In this document: piece by piece, positions 1 to 64,000 of the stretch
Position numbering within the stretch: position 1 is the first letter of the stretch
How the letters are laid out: each line of letters starts with the position of its first letter
Assembly (NCBI GenBank): GCA_964188305.1
Contig: OZ076890.1
DNA from: Podarcis bocagei
Taxonomy: Eukaryota
Reading direction: 5' to 3' (one strand)
Length of the DNA: 64,000 nucleotides
Program-made: the position numbers and the translations under genes
The notes under the pieces: model-generated
Told to the model about the DNA's origin: nothing
Databases searched by the model: none
What the model saw: the letters and a program-made list of their open reading frames with translations, nothing else

Positions 1-520
1 CTGGATTTTCAATTTTATCCACTTTAAACTTTCAATTTTATGCAGCTATCAAACCTTATCTTCATTGTACTTAAAACTGAATCAGGTGGATCAATCCTAG
101 AAAAAGAATTAGGGCATTTAGTTGAAGGTACTGAAAGTCTCTTTAAAATACCCCATTATTACTCTGTGCACAACTAAACGCTGGCAGAAAAATTTTCAAG
201 GTTCATGAGTTCTGTAAATACATATGAAAACCTGTTGAATTTGTCCTTAATACTCTCAGTAAAGTCTTGTTCCATTTAAGGCGCTTTGTTCTAGATTATT
301 ACCATCTGGAGAGTGATATTAAAGCTTATTTTTGTCTGCTGAAACTTTAAAGACCACCAACCAATCATCACAGCTACATGGTAGCAGCTCAGTGTTAAGA
401 TAATGCTTCCATTGTAGAGATGTAGAGACAGTCCACAATGCTGGGTCCCAAGGCAAAAATAAAATGTAGTATCTCCATTTTGATCCTCAGATACCTTATC
501 ATTCAATAATCTGATTTAAT
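1..520 (-). mobile_element. Possible degenerate L1-clade LINE ORF2 fragment
   Basis: Short decayed motifs IRYLRIK (YLGI-like) and FQYLQL on minus strand. Confidence 0.3.
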
Positions 521-1814
521 TTTTAAAAGGGTCTTCACAAAGTGCATGCCTTCAGAGTTTAACATCCCTCAGGGACCAGAAGAAATACTCAATCTAGTTT
601 GTTATTAGCATTTGCATTTCTAAAGGATTAATTGTGCAAAGGCTTTACAGTAATCATTTCATCAACAATTGGACAAGGTCATTTTCTTGTCAAGTGAAGT
701 ACTTCTGCATGAGTGCATAAAACTGTAGAGGATAAGGTTAAAGCTTCCTAAAGGAATCTTAACATGTAGTTTCCACACTCCTTCAAGGATTAGATTTCTC
801 TTGCCCTAGAAGGCCACAAGGCACTTTGAAGAAGGCCTACTCTGCACTGAGATTCTGCAGTCCAGAACATTAAATTCGCTGACCACTTTGAGGAACCTCA
901 GTGTATTAATATTCTACAGTGAACATATTAACATGGGTGGCAATTTAATCAAAATCAAGGGAACTCGTTACCACAAAATACACTGGGGATTAGGGTGTTA
1001 ATTCCATTTCAGTCTTTTGGCAGCCCTAGTTATGGTGGTAAGGTAATTTAAAGTTGCTGCATCTAACCCTTCACTGCCTTCCCATTGCCAATTTTCATGT
1101 TGTTGCTTATGCTGGACAAGATTACATCACAGTGCTAGCTGGGCTCCATTGTCTTCAAATGGTTGACTCTACTATGGTCTCACAAAACACATTTTAATTA
1201 TCAATATATTTATTTTTTAAAAACACTGCCAGGTTCAATTGCCTTTTTGCATCTTTTTATCATCATATATAGCCCAGAACTCTTGTTTATAATTAGACTA
1301 TTATGATTATTTTAAATTGTTAATTCACTGCAACGCACATGAAGTTGGCTAAATGATTGTTAGGAAGTTATGTGGCAGGAACTCTAGATATAAAAGGTGT
1401 AGAATGGTATTTTAAACATCATGCTAGATAAAATAATGTGGCCCTATTGAAGTGTACAGCAGAATCGGATCATAAGGGAATGCTCTATTATATAATCAAA
1501 AATATATTGACAGAGAAAGAGACCACAATCGAGAAGGAGCAACCAAAAGAAATAAGTGACCTCATATATAATGGATAAAAAGCAGCACCTTTATAGTAAC
1601 AAGATGAAAACCCCACAGCAACCATTTAAAATGGCATTACTGAAACACTGCCATTAGGGATGCATGTTGAAAAACAACCAGCTGTCCTTGAGTATTTAAA
1701 AAGTAGCCACTGCTGATCATGGTCAGCAATGAAAAACCTGAGGTTGGACAATTCTCTTGCAGTTAGTGTCACTTGCTAAATATACACAGTAACAATAAAA
1801 CAGAGACATTTAGT

Positions 1815-3143
1815 CTAGCTTTTATATGAAGAATTTAATTATCTATACATGTAGCTAATTGTAAAGGCTGTATTACAGTTGTTAAAGCTGCAGGTTTCAT
1901 ATATTTATATATTTTACATTCATATCAATTAAAATACTGAAGTGCAATTGAATAAGGAACTTCACTTGTTCTTTGCACCACATGAATGAAGATAAAAGGA
2001 ATTCTACATCGCCAGCATGAAATTTAGAAATAGAAGAAATACATAAACAAAAAGAAAAATGTTAAAGTTATTAGTAGAGTTGCTATATTGTGCTTGAGGC
2101 ATAGGGCTTTTCTTCCTATGTGCTGGCCGCACCAGGCAAAAAAGAGCTTATAACTAATATTTAAAAGACAAACATAGCTTAAGAGTACAGCACAGCTACA
2201 TAAAATTTGACTATGAGCTCCATTTAATGTTACTTGTATAAATTCCACAGTCTAGTTTAAAAAATGTAAACATTGGAAATTAATTGCAGGAAGGTATTTC
2301 TATACATTCTTTTTGTCAAGATAAGATAATTACTTCCTCAAGGGATGCTGTTCCATAGTTATTAACGTAACAGTGATGATAAAACGTAACTTGAAAAAAG
2401 TCATGTTAATTCTGAAGAAACAGATAAATGTACTCTTTTGATTTTATACCAAAATGCCAAAAAAATAAAATCTGAGACACAGAACAAAAAGGTGCTTACT
2501 ATATGTAGTTACAAATAAGAGTGCAAAATATAACATAATGGGAATAACTGCATTATACATGTATATTCTTTCTTGCACATGGAAGGAAATTAATTTCTTA
2601 TCCATGATGAATTACACGCACAAACATTCACTACAAGAACATGTAACAATACAAGAAACAAAATACCTTAGTTGAACTTGTAATTGAGCACATTTTAATT
2701 TCCGTTAAACCAGACTAAATCCTGTTTTAGTAGTACACAAAAAGGAAAAAAAAGACAGACACCAACAACATTGGGACAAGTGAAAAAGCAAAAATACAAG
2801 TCTCAGATTTATGGACATTTGGAACAATTTTAATAGCACATGCAGCATTCCTTGATAGTGGGTCTTTTTGCAATAACAAAATTGCAATGACAAAATGCTT
2901 GTTTTTCTTTAAAAGGCTAAAATAGGCATTTAAAAATATTTCTACTACTGAAAGCACCTGTGCCAAGGTGGAGAAATAGGTGGGTAACTATGAAAGCCAC
3001 AAAAGGACCCACTATCCTGTGTGTTTTTTTGTCTTTTTGTAATTTTGCATCTATATCTGTAGATATTAAATAAAAACATTGCGATTACATGCAACTAATG
3101 TAAAATGAGGTAAACTGCTCTGCAGTGTGTTCTTCTACTCAGA
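1815..3143 (-). other. ITSN1: ITSN1-S terminal exon 3' UTR (visible part; 3' end approximate)
   Basis: AT-rich with no recognisable repeats; TCTGAGTAGAAGAAC...GCAGTTTACCTCATTTTAC...GTGGGTCCTTTTGTGGCTTTC matches my recollection of the mammalian ITSN1-S UTR. Confidence 0.75.
1834..1839 (-). terminator. Candidate ITSN1-S polyadenylation signal ATTAAA
   Basis: Upstream TGTA element(s) and downstream GT/T-rich tract (tgtctctgttttattgttactgtgt). Confidence 0.5.
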
Positions 3144-3355
3144 NNNNNNNNNNNNNNNNNNNNNNNNNNNNNNNNNNNNNNNNNNNNNNNNNNNNNNNNN
3201 NNNNNNNNNNNNNNNNNNNNNNNNNNNNNNNNNNNNNNNNNNNNNNNNNNNNNNNNNNNNNNNNNNNNNNNNNNNNNNNNNNNNNNNNNNNNNNNNNNNN
3301 NNNNNNNNNNNNNNNNNNNNNNNNNNNNNNNNNNNNNNNNNNNNNNNNNNNNNNN
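3144..3355. other. Assembly gap (212 N)
   Basis: Run of N. Confidence 1.
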
Positions 3356-3582
3356 GTAAACAGCATGGTGCAAAAATGATAAAGGTAACATGCTACAAGG
3401 GGGATGGAACTAAAAACCAACACAAGTTTAGGCTTGCAATATAGAAGGTCTTCAAAGAGAGTTAGGCAAATATATAGCAGTAGCCAAGCTTCTGCAAAAC
3501 ACAGCAGAATCACAGCAATGCTGCATGTTTCTTTTTTAAAAAATACTATGTAAGCAACTACTGAGATAAAATAGTCACTTAC

Positions 3583-3774
3583 ATTGCTGGCTCGGGTCCA
3601 TATCTGTTGTCAGTTTCACATAGTTGGATGGGAAGAGACCCACTTGCCCATTCACTTCTCCTTTCCACCAGTCTGGGTCTTCCTTATTAAGGACGTTAAT
3701 GATCTGGCCTTTGCTGAATGCTAATTCATCATCATTCTGTGCAATGTAGTCATACATACCAATTACTTGGCACA
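3583..3774 (-). CDS. ITSN1: ITSN1 exon 29 (SH3E), ends CAG CAA T|
   Basis: 192 nt, cag/gtaagt. Confidence 0.97.
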
Positions 3775-6700
3775 CTGTTAAGACAATAAACAACATTTGA
3801 AACTGATAATATCCATGTCTACATATTTTTGAAATAGTATGTTAGTGCTCCTAAAACATCTCCCCACTTAAGTCACTATTTTGTTACTACATAGAAGAAG
3901 AAGAGGAGGAGGAGTTTGGATTTGATATTCCACTTTATCACTACCCTAAGGAGTCTCAAAGTGGCTAACAATCTCCTTTTCCCTTCCTTCCCCACAAGAA
4001 ACACTCTGTGAGGTGAGTGAGGCTGAGAGACTTCAGAGAAGTGTGACTAGCCCAAGGTCACCCAGCAGCTGCATGTGGAGGATCAGGGAATCGAACCCAG
4101 TTCACCAGATTACGAGTCCACCACTCTTAACCACTACACCACACTGGCTCTGTGCTTTAAAAGAGGAAGCTAAGCTATCAGGTCACCAATTAAAAAGTCA
4201 ATTCCACCTCTCAGCTCACGAAAGGGGGTATAAGTGTACCCACTGACTTCACTCTAGCATGTCTCAGTTCTAAACTATGACAATCTCACCTAATTGCTAT
4301 TTTACTAGAGGCCAAAAATAGGGATATTGTTAACTCAAGTATTTTTGAAATGCTTAGCGAAATTGGGGAAATGTGGTGATGAATACACCATCCAGAAGAT
4401 CACCATAAAGAGAAATAATGTATTACAATGTGACTAACACAGCAACTTTAAATGACCATACTGAGCAGGCTGACTTCACCAGTCAAAGAATACAACAGAG
4501 TGTGGGAATATTTCAACATGTAGAAATTCCAGAGGAAATCATCATCAAACTGGATCAATACATTAAGATACTATCAGGGGTAAACATTCAAATTGATGGT
4601 TTCCATAGAGTGCTATGATAAAGGGGCTTGTATTCCATGTAGCATTAAGTAAGCATCCCGCTTGCACAATGATTTCCACTTGCACAATAGGACTTTCCCC
4701 TCCTCCACCCTTAAACCTTTCCTTTTTCCAACCCTCTGAAGCAGATTTGGGGGGAGAGTGCTGTACACACAGTGTAGGACAGGGTGGGATGTCCTGTTGC
4801 ATAAACATAAATCCTTTCACTGATAGGACAAAGGAGCTGGATACCACCCATAGTCTACAGCAGGGGTTGTCAACCTGGTTCCTGCTGCCCACTAGTGAGT
4901 GTTTCAAGATTATAGGTGTGCGGTAGGGGGTTCTACGGAACAAGCTGACTCCTCCTTCCATTGAGCACTGGTGGGTGGTAAGGAAATTTTACCATCAAGA
5001 AAGATGCATTAGTGGTCGGTAGGTATAAAAAGGTTGACTACCCCTGGTCTACAGAATGCTATCAAACAAAGTCTATATATATCTATGTACTTTAAAAATC
5101 ACTCTGCTTTGTTTATATGTTCTCTTGACTTAAAGAAGATTCTGACCTATACTCCTGTTTTAGATGTGAGTTGTGATAATGAATCTAACAATTCTTCAAC
5201 AGCATGCAAATGATGGTGTTAGATCGGTAGATAAGATACATTCTACATCTGCACCAAAATTACCATCATATGTACATTTATTTTTAATCACTAATTATTA
5301 TATTGAAAAACCATCTTACTCCCACTGTTGCACCTATCATTCTTTATGAAGAATTACAACTGGATATGAAGCCCAAATTTATTACAGAAACTATTTCCAT
5401 TTGGATGGATATTTCTCTCTCATCTTTCAACTAGCTTGGCTGAAAACAACACACAATAGTAGATTGTAAGCCATATGAACTTCTGTCCCCTGCAATGAAT
5501 AGTATATTTATTTAGGGTATTTATGTATCACCCATCACAATACACAGGGCAGTTTCCAACATGACTTAAACAAAATAATTATAAAATATACAATAAATCC
5601 ATTAAAATTAATAGATATTAGATAATGCACAAATTAAAATAGCGATTAAAACAGTGAGGTAACTCCCAGTGTAATAAAATAAAATACAGCACCATTTTAA
5701 AAGTACAAACTTTTATAAAGCTAGCACCAGGCAAGTAGGTGTTAGGAAGGAGATGTAGGACATTATTTCATCACCATCATCAATTTAAGTGATTTTCAAT
5801 CTATGTTTGATGGACTGATAAAAGAGTTTAGAAGCTTATAAAGGGCTCCTTAATGAGAAAAGTCAAGCATGGTGGACAAGCTTAACTGAAAGACAGCTTG
5901 GCTACAACTACCTATTTCAATCTGCAATGTAAGGCTGCAGGGGAGCATTAGGTATATTCTAGGGTACACTCTCCGGTCACACAGTGAGATAATGAGTCCC
6001 CAAAGCCTGTCCAGCACTCTTCTGCATTACCCTGGGGGTTTCACAGCTGAGATTCATGCAACCGTTAAATTTATACGAAAAAGGTCCTCTGAACATAGAA
6101 AGTTTGGAAACCTCCTGATCTAAAGCATAGGCAATAACAGGTAATCAAATGCTACAGTATTACTTACCTGAAGGTAACACTACTGCTTTAGATGGCTCGG
6201 TTGGTGTAGTTTTACTAGTACCAGGACTTAAGAGTTTCACATAGTTAGCAGGAAACCATCCTATCTGTCGTTTTTTCCCACGAGCCTAGTAAGAAAACAA
6301 TAGCTTAGCATTTTGACTATCAAAATTATCTTGGCGGGAGCAGCTCTGTCTGAATTCTGTATTTGAAATACAAAAAAACCAGTCACTCAACAGTGCAGTG
6401 CTCTGAACTTGTTCAAAGTTTAGAGTTTGGATCCAGGATGAACAGAAGCAATGTGCAGTGTTCAATGCCTCCCTGAAGCCCTCAATACATCACATAAGAA
6501 CAGCCTAATGGATCAGGTGAATGGCTCGTCTAGTACAGCATCCTGTTCTCACAGTGGCCAGGTAAATGCCTATGGGAAAGTTGTAAGAAGCAGAGGAGCA
6601 CTCTCCCATCTTGCAATTTCCAGCAACTGGTATTCAGGAGCATATAGCCTCCAACTGTGGAGATGGAGCATGCTGTTCTGGAGTGCCTACTGACCCACAG

Positions 6701-8386
6701 AAACAGCTTATTGGATGTGAAAGAGGCAGACTAGAAAGGGTGAGTCAGGAAAATGCCATTGCACAAATGGAACTCCACCCAGAGTTGTTTGGATCTAAGT
6801 TTATGGGTGGAATTCAACTTTGGAATTCATTTCAGGCAAGCAGAAATGAACTGACAGAACCATCTCCCCACAGAGCCAATTGCCGGGGGGACAAAGGGGG
6901 GAAACCATGTTGCACTAGCAGGAAACCATTAGTGCAACTGTTTAGTTGACTTTGGCCTTAGGCCTTTGAAAATAGTATATCAGATTATCAATACTGTACC
7001 CTAAAGTATGGCCCTCCTAATAAAGTTGACCTGATTTTCCATTAGTCATGGCTGTAAATGTAATGACATCTGTTGCTGTGTGGTAATTGGTTAAGTAGAT
7101 ATAGTTGCCTCATCAATACACTTCCTTTACTGCATTGCAAAAAGTGAATTACAGATCTGACAGTTTTGACATTATCAAGAAAAAATTTGCCAAGGACCTC
7201 TAGCCCCTAGTATGGACCATAGATTTCAAAAGCAACTCTTAATAGTTGAGGCAACAACTATCCATTTTGTCCCGTTTTGACTCTCATTATCATCCAGGAA
7301 GAAATAATTCTTAAATCATCACTCTCTTTACCGGTATAGCTCCTTTTAAACAGGAGGTTTTTATATACTTCCATTCTTTCTAAGTTTTAATGCCATTAAA
7401 CGTGTATGTGCAAAGCCTAATTAAGCAAAGGTATAAATACACAGCAACAGGCAAGCATGATTGCCATGGCCACAGCACCATAATCTCTTCAGTTTGAAGA
7501 GCGCTACTATCATTGCCTGTGATCTTTTCTTCAAGGGTTTAATTCATATAGAGTGAACTGCTGTGCCACCCTATTTAATAGTCTACCGTATTTTTCGCTC
7601 TATAACACGCACCTGACCATAACACGCACATCGTTTTTAGAGGAGGAAAACAAGGGAAAAAATATTCTGAATGAAACAGTGGACGTATCATTTTTGTGCT
7701 TCATGCTGTGGCCACAGACATGTGATCTGATGGTGAATTTGGGGTGACCCAATGCAAAAATCCTGAGAATCCCTGTGGATCCATGCTTTGTAACCACGTT
7801 TTTGCACCATTGCAGCCCCAGGCAACAGTGGGTGCGTGATTTTTTGGGGGGGGGCAGGCTGTAGCCATGGACATGCTATGTGCTCTGATGGTGAATTTTG
7901 GCTGACACAATGCAAAGATCCTGAGGATCCATGTGGATCCATGCTCTGTAACCACGTTTTTGCACCATTGCAGCCCCAGGCAACAGTGGGTGCGTGATTT
8001 TTTTTTTGAGGGGGACAGGCTGTAGCCATGGACATGCTATGTGCTCTGATGGTGAATTTTGGCTGACCCAATGCAAAGATCCTGAGGATCCATGTGGATC
8101 CATGCTTTGTAACCACGTTTTTGCACCATTGCAGCCCCAGGCAACAATGGGTGTGTGATTTTGGGGGGGCAGGCTGTAGCCATGGACATGCTGTGTGCTC
8201 TGATGGTGAATTTGGGGTGACCCAATGCAAAGATCCTGAGGATCCATGTGGATCCATGCTTTGTAACCACATTTTAAGTGGGGAGGGAAGGAAAAACACA
8301 GAAGGCTAAGAATGCAGGAGAGGGCTATAACGTGAGGAAAGGAAGGCAAAAGTTTCCCCCCACCCACCCACACAAGCCAGCCAGCG

Positions 8387-8429
<43 letters not shown>

Positions 8430-11400
8430 CCCCCCTCTCCCTCCCACCAGCATGACAGAAGAAAGCATTTTAACTGCATTAAGAACTATTTAGCAGCGAA
8501 ACCTAAGCTTTGCCATCCCTTAAGAGGTACAGACACTGTAATCTTCCAGATCGCATGAATTTACAGGCAAAACACTGTTTAAGGATTTCATCCTTTTAAA
8601 TGGAAGAAAGCATATTTGAATGCTGTGTGTCTCCAAAAACAAAAAGCAGGAAGTCAAACCTGTAATCTCTCTTCCCTTCACAAACATTGTTCCCTCCGGA
8701 GCAGGGAGAGGATAGAAGGAAGGACGCTCCTTTCCTTTCCTCTCTGCTTGCCTGGAGGGGAGGGGCTTTCCCTGCTCTTTGTTCCGTTTGAGCAAACACA
8801 GTAACGAAACAGAGAGGGTGGGCAGTAAGACCCTGAGGCAGAATGCAGGAAAGCCACAGCTTCCTCTCTCACGGAGCTCCCTTCTCCCTGAAGCGCGGTT
8901 TGATTTTTGCCTCATTTGTGCGCTGCATAACACGCACAGACATTTCCCCTTCCTTTTTAGGAGAAAAAATCTGCGTGTTATAGAGCGAAAAATACGGTAA
9001 ATGGGGCAGCATAGCAGTTCACTCCACACCAAGTTAAAAACTACATGCTATTTTTCTCATGAGTGATGGAATTGTTACCCCAAACCTAAAAAGGAAAAGA
9101 AGTGCCAGGAAGCTGTTGATGAAAAAAATGATTGGTTTGAAAAGATATCACTTTCATTTCAGGTTTAAAAAGAAATAAATAACAGCACCAGATAAATCTT
9201 TCATTTTATGTCTACAGTTTTTGTAGCTTTCATTCTCTTTATACGTAAGTAAAAGGTAAGAGCCAAAAATAGTCACTAACTTGAAGCTCTCCTTCCCACC
9301 ATCCACCAGGATTTTTCTTCCTGATAAGTATTAGCTGACCAGGAGCAAGCGTAAGCTGTTCAGGACCTGTTGCTATGTACGAAGCAATAACTTGAGCAAT
9401 TTCTGTTAATTCAAAAAGAAATTATTTTCATTAATCTGAAAATCACTTCCATTGTATTGTGTCTCCAATTGTTATAGTGTGGTTCTTGCCATTTCATCTA
9501 CAGATTGCAAATAAAGACACTTTTCAATATAGCTATCAGGGAGTTGCTGTTTTTTAAACAGCAAAATTAGACCACACCAGAAACAATTGAATGATATGAT
9601 GCAATGTAATCAGAACATTCTATTACACTAATTCAATTTATGCTTCCTCTTAAGCAAATCACTTGAAGGTCAGTTGTAATAGGAGCTGCAACAATGCAGT
9701 GCTGAGCTAAATGTAATGTCAGTCCTCAACACTGTGTTCTAGAAAGAAAGTCATGTGTCTCAAAGCTAATTATCAATTAGAGGAGAAAGAGTCAGGCACC
9801 CCATCTTACAAAATCTTCACATTTATATTTCATGCAGAAGTGCCTGTAAGTCATGCCACTGGTATGATATTAAAAAGCTGTAGGGCAAATGCACTTATTC
9901 TTTAAAATCCTTTGTATAGTTATATCTGTACAAAGAATTATTTTGCAAAAGTTAATTTTGTTTCTCAGAGCACGGCTTACCAGGTTTCTTGCCTAAGCTT
10001 CCTGTTTTTCCAGCTGTTCCAGGCACCTTTAAATAATAGAACAAACATAACTCACACTTCCATAGAGAACATTGCAAGCTGATTTGGAAATAGAGAAGTT
10101 TTCAAAACTGTAATATTGTAAGGTAAGATATTCTGCTGCTGAAAGTAAGTGGCAAAAGTCTCACAGGGTTCATGTAAGCCCTTGGGTAAACTACAAGTCC
10201 TTATTCCTGGGCTAAGTACAGAGCAAGGAAAATTGATGGTTAAACTTCATATATGGGAGCCCTTTTCTATTATTCCTATCTTAAATTACAACATCAGAGT
10301 TAGAGCTATGTATACGCTGATGAAGGAAAACAGAACCTGCGTTCTGGCAATCCGAACTGGGCACCAAGAAAGTTTGCAGACACGAGGGCAAATCTGCTTA
10401 ATTTAATTTGCATAATTTCATCTGGGTTCTTTTCACTTCGACTTTCAACAACAGCAATCGCACAAACAAATGACACAGCTACTATATTACATGCAGATAT
10501 AACATGTAAAAACACAAGCAATTTTACAGGATTGTCACACATTACAGTCTACATGAATGTGTAGGCAATTTGTAAATGTGTCAAGTCATATTCAGTAATT
10601 CTTAAAGTCAAACATAATACCACCTTGTGTTATACTGAAATCTAAATCCATTCTACTTTCAACTCTGCTTTATAAAATTAGCCCTCCACATGTGGCCCAC
10701 TAATTCTTTGTTTTTTAATAAAATGCATGCATATGTGTGCATTTTACCTCAGAGTCTTTGAGTCTAACATAGTTAGATGGAAATACTCCTGATTTATCGC
10801 CCAATGTTCCTGTCCACCAGTCTCCATCCTTCTTGGTCACAAGAATTAAATCCCCTTGCTGAAATGTTAAATCTCCTTGTTCAGAACTTTCGTAAGTGTA
10901 CATGGCAACATATTCTGGAGGGAGGAAATTTTTAGAAATGAGAAAGTACTCGTCAATCATGAGATATTGTTTTATGGGAAAGAGTGGTGTCCTAATGTCC
11001 AATAGAAAAAGGGTAATGTAATACAGGATACATTCTGCTCTCAAGTGCAGTGGTACCTTGGGTTAAGAACTTAATTCGTTCCGGAGGTCCGTTCTTAACC
11101 TGAAACTGTTCTTAACCTGAGGTACCATTTAGCTAATAGGGTCTCCTGTTGCCGCCGCACCGCCAGAGCACAATTTCTGTTCTCATCCTGAAGCAAAGTT
11201 CTTAACCCGAGGTACTATTTCTGGGTTAGAGTCTGTAACCTGAAGCATCTGTAACCTGAAGCGTCTGTAACCCAAGGTACCACTGTATTGAAATCCACCA
11301 GCTATTTCTGTTCTCACAAAATGACTTCAAGCCAGTGCAAGATGAAAACAAGACCTGAGGCTCATGAAGGCTCATAACAATGAATAATAGTTTGCCATAA

Positions 11401-14400
11401 TGTGCAAACTGTGCAATTTAGTTAACAAAACAATTGTTTTCCAGAAAATGTAACACAGGAAAGTTTGATGATACTGTTTATTTCACATAGTTTTGCTCTC
11501 AAACACCCAGTATTTAGGCAATAGTATCAACAACAACAACTTTATTATTTACATGCCACCCATCAGACTGGGTTGCCCTAGCCACTCTGGGCAACAAATC
11601 ATGGTATTTTCAGGGTTCTCCAGTTAAAACATTCTTACCTTCCCCTGAAACTGAAGATTTTGTAACTGGTGATGTTCTCTTCAGGTTAGCAGGACTCTCT
11701 GAAGACCCAGAATCCATGCTTAAAGAAACAAGTGTAAACATTTTATTGTCTAAATTAACATGGTTACAGAATATGAAAAGGGTACAGAGCACAATGATAA
11801 AAGTGGAAGTATTTCTTTTATAAACATTATTATAATTTTTATTTGCAATCTTAATAGTACTTCCACATTGTACAAAAGTTGTTAAGTCTTCATCAGTCCC
11901 CTCTAGGGATGGGTAATTTGAGGGTGTGAGACACTGCCTTGTCTGAGCATTTAACCCATCAAAGGAAGGTTCCAAGATGGGTCCCCGTTTATCTGCTTTA
12001 TAAATAAAAATAGTGCACTGCATGGGCCTCCAACAGCACAAAGCTCTGTGTGGTGAGGCTATTTTATTGATATGTTCCAAAATGTCCCTTTGTGGAATCT
12101 ACTTTATTAAGATTTCTGGAAAAACGTACTTAACTTTGTTTATTCCCCCCCCCTAAATACAATGATGTGCTCCACACAATTCTTGTTCTTTGTTTTATTT
12201 GTGTTGTGCTTATTAAGTTTCCAAAAACAACAGTTTTTTGAAGGTACTTAATACTTCTTCTGCCTCTCTTTTGTTAAAGGCACTCGGACCACCGTTCTAT
12301 ACATGCACATTAAAGAAAAACATTGCAAGGGCCTAAATAAAATTTTAGTGAGATTCTTTTCAAATGTTATTACTTACCAGGGCTTCTGTCCCTGCTTGCT
12401 GTGTTCACCAGCTCTGCCTACTCCTGTGCCAATCACACTTTCCCCACACCTGACCCCTCCCTTTACACCTCACCCACCCCTCTCGTCTCCCCCCCCCACA
12501 GTTTGCCCCCCTCTCTCCTTTCACAGCCCAGCTCAACCTCCACCCACTTTTAAAAGAGGGGAGTGCTTTACAGAGTGCCTTGCTAAACACTCTGTGAAGC
12601 ATCTCTGCCCCCCTCCTCTCTGCAGCTGAACTTAACACAGACTTTGTGTGTGCTTCACAGCACAGCTTACTATACTGCTTTGTGAAGCATCTCTTCCCAC
12701 AGTAAACACCTGCCACTAGTGCTGCTTCCTCACTCTCCTGCCTGCTGATTGTCACAATGGAGTTGGTGTAGCTGCCAATGAACTGCACATGAACTCCAGA
12801 ACATGATGGCAGCTTTAAATGTATAGAGGAAGAAAGGTCCTGTAATGTCTGACAAAATCAAATACCTTGTTGATTTCCTTATAGGACCTGAAATAAGCTT
12901 CACATAGGATTTAGGAAACCAGCCTTTTTGCCCTTGAACTTCTCCAAACCACCACATGTCTTGCTGTTCTAACACCGTGATAATATCATTCTTGTTAAAA
13001 TTAAGATGGTTGTCCTTTTTGGCTCTCCAAGGATACAGGGCCTGTGCTTGAAGTCCCTCCACTTTTTCACCCTGGTTAGATATATGAAGAGAACAGTAAT
13101 TTATGCAGTGTATTTCAGGAAACAAGAGTGGTTTATCATGATTTCTAAGCTCTTCCCATCTACTCCCTAAGAGTAAATTGTTTCTTGCATTTGCATGAAT
13201 TGTACACCACAACTCATTCTATCTGCAGCTCTACATTTATTTGCAAGTACTTAACACAAAAAGCTGTATTGTTTGTCATCAAGTTTGCTTGTATCAAGTT
13301 TTTATCTACACTGTCTGGAAGTGGCTTTCCAGGACTTCAGGCAGGAGCTATATCTACCCACAGCAGAGATGGCAACTGCTAGGCATGTGCTCTCCCACTG
13401 AACTACTCCTGGAAAGCACTGCTTTACTGAGAAGCTTATTTATATTTAACACACATGAAAACTATTTAATAAATTTAAAGGCTGACTTTAATGCATATAG
13501 CAAATGTACAAAATTATTTTGAGTTTGTGATTGTACCACTATGTTTACATGGTATCAGGGTAGCACTACTGTGTACACCAGAGCTTTCCAAACTTTTCAT
13601 GTTGGTGACACACTTTTGAGACATGCATCATTTCGCAACACAGTAACTCAGTTTAACTAGCAAACCAAAGGTTAAACTAACCCCTTTCCAGTCCCATGGA
13701 GAGTGTTCGCACAACACACCTACACACTTCAGCCAACACACTAATGTCTTGCGACACACAGTTTGGAAAGCTCTGGGGTACACTAATGACTGGAGAATCA
13801 GCAATACAGTCATACCTCTGGTTGCGAACGTGATCCGTGCAGAAGGCATGTTCGCAACCCGCAGTGTTCGCAGCCTGAAGCGCAGCGCCTGCACACGTGC
13901 ATAACGTGATTTGGCGTTTCTGCGCATGATGTCATTTTGCGCTTCTGCGCCGAAACCCGGAAGTAACCCATTCTGGTACTTCTGGGTTCGGCGCAGTCCG
14001 CAACCCGAAAACGCGCAACCCGCAGCGTTCATAACCCAAGGTATGACTGTACCTGAAATGTTAATCACACTTATCATTCCAACTCTACAATTATATGATT
14101 CTATGTCTATATATGCAAACTTGGGCTATTTTAGTCCCCCTCCCCATTTATTTGTGTGATAATCTTAGAAGAACTAACTCACTGACATATGCAGTACACA
14201 ACATTAAACATAACTTTAGGCTTACAACCACATAGTACTACTCCACTCCTGTTGTGAAATGACAACTCACCTGCCCCAAGACAGGAGAAGGAGATGATCC
14301 AGTAACAGTGGCTGGGGTGAAGGCAGATCTTTGCCTCAACTGCCCTGTACTAGGAACAGTAAGGGAAGGTTGTGCTGCCCAAGCATCCCAGTTATCAGTC

Positions 14401-17400
14401 TCTTGTTTATCACTAGTACTTGCTGGCCAGCTGAAAAAGAAAGGTATGACGGGTTTGAACTGAAGATACACACAAATCTGTTCCTCTTATTTCTTGACTA
14501 TTGCATGCTCTTCAAATTAATGCTTATTCCTGCTGCAGATTCTATTATCCTAAATCTCCCTCATCTACAAAATATTCACTACTGCTGTGGCAATCTTTAC
14601 CCAAACCTGAGAACTCAGAAAGAGATATTGATATTCACCAGCACATTTTTGCGGCAATCAGGTATTAGCTGGGCGCTGGTGCTTCTTCTTCAGACACTTA
14701 GGAACCAGCAATGAAAGGCTCCCAGGCAACTATGATCATATTTTGTCTCACTGCCTTTGAAGTTACATGAACGGTTTGTTTGTTTTTAAAGAAACCATTT
14801 TATTTCTTTGGGTTTTTTAAAGTTTGTAGTATGAGAAAAGCAAGGTTTTTCCTGACAAACAAGCTTGTTTGATGTATAGGTCTTGGCTACAATGTGTAAT
14901 AATATAATGTTACTCAAATTATATATACATAAAAATTGCTACCACAGAAATGAAGCAGAATCTTAAACTGGTTCTGTGAGATGACTGGTGCTCCAGAACC
15001 TTGGAATTTTAAGAGAGAGAATTCTTCCTGCCACAAATAGGTGGATCTGAATTCCATCCTGATGTACTCTTACATGCACAGGAGAAAATATTTTCAATAA
15101 AGCAATTCATTACCTGTGGCAGGCTAGTAATAATTTTGTTAGTATGAACTTTTGTAAGTGTATTTGCTATGATGCTGAATTAACTTCATAATGCTACCAA
15201 TATGCCATAAACAACTAAGATATTATAGGTGGCTCAAATGTTTTGCAGACTTAACTGCAAGACTACTTTAAACCATGTGGATTATTCACCTTTACAGTTA
15301 TAAAGGAGAAAGAAAGGAAAATTGAACCCCAATGAAACCGTACGTTGAACTGAAGTCTGCCCAGTTGTTGGCAGTTGTACTTGAATCTGTAGGAACAGGC
15401 GGTGCCAGTGGTGTTGTGGGGGTTTCACGCAATGAAACTTTAGGTGCAGCTCCAGCATCAGTTACCGGCTTTACAGAATTTGTAATTTCATTTTCAGAAA
15501 TTCTCTCTGCATAGTTTGCAGGAAACCATCCTGTTTTCCCTTTCAGTTCACCTCCAAGCCACCCAGGCTCTCCAGTTTGGCTTTCATCCACCTGTACAAA
15601 TGAACCATATATTATATAAGATACAATACACAATTAATAAATTTTCTCCAAAAAGCATGGCACCTGAAAGTTAAGGAACAGTGTTATTGCTGCATGTACT
15701 AACTATTCCATGACGTTACAGCTACTTAAAAACAACAACCCCAAAGTACATTTGTAGTGATTATGGCTTTGATAAAATCCAAATGTGAAATTAAAGCAGA
15801 TATTTTGCAAAAACTGCTGTTGTCTCAAAATAACCAGTTGCAATAAATCGATTACAGACTGCAAAATTTTTGCAGCAATGTAATCTAAATCTTTCTAGAT
15901 TTCCCAAAGGGTAGGAGACACAGTGAGTTGGAACAACTGTAATTGTACTGATATCTATAGATTGATTTTTTTAATGTTTTATGTTGTAAGCCAACTTCAT
16001 ATATTTTATGAAACTGCAGATCATAAGTACTTAAAAATGCTTCAATGAAGGTAGGAAAACACAAAGAGGTTCATTCTGGGACAGTCACATCCCTCCCTCA
16101 GTTTGATTTCCTGCCTTTGACAACAAGGTGGAGCAATAGCTCATGCTGAAGACCTTTATGATCATTGGGGAAGCCTGCATTATGGGCTGCGCTACTAAGA
16201 CTGTGGGCAGGAAGGAACCTGCTCTGGAATAAATCTCTCCCCAGTTTGGGGACGAATGAGCCTTCAGATCCAAGCCCTTTTCCCTCCCCAACACACTCCC
16301 TTTTTGGCCCTACTAATGGAGCACCAACTTCATTCAGGCTAGGGCGGTGACAGTGTTCCATTTCCATTGTCAGTTCTATTTCCTCTAGGCTAAGTACACT
16401 ACTTTAAGACACCACTCCATCTTAATTTGACCTTTCAGCCTCTAGGACGTTACACTTTCACAACATGTTATCTATCATTAGGATAGATACAACATGTGTG
16501 TTTTTGTGTAACACTATATTCTTCTCTTACCATGATTATGTCTCCTGGCTGGATAGTGATTTCATCATGACTTCGGGATTCAAATGGATAAAGTGCTCGA
16601 TAATAGACTATTTTTACATCTTCCGGAGCAGAAATTGTTAATGGAGCCTTTTCTATACACACAAAAGCAAAAGCATAACAAGGTTTATTATATAGAAAAA
16701 AGGGCATTTTGCTTGCACAAATGCTACACTATTTTTCATTATACTCCTGCTGAACAGAATGTTATCTTCATTTTACAAAGGAGAAACAAAGGAAAGTCAA
16801 TCACATTTGAATTTAAAAACATTTGAAACTAAGTCAGAATCTAATCTGTATGTGATTTTTTTTTACTCTGCTGCATCTAAAGAATTGAGGATGCATTGCA
16901 ACAAACTCATAACTGAAGTGTAATAGCCCTTACGGCATATATACTAAAGGCCTTTGTAAATTGCACACCCATGCATACAATAAAAAGTATATTCATAGGA
17001 TACATAAAATCTATCAAAAATATAATGCCTGTTTTGGGAAAACATGTTCAAAGCATTATTAAAGATAAAGTTAACTAAGCATAAAGAGAAAGCTAACCTC
17101 TGGAACACCAAGCACTCCCACTCTTTACTTACACTAGGAGGGAGGGAGTGTGTGGCTGCCATCATTGATGCTGAGGGGAGCACTATAAAAGGGGTATAAA
17201 TTTATCACTCGTGTGGAGAAAGTCATGAGACAAGTCTCTCTCTTTTTCATAATGCTATAACCATGGCTATTCCACAACCCCAAGGTGTGGGGGATTCAGG
17301 ACAGACAAAAGGAAGTACTTCTACACAGAACACTGCTGAACTATGGATTTTGCTCCAACAAGATGGAGTAATGGCCACCAACCTGGATGGCTTTAAAAGA

Positions 17401-20400
17401 GGGTCAAGGATGGAGAATAAGGCTATCAATAGATAATAGCCATGATGGCTATTATTACTTTAGTATCAGAAGCCCTATGCCTCTAAATACCAGTTGCTGG
17501 GAAAGAGGGGAGCCAATTTGGGCCCCAGGTTATGGGTGCCCAGTGTGTGTGACATCATGACATCATGCCGCCCGCCCACCTGGCCTTGGAACCTGACTTC
17601 TGGTGCCACCGAAAGTTGGGTTCCAAGGTCCTGCAAGCCCTTGGACAGCATCTCTGACGTCTCAGGAGGCCTCTGACATGACTTTGCCGCGTTCGCAAGC
17701 CGAAAAGACGCAACATGAACCAAACGCAACACAGGGTATGACTGTACATTTTTCTCAGAGGTCCAAGAATGGAAACAATGTGCCCTGGTATCATCTAACA
17801 TTGACTTCTCCCAGTGATGGAGAATCTTTATGGAACTTACATTCCAAGTAATGCCATTTACCTATCCTGCAGGTCTATATTCGTTTGGGATGGGAGGGAT
17901 GAATAGATTTTCACCACCAGAGGCAAACTCTGAACCCAGTAACTAGAATGTATTTTAAGTTCTGTTCTAGTTTGGGTTTAGAGACTTTCAGGTAATGGTG
18001 CAGATTCATTTGGAACTGGGTTAAATAAAATACAGATTCAGACTTGCTTCTGTTTTGGATTAAGTTTTCCTCCCTGACCAAATTTGAATATTCTATTTTA
18101 AAAAGATACACATCTGTACATAATAATATGACGGGAATAAGACTTCTCATGTACATAACAGGATTCCCCATTGATTTGTACCTGCAGTTGACCAGGGAGC
18201 TTGGAGAGCTGGTTTTGTTGCATCTTTAAATGGATGAAAAAGTTTATCTAATTTTTCTTGCACTTCTTGTTTGCTCTTCTCATCGTTCTCCTTCTTTTTG
18301 CTTAATTCTTCCCATTTTTGCTTTTCTTCTTCTTGAATTTTTCTTGGCCGTGGGAGTTCTTCCTCCTGTTGTATTCTGTCTAGCCACTGTCTCTCTCGGG
18401 TTCTTCTAATTGGTGCAGAAGAATAAAACAGGCATGATATAGGCACGTTGCCTGAATAGCTCAGTGGGAGAGATCCAATGTAGTGTGAGTGGGTGTTTCT
18501 TCATGTAATGTTGCTTCTTTTCCCTGCCCCTCCCTGCAGCCCCTTGCACACCCAAAATCTGCTCTTGAGGATTGGGAGTATCTGCAGAACAGATGTTGGG
18601 GGTGCATGGAGGGTGGGAGGGAGAAGAAGAGAAACGTGAATTCCTGTAGTTTATGTGGACATCTGTTGATTTACAGGCGTATCATATTATATTGTTAAAA
18701 TTGCTATAACCTTCCCTGGAACCTTATGGTAAATAATGGATAATAAAATTATTTTTATTTATTTCATAAAATATATACACCACTTGACTGAGAGAAAAAA
18801 CATCTCAAAGTGGTTTACAAAAAGAAAATCAAGAAAAATTTACACCCCTACTTTAAAACATAAAAAACTTAAAATATTAAGAGATTAAAATTACTTCAAA
18901 TTTCTAAGCATCAGGGTAGGCTTGTCTAAACAAGAATAGAGTGAAACTGCCTGCTTGATCTCAATAGGCAGGAAGTTCCCAAATGTAGGCGGTGCCACAC
19001 TAAACAATCAAGTTATTACAAAAGCACAACAGGCACCTCTAGTATTAATAACAACAACAATTCTGTTTTCTGTAGGGCTGAGGCCTCTGCGTTCCTTACA
19101 TGAAACTCCCTTGCTCACCCAAATCAAGTAACACTGAGCAGCCTGTACACAGTTCAGTTCTGGGCAGGGATTAGTTGCACATGCTAGTTCTCCATGGGCA
19201 GAACTGAACTGTGCAGCCATACTAAGGACTGAATCTCCATCCATCAACTGATAGGTTGAAGATTCACACCTGCTTTCTACAGGGATCAACTGTGTGTGCC
19301 AGGGAACTAGCATATGTGGTGAAGCCAAACAGGACTGGATCCCAACCAATCCGGTGACATCACCTGACAGGTTGGTGTGATTCACAGAAAATGGCCTTGT
19401 GTGTCAAATCAGAAACCCTGCCAGGCCAAGACTGGACCAGAGGTTCTCTACACCCTACTCAGCCTTTCCTATATTTGTAGGCAATGTGTTCTTCTCTAGA
19501 ATGCCAAATATCTTGATGCACAAAGTTCTGTTCGTATCCTTTTCATAGAAAATGTGAAAAGTACATTTTAAATAAATTTTACTCACCTCTGACTATCTTT
19601 TTGATTTTCCAGTTCTGATTTCCTTTCTTGCTCCTTCTGCTTTAGCCTGTCAGCTTCAATGTTCTTTTGCTTCTGCAGCTGCTGCTTGTTATGTATCTCC
19701 CTCAGCTCCTGCAACAGGGGGTGGCATGTTTTTCAGCATAAAGAACAAACGTTCATGTTTTGAACAGCCAAATGAACTAGTATTAGGAATATTGTTAAAC
19801 GTTACTTTGGTACCCAGGACTGGTTACAACATGGTTGCTAGTTAAAGTTGGCTGTTCTTATTGATTTTAATTTTAAAATTTCTACCCTATTTCTCCGAAG
19901 AGACTCAAGATGGCTAGTGAACAGTAACAGAAACCTCAGAAACCCCTTAAAAACCCCCAATATACCTTGATTTTTAAAAACAAGATCCAGTCCATTTAAC
20001 AAACAGATATCTGATCTGGTCTGCATAACAGACACCTGAGTGGATGAGCCATGCCTGCCTGGGTTCTTGGTACACCACCTGTCTAAGCTGTGTGTGTGTA
20101 TGACAATCATCCATTAAAAGTGTGTCTTCCACACCAGGAGACCAATCCACATTGTGAGGGGCAGTTTCTGGTACTGGGTCAAAGGGACACAACAGTGGTG
20201 TTGTTAGTGTACTGCCCACCGCAATGAACTTTCCCCAACCAAACTGGTGGAAGGAGACATGGATGTGTTAGAGGACTTCAACATTCATGCTAAGGCTGCT
20301 TCAAATGGGTCAACTCATTGCCTATCCCAGTACAATGGCCCAATCCATGTGCTTAGAGACACCCTCAACTTGGTTCCCCCCAGCAAGTCAGCAGTACTTT

Positions 20401-23400
20401 GTTGATTGTGGAGTTTATTGTCATGGACAAATCATTCCCTGGTGAAGTTTGAATTAGGAGCAACTATCCCACTCCGCAAGGGTGGAGGACCCATTGAGAT
20501 GGTCCACTCATGGAGAATTATGAAATGGTTCCTGAATACTCTGGGGGATTTTCTGGCCGATATGGCTGGTACTTCTTCTGAGGGTATTGCTACGGAATTA
20601 AGACATGTATATGGTGATTGATATTATTGTTCCTGAGTGCCCTTGCCACTGTGGAGTTCACAGGTCACCTTGGTACTGTAGTGACCTGCATGTAATGAAG
20701 CAGGACAGTCAAAGGCTAGAGTGGTGTACATCCCAATCTGAACTTGAAGAAACATGGACGAGAGCGTTTTAACATACCTACCATGGGGTGGTAGGCATGA
20801 TAAAGGGCTTTCTTTGTGGCAGCTTCAAAAATGTGGAACTCCTGTTTTATCAAGGTGCATCTTGCATCATCATTCTTGAGTTTTCATTGTCAGCTGAAGA
20901 CATAGCTATCAAAGTATTTTTTGTGACCTACGTAAAAACTTGTTAATATGTGAATATTTTTGCTTTTGTGTTTAATTTAAATTTGTATTACTTCACTTAT
21001 GCTCTTGTAACCAACCCTGTTGTGGAATATTGATCCAAATTTACATCCCTTTAATAATTTCCTGAGTCTGCTGTCCCAAGCCTGAAGTTTTTAATTAGCA
21101 TATTAGAAAGGCTTGCAAGGAACAAGAGTTCGCATGAGTACACAAGCTCTAGTACAATCAGTACACAAGGTTTGTAATCAAATTTTGCTGCTAAAGGGGA
21201 TATCCTGTGGCCTCCAGAAACACTATTGCCCCAGCTATGAGGAAGGAAGTTATTTGATGAGAAACTGGGACATTCTTGGAATACTACTGAACCTGGAAGC
21301 TGTCACTGAAAGGAAAGATACCTCTCAAACTTTGGATTCTGAATGCAAAGTTTAATTGGTCAACACCCAATGTGTACATTGCTTACTCAAGAGAGTGCTA
21401 ACAGTAAAGCAGAGTATTTACTAATCACTTGGCTCAAATGTGGTGCTTATGGAAGCTCATATATGTAATTTAAATATATAGTCTGAAAGCTAATTTGGGT
21501 ACAGGGATATAAGTTGGTGACAGTAATATGGGACACATTTCATGCTCCAAGTCAAATTAGGGGATACCTTCAAAGAATAAGTGGCTTAGATTTCAAAGGC
21601 TCTCGGTGCCTTGAAACTTCCATTGACTTTTTTATTGGGCTGGCAGAGACAGTGTCTGGGGTACAGTAGTGCTGGGTGACTTCAATTCATACAGAGGCTG
21701 CTGCTGGGCAGGCTCAAGACTTCATGGCCTCCATAACCATGTGAATCTTAATGTCTGCTTGTGATGACCATTTGAATCTCAATGAACATTTGAATCTTAT
21801 GTCTGGTTATGATGGCCACAACAGCAAGCCATACGTAATGCTGGAATCACTGTAACCTCAACAGTAACAGGTTACGTTCTTAAATAGTAAAGGAGATAGC
21901 CATTTGCTAATTGCTAATTATTCAACCGATCTATTGTGTCTTAACTGAATGTCTTGTTAATAGCAAGCACTTAAGGTGAGCTCTAATATTTCTGGATGTT
22001 ATTTAAGAACGAACTAGATTACTGGTGAGCGATTTATGTTGAAAACTTAAGTAATCTCTAAAAATCATTAATTAGATGAGTTGTTTGGTGGGTTATGAAA
22101 TCTCACATCAAAAGTAAAGTCCTAACCTTGTCTGCAATGCTTTGGCCAGAAAGCAGCTTACAATAATGAAAGGAAAGGGTCCAATTAGCTTTAAGAGAAA
22201 CCACAGAATTCATAGGATGAGAGGAAAAAAGCTTTCACTAATGCCTAAGGATATCAGTTTACTGTATGGCTATGATTATGCTACAAGTAATGGATTTGTG
22301 CTTTTAGCATCACATTCACCATCTCTCTTTTATTCAGAGCAATTTTCATTTTAGAAAGGGTGAAATGAAGGGCAAGGATAAGGAGGAACTTGATCTTTTT
22401 TCAATGCTCTCTATCTGCACAATCAACTCATCCTTTCTTTTGCCTTACAATTATTTCATTTTTAGTACAGAAAAGAGCATCTAACCTACTAAGAAGGTAA
22501 GTGCTATGTGTCTGTTGATATAAAAATGGATTTACAAGCTTAAATCAAATATTATCACAATTTATTCTGTGTAAGAGTAAAGCAAGTAAAGTTCTGTAAT
22601 TTAGACATCTGACTTTCATGGTAATTCTATTTAATGTTTTGCCTGCCTTTTAGGCAAAGCGCTCACAATGTTTTTTGAATGGCCAAGGATACCTTGTAGC
22701 CATAGCAGTGGTAGGGCATGGCTGTCGCTCAGTAGTAGTGCATCTGCTTTGCATACAGAAGATCTTGGGTTCAATCCCTAACCTCTCTAGGGCTGTCAGT
22801 CAGTGAAGACAGTACTAAGCTAGATGGGCCAATGGTCTGGCTCAGTATAAGGCGGCTTCCTAAAGTCCTAAATTCTTGGGCTTTCTGGATTTACTCAGAA
22901 AATGTCACAGCTTAGACATGGTTACCTTTAGCTGATTATTGAAGATATCTATCTCTTGAAGTTTTGATCTTGTTTCTTTTTCTACTTCATCCAGCTGATC
23001 ACGAAGCTGCTGGTGTGCTAACTCCTTTGCTTCTAAGGCTCTTTTGACAGTGAGAAGTGAGTCTCCTGTTTTTAAAAACATTGACAAACAAAGATACTTT
23101 CTTACAAATATGCAGATCACACAGCTTGGCAATTTTCAAGGCAAAAAAAAAAAAAAAGGTTAGCAATAAATGTATGTTTCAAACATAGAACTGTGTTTTA
23201 ATTATACTTACTGTGCAAACTGTTTTGTTGAACCTGCTTCAGCTGATCATTGAGTAATTGCTTTTCTGGAATCAACCTTCCAAGCATCTGTTGAGACTCC
23301 TACAAAAATAAAAAAACAGCAAAAAATAATCAATTTCAGCTTCAACTAAAATACCGTGTTGTTAATTGCTCGACTGTACTATGGCAAAACTCAGCACCTA

Positions 23401-26400
23401 CTACTGTCAATAAAACCAGATCTGGGCGAGTTATATGTTAATATCCAAAGCAATGTCCTCACATGTCACAACCTCATCTCCCAGAGAGGTTCTGTCACTC
23501 TTTTTAAAAGGTTTTTTCTTTTCATATTTTAGAAAATGCTACAAACGAATAGTTTTAAAAAACCCCATTCACATCATGCTTTTTGAATGGGAAAAAGTAG
23601 ACAACCACTTGAAAATTGATTGTAGGGAGGGGAGAAAGACAGATGAATATGATCAACTCCAAAGCACTAATATCAAGATGTTGCGAAGGTGAGGAAAAGG
23701 TGAGGTTATGGAATCTATATAAAACTACACAAGCACCATTTATTGCTGAAATGTACAGTGGCTTTCGACAATGGTTTCATTCAGATGTAATAATAAAATG
23801 ATGGTTTCTTGTTGCATGAATGAGTCTTGGACACATCAGCTCCCCTCTCTTCCTCCAGCACTGCTGCAAGGAAGAAATTAGAAGCTTTTAATTTCATTTT
23901 TAATGAACCACAGGTGAGCAATGACATGTGGTCATATGATATGTGGTTAGCCTTAACTATGGTTACTGAAACAAGGCCACTTGATCAGGAAGCTGCCTTA
24001 TTTAAGTAAACCTCAGATAGGATTAACCACAGTTTAGGGTTTAGATGGAACACTGAACTTTGGTTACTTGAAAACAGAAGTGAAAGCTTCTGATCTCTGC
24101 CCTGCAGCCAGGAGTGTTTGAACTGAAGACCTGCTCATGTAACCACCACTTGATTCCTACCTATCATACTAATCAACATTAAAAACTGGTGTTCAAGGCG
24201 TACTATTTATTTTTAGCTAGACGGGGGGGGGGGGGTAAGAGAGAAGAGAGCCAGTGTTCAAAAATAAGCAATTTTTCATAGGTCTACAAGGATAAGCTGA
24301 GCAACTGGTCAAAGTATTGTTAACTACAATGTCCTCTATGGGGGCTTACTTTATTCCTGGTCCAGTTAGTACGGAATGCACAACTGATGAGAGCCGTTTG
24401 CAAATCAAGCTCTGAAGCACTCCCCCACCTCTGTTAAGCATCAGTGCAGTATTGCTTAAAGGAGGGTAGGAGGCACTTCAGAGATCGGCAAACTGCTCTC
24501 TGAAATGCCTCACACCCTCCTTTAAAAGGCACTGGCGGGCGCTGTGAGGGAAGGAGGGGTTTGGGCCAAGCTATGAGGGGGAGTGAAGGTTCGGAGACAT
24601 GTGAGGGTACAGAGGAGGAGGTGGATGAGGTGTAAAGAGAGGGGGGTCTGCTTGGGTGTAACGGAAGGAGAGGTTGGCAGGTGTGTGAGGAAAGGCATTG
24701 GCAAAGGGGTTGCCTGCTAGGTTGAGTTGCTGAGCAGAGTGAGCAGGGATGGCAGCCCCTTATTCCTTATATTTTGAGATTTTTGTTAGGTTAACTTGTT
24801 TTACTGATCCGGCTTCTGAATTTTTAAAAAATGCTCATTTTATATTCTATGTAACTGCTTAGACGTTATAGATGATGAAGCAGTATTAATCCTCTTGTGT
24901 GAATTAATAAAATAAAAATCAAAATTTAGTGTAATGTACACAAGCAGAAATGAGCTACAGCGCCTCTTGGATTTGTGTGCTGCCTACTTCTCCTTCTCCT
25001 GCACAGCCAATGAGTGGCTCAAAAGATATCACTTCCACATTTAGTAAAGCACAGCTTTACCTAGAACAGTGGTTAAGATTATCTGTGGTTAGTTTAAAAC
25101 AAGCTAACTTCAGAAAACAGAGTTTTAATTTTGTTTGTTTAAAACTAAGTATTATTACAGTGGTACCTCTGGTTGCGGATGGGATCCATTCCAGAGCGCC
25201 AGTTGGATCCCGAGGTTTCCGCAACCGGAAGGACCGCTTCTGCGCATGCGGCAAAACCCCCCAAAATACTTCCAGGTTTGCCACATTCGCATCCTGAAGG
25301 ATACACAACCGGAGGTGTGTGTATCCAGAGGTACCACTGTAATGTTAACCACAATGTGTTGCTCCAAATAGCACAATAAAACGCAGTTAACCAAAAAGCA
25401 GAAGCAGAAGCTTGCAAACGTCTCCTCTTGGCTGTATGGTGGCAGGGAATCCAAAGCTCACAGTGCTTGCTTATGTATGATGCAATAAACTATGGTTTAG
25501 CGGTGCACCAATATGATAAATGGCACAAGAAGTATGTAACAAAAATTAAACATGTTCTTTTCTGTTATAATAAAATTTGACAACTACTAGTTTCAACCTT
25601 ATTGCATTATGCTCTATTTTGTTTCATCAACAGCAGAACAGACAGGGTATAGTAACTAAATATTTTCAGTAACTGCATACTCACTTGTAACTGCTGCTGC
25701 AAATGTGTTATTTCTGCAATTCTTAGCTCTCTAGATTTGTTTGTGCTCTCAATTTCTTGTCTTTGAGTAGACAATCTGCATCGGATATCCTGAAGTTTGC
25801 CCTCCAGTTGATGTTTTTTATCATTCTTCAACAAGAAAATAAAGAATTGGTTTAATCAAAATTTAAATTAGAATGCCATATTTGCTGCAAATACTTCTAG
25901 GCTGGTCTGTAAGTCGAAGAAGAAAAACAATCATTATGGAAATGACTCAGGTTTGTATGGTTGTTTCAAATCATTAGTTATATCCAAGGTGAAATACATT
26001 ACTTTGAAAGATTCTGGCCAGTATTTCTCACTTACTAGAGCTTCTAATTCAAACTCCAATGTTTTTTTCTTAGCTTTCAGAACAACTATATCTTCTTGCT
26101 CTTTGTTCCTTTGATTCAGGAGCTCTTGCCGCCGATTGCGTTCCCACTCAAGTTGCCTTTGTCTTTCAAGTTCCCTTTTTGCAGCCTATAGAAGATTAAA
26201 ATTATGTACACATAATTTGTAGACTTTCGTAATCTGTGCCACATTACAAGCCATTCAAATGCAAACTTTACAATTTAGCAGATGTACCGCTTCCTGTCAT
26301 CCCTCTATGTGTAACAAGACTGAATGGATTCTGGGCTTCTACACATTCTCTAAGTTCTCCCTTTCCCACCATGTACAAAGTATCATCTAAACCAGGAGAT

Positions 26401-29400
26401 TCTGTGAGTACATAAACAAACACATTGTTATTCTGGAAATTGCATCAATAGTGAATGTCTGTGGAACAGACAGGTAAGAGAATTCCTGTATTCAAATGAT
26501 AATATCCTGGTTCAAATGTTACTACTACTCTGGAGAAAAAGATTTACATGGAGGCCATTGAAACATTATTCCACTTGCAAGCAGTTTCATGTTATAGAGC
26601 AGGGGTAGTCAACCTGGTCCCTACCACTTACTAGTGGGCATTTCAGGATTCTAGGTGGGCGGTAGGGGGTTCTATGGCACAAGCTGAATCCTCCTTCCAT
26701 TGAGCACTGGTGGGTGATAAGGAAATTTTACCATCAAGAAAGATGCATTAGTGGGTGGTAGGTATAAAAAGGTTGACTACCCCTGTTATAGAGGGTTGCT
26801 GTATGTTACTAAGGCTATTTCTCATATTAATTTCCATAACTGAAAGAAAAGGGAACTTGGGTCACTAGTCAACTAGTTATGCTGACTGCTCTTTATTCTA
26901 TTTAAATCAATACGTTTAGTCCTAACAGTCTTTCAAAGCAGTTTACAAGCTAAACTACCACGATAAATATCACAAGATGACCTTCACAGATTGGAGAACT
27001 GGGCCCGAAATAACAAAATTAAATCGAATAGGGACAAATGTAAGGTTCTACACTTAGGCAGGAAGAACCAGCTGCACAGATATAAGGCGGGGGACACCTA
27101 GCTTGCCAATTGTACATGTGGAAAGGATCTAGGGGACTTAGTAGATCACAATCTTAGCATGAGTCAACCAGGTGATGCAGCAGCAAAAAAGGTAATGCTA
27201 TTCTAGGCTGCATCAACAGAAGTCTGGTGTCCCAATCAAGGAAAGCAATAGCCTGCTTTATTTTGCCTTGGTCAGACCACACCTGGAGTACTATATCCAG
27301 TTCTGGACGCCACAATTTAAAGAGGGTATTGACAAGATGAAATGTGTGCAGAGGGCAGCAACCAAGATGGTGAAGGGTCTGGAAACCAAGCCTTATGAGA
27401 AACGGTTGAAGGAGTTGGGTTTGTTTAGCCTAAAGAAGAGGAGACTGAGAGGGCATATGAGAGCCATCTTCAATTTCAGTTTTGTTCCAAAGCTAAGGAA
27501 TAGCCAGTATTGTACAGGGAGCATACATGAATCTATGTAGATTTAATTCAACATAGTCTCAAAACTCACATGATCATTTATCAGATCCAAGTAAAGAAAT
27601 GGGAAATTACCTAAACCCTTCCTGAGAAAATGTTGCACTGACATTAGATCATTTCTAATTTTATATAAAAAATGATTTCACTTTGTACAAACTTTGAAGA
27701 AAGCATAATATTCCCCAATATACCTTTTAAAATTTGTTTTTAGACAAGTAGGTATTTCTTCTGAAATTGTCCATTTACCTCACGCCTTTCTATTTCTTTC
27801 CTCCTTTCCTCTTCTCTCTGGCGTTCCAACTCTCTCTGTTTTTCTAACTGCTTTTCCAATTCCAGTTGCCTTTTCCGTTCCTGCTCCTGCCGTTCACGCT
27901 CTTTCCTCTCCTGCTCTGCCCTTTCTAACTGGGCAAGGCGCTCTTGCTCTTTTCTCTGCTGCTCCAAAAGGGCTTGTCTCCGCTTTTCAAGCTCTAGATT
28001 GCCACGTTCAAAGTTCTCACGTTTCTTATCTTCAAACGTTACTTTAAGAAAAAGAATTACAGTAAGAAATCAGTTTTGGGGTGGGTGGGTGGGTGTGTTA
28101 TACACACACATAAAAATACTACAATACAATATACAATTCAATACAATAATACTATAATATTCAACTGGAATTGACTTTAAAATATTAACAATTTGAGCAA
28201 ACATCTTATTTTCATTCATTTCAGTATTCCTACAGATGGTTACACAAGACAAAAATATTCTAAAATGTTTTGAAGTTAAATGGACTTGGAGTGTGATAGG
28301 AAAACTTCTCATTTGCTAAAAATTCACCTCCATGTTGATTACAATAATTTGTGGAAGATAACGGGTTTTGCTAGTCACAACTCTTAGGCACAGGCATGCA
28401 GTTCCTCTCTGTATATTATACTGGTCATTGTAAAGGTGTAAAGCAGTTAAATAGGAACTAATTCCTCTGAAACATATGAGGCTATCTTTAAGACCTCATA
28501 GAGAAATAGTCGAAGTACTAAGTTACCATGCTCTCCACTGGATAAATGAAATTTATTCATATCAAAAAGGACCCGAGCAGTCCAAAAAGACCCTTATGGT
28601 ACTACAGCTATTACTGTGCAAAGAGAATGCCAGAAGGCTCATGTAATGTGGGAGGAGCCCATGATACATCTCCTTCCCATGCATGTTTCGGGGGGGGGCA
28701 CATGAATATTGGAAAAGGCGGTATTTCAAGCTTCTCTCCCACAAGTTTCTAACATTAGGGCACCATGAACATAAGAAGCTATATTGCAATTATGAAGGTA
28801 ACATCAGAAGATACTGAAAGGAAGGCTAACATGAACAAATTTGACAATCACATTTGCAATTTGCAGGTTCAGTCAAATATTCTTTTGGTTCAGACATACA
28901 CAAATTACCAAAATTCTAACTCACACCAACACATATCTTCCAGGAATTACAGCACTTCACCTGCTGACTCCAGGTGGCATTCCCCACCCCCATTCCCAGA
29001 TGTTTTAGTGTCTCCCCAAAAGATGGTCAAAGTGTGCTTATTTACAGCAAGACTCACCAGGCAATTTCTTTTCTAATTGCTGCTGTTCTTCTTCTAACAC
29101 TGGTTCTTCTGGTAACCTTTGGTCTGTGGACACCGAACTTGCAACAGATACACCACTGCCAGAGCGAACTCTTCTGTCAGGAAGAGATAGTAGGTTAAAA
29201 TGTGTATATGAATAATGCTTCTGTTATTAATTCCATTATGATTTAGTTACCTAGTCAGAGTGCTGTGCAGGCTACTAACTTACTCCTATAAAATTAAAAT
29301 TGAATACCTTTTGGCATAAGTAAAGCTGCAACAAGGCCTGCCTTGAAAGCCACCAACAGGCCAGTTTACCTATCTATTCCTCACCATTTAATTCATATAT

Positions 29401-32400
29401 AAACCAATTCTGCTACATTGTGGTGGGTTTGAGAGATAGTATTCTGTTTGTGATGGTGCATTTAATTTGCAAGCTACCACTGGGCAAGTGAATGTGCATG
29501 TGTGAATCAATCGTATGACCAATCATAGTCAATGTAAATACTAGACTCTAGGAGGCAATTTCTACTGTGGCCCAAGACACACAACTACTGCGAACATCTT
29601 GTTTTTTAGTTTCTTTGCCTTTGATGCAAACAGGTCATCCAGCGAATTCATTATGAGATTGTATGTCAGTGTTTCACACTGCCACAACTTTAAAAGGATT
29701 TGTGATGCCATGACACACTACAATCTGCATTCATGATTAATGACTGGGACAATGCCATGAACATTTCAATCCAGGCTAAAGAAAAGCAGTCTTCAATACA
29801 CACAGCCAATGTGTGTACTGGCCTAATGAAATATTTAATTTAGCTAACTTAAATGATACATTCACTCAAAAATAACAACTACTACCATTCTTCAGTACAA
29901 TTTTGACAAAGAGAACAACCAACTTCAACATAAAGGAATATGGCTCGGTTTTTGCATAATGCACACAGGAGATTATAACATTAACCTTTTCTTAATGCAT
30001 TTTTCAGAAATAAAGCAAAAACATAAATAATCTTCTAATTAATCACGGTTCAGGATCAAAATCAAAGCTATAATAATTTTACCTAAATGAAGGAGGAATA
30101 TATTCCGGAGACAAGACAGGTGGCAATGGCTGTCCTGACATAGCCATATCAATTAAGTGCATAGCCAAAATAAACTCTTCTGCTGTAAGTTTTCCATCCT
30201 GGTCAATATCTGAAAGATTCCTATTGAAAAAAGATCCAATTACATGTTTGGAATTTTTGCCCACTATCCAAACCAGGAAAAAACACAATCTACAACACCT
30301 GTTCCTAGAAAAATACAGTATATTGAAAACTTGCTTAGGGTGGGATAAGTGCTGTTTCTGGAAAGCCCTGCCAAGTAGAGACTAAACTGTCATATTAATA
30401 ACAACAAGGAAGATGGCTGAAAAAGTTTAAGGATATGGAGAATTAAGGTAGCTCTGATGCTTAAAGCACAATTTTATGAAAAATATTTACCATATTGTAG
30501 CCAATTGAGCTTGTGGTAAGCTTGATTGCATAAGGATAGTTCTTGCTTGTGGACCTAAAGCATTGGAAACATAAGAACATGAAACTGACAAAATGTTCAA
30601 ATTTTAGTATTTGATTTTCAAAACAGTCACTTATGTGATAAACTTTTAAGATCTTACAGTATCTATTTTCAACATAAACAGTAACACTGGGTCAATCTTT
30701 TAAATTGTAACAGAAATAAAGCCTTCCAATATCTACCTTTCTGAAAACTATCAATCTAATTTTATGGGAAAGGTAGATGCGCCTAATTAATTAATGAGTG
30801 AAGTTGTGTATAGCATTTTACACTTTGAGTTGCCACAGAGTTTACTGTGGGGAAGCTGCACATTTGGTGGTCCTCATGAAGCAACCCTAAGTCATAGCCA
30901 GTTACCACACCAACCCAACAATGTCCTCAGATTTATTTACATAGTTATATACTCTGTTTCTTATTAATTTCAAATACTGTCCACAAACTACAAACATAAA
31001 CACCCATAATACAATCTAAATAAACCAATACAGTGGTACCTCGAAAGTTGAACAGATTCCATTACGGAGGTCCGTTCGATTTCCAAAACGTTTGGAAACC
31101 AAGGTCAGCTTCCGATTGGCTGCAGGAAGCTTCTGCAGCCAATCAGAAGCTGCGTCGGACATTCGGGTTCCAAAGAACCTTTGCAAACCAGAACAATCAT
31201 TTCCAGGTTTGCGACATTCAGGGGCCAAAACATTCGACTCGCAAGGAATTCGGGATCCAAAGTAGAACTGCACAACATTAAAATACAGTACCACAATAAC
31301 AATACAAAGGCTAGAGAAGAAAGCAGTTATTTTCAAACTAACTAACTAAAAAGTAAAACACTGCAGAAGAGGCAGTGGAGGCAAACCTGGCCTCTTTGTA
31401 GGAATTCAGAGCAGGGCCTGAATCAAAATGCTGCCAAGAGTGAAGATGGCACATACACAAGATAAGCTGTTCTCTAGATAATCAGGACCCAAACTGCGTA
31501 GGGATTTGTGACAGAAGAGTGAATGTTGGACAGCAGGGCAGTGGGACAGAATGCTGGGTGGAGTTCAAGTGAGTAACAAGTAGAATGACAGTCAAAAAAT
31601 CACAGTTGAAAAGAATAGTGGCTGAAGATACAAAAGGAAAGAGGGAATGTGGTGAGAGAGATAATGAAAGCATATGATAGCACCATCATTAAAGAGATTT
31701 ATGTTAGAACAGCATAATAGAACTCAAAGTATCCTGTAAAAATGATTACTTTTTCTGGATTTTACCTTCCTTAAATATTTGTTTTTTGTTTTAATTATCT
31801 GTGCTCTGGCCTGGGTGGATTCTAGGGGAAGTCTGCCTCCACCCATATATGTAGTAGCAACAGGTATGTCAAGGGAAGTCTGAACTCAGCGAGCAGGTGA
31901 ATGACCAACCTAGTGACTTCCTGGGGACAGGGCCATAGGGGTCGGCAACCTAAGGCCCACAGGCAACAAGCGGCTCACGGGGGTAGTTTTACCAGCCCAT
32001 GAGCTGCCCCTGAACTGAGCCGCCCGCTCTGTGAGTCCCCGCGCGCTGCGCTAAACCAGCGCAACACAGCGTGGGGACTCACTTTCGCAGCGCCGGAAAT
32101 CACGTCTGCGCAGATGCTGGAAACTGCATGGGCGCCCGCTCATGGGAGAGAAGCTGCACAAATACCAGCTTGCCTAAATCAACCTAGATAGCTGAGAGTA
32201 GGATTTATACGTGGAATTTGGCAGCTCTGACCATACTGAGATTGATACGTCTTGTATCAAGCATCTGCTTATGTCTGAGCTGCTCATATATTGTCTGCTG
32301 TGTTTTTTAAAAGCCTGACTCATTGTATGCTATAAAAAATTACGTATATTATACACATAAATAGTATAAATGAGTCAAGCTCCATGATGTACTATTTCTG

Positions 32401-35400
32401 CACTTTGAAGAAGCACAAACTCAGGACAAAAGGGAGGAACGAGCTAAGATGAAGGCATGTCTGGCAAATCCTCACTGTGATCAACTCCCACCTGGAAACC
32501 TATGTCCCCACTGTGAAAGGTCATGTGAATCCAGAATTGGCCTCCACAGTCACTTACGGACACATCGTTAAAGACCATGTTCATGGAAGACAATCTTACT
32601 CAGCCACGAGTGATCTCCAAAGAAAGAAACTATATCTGTAGCGTAATTTTTTAAGTATATTAATACATGCACATTTTTATACAGTTATATGCACAGGTGT
32701 ATGTATATTTTTATGTGTTGGTTACTTTAGAAAACTTAGAGTGTATATGTATATAATATTATAGTAACTCATAAGGTAAAAATTATTCATATTTTGAGTG
32801 TAATAGGAAGTGAGAAAGCTTGCTTCTCATTGAGATTAAGAAACAAAACAAAATTTAGAAAAAAATAATCTATGCAGATAAGCTCAACATCAAGATTTTC
32901 ATAAAATGGAAGATTGGGGACTCTGAATCAGATCAAGGGCCCATCTGGTACAGTACCCTATATCCAGCAGTGGCCAACTAGATGTTGACTCACAGCAGAG
33001 CATAAAAGCCTTCCACGGCTGTTTGTTCCTCCAGCAACTGGTTGCCTCTGAATCTGGAAATTTCATCTTAGTATCATGGCAAAGAGACATTGATGGACCT
33101 GCCTCTTAACCCCTGCACTACACAATCTCTAACACATTTAGCAGAGTCCACATATTTTTAAAATTAAAAATGAAAGAATACCTGTTAAGTGTCCACTCAT
33201 TGTTTTATCATGGCTATTGAAAAGCTGCCTATATTTCAGTCTTGATGACTGAGGAACAGCCCATTCTGCTGCTGGAGATGCACTGGAGTTATAAAACAGA
33301 GACAGTTATCCCATTATCATTCCATCACAATCAAACATGACAGAGCATCTGCTTAATTTTAAACTATGAATACATCTCTGAAACCACTCATTTACAACCA
33401 ACCCCCTTAAACTGAATGGGAACATTGTGTCTGAGTAGCTGCAGAAATGTCACCTGTAACAATGCTGCCAAAGTGCATTACAAAGAAAAAGAAAACAGTC
33501 ATACTTACCCAGGTACATCAAATGATTGTGCCTTTTGCAGTTTTGCATTTAACTGAGACCCTGCACCAGATCTACTGAAGGAAGAACTCTTTGGCAATGT
33601 GGCTGAAATAGAACAATTATGTTTTCAGGTCAGGGCAATTAAAGTACAGACAACCAGTTATTGATACAGTGGTGCCTCACAAGACGAAAACAATTCGTTC
33701 CGCGAGTCTTTTCGTCTTGCGATGTTTTTCGTCTTGCGAAGCACGGTCCGTCGCAACTGCGCCTCTTCAAGCGGCTTTAAAAAAAAAGTGTAAGACGTTT
33801 TCGTCTTGCGAAGCAAGCCCATAGGGAAATTTGTCTAGTGAAGCAACGCAAAACTGAAAAACCCTTTCGTCTAGCGAGTTTTTCCCTCTTGCAAGGCACC
33901 ACTGTACATAATATATTTTGATAAGTAAAGGACAAGCTGTCAACTTCAGGAATTGATTTTTAGGTTAGCATGCTGCCTTTTGTTTTAAAATAGGCACTAA
34001 GACAGCTTACAACAAAAGCACCTTTTTAAAAACAATAAAAATTATAAGCAAGAAAAGGCAAAAATAAAAAAGAGAGTCAAAAGATAAAATAATACTAAAG
34101 GAGAGAGAAAGAACACTAGAATGATACTGCAAGTAACACAGCTTACCAGGATGACCAAAAGCAGGTAGAGGTTGTATAACAGCTGGTGCTCCATTAGCAA
34201 GGGGGGGCACAGCTGCTGTAGGAACAGAAGATACTAAAGGTGGAGACATTCCCACTACTGGAATAGACGCCATTGGCACTGGAGCAACAGCCGTAAGAGG
34301 AGGCATACTGGGTAGGCCCCCAATACCTAGAAGAGAGAGATTTTCATAGTTACCATCATTTACAAGTTGAATGGCCTTGGGTTTGCCAACTACCTCTTTT
34401 GTGTCTTCTACCAACATGGCTACTAGGAAGAGGTTGGAAACTTTCACTTCCATTTTCAACTAGCTTCTGCTTATTAGTATGTTTGACAGTAACAATAACT
34501 TAATTTGGAGATATTGAAACAAGACAACTTCATAATCATTCAAAGTTAGGTCTAAACCATTGTTTGGGTTTGTATGCAAGAATGTAACTGCTTTTCATTG
34601 AAAACAAAGCAAGGTCTGCCAGTCTCTTTCTTGCTGTTGCACCAGGGGAGCAGAGTGGAGTGCAGGACTCAAGATTCATGCATGCAATACCCAGCTTATT
34701 TCCTTGCCCTAAGCCCTGGAGTACACCAGGGAGCTAAGCGGACTCCATGAGGGCACTCAGTTCTATCAAATCAAATGCAATGCTATCAAAACCACCTCAG
34801 AATCTCCTATAGAAATTGGGTTTACTCTGTATTAGACTGAAAATAAATATTCTTAAAAGGTTAAAATGTGAAGATCTTAACAGTGAGAATAAACTAATAT
34901 GCTGGAAGAACTGCTTGCAGAGTGGTGGTTAAGTATGAAGTAAACTGAATTAGGCCAAAAAACTAGTTTATTGGTGTAACTATTGTACACTATAAGGAAA
35001 AAAGGCAGGAAACTAAAAAACAAAACAAAACAAAATCCAATTCCTTGGACTGCTGAATGCAATCAAATAGCAAAATTAGTAGTGTTTCCTCTTCTAGTAT
35101 TTCTGATCAATGTTGCACTTGATATTACTTTGACTTTTGCAATGACTTTTGAGAGTTGACTAGCGCATCAAGAAATGGGGGGGGGGGAGGGGGAGAGAAA
35201 GGCAAGTAAGATACCACATAAACATAAATGAAGTCTGCCCTTACCAAATCCTGGTGCAGTAGAAATGGCAATGGGAGGCTGTATCATAATAGGAGGCAAT
35301 GCAGAAGGAAGCTGATAACCTTGAAGTTTTAGTTTGATAAGTTTCATAGCGATAGAAAACTCCAGCTGGTCCATTCTCCCATCATTGTTCATATCTGCCA

Positions 35401-38400
35401 GAGCCCTACATACAAATAAAGGTAATTCATGACTTGCACACCCTTCCAAAAGATGTAAAATAAATAAATAAATTTGAATTTGAATCTACACTACATTTAT
35501 GCTATAAAAAAACAATTTTGCAAATCAATACATTAAATAATAATATTGTTATATGCTACCTGTACAAAATGATGCAATTCTGCTATATTGTACAGATCAT
35601 ATTACTACAAAGAAAAAGTGCTGAGCTGCAGTTCAGGATGAAACATACATGTTCTGTGACCTGGCACTAACATCAAAGGCAGCATCCATATGTAGATTTC
35701 TCTCCTGTACATTTACCCTTATGATGACATTATTGCCTTTTTATGTTTCCTTATGTCCACCATCAGCAGTCAGTAACGCTGAGCAGTGGTGGACAAAAAC
35801 ATTATGTTGTGACGCAGGTATACATGCCCAAACATCAAAGAGGAAGGAGGGAGGGAAAATTCAGTATCAGATTATTTTCTTTTGATGTTAGTCTCAAGTT
35901 GTCCATAAAGTTATTATTCCTCATATTATTTAGGTGTAATGTTTTTACTTCATCTGTATTTCCTACCAATTCCATAAATTAATGCCTTGCAGAGAAAACA
36001 ACTATTTAAGACTATGCAAACAGTACTATTGCCTAACAGAAAACACAAGTATAAAATAATCAGCCCAACTAATCAAATCCAGCTTGAATGTTTAACATAG
36101 TAAACAACCTCAAGGAAGCCTGTTTTATCACCTTCTAGACTGAGAACTTCCTCAGTCAAAGGTGAACTAGATGTCAGTGACTCTAGAGTATTGCGGCTGC
36201 AAAAGGAGAGATGGAAATACAAAGTCCAGGAAATGATCTGATGTTAAAAATATTTAGTTTTTCCACAAATGAAGGTGGTATTAGATTTCACAGAAATTGT
36301 AAGATCATGGTTACAACAGGAATAGTGTAATACTGCCATTTAGTGATTTGTTTGTCTTCCCTCCCTCCAGTTTTCATATGTTTCAAGATGAAAGACTGAC
36401 GTCATTTTGACTTGAGTATAACGACACTTCAAAGTCTGACCCTAAACCAGGCTTCCTCAACCTCTGCCCTCCAGATGTTTTGAGACTACAATTCCCATTA
36501 TCCCTGACCACTGGGTCCTGCTAGCTAGGGACCATGGGGGTTGTAGGCCAAAAACATATGGAGGGCCGAAGTTGAGGAAGCCCGCCCTAAACCTAGAGTG
36601 CTATTATGATACCCATCATGTTTGTATTAATATAACACTACTCAACCTTTTTCCTTTTCAAAAACAACATGCTTACTCTAGGGGAGGAGCCAAAGCATAA
36701 TGCTTTGAACGCAAAAGTTCCCAGTTTCAAAAGCCCTGCCCTCCTCAGCTAACAACAGTGCAATAAAGTGTTAAAAGCAACTGTATAATCAGCAAGGAAA
36801 CAAATCAGTTACATAGTTGTAGGTGAATCTCACACAGAGACTAAAAAATGCAGCAAGACACAGACTTTCAGGGAAAATACCTTAAACAGAATATACCTTG
36901 AATAAAGAAAAAACCTTGAAGGTGGGGACACGGAGAGGAAAATGTAACCAAAATCCTCAACACAGAATCACTTGCACACCCAGTGACAAAGCTCACAACC
37001 CTAAACCAGAACAAAGATCGCACAATGAACCAGAACAAAAGACCAGAAGAGCATCAGCGAAAACAGGTCTGCTTCAAGTGAGGCAGGAAAAACGAACTGT
37101 CACACCAAGGAAGGGGATGACTCAGAGATTCCCTTGAAGTGATGACATTATTTCCCGATTAAGTGACTGAAGGATTACAAACCACTTTGTGGTGTCCTAG
37201 TGTCCACTCGAGAATAATACTGAACAAAATGGACCAATGCTTTGACTCAGCTTCATGTGCATTTACTTAGAAGTGAGTTCCGCTGAGTTTAATCAGTTTT
37301 ACTGGAGTGTTGTATCTCAAAACGCTTTCCTTTCCTTGGTTTCACTATCTACCCTAATTTTCTAGTTCTCTACTTAATATTTAAGATGTACTTCTATCAC
37401 CATTTTACAACTACACACAGGTCCTGCTATTGGAGCACTTGTTATCCAAAATGCCCATTTCCTTACTTCTTTCTGTTTGCAGGTTGGTGGCAGCCATTTT
37501 GGGCAGAAACCATGGAGAAAGGGAAGGGGGAGATGTGAGAAATCAGAGCAGGAAAGATTGGACTGGGAACTGCTTTTCCTTTGTATTCTGCTAGTTGGCT
37601 GCAGCAGTTTGGGGTGGAAACCAGGGAGGGAGGGAGATTGGACAAATCATGGATTGGAAATGTTTCCATAGGATAATTAGAATGTATTAGGAATTTATTT
37701 GTATTTGTATAAATTGTACAACTGGGGTAATATTGGGGTAATATTAGAAAACTAATAAAAATTTATTTGGGAAAAAAGAAATGTTTCCATAGGAAATAAT
37801 TGAAATCAGCTCATTATGTGAACACTCATCTAACAATAAATTTCCTGGGGACTTGTTATGTTTGGATAGTAAGACCTGTGTGTAATTGAGTTATAATGTA
37901 AATGGTCTTCCATCAATGCAAAGAGTGCTCAGAAAACTACTTGGAAACCCCTAATTGAGGCCCCCCTTGTCTCCAAGGACAGACAGAGATGTCAAAGAGA
38001 TGCCAAGTTAAAACAAGACACGGTACAGATCAAGTGATACCCACTACTTTCCTGGTGGTGAAGAGGATGAGCGTAGAAAAGGCCAATACACATACTGGGT
38101 TGAGCTGTGTCTCTGGAATGTAACGAGTGAATGGGCTCAGAGCAAATGGCCTAATTTCTGGCTATGCTTCTTCATGCTACTATCAGCATTTTTTGCTCCT
38201 TCCCAGGTAACATTTTCACAAAGACAGATCATAGCCACAGTCTAGAGAAATGGTCGTGGAAAACCTCAGCAATCTATGGCAATAAATCCAGTAACATATT
38301 TATTACTTTATGAACTCTGCTCTAGTGATGTCTTGTATCTACCATTTTCAATGTTTGAAATGTAGCACATTGAGAGACGTGTCTCATTTCAAACTGCAAG

Positions 38401-41400
38401 TGCCATAAATTACCACCTTGTTTACTATGATTAAATAAAACCTTTGCTTTCATTTGAAGTTTATGTTATCAATTCATTAGCTACTCAGGAAAATATAACC
38501 TGCTTGGTCTCAAACAGCACTACTGAAAGTATGTGGAACTTTTGTGAATTATGAATGCTCATCAGAGGGAAGGATACACCCAACAAGTGGTTTTCAGGGA
38601 GTACAGTTATCCTAGTAAAGCAAAAATCCAGTAATCCAGATTATACCTACTTAAATGCAGTTACTGTCTTCAGAACCATTACAGTTTGATTTGAAAGCCT
38701 ACATAAGACACTTCTTAATGGATTATTGGCTTGCCAACGACAAATACTGTAAGAGGCCAGTAAAAGAAGTATTCAAGCAATAGATGCTATACTGTTTGTT
38801 AGTTCTACACATTTTACAAGAATTTAAGAATATCAACATACATTCTACAAGTCTGTACAAATGTAAGTATATATTGTTTATTCCATCTTAAAGCACAACC
38901 ACCTTTCACATCACCATGGCTGTAAAATTTGTTTGCAGTACCTTTGATTTAAAACAAGGAGACTTTGTGACATAGCAGTCCTTAGCAAATAAGTTATGTG
39001 CCAAGACAGAAATTTATTAAGGCTTCAACAGATATGCATATTTAAAAGGCATTGAAAATCCTAAAATTCAGTAAATAAAGGCAGTTTGCAGGTCAGAGCT
39101 TATGCTTTAGGTGACTTGTTGCTCTTCTCTAGACAATAAAAAACTCCCATATATAGAATTTCTTTCAGCTTCTAATTTTAGAATCATGCTTCTACTTATT
39201 CAGCAAGTATTTCAGGTGGTTAATTTAAGGCTGCCTACACAAAGATATCAGCATGCAGTTTCTCAACTGCTGTATTCATGTTTACCACTTATTTCATTTC
39301 TTCATTTCTATTAGTTCTTTGGAGTGTTAAAAAAATGGTTTCACAAAGGCCTCAATGAGAGCCATTTTGACAAAAGTCCTTGTCTTGAAAAGTGCACTTT
39401 GAATAAAATAGATGAAATGTAACTGTAGAAAGTTAATATACTGCTTGTGCAATTTTTGTCTGAAATGAACTCCTGAAATTTACACTTACCATATCTGTGC
39501 TAAAACTGGTTGAGGTAACCCAGACTGGAAAAAAAAGTTTCTGGCTTGATCACCTGTCAGAAAGGAGGAAGTATTTCAAATGGAATGTCTTTAAGAATGA
39601 TAAGAGAACCAATGTACAATAAATAAAATTTTTAAGTTGCACTTTTAGGGTGTTCAGTATATTGCCAGTTATCCTCACACCAGGGATGGGGAACTTGTAG
39701 ACCTCTGTCGCTTGATTGACTCCAATCATCCTTGACCCAGGGTTATTCTGGCTGGGGCTAATAGAAGCCCCTGCCTTTTACCAAGCATGTATGGTAGATC
39801 AGTATTATATAAACTGGAGACAGGGGAGATTACACCATTGAGCAATCTACTCCCTTTTGCCTTGAAGGAGCCTCTACCCTCAGAAAGAACCCTATGTCAA
39901 GTTCAGTCTGGCCGCACCCATCAGTCAGAGAAAGAGCAGCTGTATGGTGCCTGCTTACCTCCTCTGTGCCAGAAAGAAAACTTGGTTCCAACTACCAATT
40001 GCCCTGGGATTGCAGGACTGAAGGGAAGAACTCTCTGGCCTCAGCCTTAACAAGAGGAACAATGGCTGGATTATCAGCAGCACCTCTGTTGTCCAAGCAA
40101 AACCAACAGCAAGGGAAGAACACTGTGGCTCAACTGGATGTAGTTGTCTGATTATAGCTCTTTATTCCTGGCAATGTCAAACCAATATTCTTTTACCTCT
40201 ACTTCCCTTCCCTTGCATGCTTTGTGTTTTTAGTTTGTAAGGTTGAAGGACAGGCCTATATCTCATCTTTATTTATGTGAACTCCTCTGAGATACAAAAA
40301 TTATAAACAAATAAAGAGGGTGTGATTTGAACTGGGCACTTCCAAGTCCACAAGTAAGCCCCTTAGCTACAATGCTACACTAGTTTTTAAAAATCCACAT
40401 TACAGCCACCAAAGACTACATTTTATTAAACGAATACTGAGATACTATACTGAAATGTGTTAAAGGGGACGTGAACAAATTCTGAACTGCACATTACTAC
40501 AAACTGAAACATCCTCACTTTAGTTACCAGGAAATTCACATTGCATTAACATCAGCTTAGATAAAAGGGAAACATATGGTTCCTGCTCTCTCTCCACTGC
40601 AGCAACTCTTCCTTTATTAGAATTATGTGCCTTGTGAAAGTGAGAAAGCAAACACTTTCTCCACAGAAACTGTTCTTAAAACATATGAATGACGATTTCT
40701 CATAAAACTTGGATATGCGTTAATGTTCTTTTCATTCAAAAATGTGTGGCTAGAAGACACAGCAGCACAGAAATGAGGCAAAACTGCCAACTTGTTACAT
40801 TTTGGGCGATAAGATTTAACCAGCTATGGTCACTCTGTAAGTCTGATCCAAACCTCCATTCCTTCTAGTAAAAGGCAATCAAAATGATCAAGGGGGCTTG
40901 AGCGACTTACCTATAAGGAAAGATTAAACCATTTGGGGTTATTTAGCTTGGGAGGGGGATGTGAGTAAAGAGGAAATATAGTAAAAGTGTATAAAATTAT
41001 GAATGCATACAAGAAAGGAGATTCAGACTAAACATAAAGAAAAACTCCCTGATGGTTAAGAACTGTTCAACAATGACACAGACTTCCTCGGATAGTGGCA
41101 GACTCTCCTTCACTAGGAGTTTTTAAGCAGAGATTGGATGGCCATTTGTCATGGATGCTTTAGTTGAGATTCCTGAATTGCAGAGGGTTGGACTAGATGA
41201 CCCTCAAGCACAACATGAAGACAACATTATTCCTCTTTGGTTTATCCCTGTATACAGAATTAAGAGGTACACTACCTCTGAATTTTACTACTGTGACTAG
41301 TAAGCTGGGGTGCAGCAAATAGAAGAAACAGTGGCTGATAGGGCCAAGGGAAGTTGTGGTGGATCTTGCAGAACCAAATGTTTGGAGGCACCAACCATCA

Positions 41401-42992
41401 TTTTTATATTAGCAAACTGCCTCACTTTCATACTACATCTGCTCCTCCTTTCTGCCGCTTATGGAGAACCATGCAAGAGGCAAATTTGACAGACAAGAAT
41501 CAAAGACATTTCCCCCCATGCACAAGAGAGTCTGCTTCTTTTTTATTTAATAATATTATAATTATTCTAGAACTTAGATTCCAGTATGAAAAATAGGAGA
41601 CAACCTATGAGCTAACTATACATATGATCAGAATCACAGAAATCGCACAGCAATGAGTTTTGTATTTTTCCTAACTTCAATTTGGCAATACATTTACAAA
41701 CATATATTTTTAAAGTACTGGTACTTCCTTTGCTTCTCCTTGCAGTCTTAGAGAACAAGTAGCATTGCTAAGTTGCCTCTTGGATGCTTGATCTGGGGCA
41801 GCCCAAGGAAAACCTTAAATTGCATGATGGTGCATATTATCGCAATGGAAATTACACATGACAGCTATGGCATTACCAGTGATAAATCCAGATATTGGTT
41901 TCAAACTGTGGAACTGTTGATCATGTTTAGCTCTCTCTTCCACAGTTACGGCCCAGATGTCCAGGTTGCCTAATTCACAAGCAAGAGATTGAGATATTGT
42001 CAGGAAAAATAGGCTTTACAAATAATGACAGCATCAGCTATTTTCTCAATGTGCTATGAAGAATCTAAACACTGCTAGACTTGCAAAAAAAAAGCCCTCC
42101 ACCACAGTGGCTGAAACAACTCCCATTGCCTCATGGGATGCTGAAGGAAGGAAAGCTCAGCAACTGTTATAGAGGAGACCAATAAGCATATATCCTTGCT
42201 GTGCATACAGCAAGCTGGTAACACAGGCTGCTAGCAACACAGCTACAGCTTGCTGCTGAAGATCTAGAATCTATGAATACAGTTGCCAGAACCCATTGGC
42301 AACCATAAATATCATTCTGGTGATCAAAACAGTAAAAAGATTCTTGTATTACAAGAAGATAGTGGTTTAGTCATTTAAAATGGCATCAGGATGTATCTTA
42401 TGCTAAGATGAAGCATCACTGTATGGGTTGGTGGGAAGAAGTTGTTACAATGCACACATCCTCTACCCTGTAACATCCCTCTAGTCAGCAGCAGGTACAA
42501 AACAAATAGACACTTACTGTAGCCTCTGTTGAACCAGAAGCAAAAAGCCTTCTCTCCATCTAACTATTGGAAAAAGTAACTGGCTACCAAGGCCAGTCAA
42601 AATGTGTGAATCTCCAGCAAAGGTAGAAGATTAGGATCAGCAGGTGGGCCCCCAACTAATTTTAGGCATAAATCCCCACCTAAATCGTAATACACAATCT
42701 TATCAGACCCCTGGGCACAGGTTATATTTGAGCAACAACCTCTTGCTGCCTTTACCTTCAGCCATGCCCTGCATCAGCCTCCCCCACTTTCAACAGCCAC
42801 CCAACAACACTCAACACATATAAGCAGTAGGGTGATTTTTTTCAACAACTGCAACTACACACTAAGTTTATTAGTGTGTTCAAGCCCAACTATATTTTCC
42901 TCATGAAGCTGGAAAGCAAGCATGAACAAGAAGCATTGGGGGGGGGGGTCGTCCTAATACTTACCAGCAAAAGGTGTTGGAAACTGAGCCAT
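3583..42992 (-). CDS. ITSN1: Intersectin-1, spliced CDS span of the short isoform (EH1-EH2-coiled coil-SH3A-E); 27 coding exons, 1209 aa
   Basis: Exons translate to MAQFPTPF...[10 protein letters not shown]; all junctions GT-AG and phase-compatible; summed length 3628 nt; stop completed by next exon (in gap). Confidence 0.98.
3893..4150 (-). mobile_element. tRNA-derived SINE
   Basis: A box TGGTGTAGTGG, B box GGTTCGATTCC, (CTC/CTT)n tail. Confidence 0.85.
4861..5046. mobile_element. hAT MITE, 186 bp (copy 1)
   Basis: TIR CAGGGGT(T/A)GTCAACC; 8-bp TSD GTCTACAG. Confidence 0.92.
6168..6285 (-). CDS. ITSN1: ITSN1 exon 28 ([19 protein letters not shown]...)
   Basis: 118 nt, tag/gtaagt. Confidence 0.96.
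7726..8270. repeat. ~158-bp tandem repeat, ~3.5 units, inside the Tc2-like element
   Basis: Unit starts at 7726, 7884, 8045, 8199. Confidence 0.92.
8391..8426. repeat. (CT)n microsatellite
   Basis: Direct observation. Confidence 0.95.
9281..9402 (-). CDS. ITSN1: ITSN1 exon 27 (SH3D N-part; IAQVIASY...GWWEGELQ)
   Basis: 122 nt, cag/gttagt. Confidence 0.96.
9981..10026 (-). CDS. ITSN1: ITSN1 exon 26 ([15 protein letters not shown])
   Basis: 46 nt, aag/gtaagc. Confidence 0.94.
10748..10914 (-). CDS. ITSN1: ITSN1 exon 25 (SH3C)
   Basis: 167 nt; [13 protein letters not shown]...FPSNYVRL. Confidence 0.97.
11048..11285. mobile_element. Tigger/pogo-like MITE, family A
   Basis: TIR CAGTGGTACCTTGGGTTA; TA on right, TG on left. 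Confidence 0.88.
11639..11718 (-). CDS. ITSN1: ITSN1 exon 24 ([14 protein letters not shown]...)
   Basis: 80 nt, aag/gtaaga. Confidence 0.94.
12866..13071 (-). CDS. ITSN1: ITSN1 exon 23 (SH3B)
   Basis: 206 nt; [13 protein letters not shown]...[10 protein letters not shown]. Confidence 0.97.
13579..13775. mobile_element. hAT MITE
   Basis: TIR CAGAGCTTTCCAAACT; TSD GTGTACAC/GGGTACAC. Confidence 0.88.
13807..14049. mobile_element. Tigger/pogo-like MITE, family B
   Basis: TIR CAGTCATACCT, TA TSDs, CpG-rich interior. Confidence 0.88.
14271..14430 (-). CDS. ITSN1: ITSN1 exon 22 (DNWDAWAAQ...SPVLGQ)
   Basis: 160 nt, cag/gtgagt. Confidence 0.96.
15344..15591 (-). CDS. ITSN1: ITSN1 exon 21 (SH3A C-half; [15 protein letters not shown]...NWADFSST)
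   Basis: 248 nt, cag/gtacgg; WADF AP-2-binding-type motif. Confidence 0.96.
16531..16652 (-). CDS. ITSN1: ITSN1 exon 19 (SH3A N-half; [25 protein letters not shown])
   Basis: 122 nt, tag/gtaaga. Confidence 0.96.
17190..17500 (+). mobile_element. CR1-like LINE 3' fragment
   Basis: ggccaccaacctggatggctttaaaagaggg...atggagaataaggctatcaa, typical of CR1 3' region. Confidence 0.55.
18182..18405 (-). CDS. ITSN1: ITSN1 exon 18 (RTRERQWL...QAPWSTA)
   Basis: 224 nt, tag/gtacaa; more diverged than neighbouring exons. Confidence 0.92.
19587..19708 (-). CDS. ITSN1: ITSN1 exon 17 ([15 protein letters not shown]...)
   Basis: 122 nt, cag/gtgagt. Confidence 0.95.
20230..20920 (+). mobile_element. Degenerate L2-like LINE fragments
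   Basis: VLEDFNIHA (APE GDFN-like) at ~20265, TLNLV (TLDLV-like), 3' tgtggaactc...ctgaagac signature. Confidence 0.5.
22714..22870 (+). mobile_element. tRNA-derived SINE with CR1-like tail
   Basis: Decayed A box, B box GGTTCAATCCC, tail gatgggccaatggtctggctcagtataaggc. Confidence 0.7.
22926..23065 (-). CDS. ITSN1: ITSN1 exon 16 ([14 protein letters not shown]...FNNQLK)
   Basis: 140 nt, cag/gtaacc. Confidence 0.96.
23212..23299 (-). CDS. ITSN1: ITSN1 exon 15 ([14 protein letters not shown]...)
   Basis: 88 nt, tag/gtaagt. Confidence 0.95.
25158..25339. mobile_element. Tigger/pogo-like MITE, related to family B
   Basis: TIR CAGTGGTACCTCTGG, TA TSDs. Confidence 0.88.
25685..25825 (-). CDS. 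ITSN1: ITSN1 exon 14 ([18 protein letters not shown]...)
   Basis: 141 nt, aag/gtgagt. Confidence 0.96.
26036..26185 (-). CDS. ITSN1: ITSN1 exon 13 ([15 protein letters not shown]...)
   Basis: 150 nt, tag/gtaagt. Confidence 0.96.
26600..26785. mobile_element. hAT MITE, 186 bp (copy 2)
   Basis: Same family and orientation as 4861-5046; 8-bp TSD TTATAGAG. Confidence 0.92.
26973..27473 (+). mobile_element. CR1 LINE ORF2 (RT C-terminal) fragment
   Basis: KCKVLHLG and [13 protein letters not shown]...[12 protein letters not shown]...[20 protein letters not shown]. Confidence 0.92.
27779..28041 (-). CDS. ITSN1: ITSN1 exon 12 (coiled coil; [13 protein letters not shown]...)
   Basis: 263 nt, aag/gtaaat. 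Confidence 0.96.
29058..29173 (-). CDS. ITSN1: ITSN1 exon 11 (RVRSGSG...EKKLP)
   Basis: 116 nt, cag/gtgagt. Confidence 0.95.
30083..30220 (-). CDS. ITSN1: ITSN1 exon 10 ([22 protein letters not shown]...)
   Basis: 138 nt, tag/gtaaaa. Confidence 0.96.
30491..30554 (-). CDS. ITSN1: ITSN1 exon 9 ([21 protein letters not shown])
   Basis: 64 nt, tag/gtaaat. Confidence 0.95.
31031..31270. mobile_element. Tigger/pogo-like MITE
   Basis: TA+CAGTGGTACCTC left end, decayed right TIR, internal palindrome gattggctgcag...ctgcagccaatc. Confidence 0.75.
31937..32145. mobile_element. Truncated hAT-like element
   Basis: End motif aggggtcggcaacct followed by CpG-rich interior; no second TIR seen. Confidence 0.5.
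32401..32628 (+). mobile_element. 5'-truncated RTE-clade LINE 3' end
   Basis: Open frame ending [22 protein letters not shown] (32401-32571); A-rich tail; TSD ACTAT(T/A)TCTG. Confidence 0.82.
33182..33282 (-). CDS. ITSN1: ITSN1 exon 8 (EH2; [21 protein letters not shown])
   Basis: 101 nt, cag/gtattc. Confidence 0.95.
33509..33602 (-). CDS. ITSN1: ITSN1 exon 7 ([12 protein letters not shown]...KAQSFDVP)
   Basis: 94 nt, cag/gtaagt. Confidence 0.95.
33667..33904. mobile_element. Tigger/pogo-like MITE
   Basis: TIR CAGTGGTGCCT..CAAGA, TA TSDs, internal ttttcgtcttgcga repeats. Confidence 0.88.
34147..34326 (-). CDS. ITSN1: ITSN1 exon 6 (Pro-rich linker)
   Basis: 180 nt, tag/gtaagc. Confidence 0.95.
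35245..35405 (-). CDS. ITSN1: ITSN1 exon 5 ([22 protein letters not shown]...)
   Basis: 161 nt, EF-hand of EH1, tag/gtaagg. Confidence 0.96.
36448..36584. mobile_element. hAT MITE, 137 bp, near-palindromic
   Basis: TIR C(A/G)GGCTTCCTCAAC; 8-bp TSD CCCTAAAC. Confidence 0.9.
37674..37777 (+). mobile_element. Short 5'-truncated retro-insertion (L1-type)
   Basis: 17-bp perfect TSD GAAATGTTTCCATAGGA, AATAAA at 37754 and short A tail. Confidence 0.75.
39490..39553 (-). CDS. ITSN1: ITSN1 exon 4 ([21 protein letters not shown])
   Basis: 64 nt, cag/gtaagt. Confidence 0.96.
40870..41205 (+). mobile_element. CR1 LINE 3' fragment
   Basis: ttggggttatttagcttg...gggttggactagatgacc. Confidence 0.75.
41877..41969 (-). 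CDS. ITSN1: ITSN1 exon 3 (EH1; [19 protein letters not shown]...)
   Basis: 93 nt, ag/gt flanks. Confidence 0.96.
42965..42992 (-). CDS. ITSN1: ITSN1 exon 2 coding part MAQFPTPFA(G); whole exon 42965-43024
   Basis: ccccag| acceptor, ACCATGG Kozak, |gtaagt donor. Confidence 0.96.
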
Positions 42993-44445
42993 GGTTCAAT
43001 CACCTTTAACTTGCTAATAGATGCCTGGGGAGTAAAGAGTGGCACATTAAGACAAGCAGGTATACAGGTATTTCTTCAGAGGTATTTGCTTACTATCATA
43101 TAATTTACTGATATACAGAAAACGAGAAATTCTTTATAAATGCAGTAGTCATGTAAATATAATCAAGACAAAAACGGTTTCCAAATGCTATGAAATATGC
43201 CCAGGGCAGCAAGCATAAAATATTAAAGAAATACAATATTCAGCTTTCTTCCTGCTCCCAGTTACAACATTGCTCCTTATTTCAGAACCTAGTTGTTCCT
43301 GGCCATCAAATACTCAGCCATCTGCACTTAGCTGCATCCTTAAAATGGCCTTTTATTTTTACCCTATTGCTACCCTGCCTCTGTCCTCCACTGGCCCCTC
43401 TGCCAGTTACCAGTTCAGAAACCTCACTCATTACCTCTGCCTACAGCTCTGGAGAATTTCCCTTTCTGTGTGTATTATAATCAATATAGACCCCTGTCCG
43501 TATACTAAAGATTGAATTTGGATCACCAAGTTCTAGAGTATCACATTATTAAGACAGAGAAACAGCAAATATAGTGAAATCTATTTTATCCATAGCCTGG
43601 GGGAAAAATGAGATACAAGTTTTTCTTACTATGATATTCAGCAATTATGCTCTACAATATGTGCATGCCTGCTATGACTACAATAATTTTGCAGTCACTT
43701 TCTAAAATACTAAATATCTTTTAGCCATATTTCACTGTTTCCCAGAAAACTCCAGTGGAATTATATATGATGTTTAGCAATTATAACATGAAGAATGCTA
43801 ATAGCTCTTTGTTTTCCCTAAAATCTTATATCCACCCAAATAACACTAAGAATATGTACATCCCATATCTATCCAGAGGCAACCCATTTGAGAAAGACAT
43901 CACCCTTCAGTAAAATAAAGTATGTGGGTTGCATTCAATGTTAGTTCTACTGGGAACAGGCTCGTTGAAAGTAATGGACATGACTAACTGAGGTCCATTA
44001 ATTTTAATGCAGCTACTCTGAGAATAACTTTAATGAAATACATAGGGTTGTATTCAACCAAGTCTCAAGAGGTTTGAGGGAATTGGTGAATCACTTAGGA
44101 CAAAAGGCCAGGTAACCTCCTAACACACACAATAGCAAGCTTTGGAAAACACATGACTCAAAAATGTAGACCTAATAGCCATTTATTATGTTAACACTCA
44201 AGATTCACCGTTCTACAGCAGCCAAAATCTGTTGTAAAACAAGGATAGGGAACCCACTGCCCTCCTAATATTCAGACTTCAACTACCATAAGCTAAGTAA
44301 GCGTAACTAATGGGCACAGATGATGGGTACAACAGCCCAACAACATCTGGAGGACCAGATTCCATAGCCCGGCTCATAAAAGTTGTCACCTATGGTTTGA
44401 AAGCATAAAACCTTTCTTAAACTTTCAGACTAAACGGAATATGAA

Positions 44446-44509
44446 GAGGAGGAGGAGGAGGAGGAGGAGGAGGAGGAGTAATACTACTACTACTACTACT
44501 ACTACTACT
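44446..44509. repeat. Compound (GAG)n(TAC)n microsatellite
   Basis: Direct observation. Confidence 0.95.
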
Positions 44510-45539
44510 ACAAATTTATTTCTTGTACTCCACCCATTTGATTCCTTGCCCCAACCACTCTGGGCAGTTTCCACTCCTGCCTCTGCTCCTTACCTTGCAC
44601 AACAGCAGAACATGGGAAAGGAGCTGCCCAGGTTTCATTGTCAACAGAGTCTGTTGACTCCAGGTAAGGAAGCCCTTCAAACTCTCACCAACATAAAATG
44701 ATTAAGTACCATACTCCAAGAAATGAATGGCACTCACTCTCTCTCCCAAATGCTCCTTGAAGTAAAGCAAAATCTTCTCCCAATCTTTTATAGACTCTGC
44801 ATAGCTCAATATGTTAAAATATGCTAGCCACATTAGATGCCCCCATGATTGCTGATCATTGTATCCCTAAGGAAAAAGATTGAACAAGATAGACCCCATT
44901 CCAACAATAAATTAGAATGCATAGTAAATTACACAGAGATTACCAAATTACTACCATAGAAGTACGTACAACAGAAACTTAGAACCACACCCATTTGCTT
45001 AAAAGAAAAGTATGTTTTTCTTTCACTTTAAGTAGTTAAAGTGAAAAGATTAAAGATTTGAAGAAATTACATTCTGAGTGTAATTTCCAGTCTTAAATAC
45101 ATATAAATCATTTTGATTCAGTTGATTAAGGAAGTTTCATGCAATATACCGGTAATTGAGAAATAAAAGCCACACACCATGGAGTTCTCATAAGGTCTGG
45201 CAAAGGGACAGATTTTTTTCAATTAGGGTTGTTACTAACATTGTCACAGTGCTAACTTTGCTTTGTAGCTTAGAAGAATCTTAAGCAAAAATGAGGGTGT
45301 TAGAAATACATCAAAGAGGGGAAAAACCAAGCATCATCCTATGAGGGGCTACTTATTTGGAATGCTAATATTCTTATTTTATACAGCATCAGTGTGCATG
45401 GTGCTTTACAAATCACAAAAGAACCGGTACAAAAGAACACAGTCATCATGAGTTCTGGTCAGCAGTCCACCTGGGTGAGATCCCAAGGCTGGTAGCTGGG
45501 TCAGTGAGTTTTATTTGGGAGTCTGCATGAAGTTTACTC

Positions 45540-45910
45540 AAATGAGCAAACAAGACAGAGCTCAACAGCAAGAATAAATCAGCCTAGCAAGAGCGAGCAA
45601 GAAAGTACATAATGACAACCAGTACTTGGCAAGATGTCCAGGCCTGGACTGACCTACAGCAGGACGTTTCTATGGGGCTTTCATCCAACTGCAAGACTGA
45701 ATGCTAATTGTATGGAGAATGTTGTGACAACTGTAATGAGACCTCTGGGTACAGGGTGGTATATAAACCATTCATGAACTTCTGGGTGCATAAAACTAGT
45801 ATGCTCATCAAGAGGGCAATGAAACACAGAGATAACAGCATGATAAACCTTAATCTTGCCTTCAGATGTAGATTTGACTGGTATAAACTCCCTTGGATCC
45901 TTCAATGATG
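45540..45910 (-). mobile_element. Probable DIRS-type retrotransposon tyrosine-recombinase relic
   Basis: KIKVYHAVISVFHCPLDEHTSFMHPEV resembles the DIRS YR motif KVYxAAISxxH...HPxV. Confidence 0.5.
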
Positions 45911-46224
45911 ACCATATTGGTCCAAGTGCTGAAAATGGAATAGGTTTATTGGTGTGGGGAGATTATAGGCAAGATAGTCTGCGTAGGGATTTGTTTTCAC
46001 CTCTAGAACTGGGGTGTTCTTGTCTATCCCCCTCCCTTTCTAAAGTTTTTAAAAAAGGTAAACAACTCAAGGGTGATCTTGCCCCCAAATGTCAACAACT
46101 TTGGCTAACTTCCCTCTTTGGGTGACCTCCACAAAAAATACTGATTTCTTTATTTGGGGTTCAAAAAATTAGGGGTCATCTTATACATGTTTTATACACA
46201 GAAAAATACAGTAATAACAACCAT

Positions 46225-47335
46225 CTGTTCCTTAGCAAGATGACTTGTTACACTGTGTCATGATTTATTTAACAAAAACAAAGCCAAAATGAAGAAGCCA
46301 TGTGTGAAAATCTAAGTATACGGTTACTGCTTCCATAGAAATTAAGAGGATAAGTAGTAGACTGGTGCTGGTAATCAAATGCCCTTGCTTAATTGATCAT
46401 CAGCAAGTGTGCCCACCTCTATAAAATCCAAAGTTTTAGCAGTTTGCTGGTCTGGAGCATTCAGGTGTGTTTTAACACAACGCTAAGGACGAAAGACATC
46501 AGCAATGCTGCCCATACAACTGGGAAGGTTTATAAGGCCATCACCACCAATTTTAAGTCAATCACTTTAGAGTGAGAAAGATTATTCAAAAGTGAAAAAG
46601 ATTCAAGACAGTTGTCAATTTTCCCAGGAGTGGACGTCCCAGCAAATTCACCCCAAGGTCAAGCTCTGCAACGGTCAAAGAAATTGCAAAAAGCCCAAGA
46701 GTTACATCTCAGGCTGTACAGGACTCAGTTGGCATGTTAAATGTTAAAGTTCAAGACAGTAAAATTAGAAAAAGACAGAACAAATATGGTTGTTTGAAAG
46801 GGTTGCCAGGAGAAACCCTCTTCTCTCTAAAAAGAACATGGCAGCATGGTTTAGGTTTGCAAAGTTGCATCTTAACAACCATAAGACTTCTAGAACAATG
46901 TCCTTTGGACAGACAAGACCAAAGTGGAGATGTTTGGACATAATGCACAGAACTACATTTGGCAAAAACCAAACATAGCATATCAGCACAAACACCTCAT
47001 ACCAACTAGCAAGCATGGTGGTGGAGGGGTGATAATTTGGGCTTGTTTTGCAGCCACAGGACCTGGGAACCTTGCAGTCATTGAGTTGACCATGAATTCT
47101 TGTGTATATCAAAGTATACTACAGTCAAATGTGAGGCCATCTGCCTGACAGCTGAAGCTTGATTGAAATTGGGTTGTGCAACAGGACAACAATCCCAAGT
47201 ACACCAACAAATCTACAACAGAATGGCTGGGGGTGGGGGGAGAATCAAGGTATTGCAATGGCCCAGTCAAAGTCCAGACATCAACCAAATCGAAATGCTG
47301 TGACAGGACCTTCAGAGAGTTGTGCATAAATGTCA
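46225..47335 (+). pseudogene. Tc1-family transposase fossil
   Basis: KHGGGGVIIWACFAATGPG, QQDNNPKY, WPSQSPD motifs; frameshifts and stops; no TIR pair seen. Confidence 0.9.
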
Positions 47336-48819
47336 CACCCAAGGAACACAGAGACATAAATCACAAACTAGACAACTCTGTATGTAGTTCACAAAAACAG
47401 TTAATAATGTAGAGCATTTCCATACTGTCTATTACATGAAATCTTAAATAATACATACAGTGCCAAAATAACAACATGCACAACTCAGTATCTCAAAGCC
47501 AAACAGTTCTGAAATAAGTCCATGAGAGCAACACTCTTTGTGTATATGTGTGCTGGTGTGATCCCAACTGAACTCCGAGACACATGGATTTCAATCCATT
47601 TCGTGAATCTTCTTCTGGTCAGACCAAGGAGGAGCTATACAATGGCAGTTCAATGCTCCACCAAATAGATCAGCTCCCACCTTAGAATGGCACTCATATA
47701 CAAGATGGCCACATCAGACTCACTCTCCCAGGCACCACACAAAGTGGTGGCAGTGAGTGAACTTGGGGCTTCTCCTTGCAGCTACAATAAAATGAAGGCT
47801 CAGATGCAGCCTGGGCAAGTCAGAGGCTTCCGTGCCGCCGCCGCCCCAGAGAAGAACACAGGAAGGACTCAGGAAAGTGTCCTCCTCCTCCCATAGCCTG
47901 CAGGCAATGCACACACACACACACTGACAAAGCTGCTAATCCTGCGCCCTCCCTCTTTTTCCTTGCATGGCAGCTTGGGGACAGACGCAGGAAAGAGAGA
48001 AAGCAAGAGTGCAGAACAGGGGAGGAGCCCCACTGGCAGGAAAGACGCTTCCCTCACCAAAGCAGCTGCCAGAAGGTAAGCATTGGTGGTGATGGTGCTC
48101 CTGCGGGGGAGACCTCTTCATCTGGATGACAGGCACCCTGGTAGGTGGGTGGGCAAGGAAGCATCAAGCAGGTAACTCGCCTCCACCACCCAAACTTTGC
48201 ATCAGGCTATGTCCCTCCCTCATACACTGCCCCCTCCCCTTGCCTGTGCCCCCACTTCCATCTTTTAAGTACCAGCACTTTTCCCCCCTAGAAAAGAAGC
48301 ACTAGGAAATCCATACTGACATTCCAAGCTGTGTAAAAATCAGTGATACTTTTTTTTTTTTTTGCAACTCTGAAACCTAACTCTGGCACCATATTGAGTA
48401 ACGACAGCAGATAAAAGAGGAATTCTCAATTGCTACACTATATTAAGAAAATTTGGCAGTTTTACCACAGTCAAAACTGAGATTTTTAAAAAGCAATGCA
48501 CTTTTAAATAGTGAACACACTTGTGGGACCAAAAAGATTATCTCACTTCTGCAGATGATTCAAGGTTGAGGCATGAGTAAATATTAGCAGAAGGGTGAGT
48601 AATAAATTATGAAAGATTGTATACCATGTTCACTGCACAACTAGCTGTAATCCAGACTTCCTGGATTAGACACAGTACAAGAATCAAGGTGTAAATAGAA
48701 ATTAAATTTGTTGCCAAGTAACACTAGCAGCCTCAGTGTTTAAGAGTGCATTTTAGCAGGTATGGCTGCTGCTCCAACCATTTTTGGCCAAAGCAATTCT
48801 TACATTGGTAACCTCAAGG

Positions 48820-49260
48820 CTTGTTTACTGCAATGCACTTTATGTGGGACTACCAACACGCCTGATCTGGAAGTTCCAGCTGGTGTAGAATATTGTGGCT
48901 AAACTGCTGATCACAGAATCATAAAATTGTAGAGTTGGAAGGGACCCTGAGGATCATGGGAACAGGCTACTGACAGCATGTAACACTGGTGCTTAAAAGC
49001 TTGAACTGGCTGCCTAAAGTTACCAGGCCAAGTTCATGATTCTTGGGAGAGTCTTCATTGGTGGTCCTCCATGGCTCAAATGCACAGCTTGTAACTACTA
49101 GAATCTATGCATTCAGTTAAAAAAAATAAAATGCATTCATTATTGTGGAACTCTAACCAGAATGAGATTAGCCAGACATCCTCTTTGCTGAACTGCTGGC
49201 ACATGCAAAGACTTTGTTATTTCACTAGATGTTTAAAGGAAGTGCTCAGGACTGAGATGA
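48820..49260 (+). mobile_element. Degenerate L2-like fragment interrupted by a minus-strand CR1 tail (~48913-48957)
   Basis: LNWLPK (LHWLP-like) motif; agaatcataaaattgtagagttggaagggacc. Confidence 0.55.
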
Positions 49261-49465
49261 ATTTTGACTGTTCTTATTCTTTGTAAGGAATTGGGATATA
49301 ATTTTATGTACATTGCTTAGAAATGTTAATGATTAAATGATATATAAAAACCTTAAATATATAAAATGTTAAATAAATACCTTTATCCACATAAGATACC
49401 ATCTTGGTGCTGAAGATGAACTTTCTGCATTTTATTAGGAATATTAGAAGTAAATTCACAGTAAT

Positions 49466-49828
49466 GGGACGCAGGTGGTGTTGTGGTCTAAACCACAGAG
49501 CCTAGGGCTTGCCGATCAGAAGGTCGGCGGTTCGAATCCCCGCGATGGGGTGAGCTCCCATTGCTCAGTCCCTGCTCCTGCCAAGATAACAGTTCGAAAG
49601 CACGCCAAAGTGCAAGTAGATAAATAGGTTCCACTGTGGCGGGAAGGTAAACGGCGTTTCCGTGCGCTGCTCTAGTTCGCCAGAAGTGGCTTGGTCATAC
49701 TGGCCACATGACCTGGAAGCTGTCTGCGGACAAACGCCAGCTCTCTTGGCCAGTGAAGCAAAATGAGCGCAGCAACCCCCGAGTTGTCCGCGACTGGACT
49801 TAACGGTCAGGGGTCCCTTTACCTTTAC
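49466..49828 (+). mobile_element. Sauria SINE, full length
   Basis: GGGACGC head, B box GGTTCGAATCC, tail ...GTCCCTTTACCTTTAC. Confidence 0.9.
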
Positions 49829-52704
49829 AGTACAACTGCACAGGTCTCATACGTACGGCAAGACTCTAATTGAAGTAGCCAAAATGTTTACTTTTCAGAA
49901 AGTTGTGTGTGCATGCAACTGTGTACTTCTTGCATTTAACTTGGGAATAAAACATTTAGCAACATTTAATTTTAGAACAATAATTTGTTTTTAGATTCTA
50001 TAGCAATTTTTCAAGCAAAGCCTTGATTTGCAAATTAACAGCATAAGCAAGTAGTTCATTAGTTTAATTACCCTTGCATAAATCCAAAGGGAAGTCTGCT
50101 TAATGAAACACAATTCTTCAGCAAACCAATAGCTTCTAAGCTGTTTCAGGCACAGAGCCATCACATGTGCTTCTAACAACTAAGCATGAGTCTTCAGCAG
50201 CTTAAAACGATGGGTCAGCTGAACTGTGGATCATTTATAAACCAACACACAAGATCCAGATGGTAGAACAGCGCAGGGAAAGCACTAGCTCTGCCATTCC
50301 TACAGTAAGCAATACAGTAAGCAAAAAGTATTTCTGTGCCCCTATCTGGAAGACAGGGACAGCCTAACTCCTGTTGTATATGCTCTGGTAATCTCTAGGT
50401 TAGATTACTGCAACCCTGTGGGGCTGCCTCTGAAGATGGTTCAGAAACTCCAATACAATGAAACACGCAAATGAGCCCTTATTTATAACTCAAACCAAGC
50501 ACACCTCAAAAGTAAAAACACCCTTTCTCTCCTGGCCGTGTCAGAAGAGAGGTGTACAAGCCCTCCAGCCAAAGTAGCTCCTGCCCAGAGGTGAAACACT
50601 ACATATGCATGCGAAGCAAAGCTCATCAAATCTAAACGCACAGAATATGGTGAACAGAACCAAGCTTTAAGGAGCCAGGAGCAAACATTAGCTACATATT
50701 GTGGTTAAGGCAAAATATAAGAACAGCCTACTGGATCAGGTCAAAGGCCTACCTAGTCCACCATCCTGTTCTCTTAGTATCCAGCAACAGCCCTCTCCTC
50801 CATGAATTTGCCTTATCTTTTAAAGCCATCTAGGTTGGTGGCCTCATGTGGGAGCAAGTTCCAAAGTTAAATGTATGCTGAATGAAGAAGCATTTTCTTT
50901 TATCTATGTTGAATCTTTCAACATTCCCCATCCTTCCAATCAATAAAACAGAGCAGGGAAACCACACACATTATCACTCTTTACAGCTAGACGCTATAGG
51001 AGCAAATGTAGAACAAGGCTAAAGTTTTTGCATCATTCATAAGGTCTAATTCTACCTTCAGAAGCCACAAAAGTGCCATATAAATGAAGCTTTAATTCAA
51101 TTACTGAAAACCATTATCTAGAGATATACTTCATCTGGTCCAAATTGGTTTCCAGCACAACTTTACTTTCAAATATTATTAACCCAAATTCTATGTTTTA
51201 CATGTGAAATAAATTCAGACACCAAAAAGATTAAAGCAGCCAGAATATAGTTCTTTTATAACCAGTTTATAATCAAATTCTGTGGTGATCTTTAGTAATT
51301 TGTGAAATATCATTCAAACGTAATTAATATTACCAGCTTTCTTCATAATATATATTCTATATAGACTATGTATTTTATATCCTATGTATACAGACACTGC
51401 ATTTTAAAAATATAAATGTGAAAAAATGCATTAGCTACCTACATAGGGTATTAATTACATGGTCTATATGGGGTATTTACTACCAAGAAAGCCCATGTCT
51501 GCTGAAATAAAGGGAGCTGAACACTACAATTAAACTGTAGTTCATTCCGAGCAAGTGTCTAATTCTTCCATACTGTACACTTAGCACAAATAATTGCCTT
51601 AAGATAGATACTCCTATTTTCAGCAAAAATATGCTTGCCTTCTTAAACTGATTTATCTTGTAAATGAGACATAAGCTGTTTGCCTCCTCTTTGTGGATAT
51701 TTTAATTAGAGATATCAGATGTTACAGATGTGTAGGAATGGTCACCTGATCTCCTTTAAACTTCAGACAACCCAACTAAGATTACATGCATTTGCAGGGT
51801 TGGGAAGTGCTTTTATTTAATTACAGCAAAATACAGAACATTTACCATCAAGAATTCATTTCTTTAGTTTGCCCATATAAGTTATATTTTAGGGAACATG
51901 AAACTGAATACAATTAAAAGAAGCTTTACATTTTAAAGATTGTTGACATGCTAGGCTGAAAGTCAGATTACACAGCATCTATTCAGCCTTACGCATATGA
52001 AAAGCATTTAGAAAGCAGACAGCTGAATTCTTCCTCCTTTATAACCTTCAGCTCTTGAACCATACACTCTGAAAATATGTTGATGTCTGCAGTTTTTAAT
52101 CCTTGTTAGTCTTAATGCTGTTTTTTATTATTTGCATTGTTTTCTATTCAATTTTTGCACTCTACTTTTCTGCTGATATATTGATTAGTTGTACTGAATT
52201 TTGAATGTTTTATTGTCAGAATAAGTAGAATTATATATATGAGATAATAACTGCTCTGTGGAGGAAGTTTCTTAAAAAGCGGGGTACAATTTTAAATAAA
52301 ACAAATCTAAACGCAAGCTTGCTAACACAAACTAGCCAATATAACAATGTATAGTTTAAATATTCAGCACTATCACTACATTGGTTTGATTTATTATACA
52401 GCTACTGATCTGATTACACAGCTACAGATTTTCAAACAACAGTATCACAGTAGTTTAAATATTCATTATGATTACCAGTTCTCCTTTACATATGTAACAA
52501 AATATGTTTTTAAAAGCAACCGCAATTCAGCCTTAAATAAGATGCAATGCTCCTTGCAATCTCTTCAAATTGAATGTTTATAATTTATATTCTGCTCTTA
52601 AAACCCATTAAAACCATATAGTCACTATATTCTGTGGACCAAGTATTTATCCATCAGGAGCCTAACCAAAAAACCCCCCACAAAAACACATTTTCAATTA
52701 GTAC

Positions 52705-53290
52705 CTAAAACCAAGCGAAGTTGGTGCCAGCCAAATTTCTGAGGGGAGTGCTACAGATGAGGTGGCTTGCTTCCTTAAGAGCCCTTGCTGATGGCACTAC
52801 TGACAAGCCGAAAGAGCAGATCTCAAGTCCTGGGTCAGTTAATATTGGGTGACAGTCTCTCAGATAAAGCCATATATATGTCAAAACTAAAACCTTGAAT
52901 TGGACTTGACAGCTAATTGGCAGCCACTGCAAATGCTTCTAGGCTGATGCAATATGGTCTCTAGGTAAGAGACCCAATAAGATCCCCACAGCTGCATATT
53001 GTACTAGCTGCAGCTTCTGAACAATCTTCAAGGGCAGCCTCATGTAGAATGAACTGCAGTAGTCCATATAGAAAATTACTATAGCATGAAGCAAAGTGGC
53101 CAAGCTACCCCTTTCTAGGAAGAGCCTTAGTTGGAGAACCAGCTGGATTTGGAAACTTGTGCTTCCAGCAATAGGTGGAATCCAAGAATACTCCCCTCAA
53201 ACTAAATACCTGATCTTTCAGAGGGGGCATAATCCTGCCTAAAACAACTCTCATACCCAATTCCTAGACATGGAAGCCACTAATCCACAG
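52705..53290 (-). mobile_element. Degenerate L2-like LINE RT fragment
   Basis: QWLPISCQVQFKVLVLTY; DYCSSFYMRLP...KLQLVQYAA motifs. Confidence 0.7.
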
Positions 53291-55636
53291 TGCAGAACTT
53301 ATCCTCAGATATAGGATGAATGGTAAGTGGAATTTTCTTGAGAATTTTCTTTTGATTTATGTCTGCCCAATGCAAGGCTTTTCCTTCTGCCAACATATGC
53401 CATATAGTCAACAACTGATTAATGTGTGTCTGAATGACTCACAGTCAAACCTGGAAGTAACCCAAAAACGTCACTAAATGGGTGGAATGGGGGCAGAACA
53501 GTGCATGCTTATATGCACTCCGCTGATGGACGTAGTGGCCGGGAATGGAACCCCCGTGCATAATGGTCATTAAATGTCTTTTCCAGATCAAATACAATAT
53601 TCACATAACACTTGCATCTGCTCAAAATGGATGCCTTTATAGGGCACTATGAATTTTTTATGTTGAAACATTTTACATGTGCTCTTCGTATTTTTTACAC
53701 TAATGAAACATTCAAAAAGGTGTGCAAGGATGCTGGCTTTTATGTCAAGAGAAGCATTTAGTGGAGAAGGATAAGTAAAGGTTGCTTACGGACTGCAGAG
53801 CTGAAAGCCAGTATATTCTGGCCACCCACACGATGTGTGTGGAAGGGGGTCTGTGTAGGGGAAACAGGGATTAGCAAAAATAGTCTCCACTTCCATCAGC
53901 AGGATCCCTCCACTGGATTCAAAAGCCATACATAGACGAAGGAATCTTTTCATCCATGGAAAATGAAATTAGAATCCAACCCAAGTCTAAAAGAAATCTG
54001 AAATTAAAAAATGTTATGCTATGCTCAGGGATGCTCCCACTCACAGGAGCGAATCAACAGCATAATAGCAATTATGATAGTCTAATATAATAGCTGTCAT
54101 TCCCATTTTGAAGCTAGAATCTTCATTTATTTTCACTTTATCAAAGTCAAAGAAAGAACAAGGATCAGAAGCTACATACCAAGGTACTTTACTATTCAAG
54201 CAGTAGTCACTACTACTTCTAATTGAGCATGAAGGCTTTAAGTTATTTTAAGCTTTTCATAATTAGCCTTTGCCATTCAGTTGCATTGCAAAAGGTTAAC
54301 ATTCTTAACCAGAAGCTGCTGCAGACATAAAATTTGTATATGGGAATGGTCAGTTACAAGTCTAATGACGTCTTAGGAACCTTGCCAAATTCATCTCAGA
54401 CTCACAATTCACCTTTAGAAAGCTGTCTCAAGAACAAGGTCTTAAGAACTTATCCTCAGATAAAGGTCAGACAGATATTTGTACTAAAATATAGAAGTGA
54501 AGCCATATACATCTAATAAATATTTCATAATTAGCTTTATATATATGCAGACAATCAAGGTATGCTTAGAGAATTTTACTGGAAAAACAGAAATGTGTAG
54601 CTAAATGCTAATAAACAAAGTTAGAAATGTTTGGTATGTTGCATGTCTACCAATATTGAGTTTAGGACATATAAGCACTATTTGGTTTAAAGTACCATCA
54701 TATTGTGAATTTTGTGCACTATACCAATAAAATTATGTTATAGATTATGATGTTATGTTATAGATCATGTTGCTATAGAGAGTATTGAAATATAACACTT
54801 AAAACACAATGTCAAAATTTATACATTATGCTAAACATTATGTTAATGGTCCACCACAAATGAAGATTGTGCCCACTCCCTTCTAGCTAAGCAATATATA
54901 TCTGGCTTAGCAATATATCAAAACCAGGGATCAGAGTATATTCTGTTCAAACAAGCTATGATTGGAAAACCAAGAACAAACCTTGGCTTAACATTGTGGC
55001 TCATTCGATGTAGCTTGTTTTATCACATCTGGCCTGGACCACAGTCTCAATTATTAGCTGTTTTCTAGATCTATTTACTGGCATCCCAACCCTGAGCTTC
55101 ATTTATTTACTTACAGGTATCCCCTATTGATTCCTATGAAACATAGCTCTGAGTAAAGTATTACTTCTTTAAAAGCTTGCAAAAAACAGACATTTGAAGA
55201 TTTATCAAGTAAACCTGGAAAAAGCTAATGTCCAACTAGAGTACAACTAAAGAGAGACTCTAAAACAATCAATTCCTTTAACTGCAGTTTTAAGCAACAC
55301 TTTGTCTGTTAACTCTGAAGCAAAGATTCTGGGCTTAATACACTGGTGAAATTGTTCTCAAACAGCTCATCTGTGTGAAAACATGACTGCTGTAAAAGTG
55401 CCAAAGTGAGAGCATACAAGTACTAATCATACAAGCTCGAACGGTTTGTGAGCTGCTTGAGCCTAAATGCCAATGGTTCTATGGTTTGAATTAAAGAGGC
55501 CTTTAAGTTAGACCATTTCCATCTTTTTGCCTGCCTCGCTAGAAATAAGTATTTCCTCCACATGCCACTGGCAGCTTTCCCTTATATCTAGACGAAACTA
55601 CAGTCCCACTTTTAGTTACACAGAAGTGTTGAGATA

Positions 55637-55836
55637 GAGTGGTACCCCTGGATGCAAACAGGATCCGTTCTGGAGCGGATCACGATTCGCCGCTTCCGTG
55701 CATGTGCGTGATGTCATTTTGAGCATCTGCGCATGCGGCAAAACCCAGAAGTAACACGTTCCGTTACTTCCGGGTCGCCGGAGAGCGCAACCCGAAAATG
55801 CTCAACCCGAAGCTACTTCAACCCAAAGTATGACTG
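55637..55836. mobile_element. Tigger/pogo-like MITE, family B
   Basis: Interior similar to 13807-14049; TA TSDs. Confidence 0.82.
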
Positions 55837-56698
55837 TACTGTAATGTTTCTACCAGTATTTTAATCACACAATTTTTGAACTACCAGATCTGGAAGTTGG
55901 AATTATTTAAAAAGTAATACTTAGCTATAAACCAGAGAAACAATAAGCATGCATTCTCCTTTATTATTCCTTAAGTTTCGGGAACTGAGGAAAAATAGGC
56001 TTTCAGTAACGTGTATGTCAGTGTATGCTACTATGCACATACATTATACATGCAAACTCACAAGATTTAGACACCTCCAGCAGTAATTCAGTCTATAAAT
56101 CTAAACATAAATCCTAGAGACTAGGATCACAATCCTTGTCTTTACTGAATACTTAGTTTCAAATAAACATGCATAGAAATGTAAGTTAAAATAAGTTCTA
56201 TCCCATTTTCCAAAAAGTTCAAAGCAAATAAAAAACAGTAAAAAGATATAAGCAGTCAAAAACAAGTCAAAAAAGCTGCACACAAATACACATCTCAATT
56301 AAAAGCAGACAGTTGAACCCAGACTGTCATTTAACTCATGCCCTGTTAGTCACGACTAACTTTTCTCACCATTTCAGTGAGCTCTAATGGCAACTGACCT
56401 CATCTAGTCTAAACTAGCAGCTACAAATATATTTTTTGAATGTAATTCAATTTCCTCATTTGATACATTTTTAATAAACTCTCAAACAGACTAAATACAC
56501 TCCAAAGAGTCAAATAGGAAAAAATCAGAGTTCATCAAAGCTGCTAGAGTTCAAATAACTTCCTAAGAAGTTAAGTATTGACATAATGTAAGAGGAGGCC
56601 ATCAAAGAAGGGGCAAGGTAGCCACAGAAAAGGCTGTGTAGATTGTGTTGCAAGTTCCAATACATTACTTTAGAATAATCATGTATGAATCTCAGTTA

Positions 56699-56845
56699 CA
56701 GTGGTACCTCGGGTTAAGAACTTAATTAGCTAATGGGGCCTCCCGCTGCCGCTGTGCCGCCACCGGCAAAGTTCTTAACCTGAGGTACTTTTTCTGGGTT
56801 AGCGGAGTCTGTAACCTGAAGCGTCTGTAACCCGAGGTACCACTG
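56699..56845. mobile_element. Tigger/pogo-like MITE, family A (internally deleted)
   Basis: TIR CAGTGGTACCTCGGGTTA, TA TSDs. Confidence 0.9.
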
Positions 56846-58068
56846 TACTCCTTTCTATACCAATACTGTATATTAACCTGTTTTGTGAAAAATGTTCAAT
56901 GAAAAAATGCTGTTATCAATGCTCTGTTGACAGCTTATTTAAAGTACTTCAATGTATTGTTCAAGGAGCTGCTTTTGAGAACCACTTTGGAACTATATGC
57001 AAAATACAGGAACAGGTTTCCTAACTGAATTAGGTGCATGGAACTTCCAATTCTCAGACAGCCAGACACCAGCTCTCAGTCTTTTCATGGGACAATGTCA
57101 AGTGTTGGTTTTAACCTTTGAAGTACTAAACAACTTGGGAACAGAGAATCTAAAGAATCTCCTCCTCCTACAATTGATCTGGCTTGGCATTAGGTTACTG
57201 GTCCTAGTCATTAGAAGGTAGGTGGTGACCAAATTTAGTGTCCCCTCAATCAAGGCACTCTGCCTCTTAATTCCCTCTCTGAAGAACTTGGCCAGTCACT
57301 ATTCCTGCATTCTTTTTGATGCTATATAATCTGTTTGGGCCTTTTAGATCTTTTAAATGTATTTTATGGTATGAATGAATCTTACTCTACTGTATGTTAC
57401 AGCTATTTTAATATAATTTTATATTTGCTTTAACTTCCTGTAAGCCACCCAAGCTTTAGCAGTACAGCAGCTATATAAATTCTGAAATCTTGCCAAGTAT
57501 CCTGTACCACTCTTGCAAATAGGCTTTCCTAATGTTTGGTCTATGTTTTACTATTTCCACCTATTTAGTTCAAAAATATTTTTCATGCCATCAGTATCAA
57601 AGATAGAAAATGGAGAATTTAATTTTTCTGTCATTTTCTCTCATTTTTCCCATCACTAAGCTACCACAGTCATTTCTTAACCAACGAACATGCCTTCTTG
57701 TTTGCCTTGTTTTTCAGAATCCATTGTTATTATATTTAACTTTCCAATATCTATTTTCCCCTCAATATTTTCTACAAAGTATATACTAAGAATATAAGGG
57801 TTAAACCAACTATTAAGAGCCCTTATCAAAAAAAATTTCCTGGAGGGCTACGTTGAGATGTGTGGGAGGGATGTTAATTTACTAACACATTAAGCAAACT
57901 CCCAGCAAGTTCTGTACATATTTCTCTTTTATCATTGCTGGGATGTGTAAATTGGGAAGCTAGGTAGTACCTCTCAACAGCCAGCCTCTAGACTAGAGCA
58001 TACTGTGATTCTGCTATTCACTCTGATATAGCTTTTAACATTTTGCAACACACTATTGTTTATAAGTA

Positions 58069-58281
58069 CAGTGGTACCTCAAGTTACAAACACCTCGGGT
58101 TACAAACTCCGCTAACCTGGAAGAGTTACCTCGAGTTGAGAACTCTGCCCCAGGATGAGAACAGAAATCATGTGCTGACGGCACAGCAGAAGCAAGAAGC
58201 CCCACGCCTCTAGTTAAGAACAGTTTCAGGTTAAGAACGAACCTCCAGAACGAATTAAGTTCATAACTAGAGGTACCACTG
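58069..58281. mobile_element. Tigger/pogo-like MITE, family A (opposite orientation)
   Basis: TIR CAGTGGTACCTC.AGTTA, TA TSDs; interior is reverse complement of the 11048 copy. Confidence 0.88.
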
Positions 58282-59782
58282 TATTTAATTTGGGATGCTC
58301 TATAAATCCCAGATCTTTGATTAGAGTATTAATATCCAACTAATTATCCATTTGGACTTCAGCATCATACTGACATCTTAAATCCTGCCAAAGGAGCTCA
58401 CAGTTTCATAAGAGATCTAAGAATTTAACTATTTCCTTGGTCTTAGCCTCAAGCATAATAAACTGAACTGGATATACAGTATTTGTCTTTAACAAGCAGC
58501 CCAAAAACTGTTTGTGAAGGATGGCTATGAGCAAGAAGTCACTATGTCACATTTTCATGGCTGTTTCATTACTGAACACTTACTCCAGCTGGGAATGCCT
58601 ACAAGATGAAATTATTTTATATAGTATTACTGGTAAGCAGTTTGTTCTCAGTAGTCAATTTCCTATGAGGAAAACACATCCAAGATGAAGACTGCCTATA
58701 GGTACAAATGTAATCAAATAAATGTTGCTGTTAAACTCAGACGTGATAAAGACCTTGCTTCTTCCAAGGCTAAATGCCAATCTTTGAAGTGGAGGACATG
58801 TTTCCTTCATTACAGGGCTATGAAGGCCAAAAAAGGTGCATGGGCCAGAAAGTGCAAGGCCAAAACTCATGCAAAAATCCAGACACTTTTTTTTTAGTCG
58901 GAAAATGTCACTAACGGAGATTCCTCTTTGGAAACCATGGCTGCCCACGCGCAGCAATCTCAGCCAGGGACCATACTGTATAAGTTACTTCTGCATGCTC
59001 CACCTCGGATTCTCGTTGCATCTCTTCGCACCGACAGTCTACCGGCGAGTTTGTTAAAACAGACACGAGCGAGAGCGTGTTTGTTAAAACAGGCACGACA
59101 AAGACGTCGGCTGCTTTTGCAGGCAAGGCAATCTCGTTTGCCCGAGCCGGGCATAAATAAGCTCTCTCTTCCCCACCCCCCACAAGGAGGGCCCGCTCAT
59201 CACCCCGCACACTTATTCCCTTCTGCTTGCTATATTATATATATATATTCCCCTAAGAAATAAGAGTCAAAAAGATCGGAGCAGGAGACGAAATCAAAGG
59301 CGCCGCTATCGGCGCCAGAAGACCAGCATTAGGAGAGATTTTTTTAAAAGGAATCACGGCGAAGAGCTCCCGGCACACACTCCGGGTCAATGGCCACGGA
59401 TCGCCCTCCTCTCGGGCGGGAGGCGCCTGGGAGGAGAGAGGGGCGCCGGGCAATGGAGGGGGGTGGGCCAGGCAATGGGATGGACTGAGGGAGAGAAGAA
59501 CGGGGACAAAAATCATACGGGGGGGGGGGGGAACGGGCCGCCAACCAGGAATAACATTGGGAATAACAACAGGGCAGGCGGCGGGGGCGAATGCGGGGCC
59601 CCCGAACAAGGGCGAGAGGGCCGCGCGCGTGCGCTGGGGCTGGTGGAGGGGTCCCTCCCCGCCTCGCTCTCCCCAGCGCGCCTGCGCTCCCCTCACCAGG
59701 GTGACCCCCCGGGCTCGCCCTGCCCGTTGCCGAGCCCCTTGGCCCACGGGTCCCCTCCGCCGCCGCCGCCTCACGCCGCTAC

Positions 59783-60070
59783 CTCATCTCTGTCGGGTCT
59801 CGGGTGTCCTCTTCACCCCCACAGCAAGGACGGAGGGACGGCAGGAGCAGCAGCAGCCGGCGCAGCAGCGGTGGCAGCGGCAAAGGCCACCGCCTCCCCG
59901 AGACGCACCATCCCCGCCCGCGTCTGCTCTTGCTCTAACCGCCGCCGCCGCCTCAGAGTCCCCGCCGCTGTCTCGGGCGGAGTGGGGTGGGGGAGGCGCG
60001 TGTGGGCGGAGAGAGGGAAAGAGAGAGGAGCGACCTGCCCGGCTCTCCCTCTCTCGCACACCCGCCGCCT
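59783..60070 (-). other. ITSN1: ITSN1 non-coding exon 1 (5' end approximate)
   Basis: In CpG island; ends ...GAGATGAG|gtagcg, matching my recollection of the mammalian exon 1 end. Confidence 0.7.
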
Positions 60071-60529
60071 GACTGCGCAACCCGAAGAGAGGCGCAAATC
60101 CCGAGGCAGCCAACCAAGCCCTCGCCCAGCCCGCAGATCCCACCCCTCTCCCGATGACGGACGCGCCCAGCCACCATTAGGAGAGGGGAGCATTCCGCCG
60201 AGTTGGTCGCCGAAAGCGCGCTCTGGGAAAGAGGAGATAAGCCCAAGGGCGCGAGGTGAGGGGAGAGCCGAGGAGGGCACGCAAGTTTCGCACGGGCCGA
60301 TAGAAATTGTGTGAAGGAAGGGGAACCGAGCGAGGCTGGACGTGACGAGAAAGAAGCACGCCTGGTGTTTCGAAAGTCATGCTTATTGAAAGGAGACCGC
60401 GGCGAAGCTGACTTGCCTCCCATCCTTATTCTGCCTCTCACACGCCGAGTACGGCTTTTTATTGCCCACTCAGTAATTGGAGAGGCGCTGCATGCTGGGA
60501 CCAATGAGGCAACCCGTGCTGCAAAGCTT

Positions 60530-60544
60530 GCTGGGAATTGTAGT
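60530..60544 (-). promoter_or_regulatory. ZNF143/THAP11-type motif ACTACAATTCCCAGC
   Basis: Matches ACTACAnnTCCCA consensus; nearby CCAAT boxes at 60476-60480 (-), 60501-60505 (+) and 60658-60665. Confidence 0.8.
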
Positions 60545-60639
60545 TTTAGCAGGCCAGGAACTCCCGTCGATAAGCTATTAGAGCGCGCCGCTCCGGAGCG
60601 CTCCCCTCGTTTTTCCCTCGGTCACCCGCCCCCCGTATA

Positions 60640-60754
60640 GAGTGGCAGCCGTTTTTGCCAATTGGGATCTGCGTTTCTGCGCTGCTCCGTTCTAAGGCTT
60701 TCCAAGCTAGGATTCGCGCTCCCGCGAGAATCAGAGAGAGGGGCCTAAGAAGAG
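60640..60754 (+). other. CRYZL1: Probable CRYZL1 non-coding exon 1 (5' end approximate)
   Basis: GAG|gtaatg donor at the distal side of the CpG island. Confidence 0.5.
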
Positions 60755-62718
60755 GTAATGGGTTTGTCATGACAACCACCCGGGTCTCTTCTGCGGGGCA
60801 AGGGGCTGGGCGCGCGAGGCAGAGGCAGCGAGCAGAGCAGCGCTGATCTTTGTGGCGCCTTCAGCCCTCGGGACCTGCAGCCGCCCTTCTTTGACCTCCC
60901 GTAGCTGTTCAGCATCCGCACTTATTTCCAGTCTTGCTAAAGAAGGGCGAGGTTCCTGAGCTCGGGAGGTTCCCTGCAGCTATTGCTCATCTCATATCCT
61001 TCCCTTTAGCTGGTGGTGGGAAATCAAGATCTTGCAATTTTGCATTTAAGAGACCCAGTAAAGTACTGGCACTGTGGTAGGGGCATCTGCTTATTTTGTT
61101 TACGCACCGGTTTATTTCGAGAACGTTATACCCTTCTCTTCAGAATAGAGCTGAAGCATAGACTAAAATGCAGTAATAGGATAAAATAATTTTAAAAGTG
61201 GAGTTTCCAAAACATGCCAGCGATTGCTAAAGCAAAACACAATGCACCAGCAACGCTTCACTTAGAGAGGCACACTTAATTGGAAAGTGAGTCCCATTGA
61301 ATGGAACTCAGCTGAACCTTTGAATAAATGTGCTTTGAGTAGTATTGTGTAAAATGTCTAAAAGGCTGGCACAAATTGAAAGGACTTCACCTGGTGCTGA
61401 AAAGGCATTAAGCCCAGTGTCTGGCAAATATGCAAAAAACAAGACCCTACAACTGAAAAGCCTTGTTTGGCTCACAGCCCACTTCCCATTTGAGGTTAGG
61501 GGAATCCAGAGGAGTGGCTCCACAGGTAGATCTTATTGACCAATAAAATCCAGATGGGCCTGCTTAGAATAAAATAGGATATCTGCAGAAATTTCCAGCT
61601 GAGACCTAGAAATATCCTTTCATGCACAACAAATTTGCCTTTTCACTTATTCAGAATTCTTGTGCTTTTATAGGGTACATTGGATAAGTAACAGAGAAGT
61701 GCTTAAGAGTGAGAGGGAAGCTGAGAAGTTACAGGATTGAGGATGAATGAAATGCACAAGAAACAGTAAAGGTTTCAGACAAATAATCCTTACTAAGTGG
61801 GCCATCTTAACCTAATAGTTCAGATTTACAAATTATATTAGGTGCTGTGTGTGACAATGTATACACCACCTTCCATTTCCTTGTGTATATATGCATATTT
61901 TGGATAATTAGTAATCCCATCACAAGCTGCTCCTATCTGTAGTACCATACCATACCATCACTTCATTTTTTTCTGCATCCGTTTGTCTGCAGAGAGTTGT
62001 GGTTTTGCTTTGGACGAACTATGCTTATACAGATGGTTGGCTAGACTTGGGCATTGAATCGTACAAACTGAGCACACCTTAGAATATACTCAGTGCTCTT
62101 CAGGATTTGTGCTTTTAAGAAAAAAAACAGTTATGGTAGGTACTAGCCAAGCTAAAAATACTTCTGGGTAAAGGTTGTTCATTCCATTGGAATAAATGGT
62201 GATCGTAAAAATAAAAAGTTTTGAGTTTGTGGTAAAATTCTACAGAAATGTTTTACAATTAATTTTCAATTTCTTGTAGTGCAGTCCTATATATTTTTTC
62301 TAAGACGTAAGTCCCATTGGGTACAATGAGACTTTCTCCTTGGTAAGTGAGTGTAATAATGCAACCTGAATCAACTTAGTGTTGTTCCCATTTTTCAGAT
62401 GAGTGAAATGAAACAGATGGTGATTTATCCCTAAAGCTAGTAAATGAATTTCTTTCTTAGATTTCCCAGAACTAAACCCAGCGTGCTGTGATGTAATAAA
62501 CTACTCCATGGTTAAGAAGTCAATGTATATTCATGAAGTATCTTTGAATTAGGGAAGGAAATTAAAAGAAACAGGTAAATGTTTTTCAAACTGTGATCGG
62601 AAGAACCTTTGAGTTACCGGTACTTAGAAGTTTATCAGGGTTCATTGATAATTGCTGATCAAGACTTGCATTACTAAAGCAGGCTTTTCCAATAAGAAAA
62701 ATGTTGCTTGTATTGCTC

Positions 62719-62859
62719 AATCATAGAATCATTGTAGGGTTGGAAGGGACAACAAGGGTCATCTAGTCCAACCCCCTGTAATGCAGGAAAGTTTTGCCCA
62801 ACATGGGGCTCGAACCTGAGATTAGGAGTCTCATGCTCTACCAACTGAGCTATCGGGTC
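62719..62859 (-). mobile_element. tRNA-Lys-derived SINE with CR1 3' tail
   Basis: Head GATAGCTCAGTTGGTAGAGCATGAGACTCCTAATCTCAG..GTTCGAGCCCCA; tail ggactagatgacc...cccttccaacc...gattctatgat. Confidence 0.85.
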
Positions 62860-63328
62860 ATAATCAGAAGCATAATTTTTCTGTGGAGCTGATGTTATGA
62901 GGTGACGTATCTTTCTAATGGATAATAGTACAATGTTATAACAGGAAGTTTTAAAAATTCACCTCTTTTGATTTGCTCTTTCAGTTATCAGAAACAATGG
63001 TAATAACACAGATTTTATCTGTGATCTCTAAATTTATACAAAACATATAGTCTTTTATTTAAAATCTATTTAGAAACACTTGGAAGTATCTAATGAAACA
63101 GTTCCTAGTGCAAGCACTTTTGGCAGAGCAACCAAACTTTCTCACCTAATTTGTTCTGGGTTTTCCTGCAACGCTCCAGAGCAGATTTGTGGGACGGGCA
63201 CAAGGAGAGGGAGAGGAAGTTTAATTGCTAAGTTCAAAGTGCTTGTGTTAGCAGAACTAATGAGTTAGATATTGGCCTAAATTCGTATTTAGGTATTTCA
63301 TTTCCCGCTCTATATTTTAAAGGTCGGA

Positions 63329-63394
63329 ATGAAAGGCTTATATTGGCAGCAGAATTCATCTGGAGAAGAGCCCACTTTTGTTTTCCTGGAAAAG
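63329..63394 (+). CDS. CRYZL1: CRYZL1 (quinone oxidoreductase-like 1) first coding exon MKGLYWQQNSSGEEPTFVFLEK; exon 63323-63394; gene continues beyond window
   Basis: aag|gtcggaATG...AAG|gtaagt; resembles mammalian N-terminus [22 protein letters not shown]; synteny. Confidence 0.92.
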
Positions 63395-64000
63395 GTAAGT
63401 TATTTGCTTAAAGAAATATAAGACTGCATACACATCTAAAATATGTGATGCCATAATTTGTTTTAGAATAATGACAGCTTGCCATCTCATGTGATCTTGG
63501 ACAAACTGCGGCTAGTTGAAAGAAGCCAACTTCAAACTATAGTTTATAAAATGTCTTGATACAGCAAAGTGTTAAGACGAACCACAGTTTTCTGTTTAGC
63601 TTAAACAGCTAAGCTAAAGTTAACCTAAAACAACAGCAGAAACTTCCACTCTCCTTGCACTAGCTCCAGAAGAGACTTCTAGACTTATTCTTGTAATTCT
63701 GAACCATGGTTTAGCATTACATCTAAATGCCATCCCATCTCAGTGGACTTATAATGGCCAACCCATGGTTTGGCCTTTGGGGTGTGCTTTGGACTTGCCT
63801 GCTCCACTTTCTGTCTCAAGCTTAGATTCCCTTCCTTCCTGGTTAGCATAAAACTGTATTTAGGCAGAATTAGAAGTCATATTTTGAAGTGGATTTCCAA
63901 GTGCTGCATGCAGGTGAACTATAGTGTGAACACACCATAATTTGTCTGGTTCAGATCTAATTATAAACTATGGTCTGCCTAAATCATGACATGAGAAAGT

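What the first reader, a model, noticed from the sequence alone, without database searches (positions are those of the whole stretch)
15592..16530. Neural VKGEW microexon of SH3A appears to be missing
Known: vertebrate ITSN1 has a conserved 15-nt neuron-specific exon 20 (VKGEW-like) between ...GDIVM and VDESQ that alters SH3A partner binding. Seen: this intron is only 939 nt, has no gap, and by eye contains no AG-15nt-GT segment ending in TGG. Inference: lineage-specific loss of a conserved neural microexon, or a mis-assembly.
Basis: partly seen in the sequence, partly recalled or inferred. Interest (0 to 1): 0.7.

Follow-up and report, generated by a model that had tools for sequence, protein, structure and literature searches.

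The report
Lizard ITSN1 lacks neural SH3A microexon
This lizard's intersectin-1 gene has no trace of a 15-base, brain-specific mini-exon that gene models and DNA show in hagfish, sharks, bony fish, turtles, birds and mammals, and its closest sampled relatives lack it too, so it is most likely an old evolutionary loss, not an assembly error; use in RNA could not be tested.

Summary
The window carries ITSN1 on the minus strand. The SH3A domain is split by a gap-free, 939-nt, phase-0 GT..AG intron (16530..15592). It has six AG-15nt-GT segments; none ends in TGG or resembles V-K-G/R-E-W.

The same scan finds the microexon at once in controls: two bird contigs (VKREW) and two fish contigs (VKGEW), one with an intron of only 869 nt. 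Public gene models carry the insert in hagfish, elephant shark, teleosts, birds, sea turtles, marsupials and eutherians.

Two independent short-read contigs from the window's closest sampled relatives hold the whole orthologous intron (2169 and 2339 nt). They also lack it. The three introns share only weakly homologous ends and no conserved inner island, so a hidden diverged microexon is unlikely.

Best reading: an ancient deletion in the lizard (probably squamate or lepidosaur) lineage removed exon 20, leaving only the ubiquitous SH3A form.

Limits:
- The relatives' species are unlabelled.
- No labelled squamate gene model was reached.
- No paper reporting this loss was found.
- The scan's earlier notes did not hold this finding.

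The parts
16531..16652 (-). ITSN1 exon 19 equivalent (N-terminal half of SH3A, ends …QPGDIIM on a complete codon).
   Evidence: Direct reading and translation. Orthologous exons in L001, L004 and L007 end the same way before GTAAGA.
15592..16530 (-). The intron that should hold microexon 20: 939 nt, phase 0, GT..AG, no gap, no VK(G/R)EW-like cassette and no relic of one.
   Evidence: No repeat copy elsewhere in the window. No Rfam family reaching threshold.
15344..15591 (-). ITSN1 exon 21 equivalent (C-terminal half of SH3A plus the start of the INTAP linker, [11 protein letters not shown]…).
   Evidence: PDB 6h5t Intersectin-1 at E 1.6e-26, against ITSN2 1uff at 8e-10. Pfam INTAP PF16617 at 63 bits against a cutoff of 25.
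16412..16426 (-). Chance look-alike 15-mer ATTAAGATGGAGTGG (I-K-M-E-W). It has no AG before it and no GT after it, and it is not conserved in relatives. It is not a microexon or a relic.
   Evidence: Best loose-pattern match. 24.5% of shuffles reach the same score. The aligned positions in L001 and L004 differ.
15607..15758 (-). About 150 nt at the 3' end of the intron that is weakly but collinearly conserved with the relatives' introns. It shows the introns are orthologous. Probably the branch-point and acceptor region.
   Evidence: WIN to L001: 122 nt, 65%, E 6e-9. WIN to L004: 153 nt, 61%, E 0.002. L001 to L004: E 1e-4. No such match to the bird intron.

Best explanation
The gene is the lizard orthologue of intersectin-1 (ITSN1). 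The ancestral 15-nt neural cassette exon (exon 20) inserts V-K-G/R-E-W into the n-Src loop of SH3A. It has been physically deleted from the intron between the two SH3A exons. The deletion happened in an ancestor shared with at least two other deeply diverged relatives, most likely within or at the base of squamates or lepidosaurs. It came after the split from turtles and birds, which keep the exon. As a result, splicing can only join exon 19 directly to exon 21 (phase 0 to phase 0). All tissues, neurons included, would then make the 'ubiquitous' SH3A form. The neuron-specific shift in SH3A partner preference described in mammals (more dynamin-1, synaptojanin-1 and CdGAP; less SOS1 and Cbl) would not be available through this route. 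Shown here: absence from the DNA here and in relatives, presence in outgroups, and orthology of the introns. Inferred: the timing, the single-isoform outcome in brain RNA, and any functional effect.
For: (1) Gene identity: the exon 21 translation matches PDB 6h5t ITSN1 SH3A. Pfam finds INTAP, SH3 and EH hits on the neighbouring exons.
(2) Absence: no AG-15-GT or AG-15-GC cassette shares 3 or more of 5 residues with VKGEW. There is no pattern hit in the intron. The best in-frame cassette of 3-51 nt scores below zero on simple splice-site matrices, while the real bird exon scores +2.2 with a +4.7 donor.
(3) Positive controls with the same script: bird L007 2342-2356 and L005 42-56 hold GTTAAAAGGGAATGG followed by gtaagt. 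Fish L011 6904-6918 and L012 3830-3844 encode VKGEW, in introns of 1466 and 869 nt. The pattern with donor is reached by 0 of 200 shuffles in the bird intron, but is at chance in WIN, L001 and L004.
(4) Relatives: L001 (intron 2169 nt) and L004 (2339 nt) have no N and canonical ends, and lack the exon. Exon 21 of these contigs is 84-85% identical to the window's by BLASTP, against 71-74% for the contigs that the tree places among birds. Their intron ends align collinearly with the window's, and the bird's do not.
(5) No conserved island is shared by the three lizard-type introns apart from their ends. This argues against a hidden diverged microexon.
(6) Antiquity: gene models carry the insert in Eptatretus (VKSDW), Callorhinchus, birds, Caretta and Natator (VKREW), and teleosts, marsupials and eutherians (VKGEW). 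The literature agrees.
Against: A cassette with no sequence likeness to the known one therefore cannot be formally excluded. The relatives' contigs carry only SRA run numbers, so 'squamate-wide' is an inference. The exon 21 protein tree places the window nearest to them but without supported clades. No labelled squamate ITSN1 gene model could be retrieved. Even in turtles most annotated isoforms are the skipped form, so gene models would be weak evidence anyway. Read-level support for the assembly across the intron was not obtained. The only hint is that DNA runs X15 and X16 hold 0.94 and 0.81 of the sampled words of the 4.3-kb stretch, and these may be the source sample.
Confidence: 0.8

Rival explanations
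1. A functional neural microexon still exists in this intron, but it has diverged beyond recognition (different peptide, weak or non-canonical splice sites).
For: Real microexons have weak acceptors. The true bird exon ranks only 8th on simple splice-site scores, so sequence-only scans are not sensitive. RNA was not examined.
Against: The peptide is nearly invariant from shark to mammals, and still V-K-x-D/E-W in hagfish. No in-frame cassette of 3-51 nt in the window's intron reaches the bird exon's score. The three lizard-type introns share no conserved inner block, whereas two bird contigs are 136/140 identical around theirs.
Confidence: 0.06
2. Assembly artefact: a stretch of the intron that holds the microexon was dropped or collapsed in this assembly.
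For: At 939 nt the intron is shorter than in the relatives (2169 and 2339 nt) and in the bird (6748 nt).
Against: There is no gap in the intron. Two independent short-read contigs of relatives lack the exon in complete introns. Both intron ends are collinear with the relatives'. A fish keeps the exon in an 869-nt intron, so shortness alone is no sign of error. DNA runs hold 0.81-0.94 of the sampled words of the stretch.
Confidence: 0.04
3. The loss is real but narrow or recurrent: confined to a few lizard lineages, or lost several times, and not a single old squamate or lepidosaur event.
For: The relatives are unlabelled. Intron lengths differ 2.5-fold. The exon 21 tree gives no supported clade.
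Against: Three lineages whose intron interiors no longer align (deep divergence) all lack it. A single ancestral deletion is the simpler account.
Confidence: 0.1

Closest known systems
Vertebrate ITSN1 microexon 20 (neuron-specific N-SH3A isoform; Tsyba 2008 and Dergai 2010 as cited in PMC3645719; zebrafish itsn1 microexon deletion in PMC12626424)
   Same: Same gene, same phase-0 junction (…GD-I/V-I/V-M | VDESQ…), same flanking exons. The window is the orthologous locus.
   Different: The cassette itself is missing here and in the closest sampled relatives. Everywhere else examined it is present as 15 nt encoding VKGEW, VKREW, VKSDW or VRKEW with a gtaagt donor.
SRC N1 microexon (also in the SH3 n-Src loop; treated together with ITSN1 by Dergai 2010)
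   Same: Same principle: a neural microexon inserts residues into the n-Src loop of an SH3 domain and retunes its ligand choice (quotes this for dynamin-1).
   Different: A different gene. It is not in this window and was not examined.
Experimental deletion of the itsn1 microexon in zebrafish (PMC12626424)
   Same: Gives the same outcome: ITSN1 is expressed but never with the insert.
   Different: An engineered allele in one fish species, with a reported change in neurite length. Here it would be a natural, fixed state of a whole reptile lineage with unknown consequences.

Membership tests
Intersectin-1 (ITSN1) orthologue | SH3A closer to ITSN1 than to ITSN2 | tested here: met
   Exon 21 translation: 6h5t Intersectin-1 at E 1.6e-26 and 95.9 bits; 1uff Intersectin-2 at E 8e-10 and 42.7 bits.
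Intersectin-1 (ITSN1) orthologue | INTAP linker after SH3A, two EH domains upstream and further SH3 domains downstream on the same strand | tested here: met
   Pfam INTAP at 63 bits. SH3_1 on exons at about 13.0, 10.9 and 3.7 kb. EH on exons at about 30.2 and 35.3 kb.
Neural SH3A microexon 20 of ITSN1 | A 15-nt AG…GT cassette lying between the two SH3A exons | tested here: not met
   Six AG-15-GT and four AG-15-GC segments exist, and none is a plausible exon.
Neural SH3A microexon 20 of ITSN1 | Encodes V-(K/R)-x-(D/E)-W | tested here: not met
   No candidate shares 3 or more of 5 residues. The best loose match, at 16426-16412, lacks splice sites and is at chance level.
Neural SH3A microexon 20 of ITSN1 | Strong gtaagt donor and a UGC-rich pyrimidine tract just upstream, as seen in the bird and fish controls | tested here: not met
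   The controls show these features. Nothing comparable is in the window's intron.
Neural SH3A microexon 20 of ITSN1 | Neuron-specific inclusion in mRNA | not testable with these tools

The most novel reading that the evidence does not exclude
All squamates (lizards and snakes), or all lepidosaurs, lost one of the most deeply conserved vertebrate neural microexons (hagfish to human) through a single ancestral intronic deletion. A whole order would then be a natural knockout of the ITSN1 N-SH3A isoform. This would imply that the isoform is dispensable, or that endocytic coupling in their neurons is compensated elsewhere.
Probability: 0.5. Interest if true: 0.55.

Novelty: new variant of a known kind. 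Interest (0 to 1): 0.45.

Why it matters
The ITSN1 SH3A microexon is a standard example of how a neural microexon retunes a protein interaction domain, and it has been used as a model 'conserved for 450 million years' exon. A clade that has fixed its loss gives a natural experiment. It can show how essential the isoform is, whether SH3A or its ligands changed to compensate, and how often core members of the SRRM3/4 microexon programme are lost. For annotation, it means that the missing ITSN1 isoform in lizard gene sets need not be treated as an error.

Tried and rejected
2. Relic search. I compared the bird exon with 150 nt of flank on each side to the lizard-type introns and found only 12-mers or shorter. 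The degenerate-pattern best hits are at chance level. An I-K-M-E-W look-alike at 16426-16412 was rejected.
3. Labelled squamate gene models.
 - The costly representative search gave only a hagfish ITSN1 (P0046) as a usable full-length entry.
 - A region search with it listed the top 120 of 1039 hits and no squamates. The list is cut by score, so this is not evidence.
 - A search with a turtle linker segment returned only turtles.
 - The turtle cluster lists turtles and crocodilians only.
4. Species labels for the SRA runs: no hits through the paper search or the scan's own notes.
5. The exon 21 protein tree was too short to resolve clades.
6. Transposon or RNA-family content of the intron: none found.
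7. Steps left out on purpose. I fetched no contigs for the mammal- or human-like hits P0009-P0011, P0019, P0023-P0025 and P0029, and I left them out of the tree.

Full report
**What is there.**
The window holds most of an intersectin-1 gene on the minus strand.
- There is a GC-rich stretch at about 58-62 kb.
- EH-domain exons lie near 35 and 30 kb, and SH3 exons at about 13.0, 10.9 and 3.7 kb.
- The SH3A domain is split in two. Exon 19 (16652..16531) ends on a complete codon with …GDIIM. Exon 21 (15591..15344) begins [11 protein letters not shown].
- The exon 21 translation matches the solved ITSN1 SH3A chain 6h5t (E 1.6e-26) far better than ITSN2. It also carries the INTAP linker.
- The intron between them is 939 nt, GT..AG, phase 0, with no N.

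**The observation.**
The intron has six AG-N15-GT and four AG-N15-GC segments. None ends in TGG, one holds a stop, and none shares three or more residues with VKGEW. A degenerate splice-flanked pattern allowing three mismatches hits nowhere in this intron. With simple splice-site matrices, every in-frame cassette of 3-51 nt scores below zero. The real bird exon scores +2.2, with a +4.7 donor.

**Is the exon really expected here?**
- Literature: the review PMC3645719 reports that Dergai et al. [quoted passage not shown] An eLife 2025 study treats it as conserved from zebrafish to human and reports a neurite-length change when it is deleted in zebrafish.
- Gene models: in the top 120 hits of a region search seeded with hagfish ITSN1 (P0046), the insert sits exactly at this junction. 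It reads VKSDW in Eptatretus. It reads VKREW in Callorhinchus, many birds, and the sea turtles Caretta and Natator. It reads VRKEW in Motacilla, and VKGEW in teleosts, marsupials and eutherians.
- The cassette is therefore ancestral to vertebrates, and both birds and turtles keep it.

**Positive controls in DNA.**
The exon 21 ORF found 38 genomic ORF fragments in public assemblies. I fetched their contigs and ran one and the same script on each.

| Contig | Type | Intron length | Microexon |
|---|---|---|---|
| L007 | bird (groups with labelled birds) | 6748 nt | 2342-2356, GTTAAAAGGGAATGG then gtaagt, UGC-rich tract upstream |
| L005 | bird | start not on contig | 42-56, about 4.8 kb upstream of exon 21 |
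| L011 | fish | 1466 nt | 6904-6918, VKGEW |
| L012 | fish | 869 nt | 3830-3844, VKGEW |

Sequence around the exon is 136/140 identical between the two bird contigs. A short intron is thus no reason for the exon to be missing, and the scan does find it across more than 400 million years of divergence.

**The relatives.**
P0001, P0002 and P0003 are the closest hits: 83-85% identical in exon 21, against 71-74% for the contigs that group with birds. They share the window's linker signature (…[13 protein letters not shown]…, with one or two substitutions in P0001 and P0002).
- Contigs L001 and L004 hold both SH3A exons and the whole intron (2169 and 2339 nt, no N, canonical ends). They have no VK(G/R)EW-like cassette.
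- L003 holds only 1254 nt upstream of exon 21, and nothing is there either.
- The intron interiors of the window, L001 and L004 do not align with one another. Their first and last 110-180 nt do align, collinearly (best E 6e-9). None aligns with the bird intron.
- These are therefore orthologous introns of deeply diverged members of one lineage that excludes birds.
- No inner island is conserved among them. A functional microexon would be expected to leave one.
- The best loose match in the window, ATTAAGATGGAGTGG at 16426-16412, has no splice sites, is matched by 24.5% of shuffles, and is not conserved in L001 or L004.

**Which animal.**
Earlier notes of this scan call the genome a wall lizard and report the DOCK7 neural microexon as present in it. 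I did not test either claim. DNA runs have about 1.3-1.6 billion letters of contigs, which fits a squamate-sized genome. The relatives' contigs carry only run numbers (SRR31946008/9, SRR13336339, SRR12196015), which I could not resolve.

**What could not be done.**
A cluster look-up showed only turtles, crocodilians and birds.
- Most turtle gene models are the skipped form although sea turtles have the exon. Missing gene models would therefore have been weak evidence in any case.
- I never joined exons into a spliced model for a search.
- I fetched no contigs for the human- or mammal-like hits.

**Reading.**
The simplest account is one ancestral deletion within this intron. It occurred after the lineage split from turtles and birds and before the window's species diverged from the L001 and L004 species. 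It removed exon 20 and its flanks. The lizard can then only make the ubiquitous SH3A form.
- Shown: the absence in DNA, the orthology of the introns, and the exon's presence in outgroups.
- Inferred: the extent across squamates, the single isoform in brain RNA, and any functional effect.
- I put 0.8 on a real evolutionary loss, about 0.06 on an unrecognisable surviving cassette, and about 0.04 on an assembly fault. About 0.1 goes to the loss being narrower or recurrent.

**Novelty.**
Four literature searches found no report of this loss. It is a new variant of a well-known locus, not a new kind of element. It is of moderate interest to people who study microexon evolution and intersectin biology.

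Noticed in passing
L005:42-56, L007:2342-2356; proteins P0199-P0301: The insert is VKREW in birds, sea turtles and elephant shark, VKGEW in teleosts and mammals, VKSDW in hagfish, and VRKEW in Motacilla. The third residue is the variable one, and Arg may be the ancestral jawed-vertebrate state.
   Followed up: partly
proteins P0040, P0193, P0245, P0261, P0298, P0328, P0331: Some public ITSN1 models carry odd inserts at the same junction (VRAES, VCSTYKNV, VRRGGKRS, VR, VKRER, VRR). Several begin with VR, as a read-through of the gtaaga donor would, so they look like annotation artefacts and not real isoforms.
   Followed up: no
window 7600-8400: Minus-strand ORFs here repeat the same peptide blocks several times (…[30 protein letters not shown]…). 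This suggests a tandem array of units of about 160 nt inside an ITSN1 intron, followed by a (GA)n-type simple repeat near 8330-8440.
   Followed up: no
window 46750-47420: ORF fragments with Tc1/mariner-transposase-like wording on both strands suggest a decayed DNA transposon in an upstream ITSN1 intron.
   Followed up: no
window 3144-3355: The only N run of the window (212 N). It lies just downstream of the last SH3 exon seen in the window (about 3578-3796).
   Followed up: no
window 58000-62000: GC content rises to 0.50-0.52 against about 0.38 elsewhere. This is the likely CpG-island promoter and first exon of ITSN1.
   Followed up: no
window 16455-16475; L001 about 745-765; L004 about 505-520: A small block about 60 nt into the intron (…ATGTTGTGAAAGT…) is the best conserved piece of the 5' intron end among the three lizard-type introns. 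In L001 it contains TGCATG, an Rbfox-type motif. In the window it reads ACATG.
   Followed up: partly
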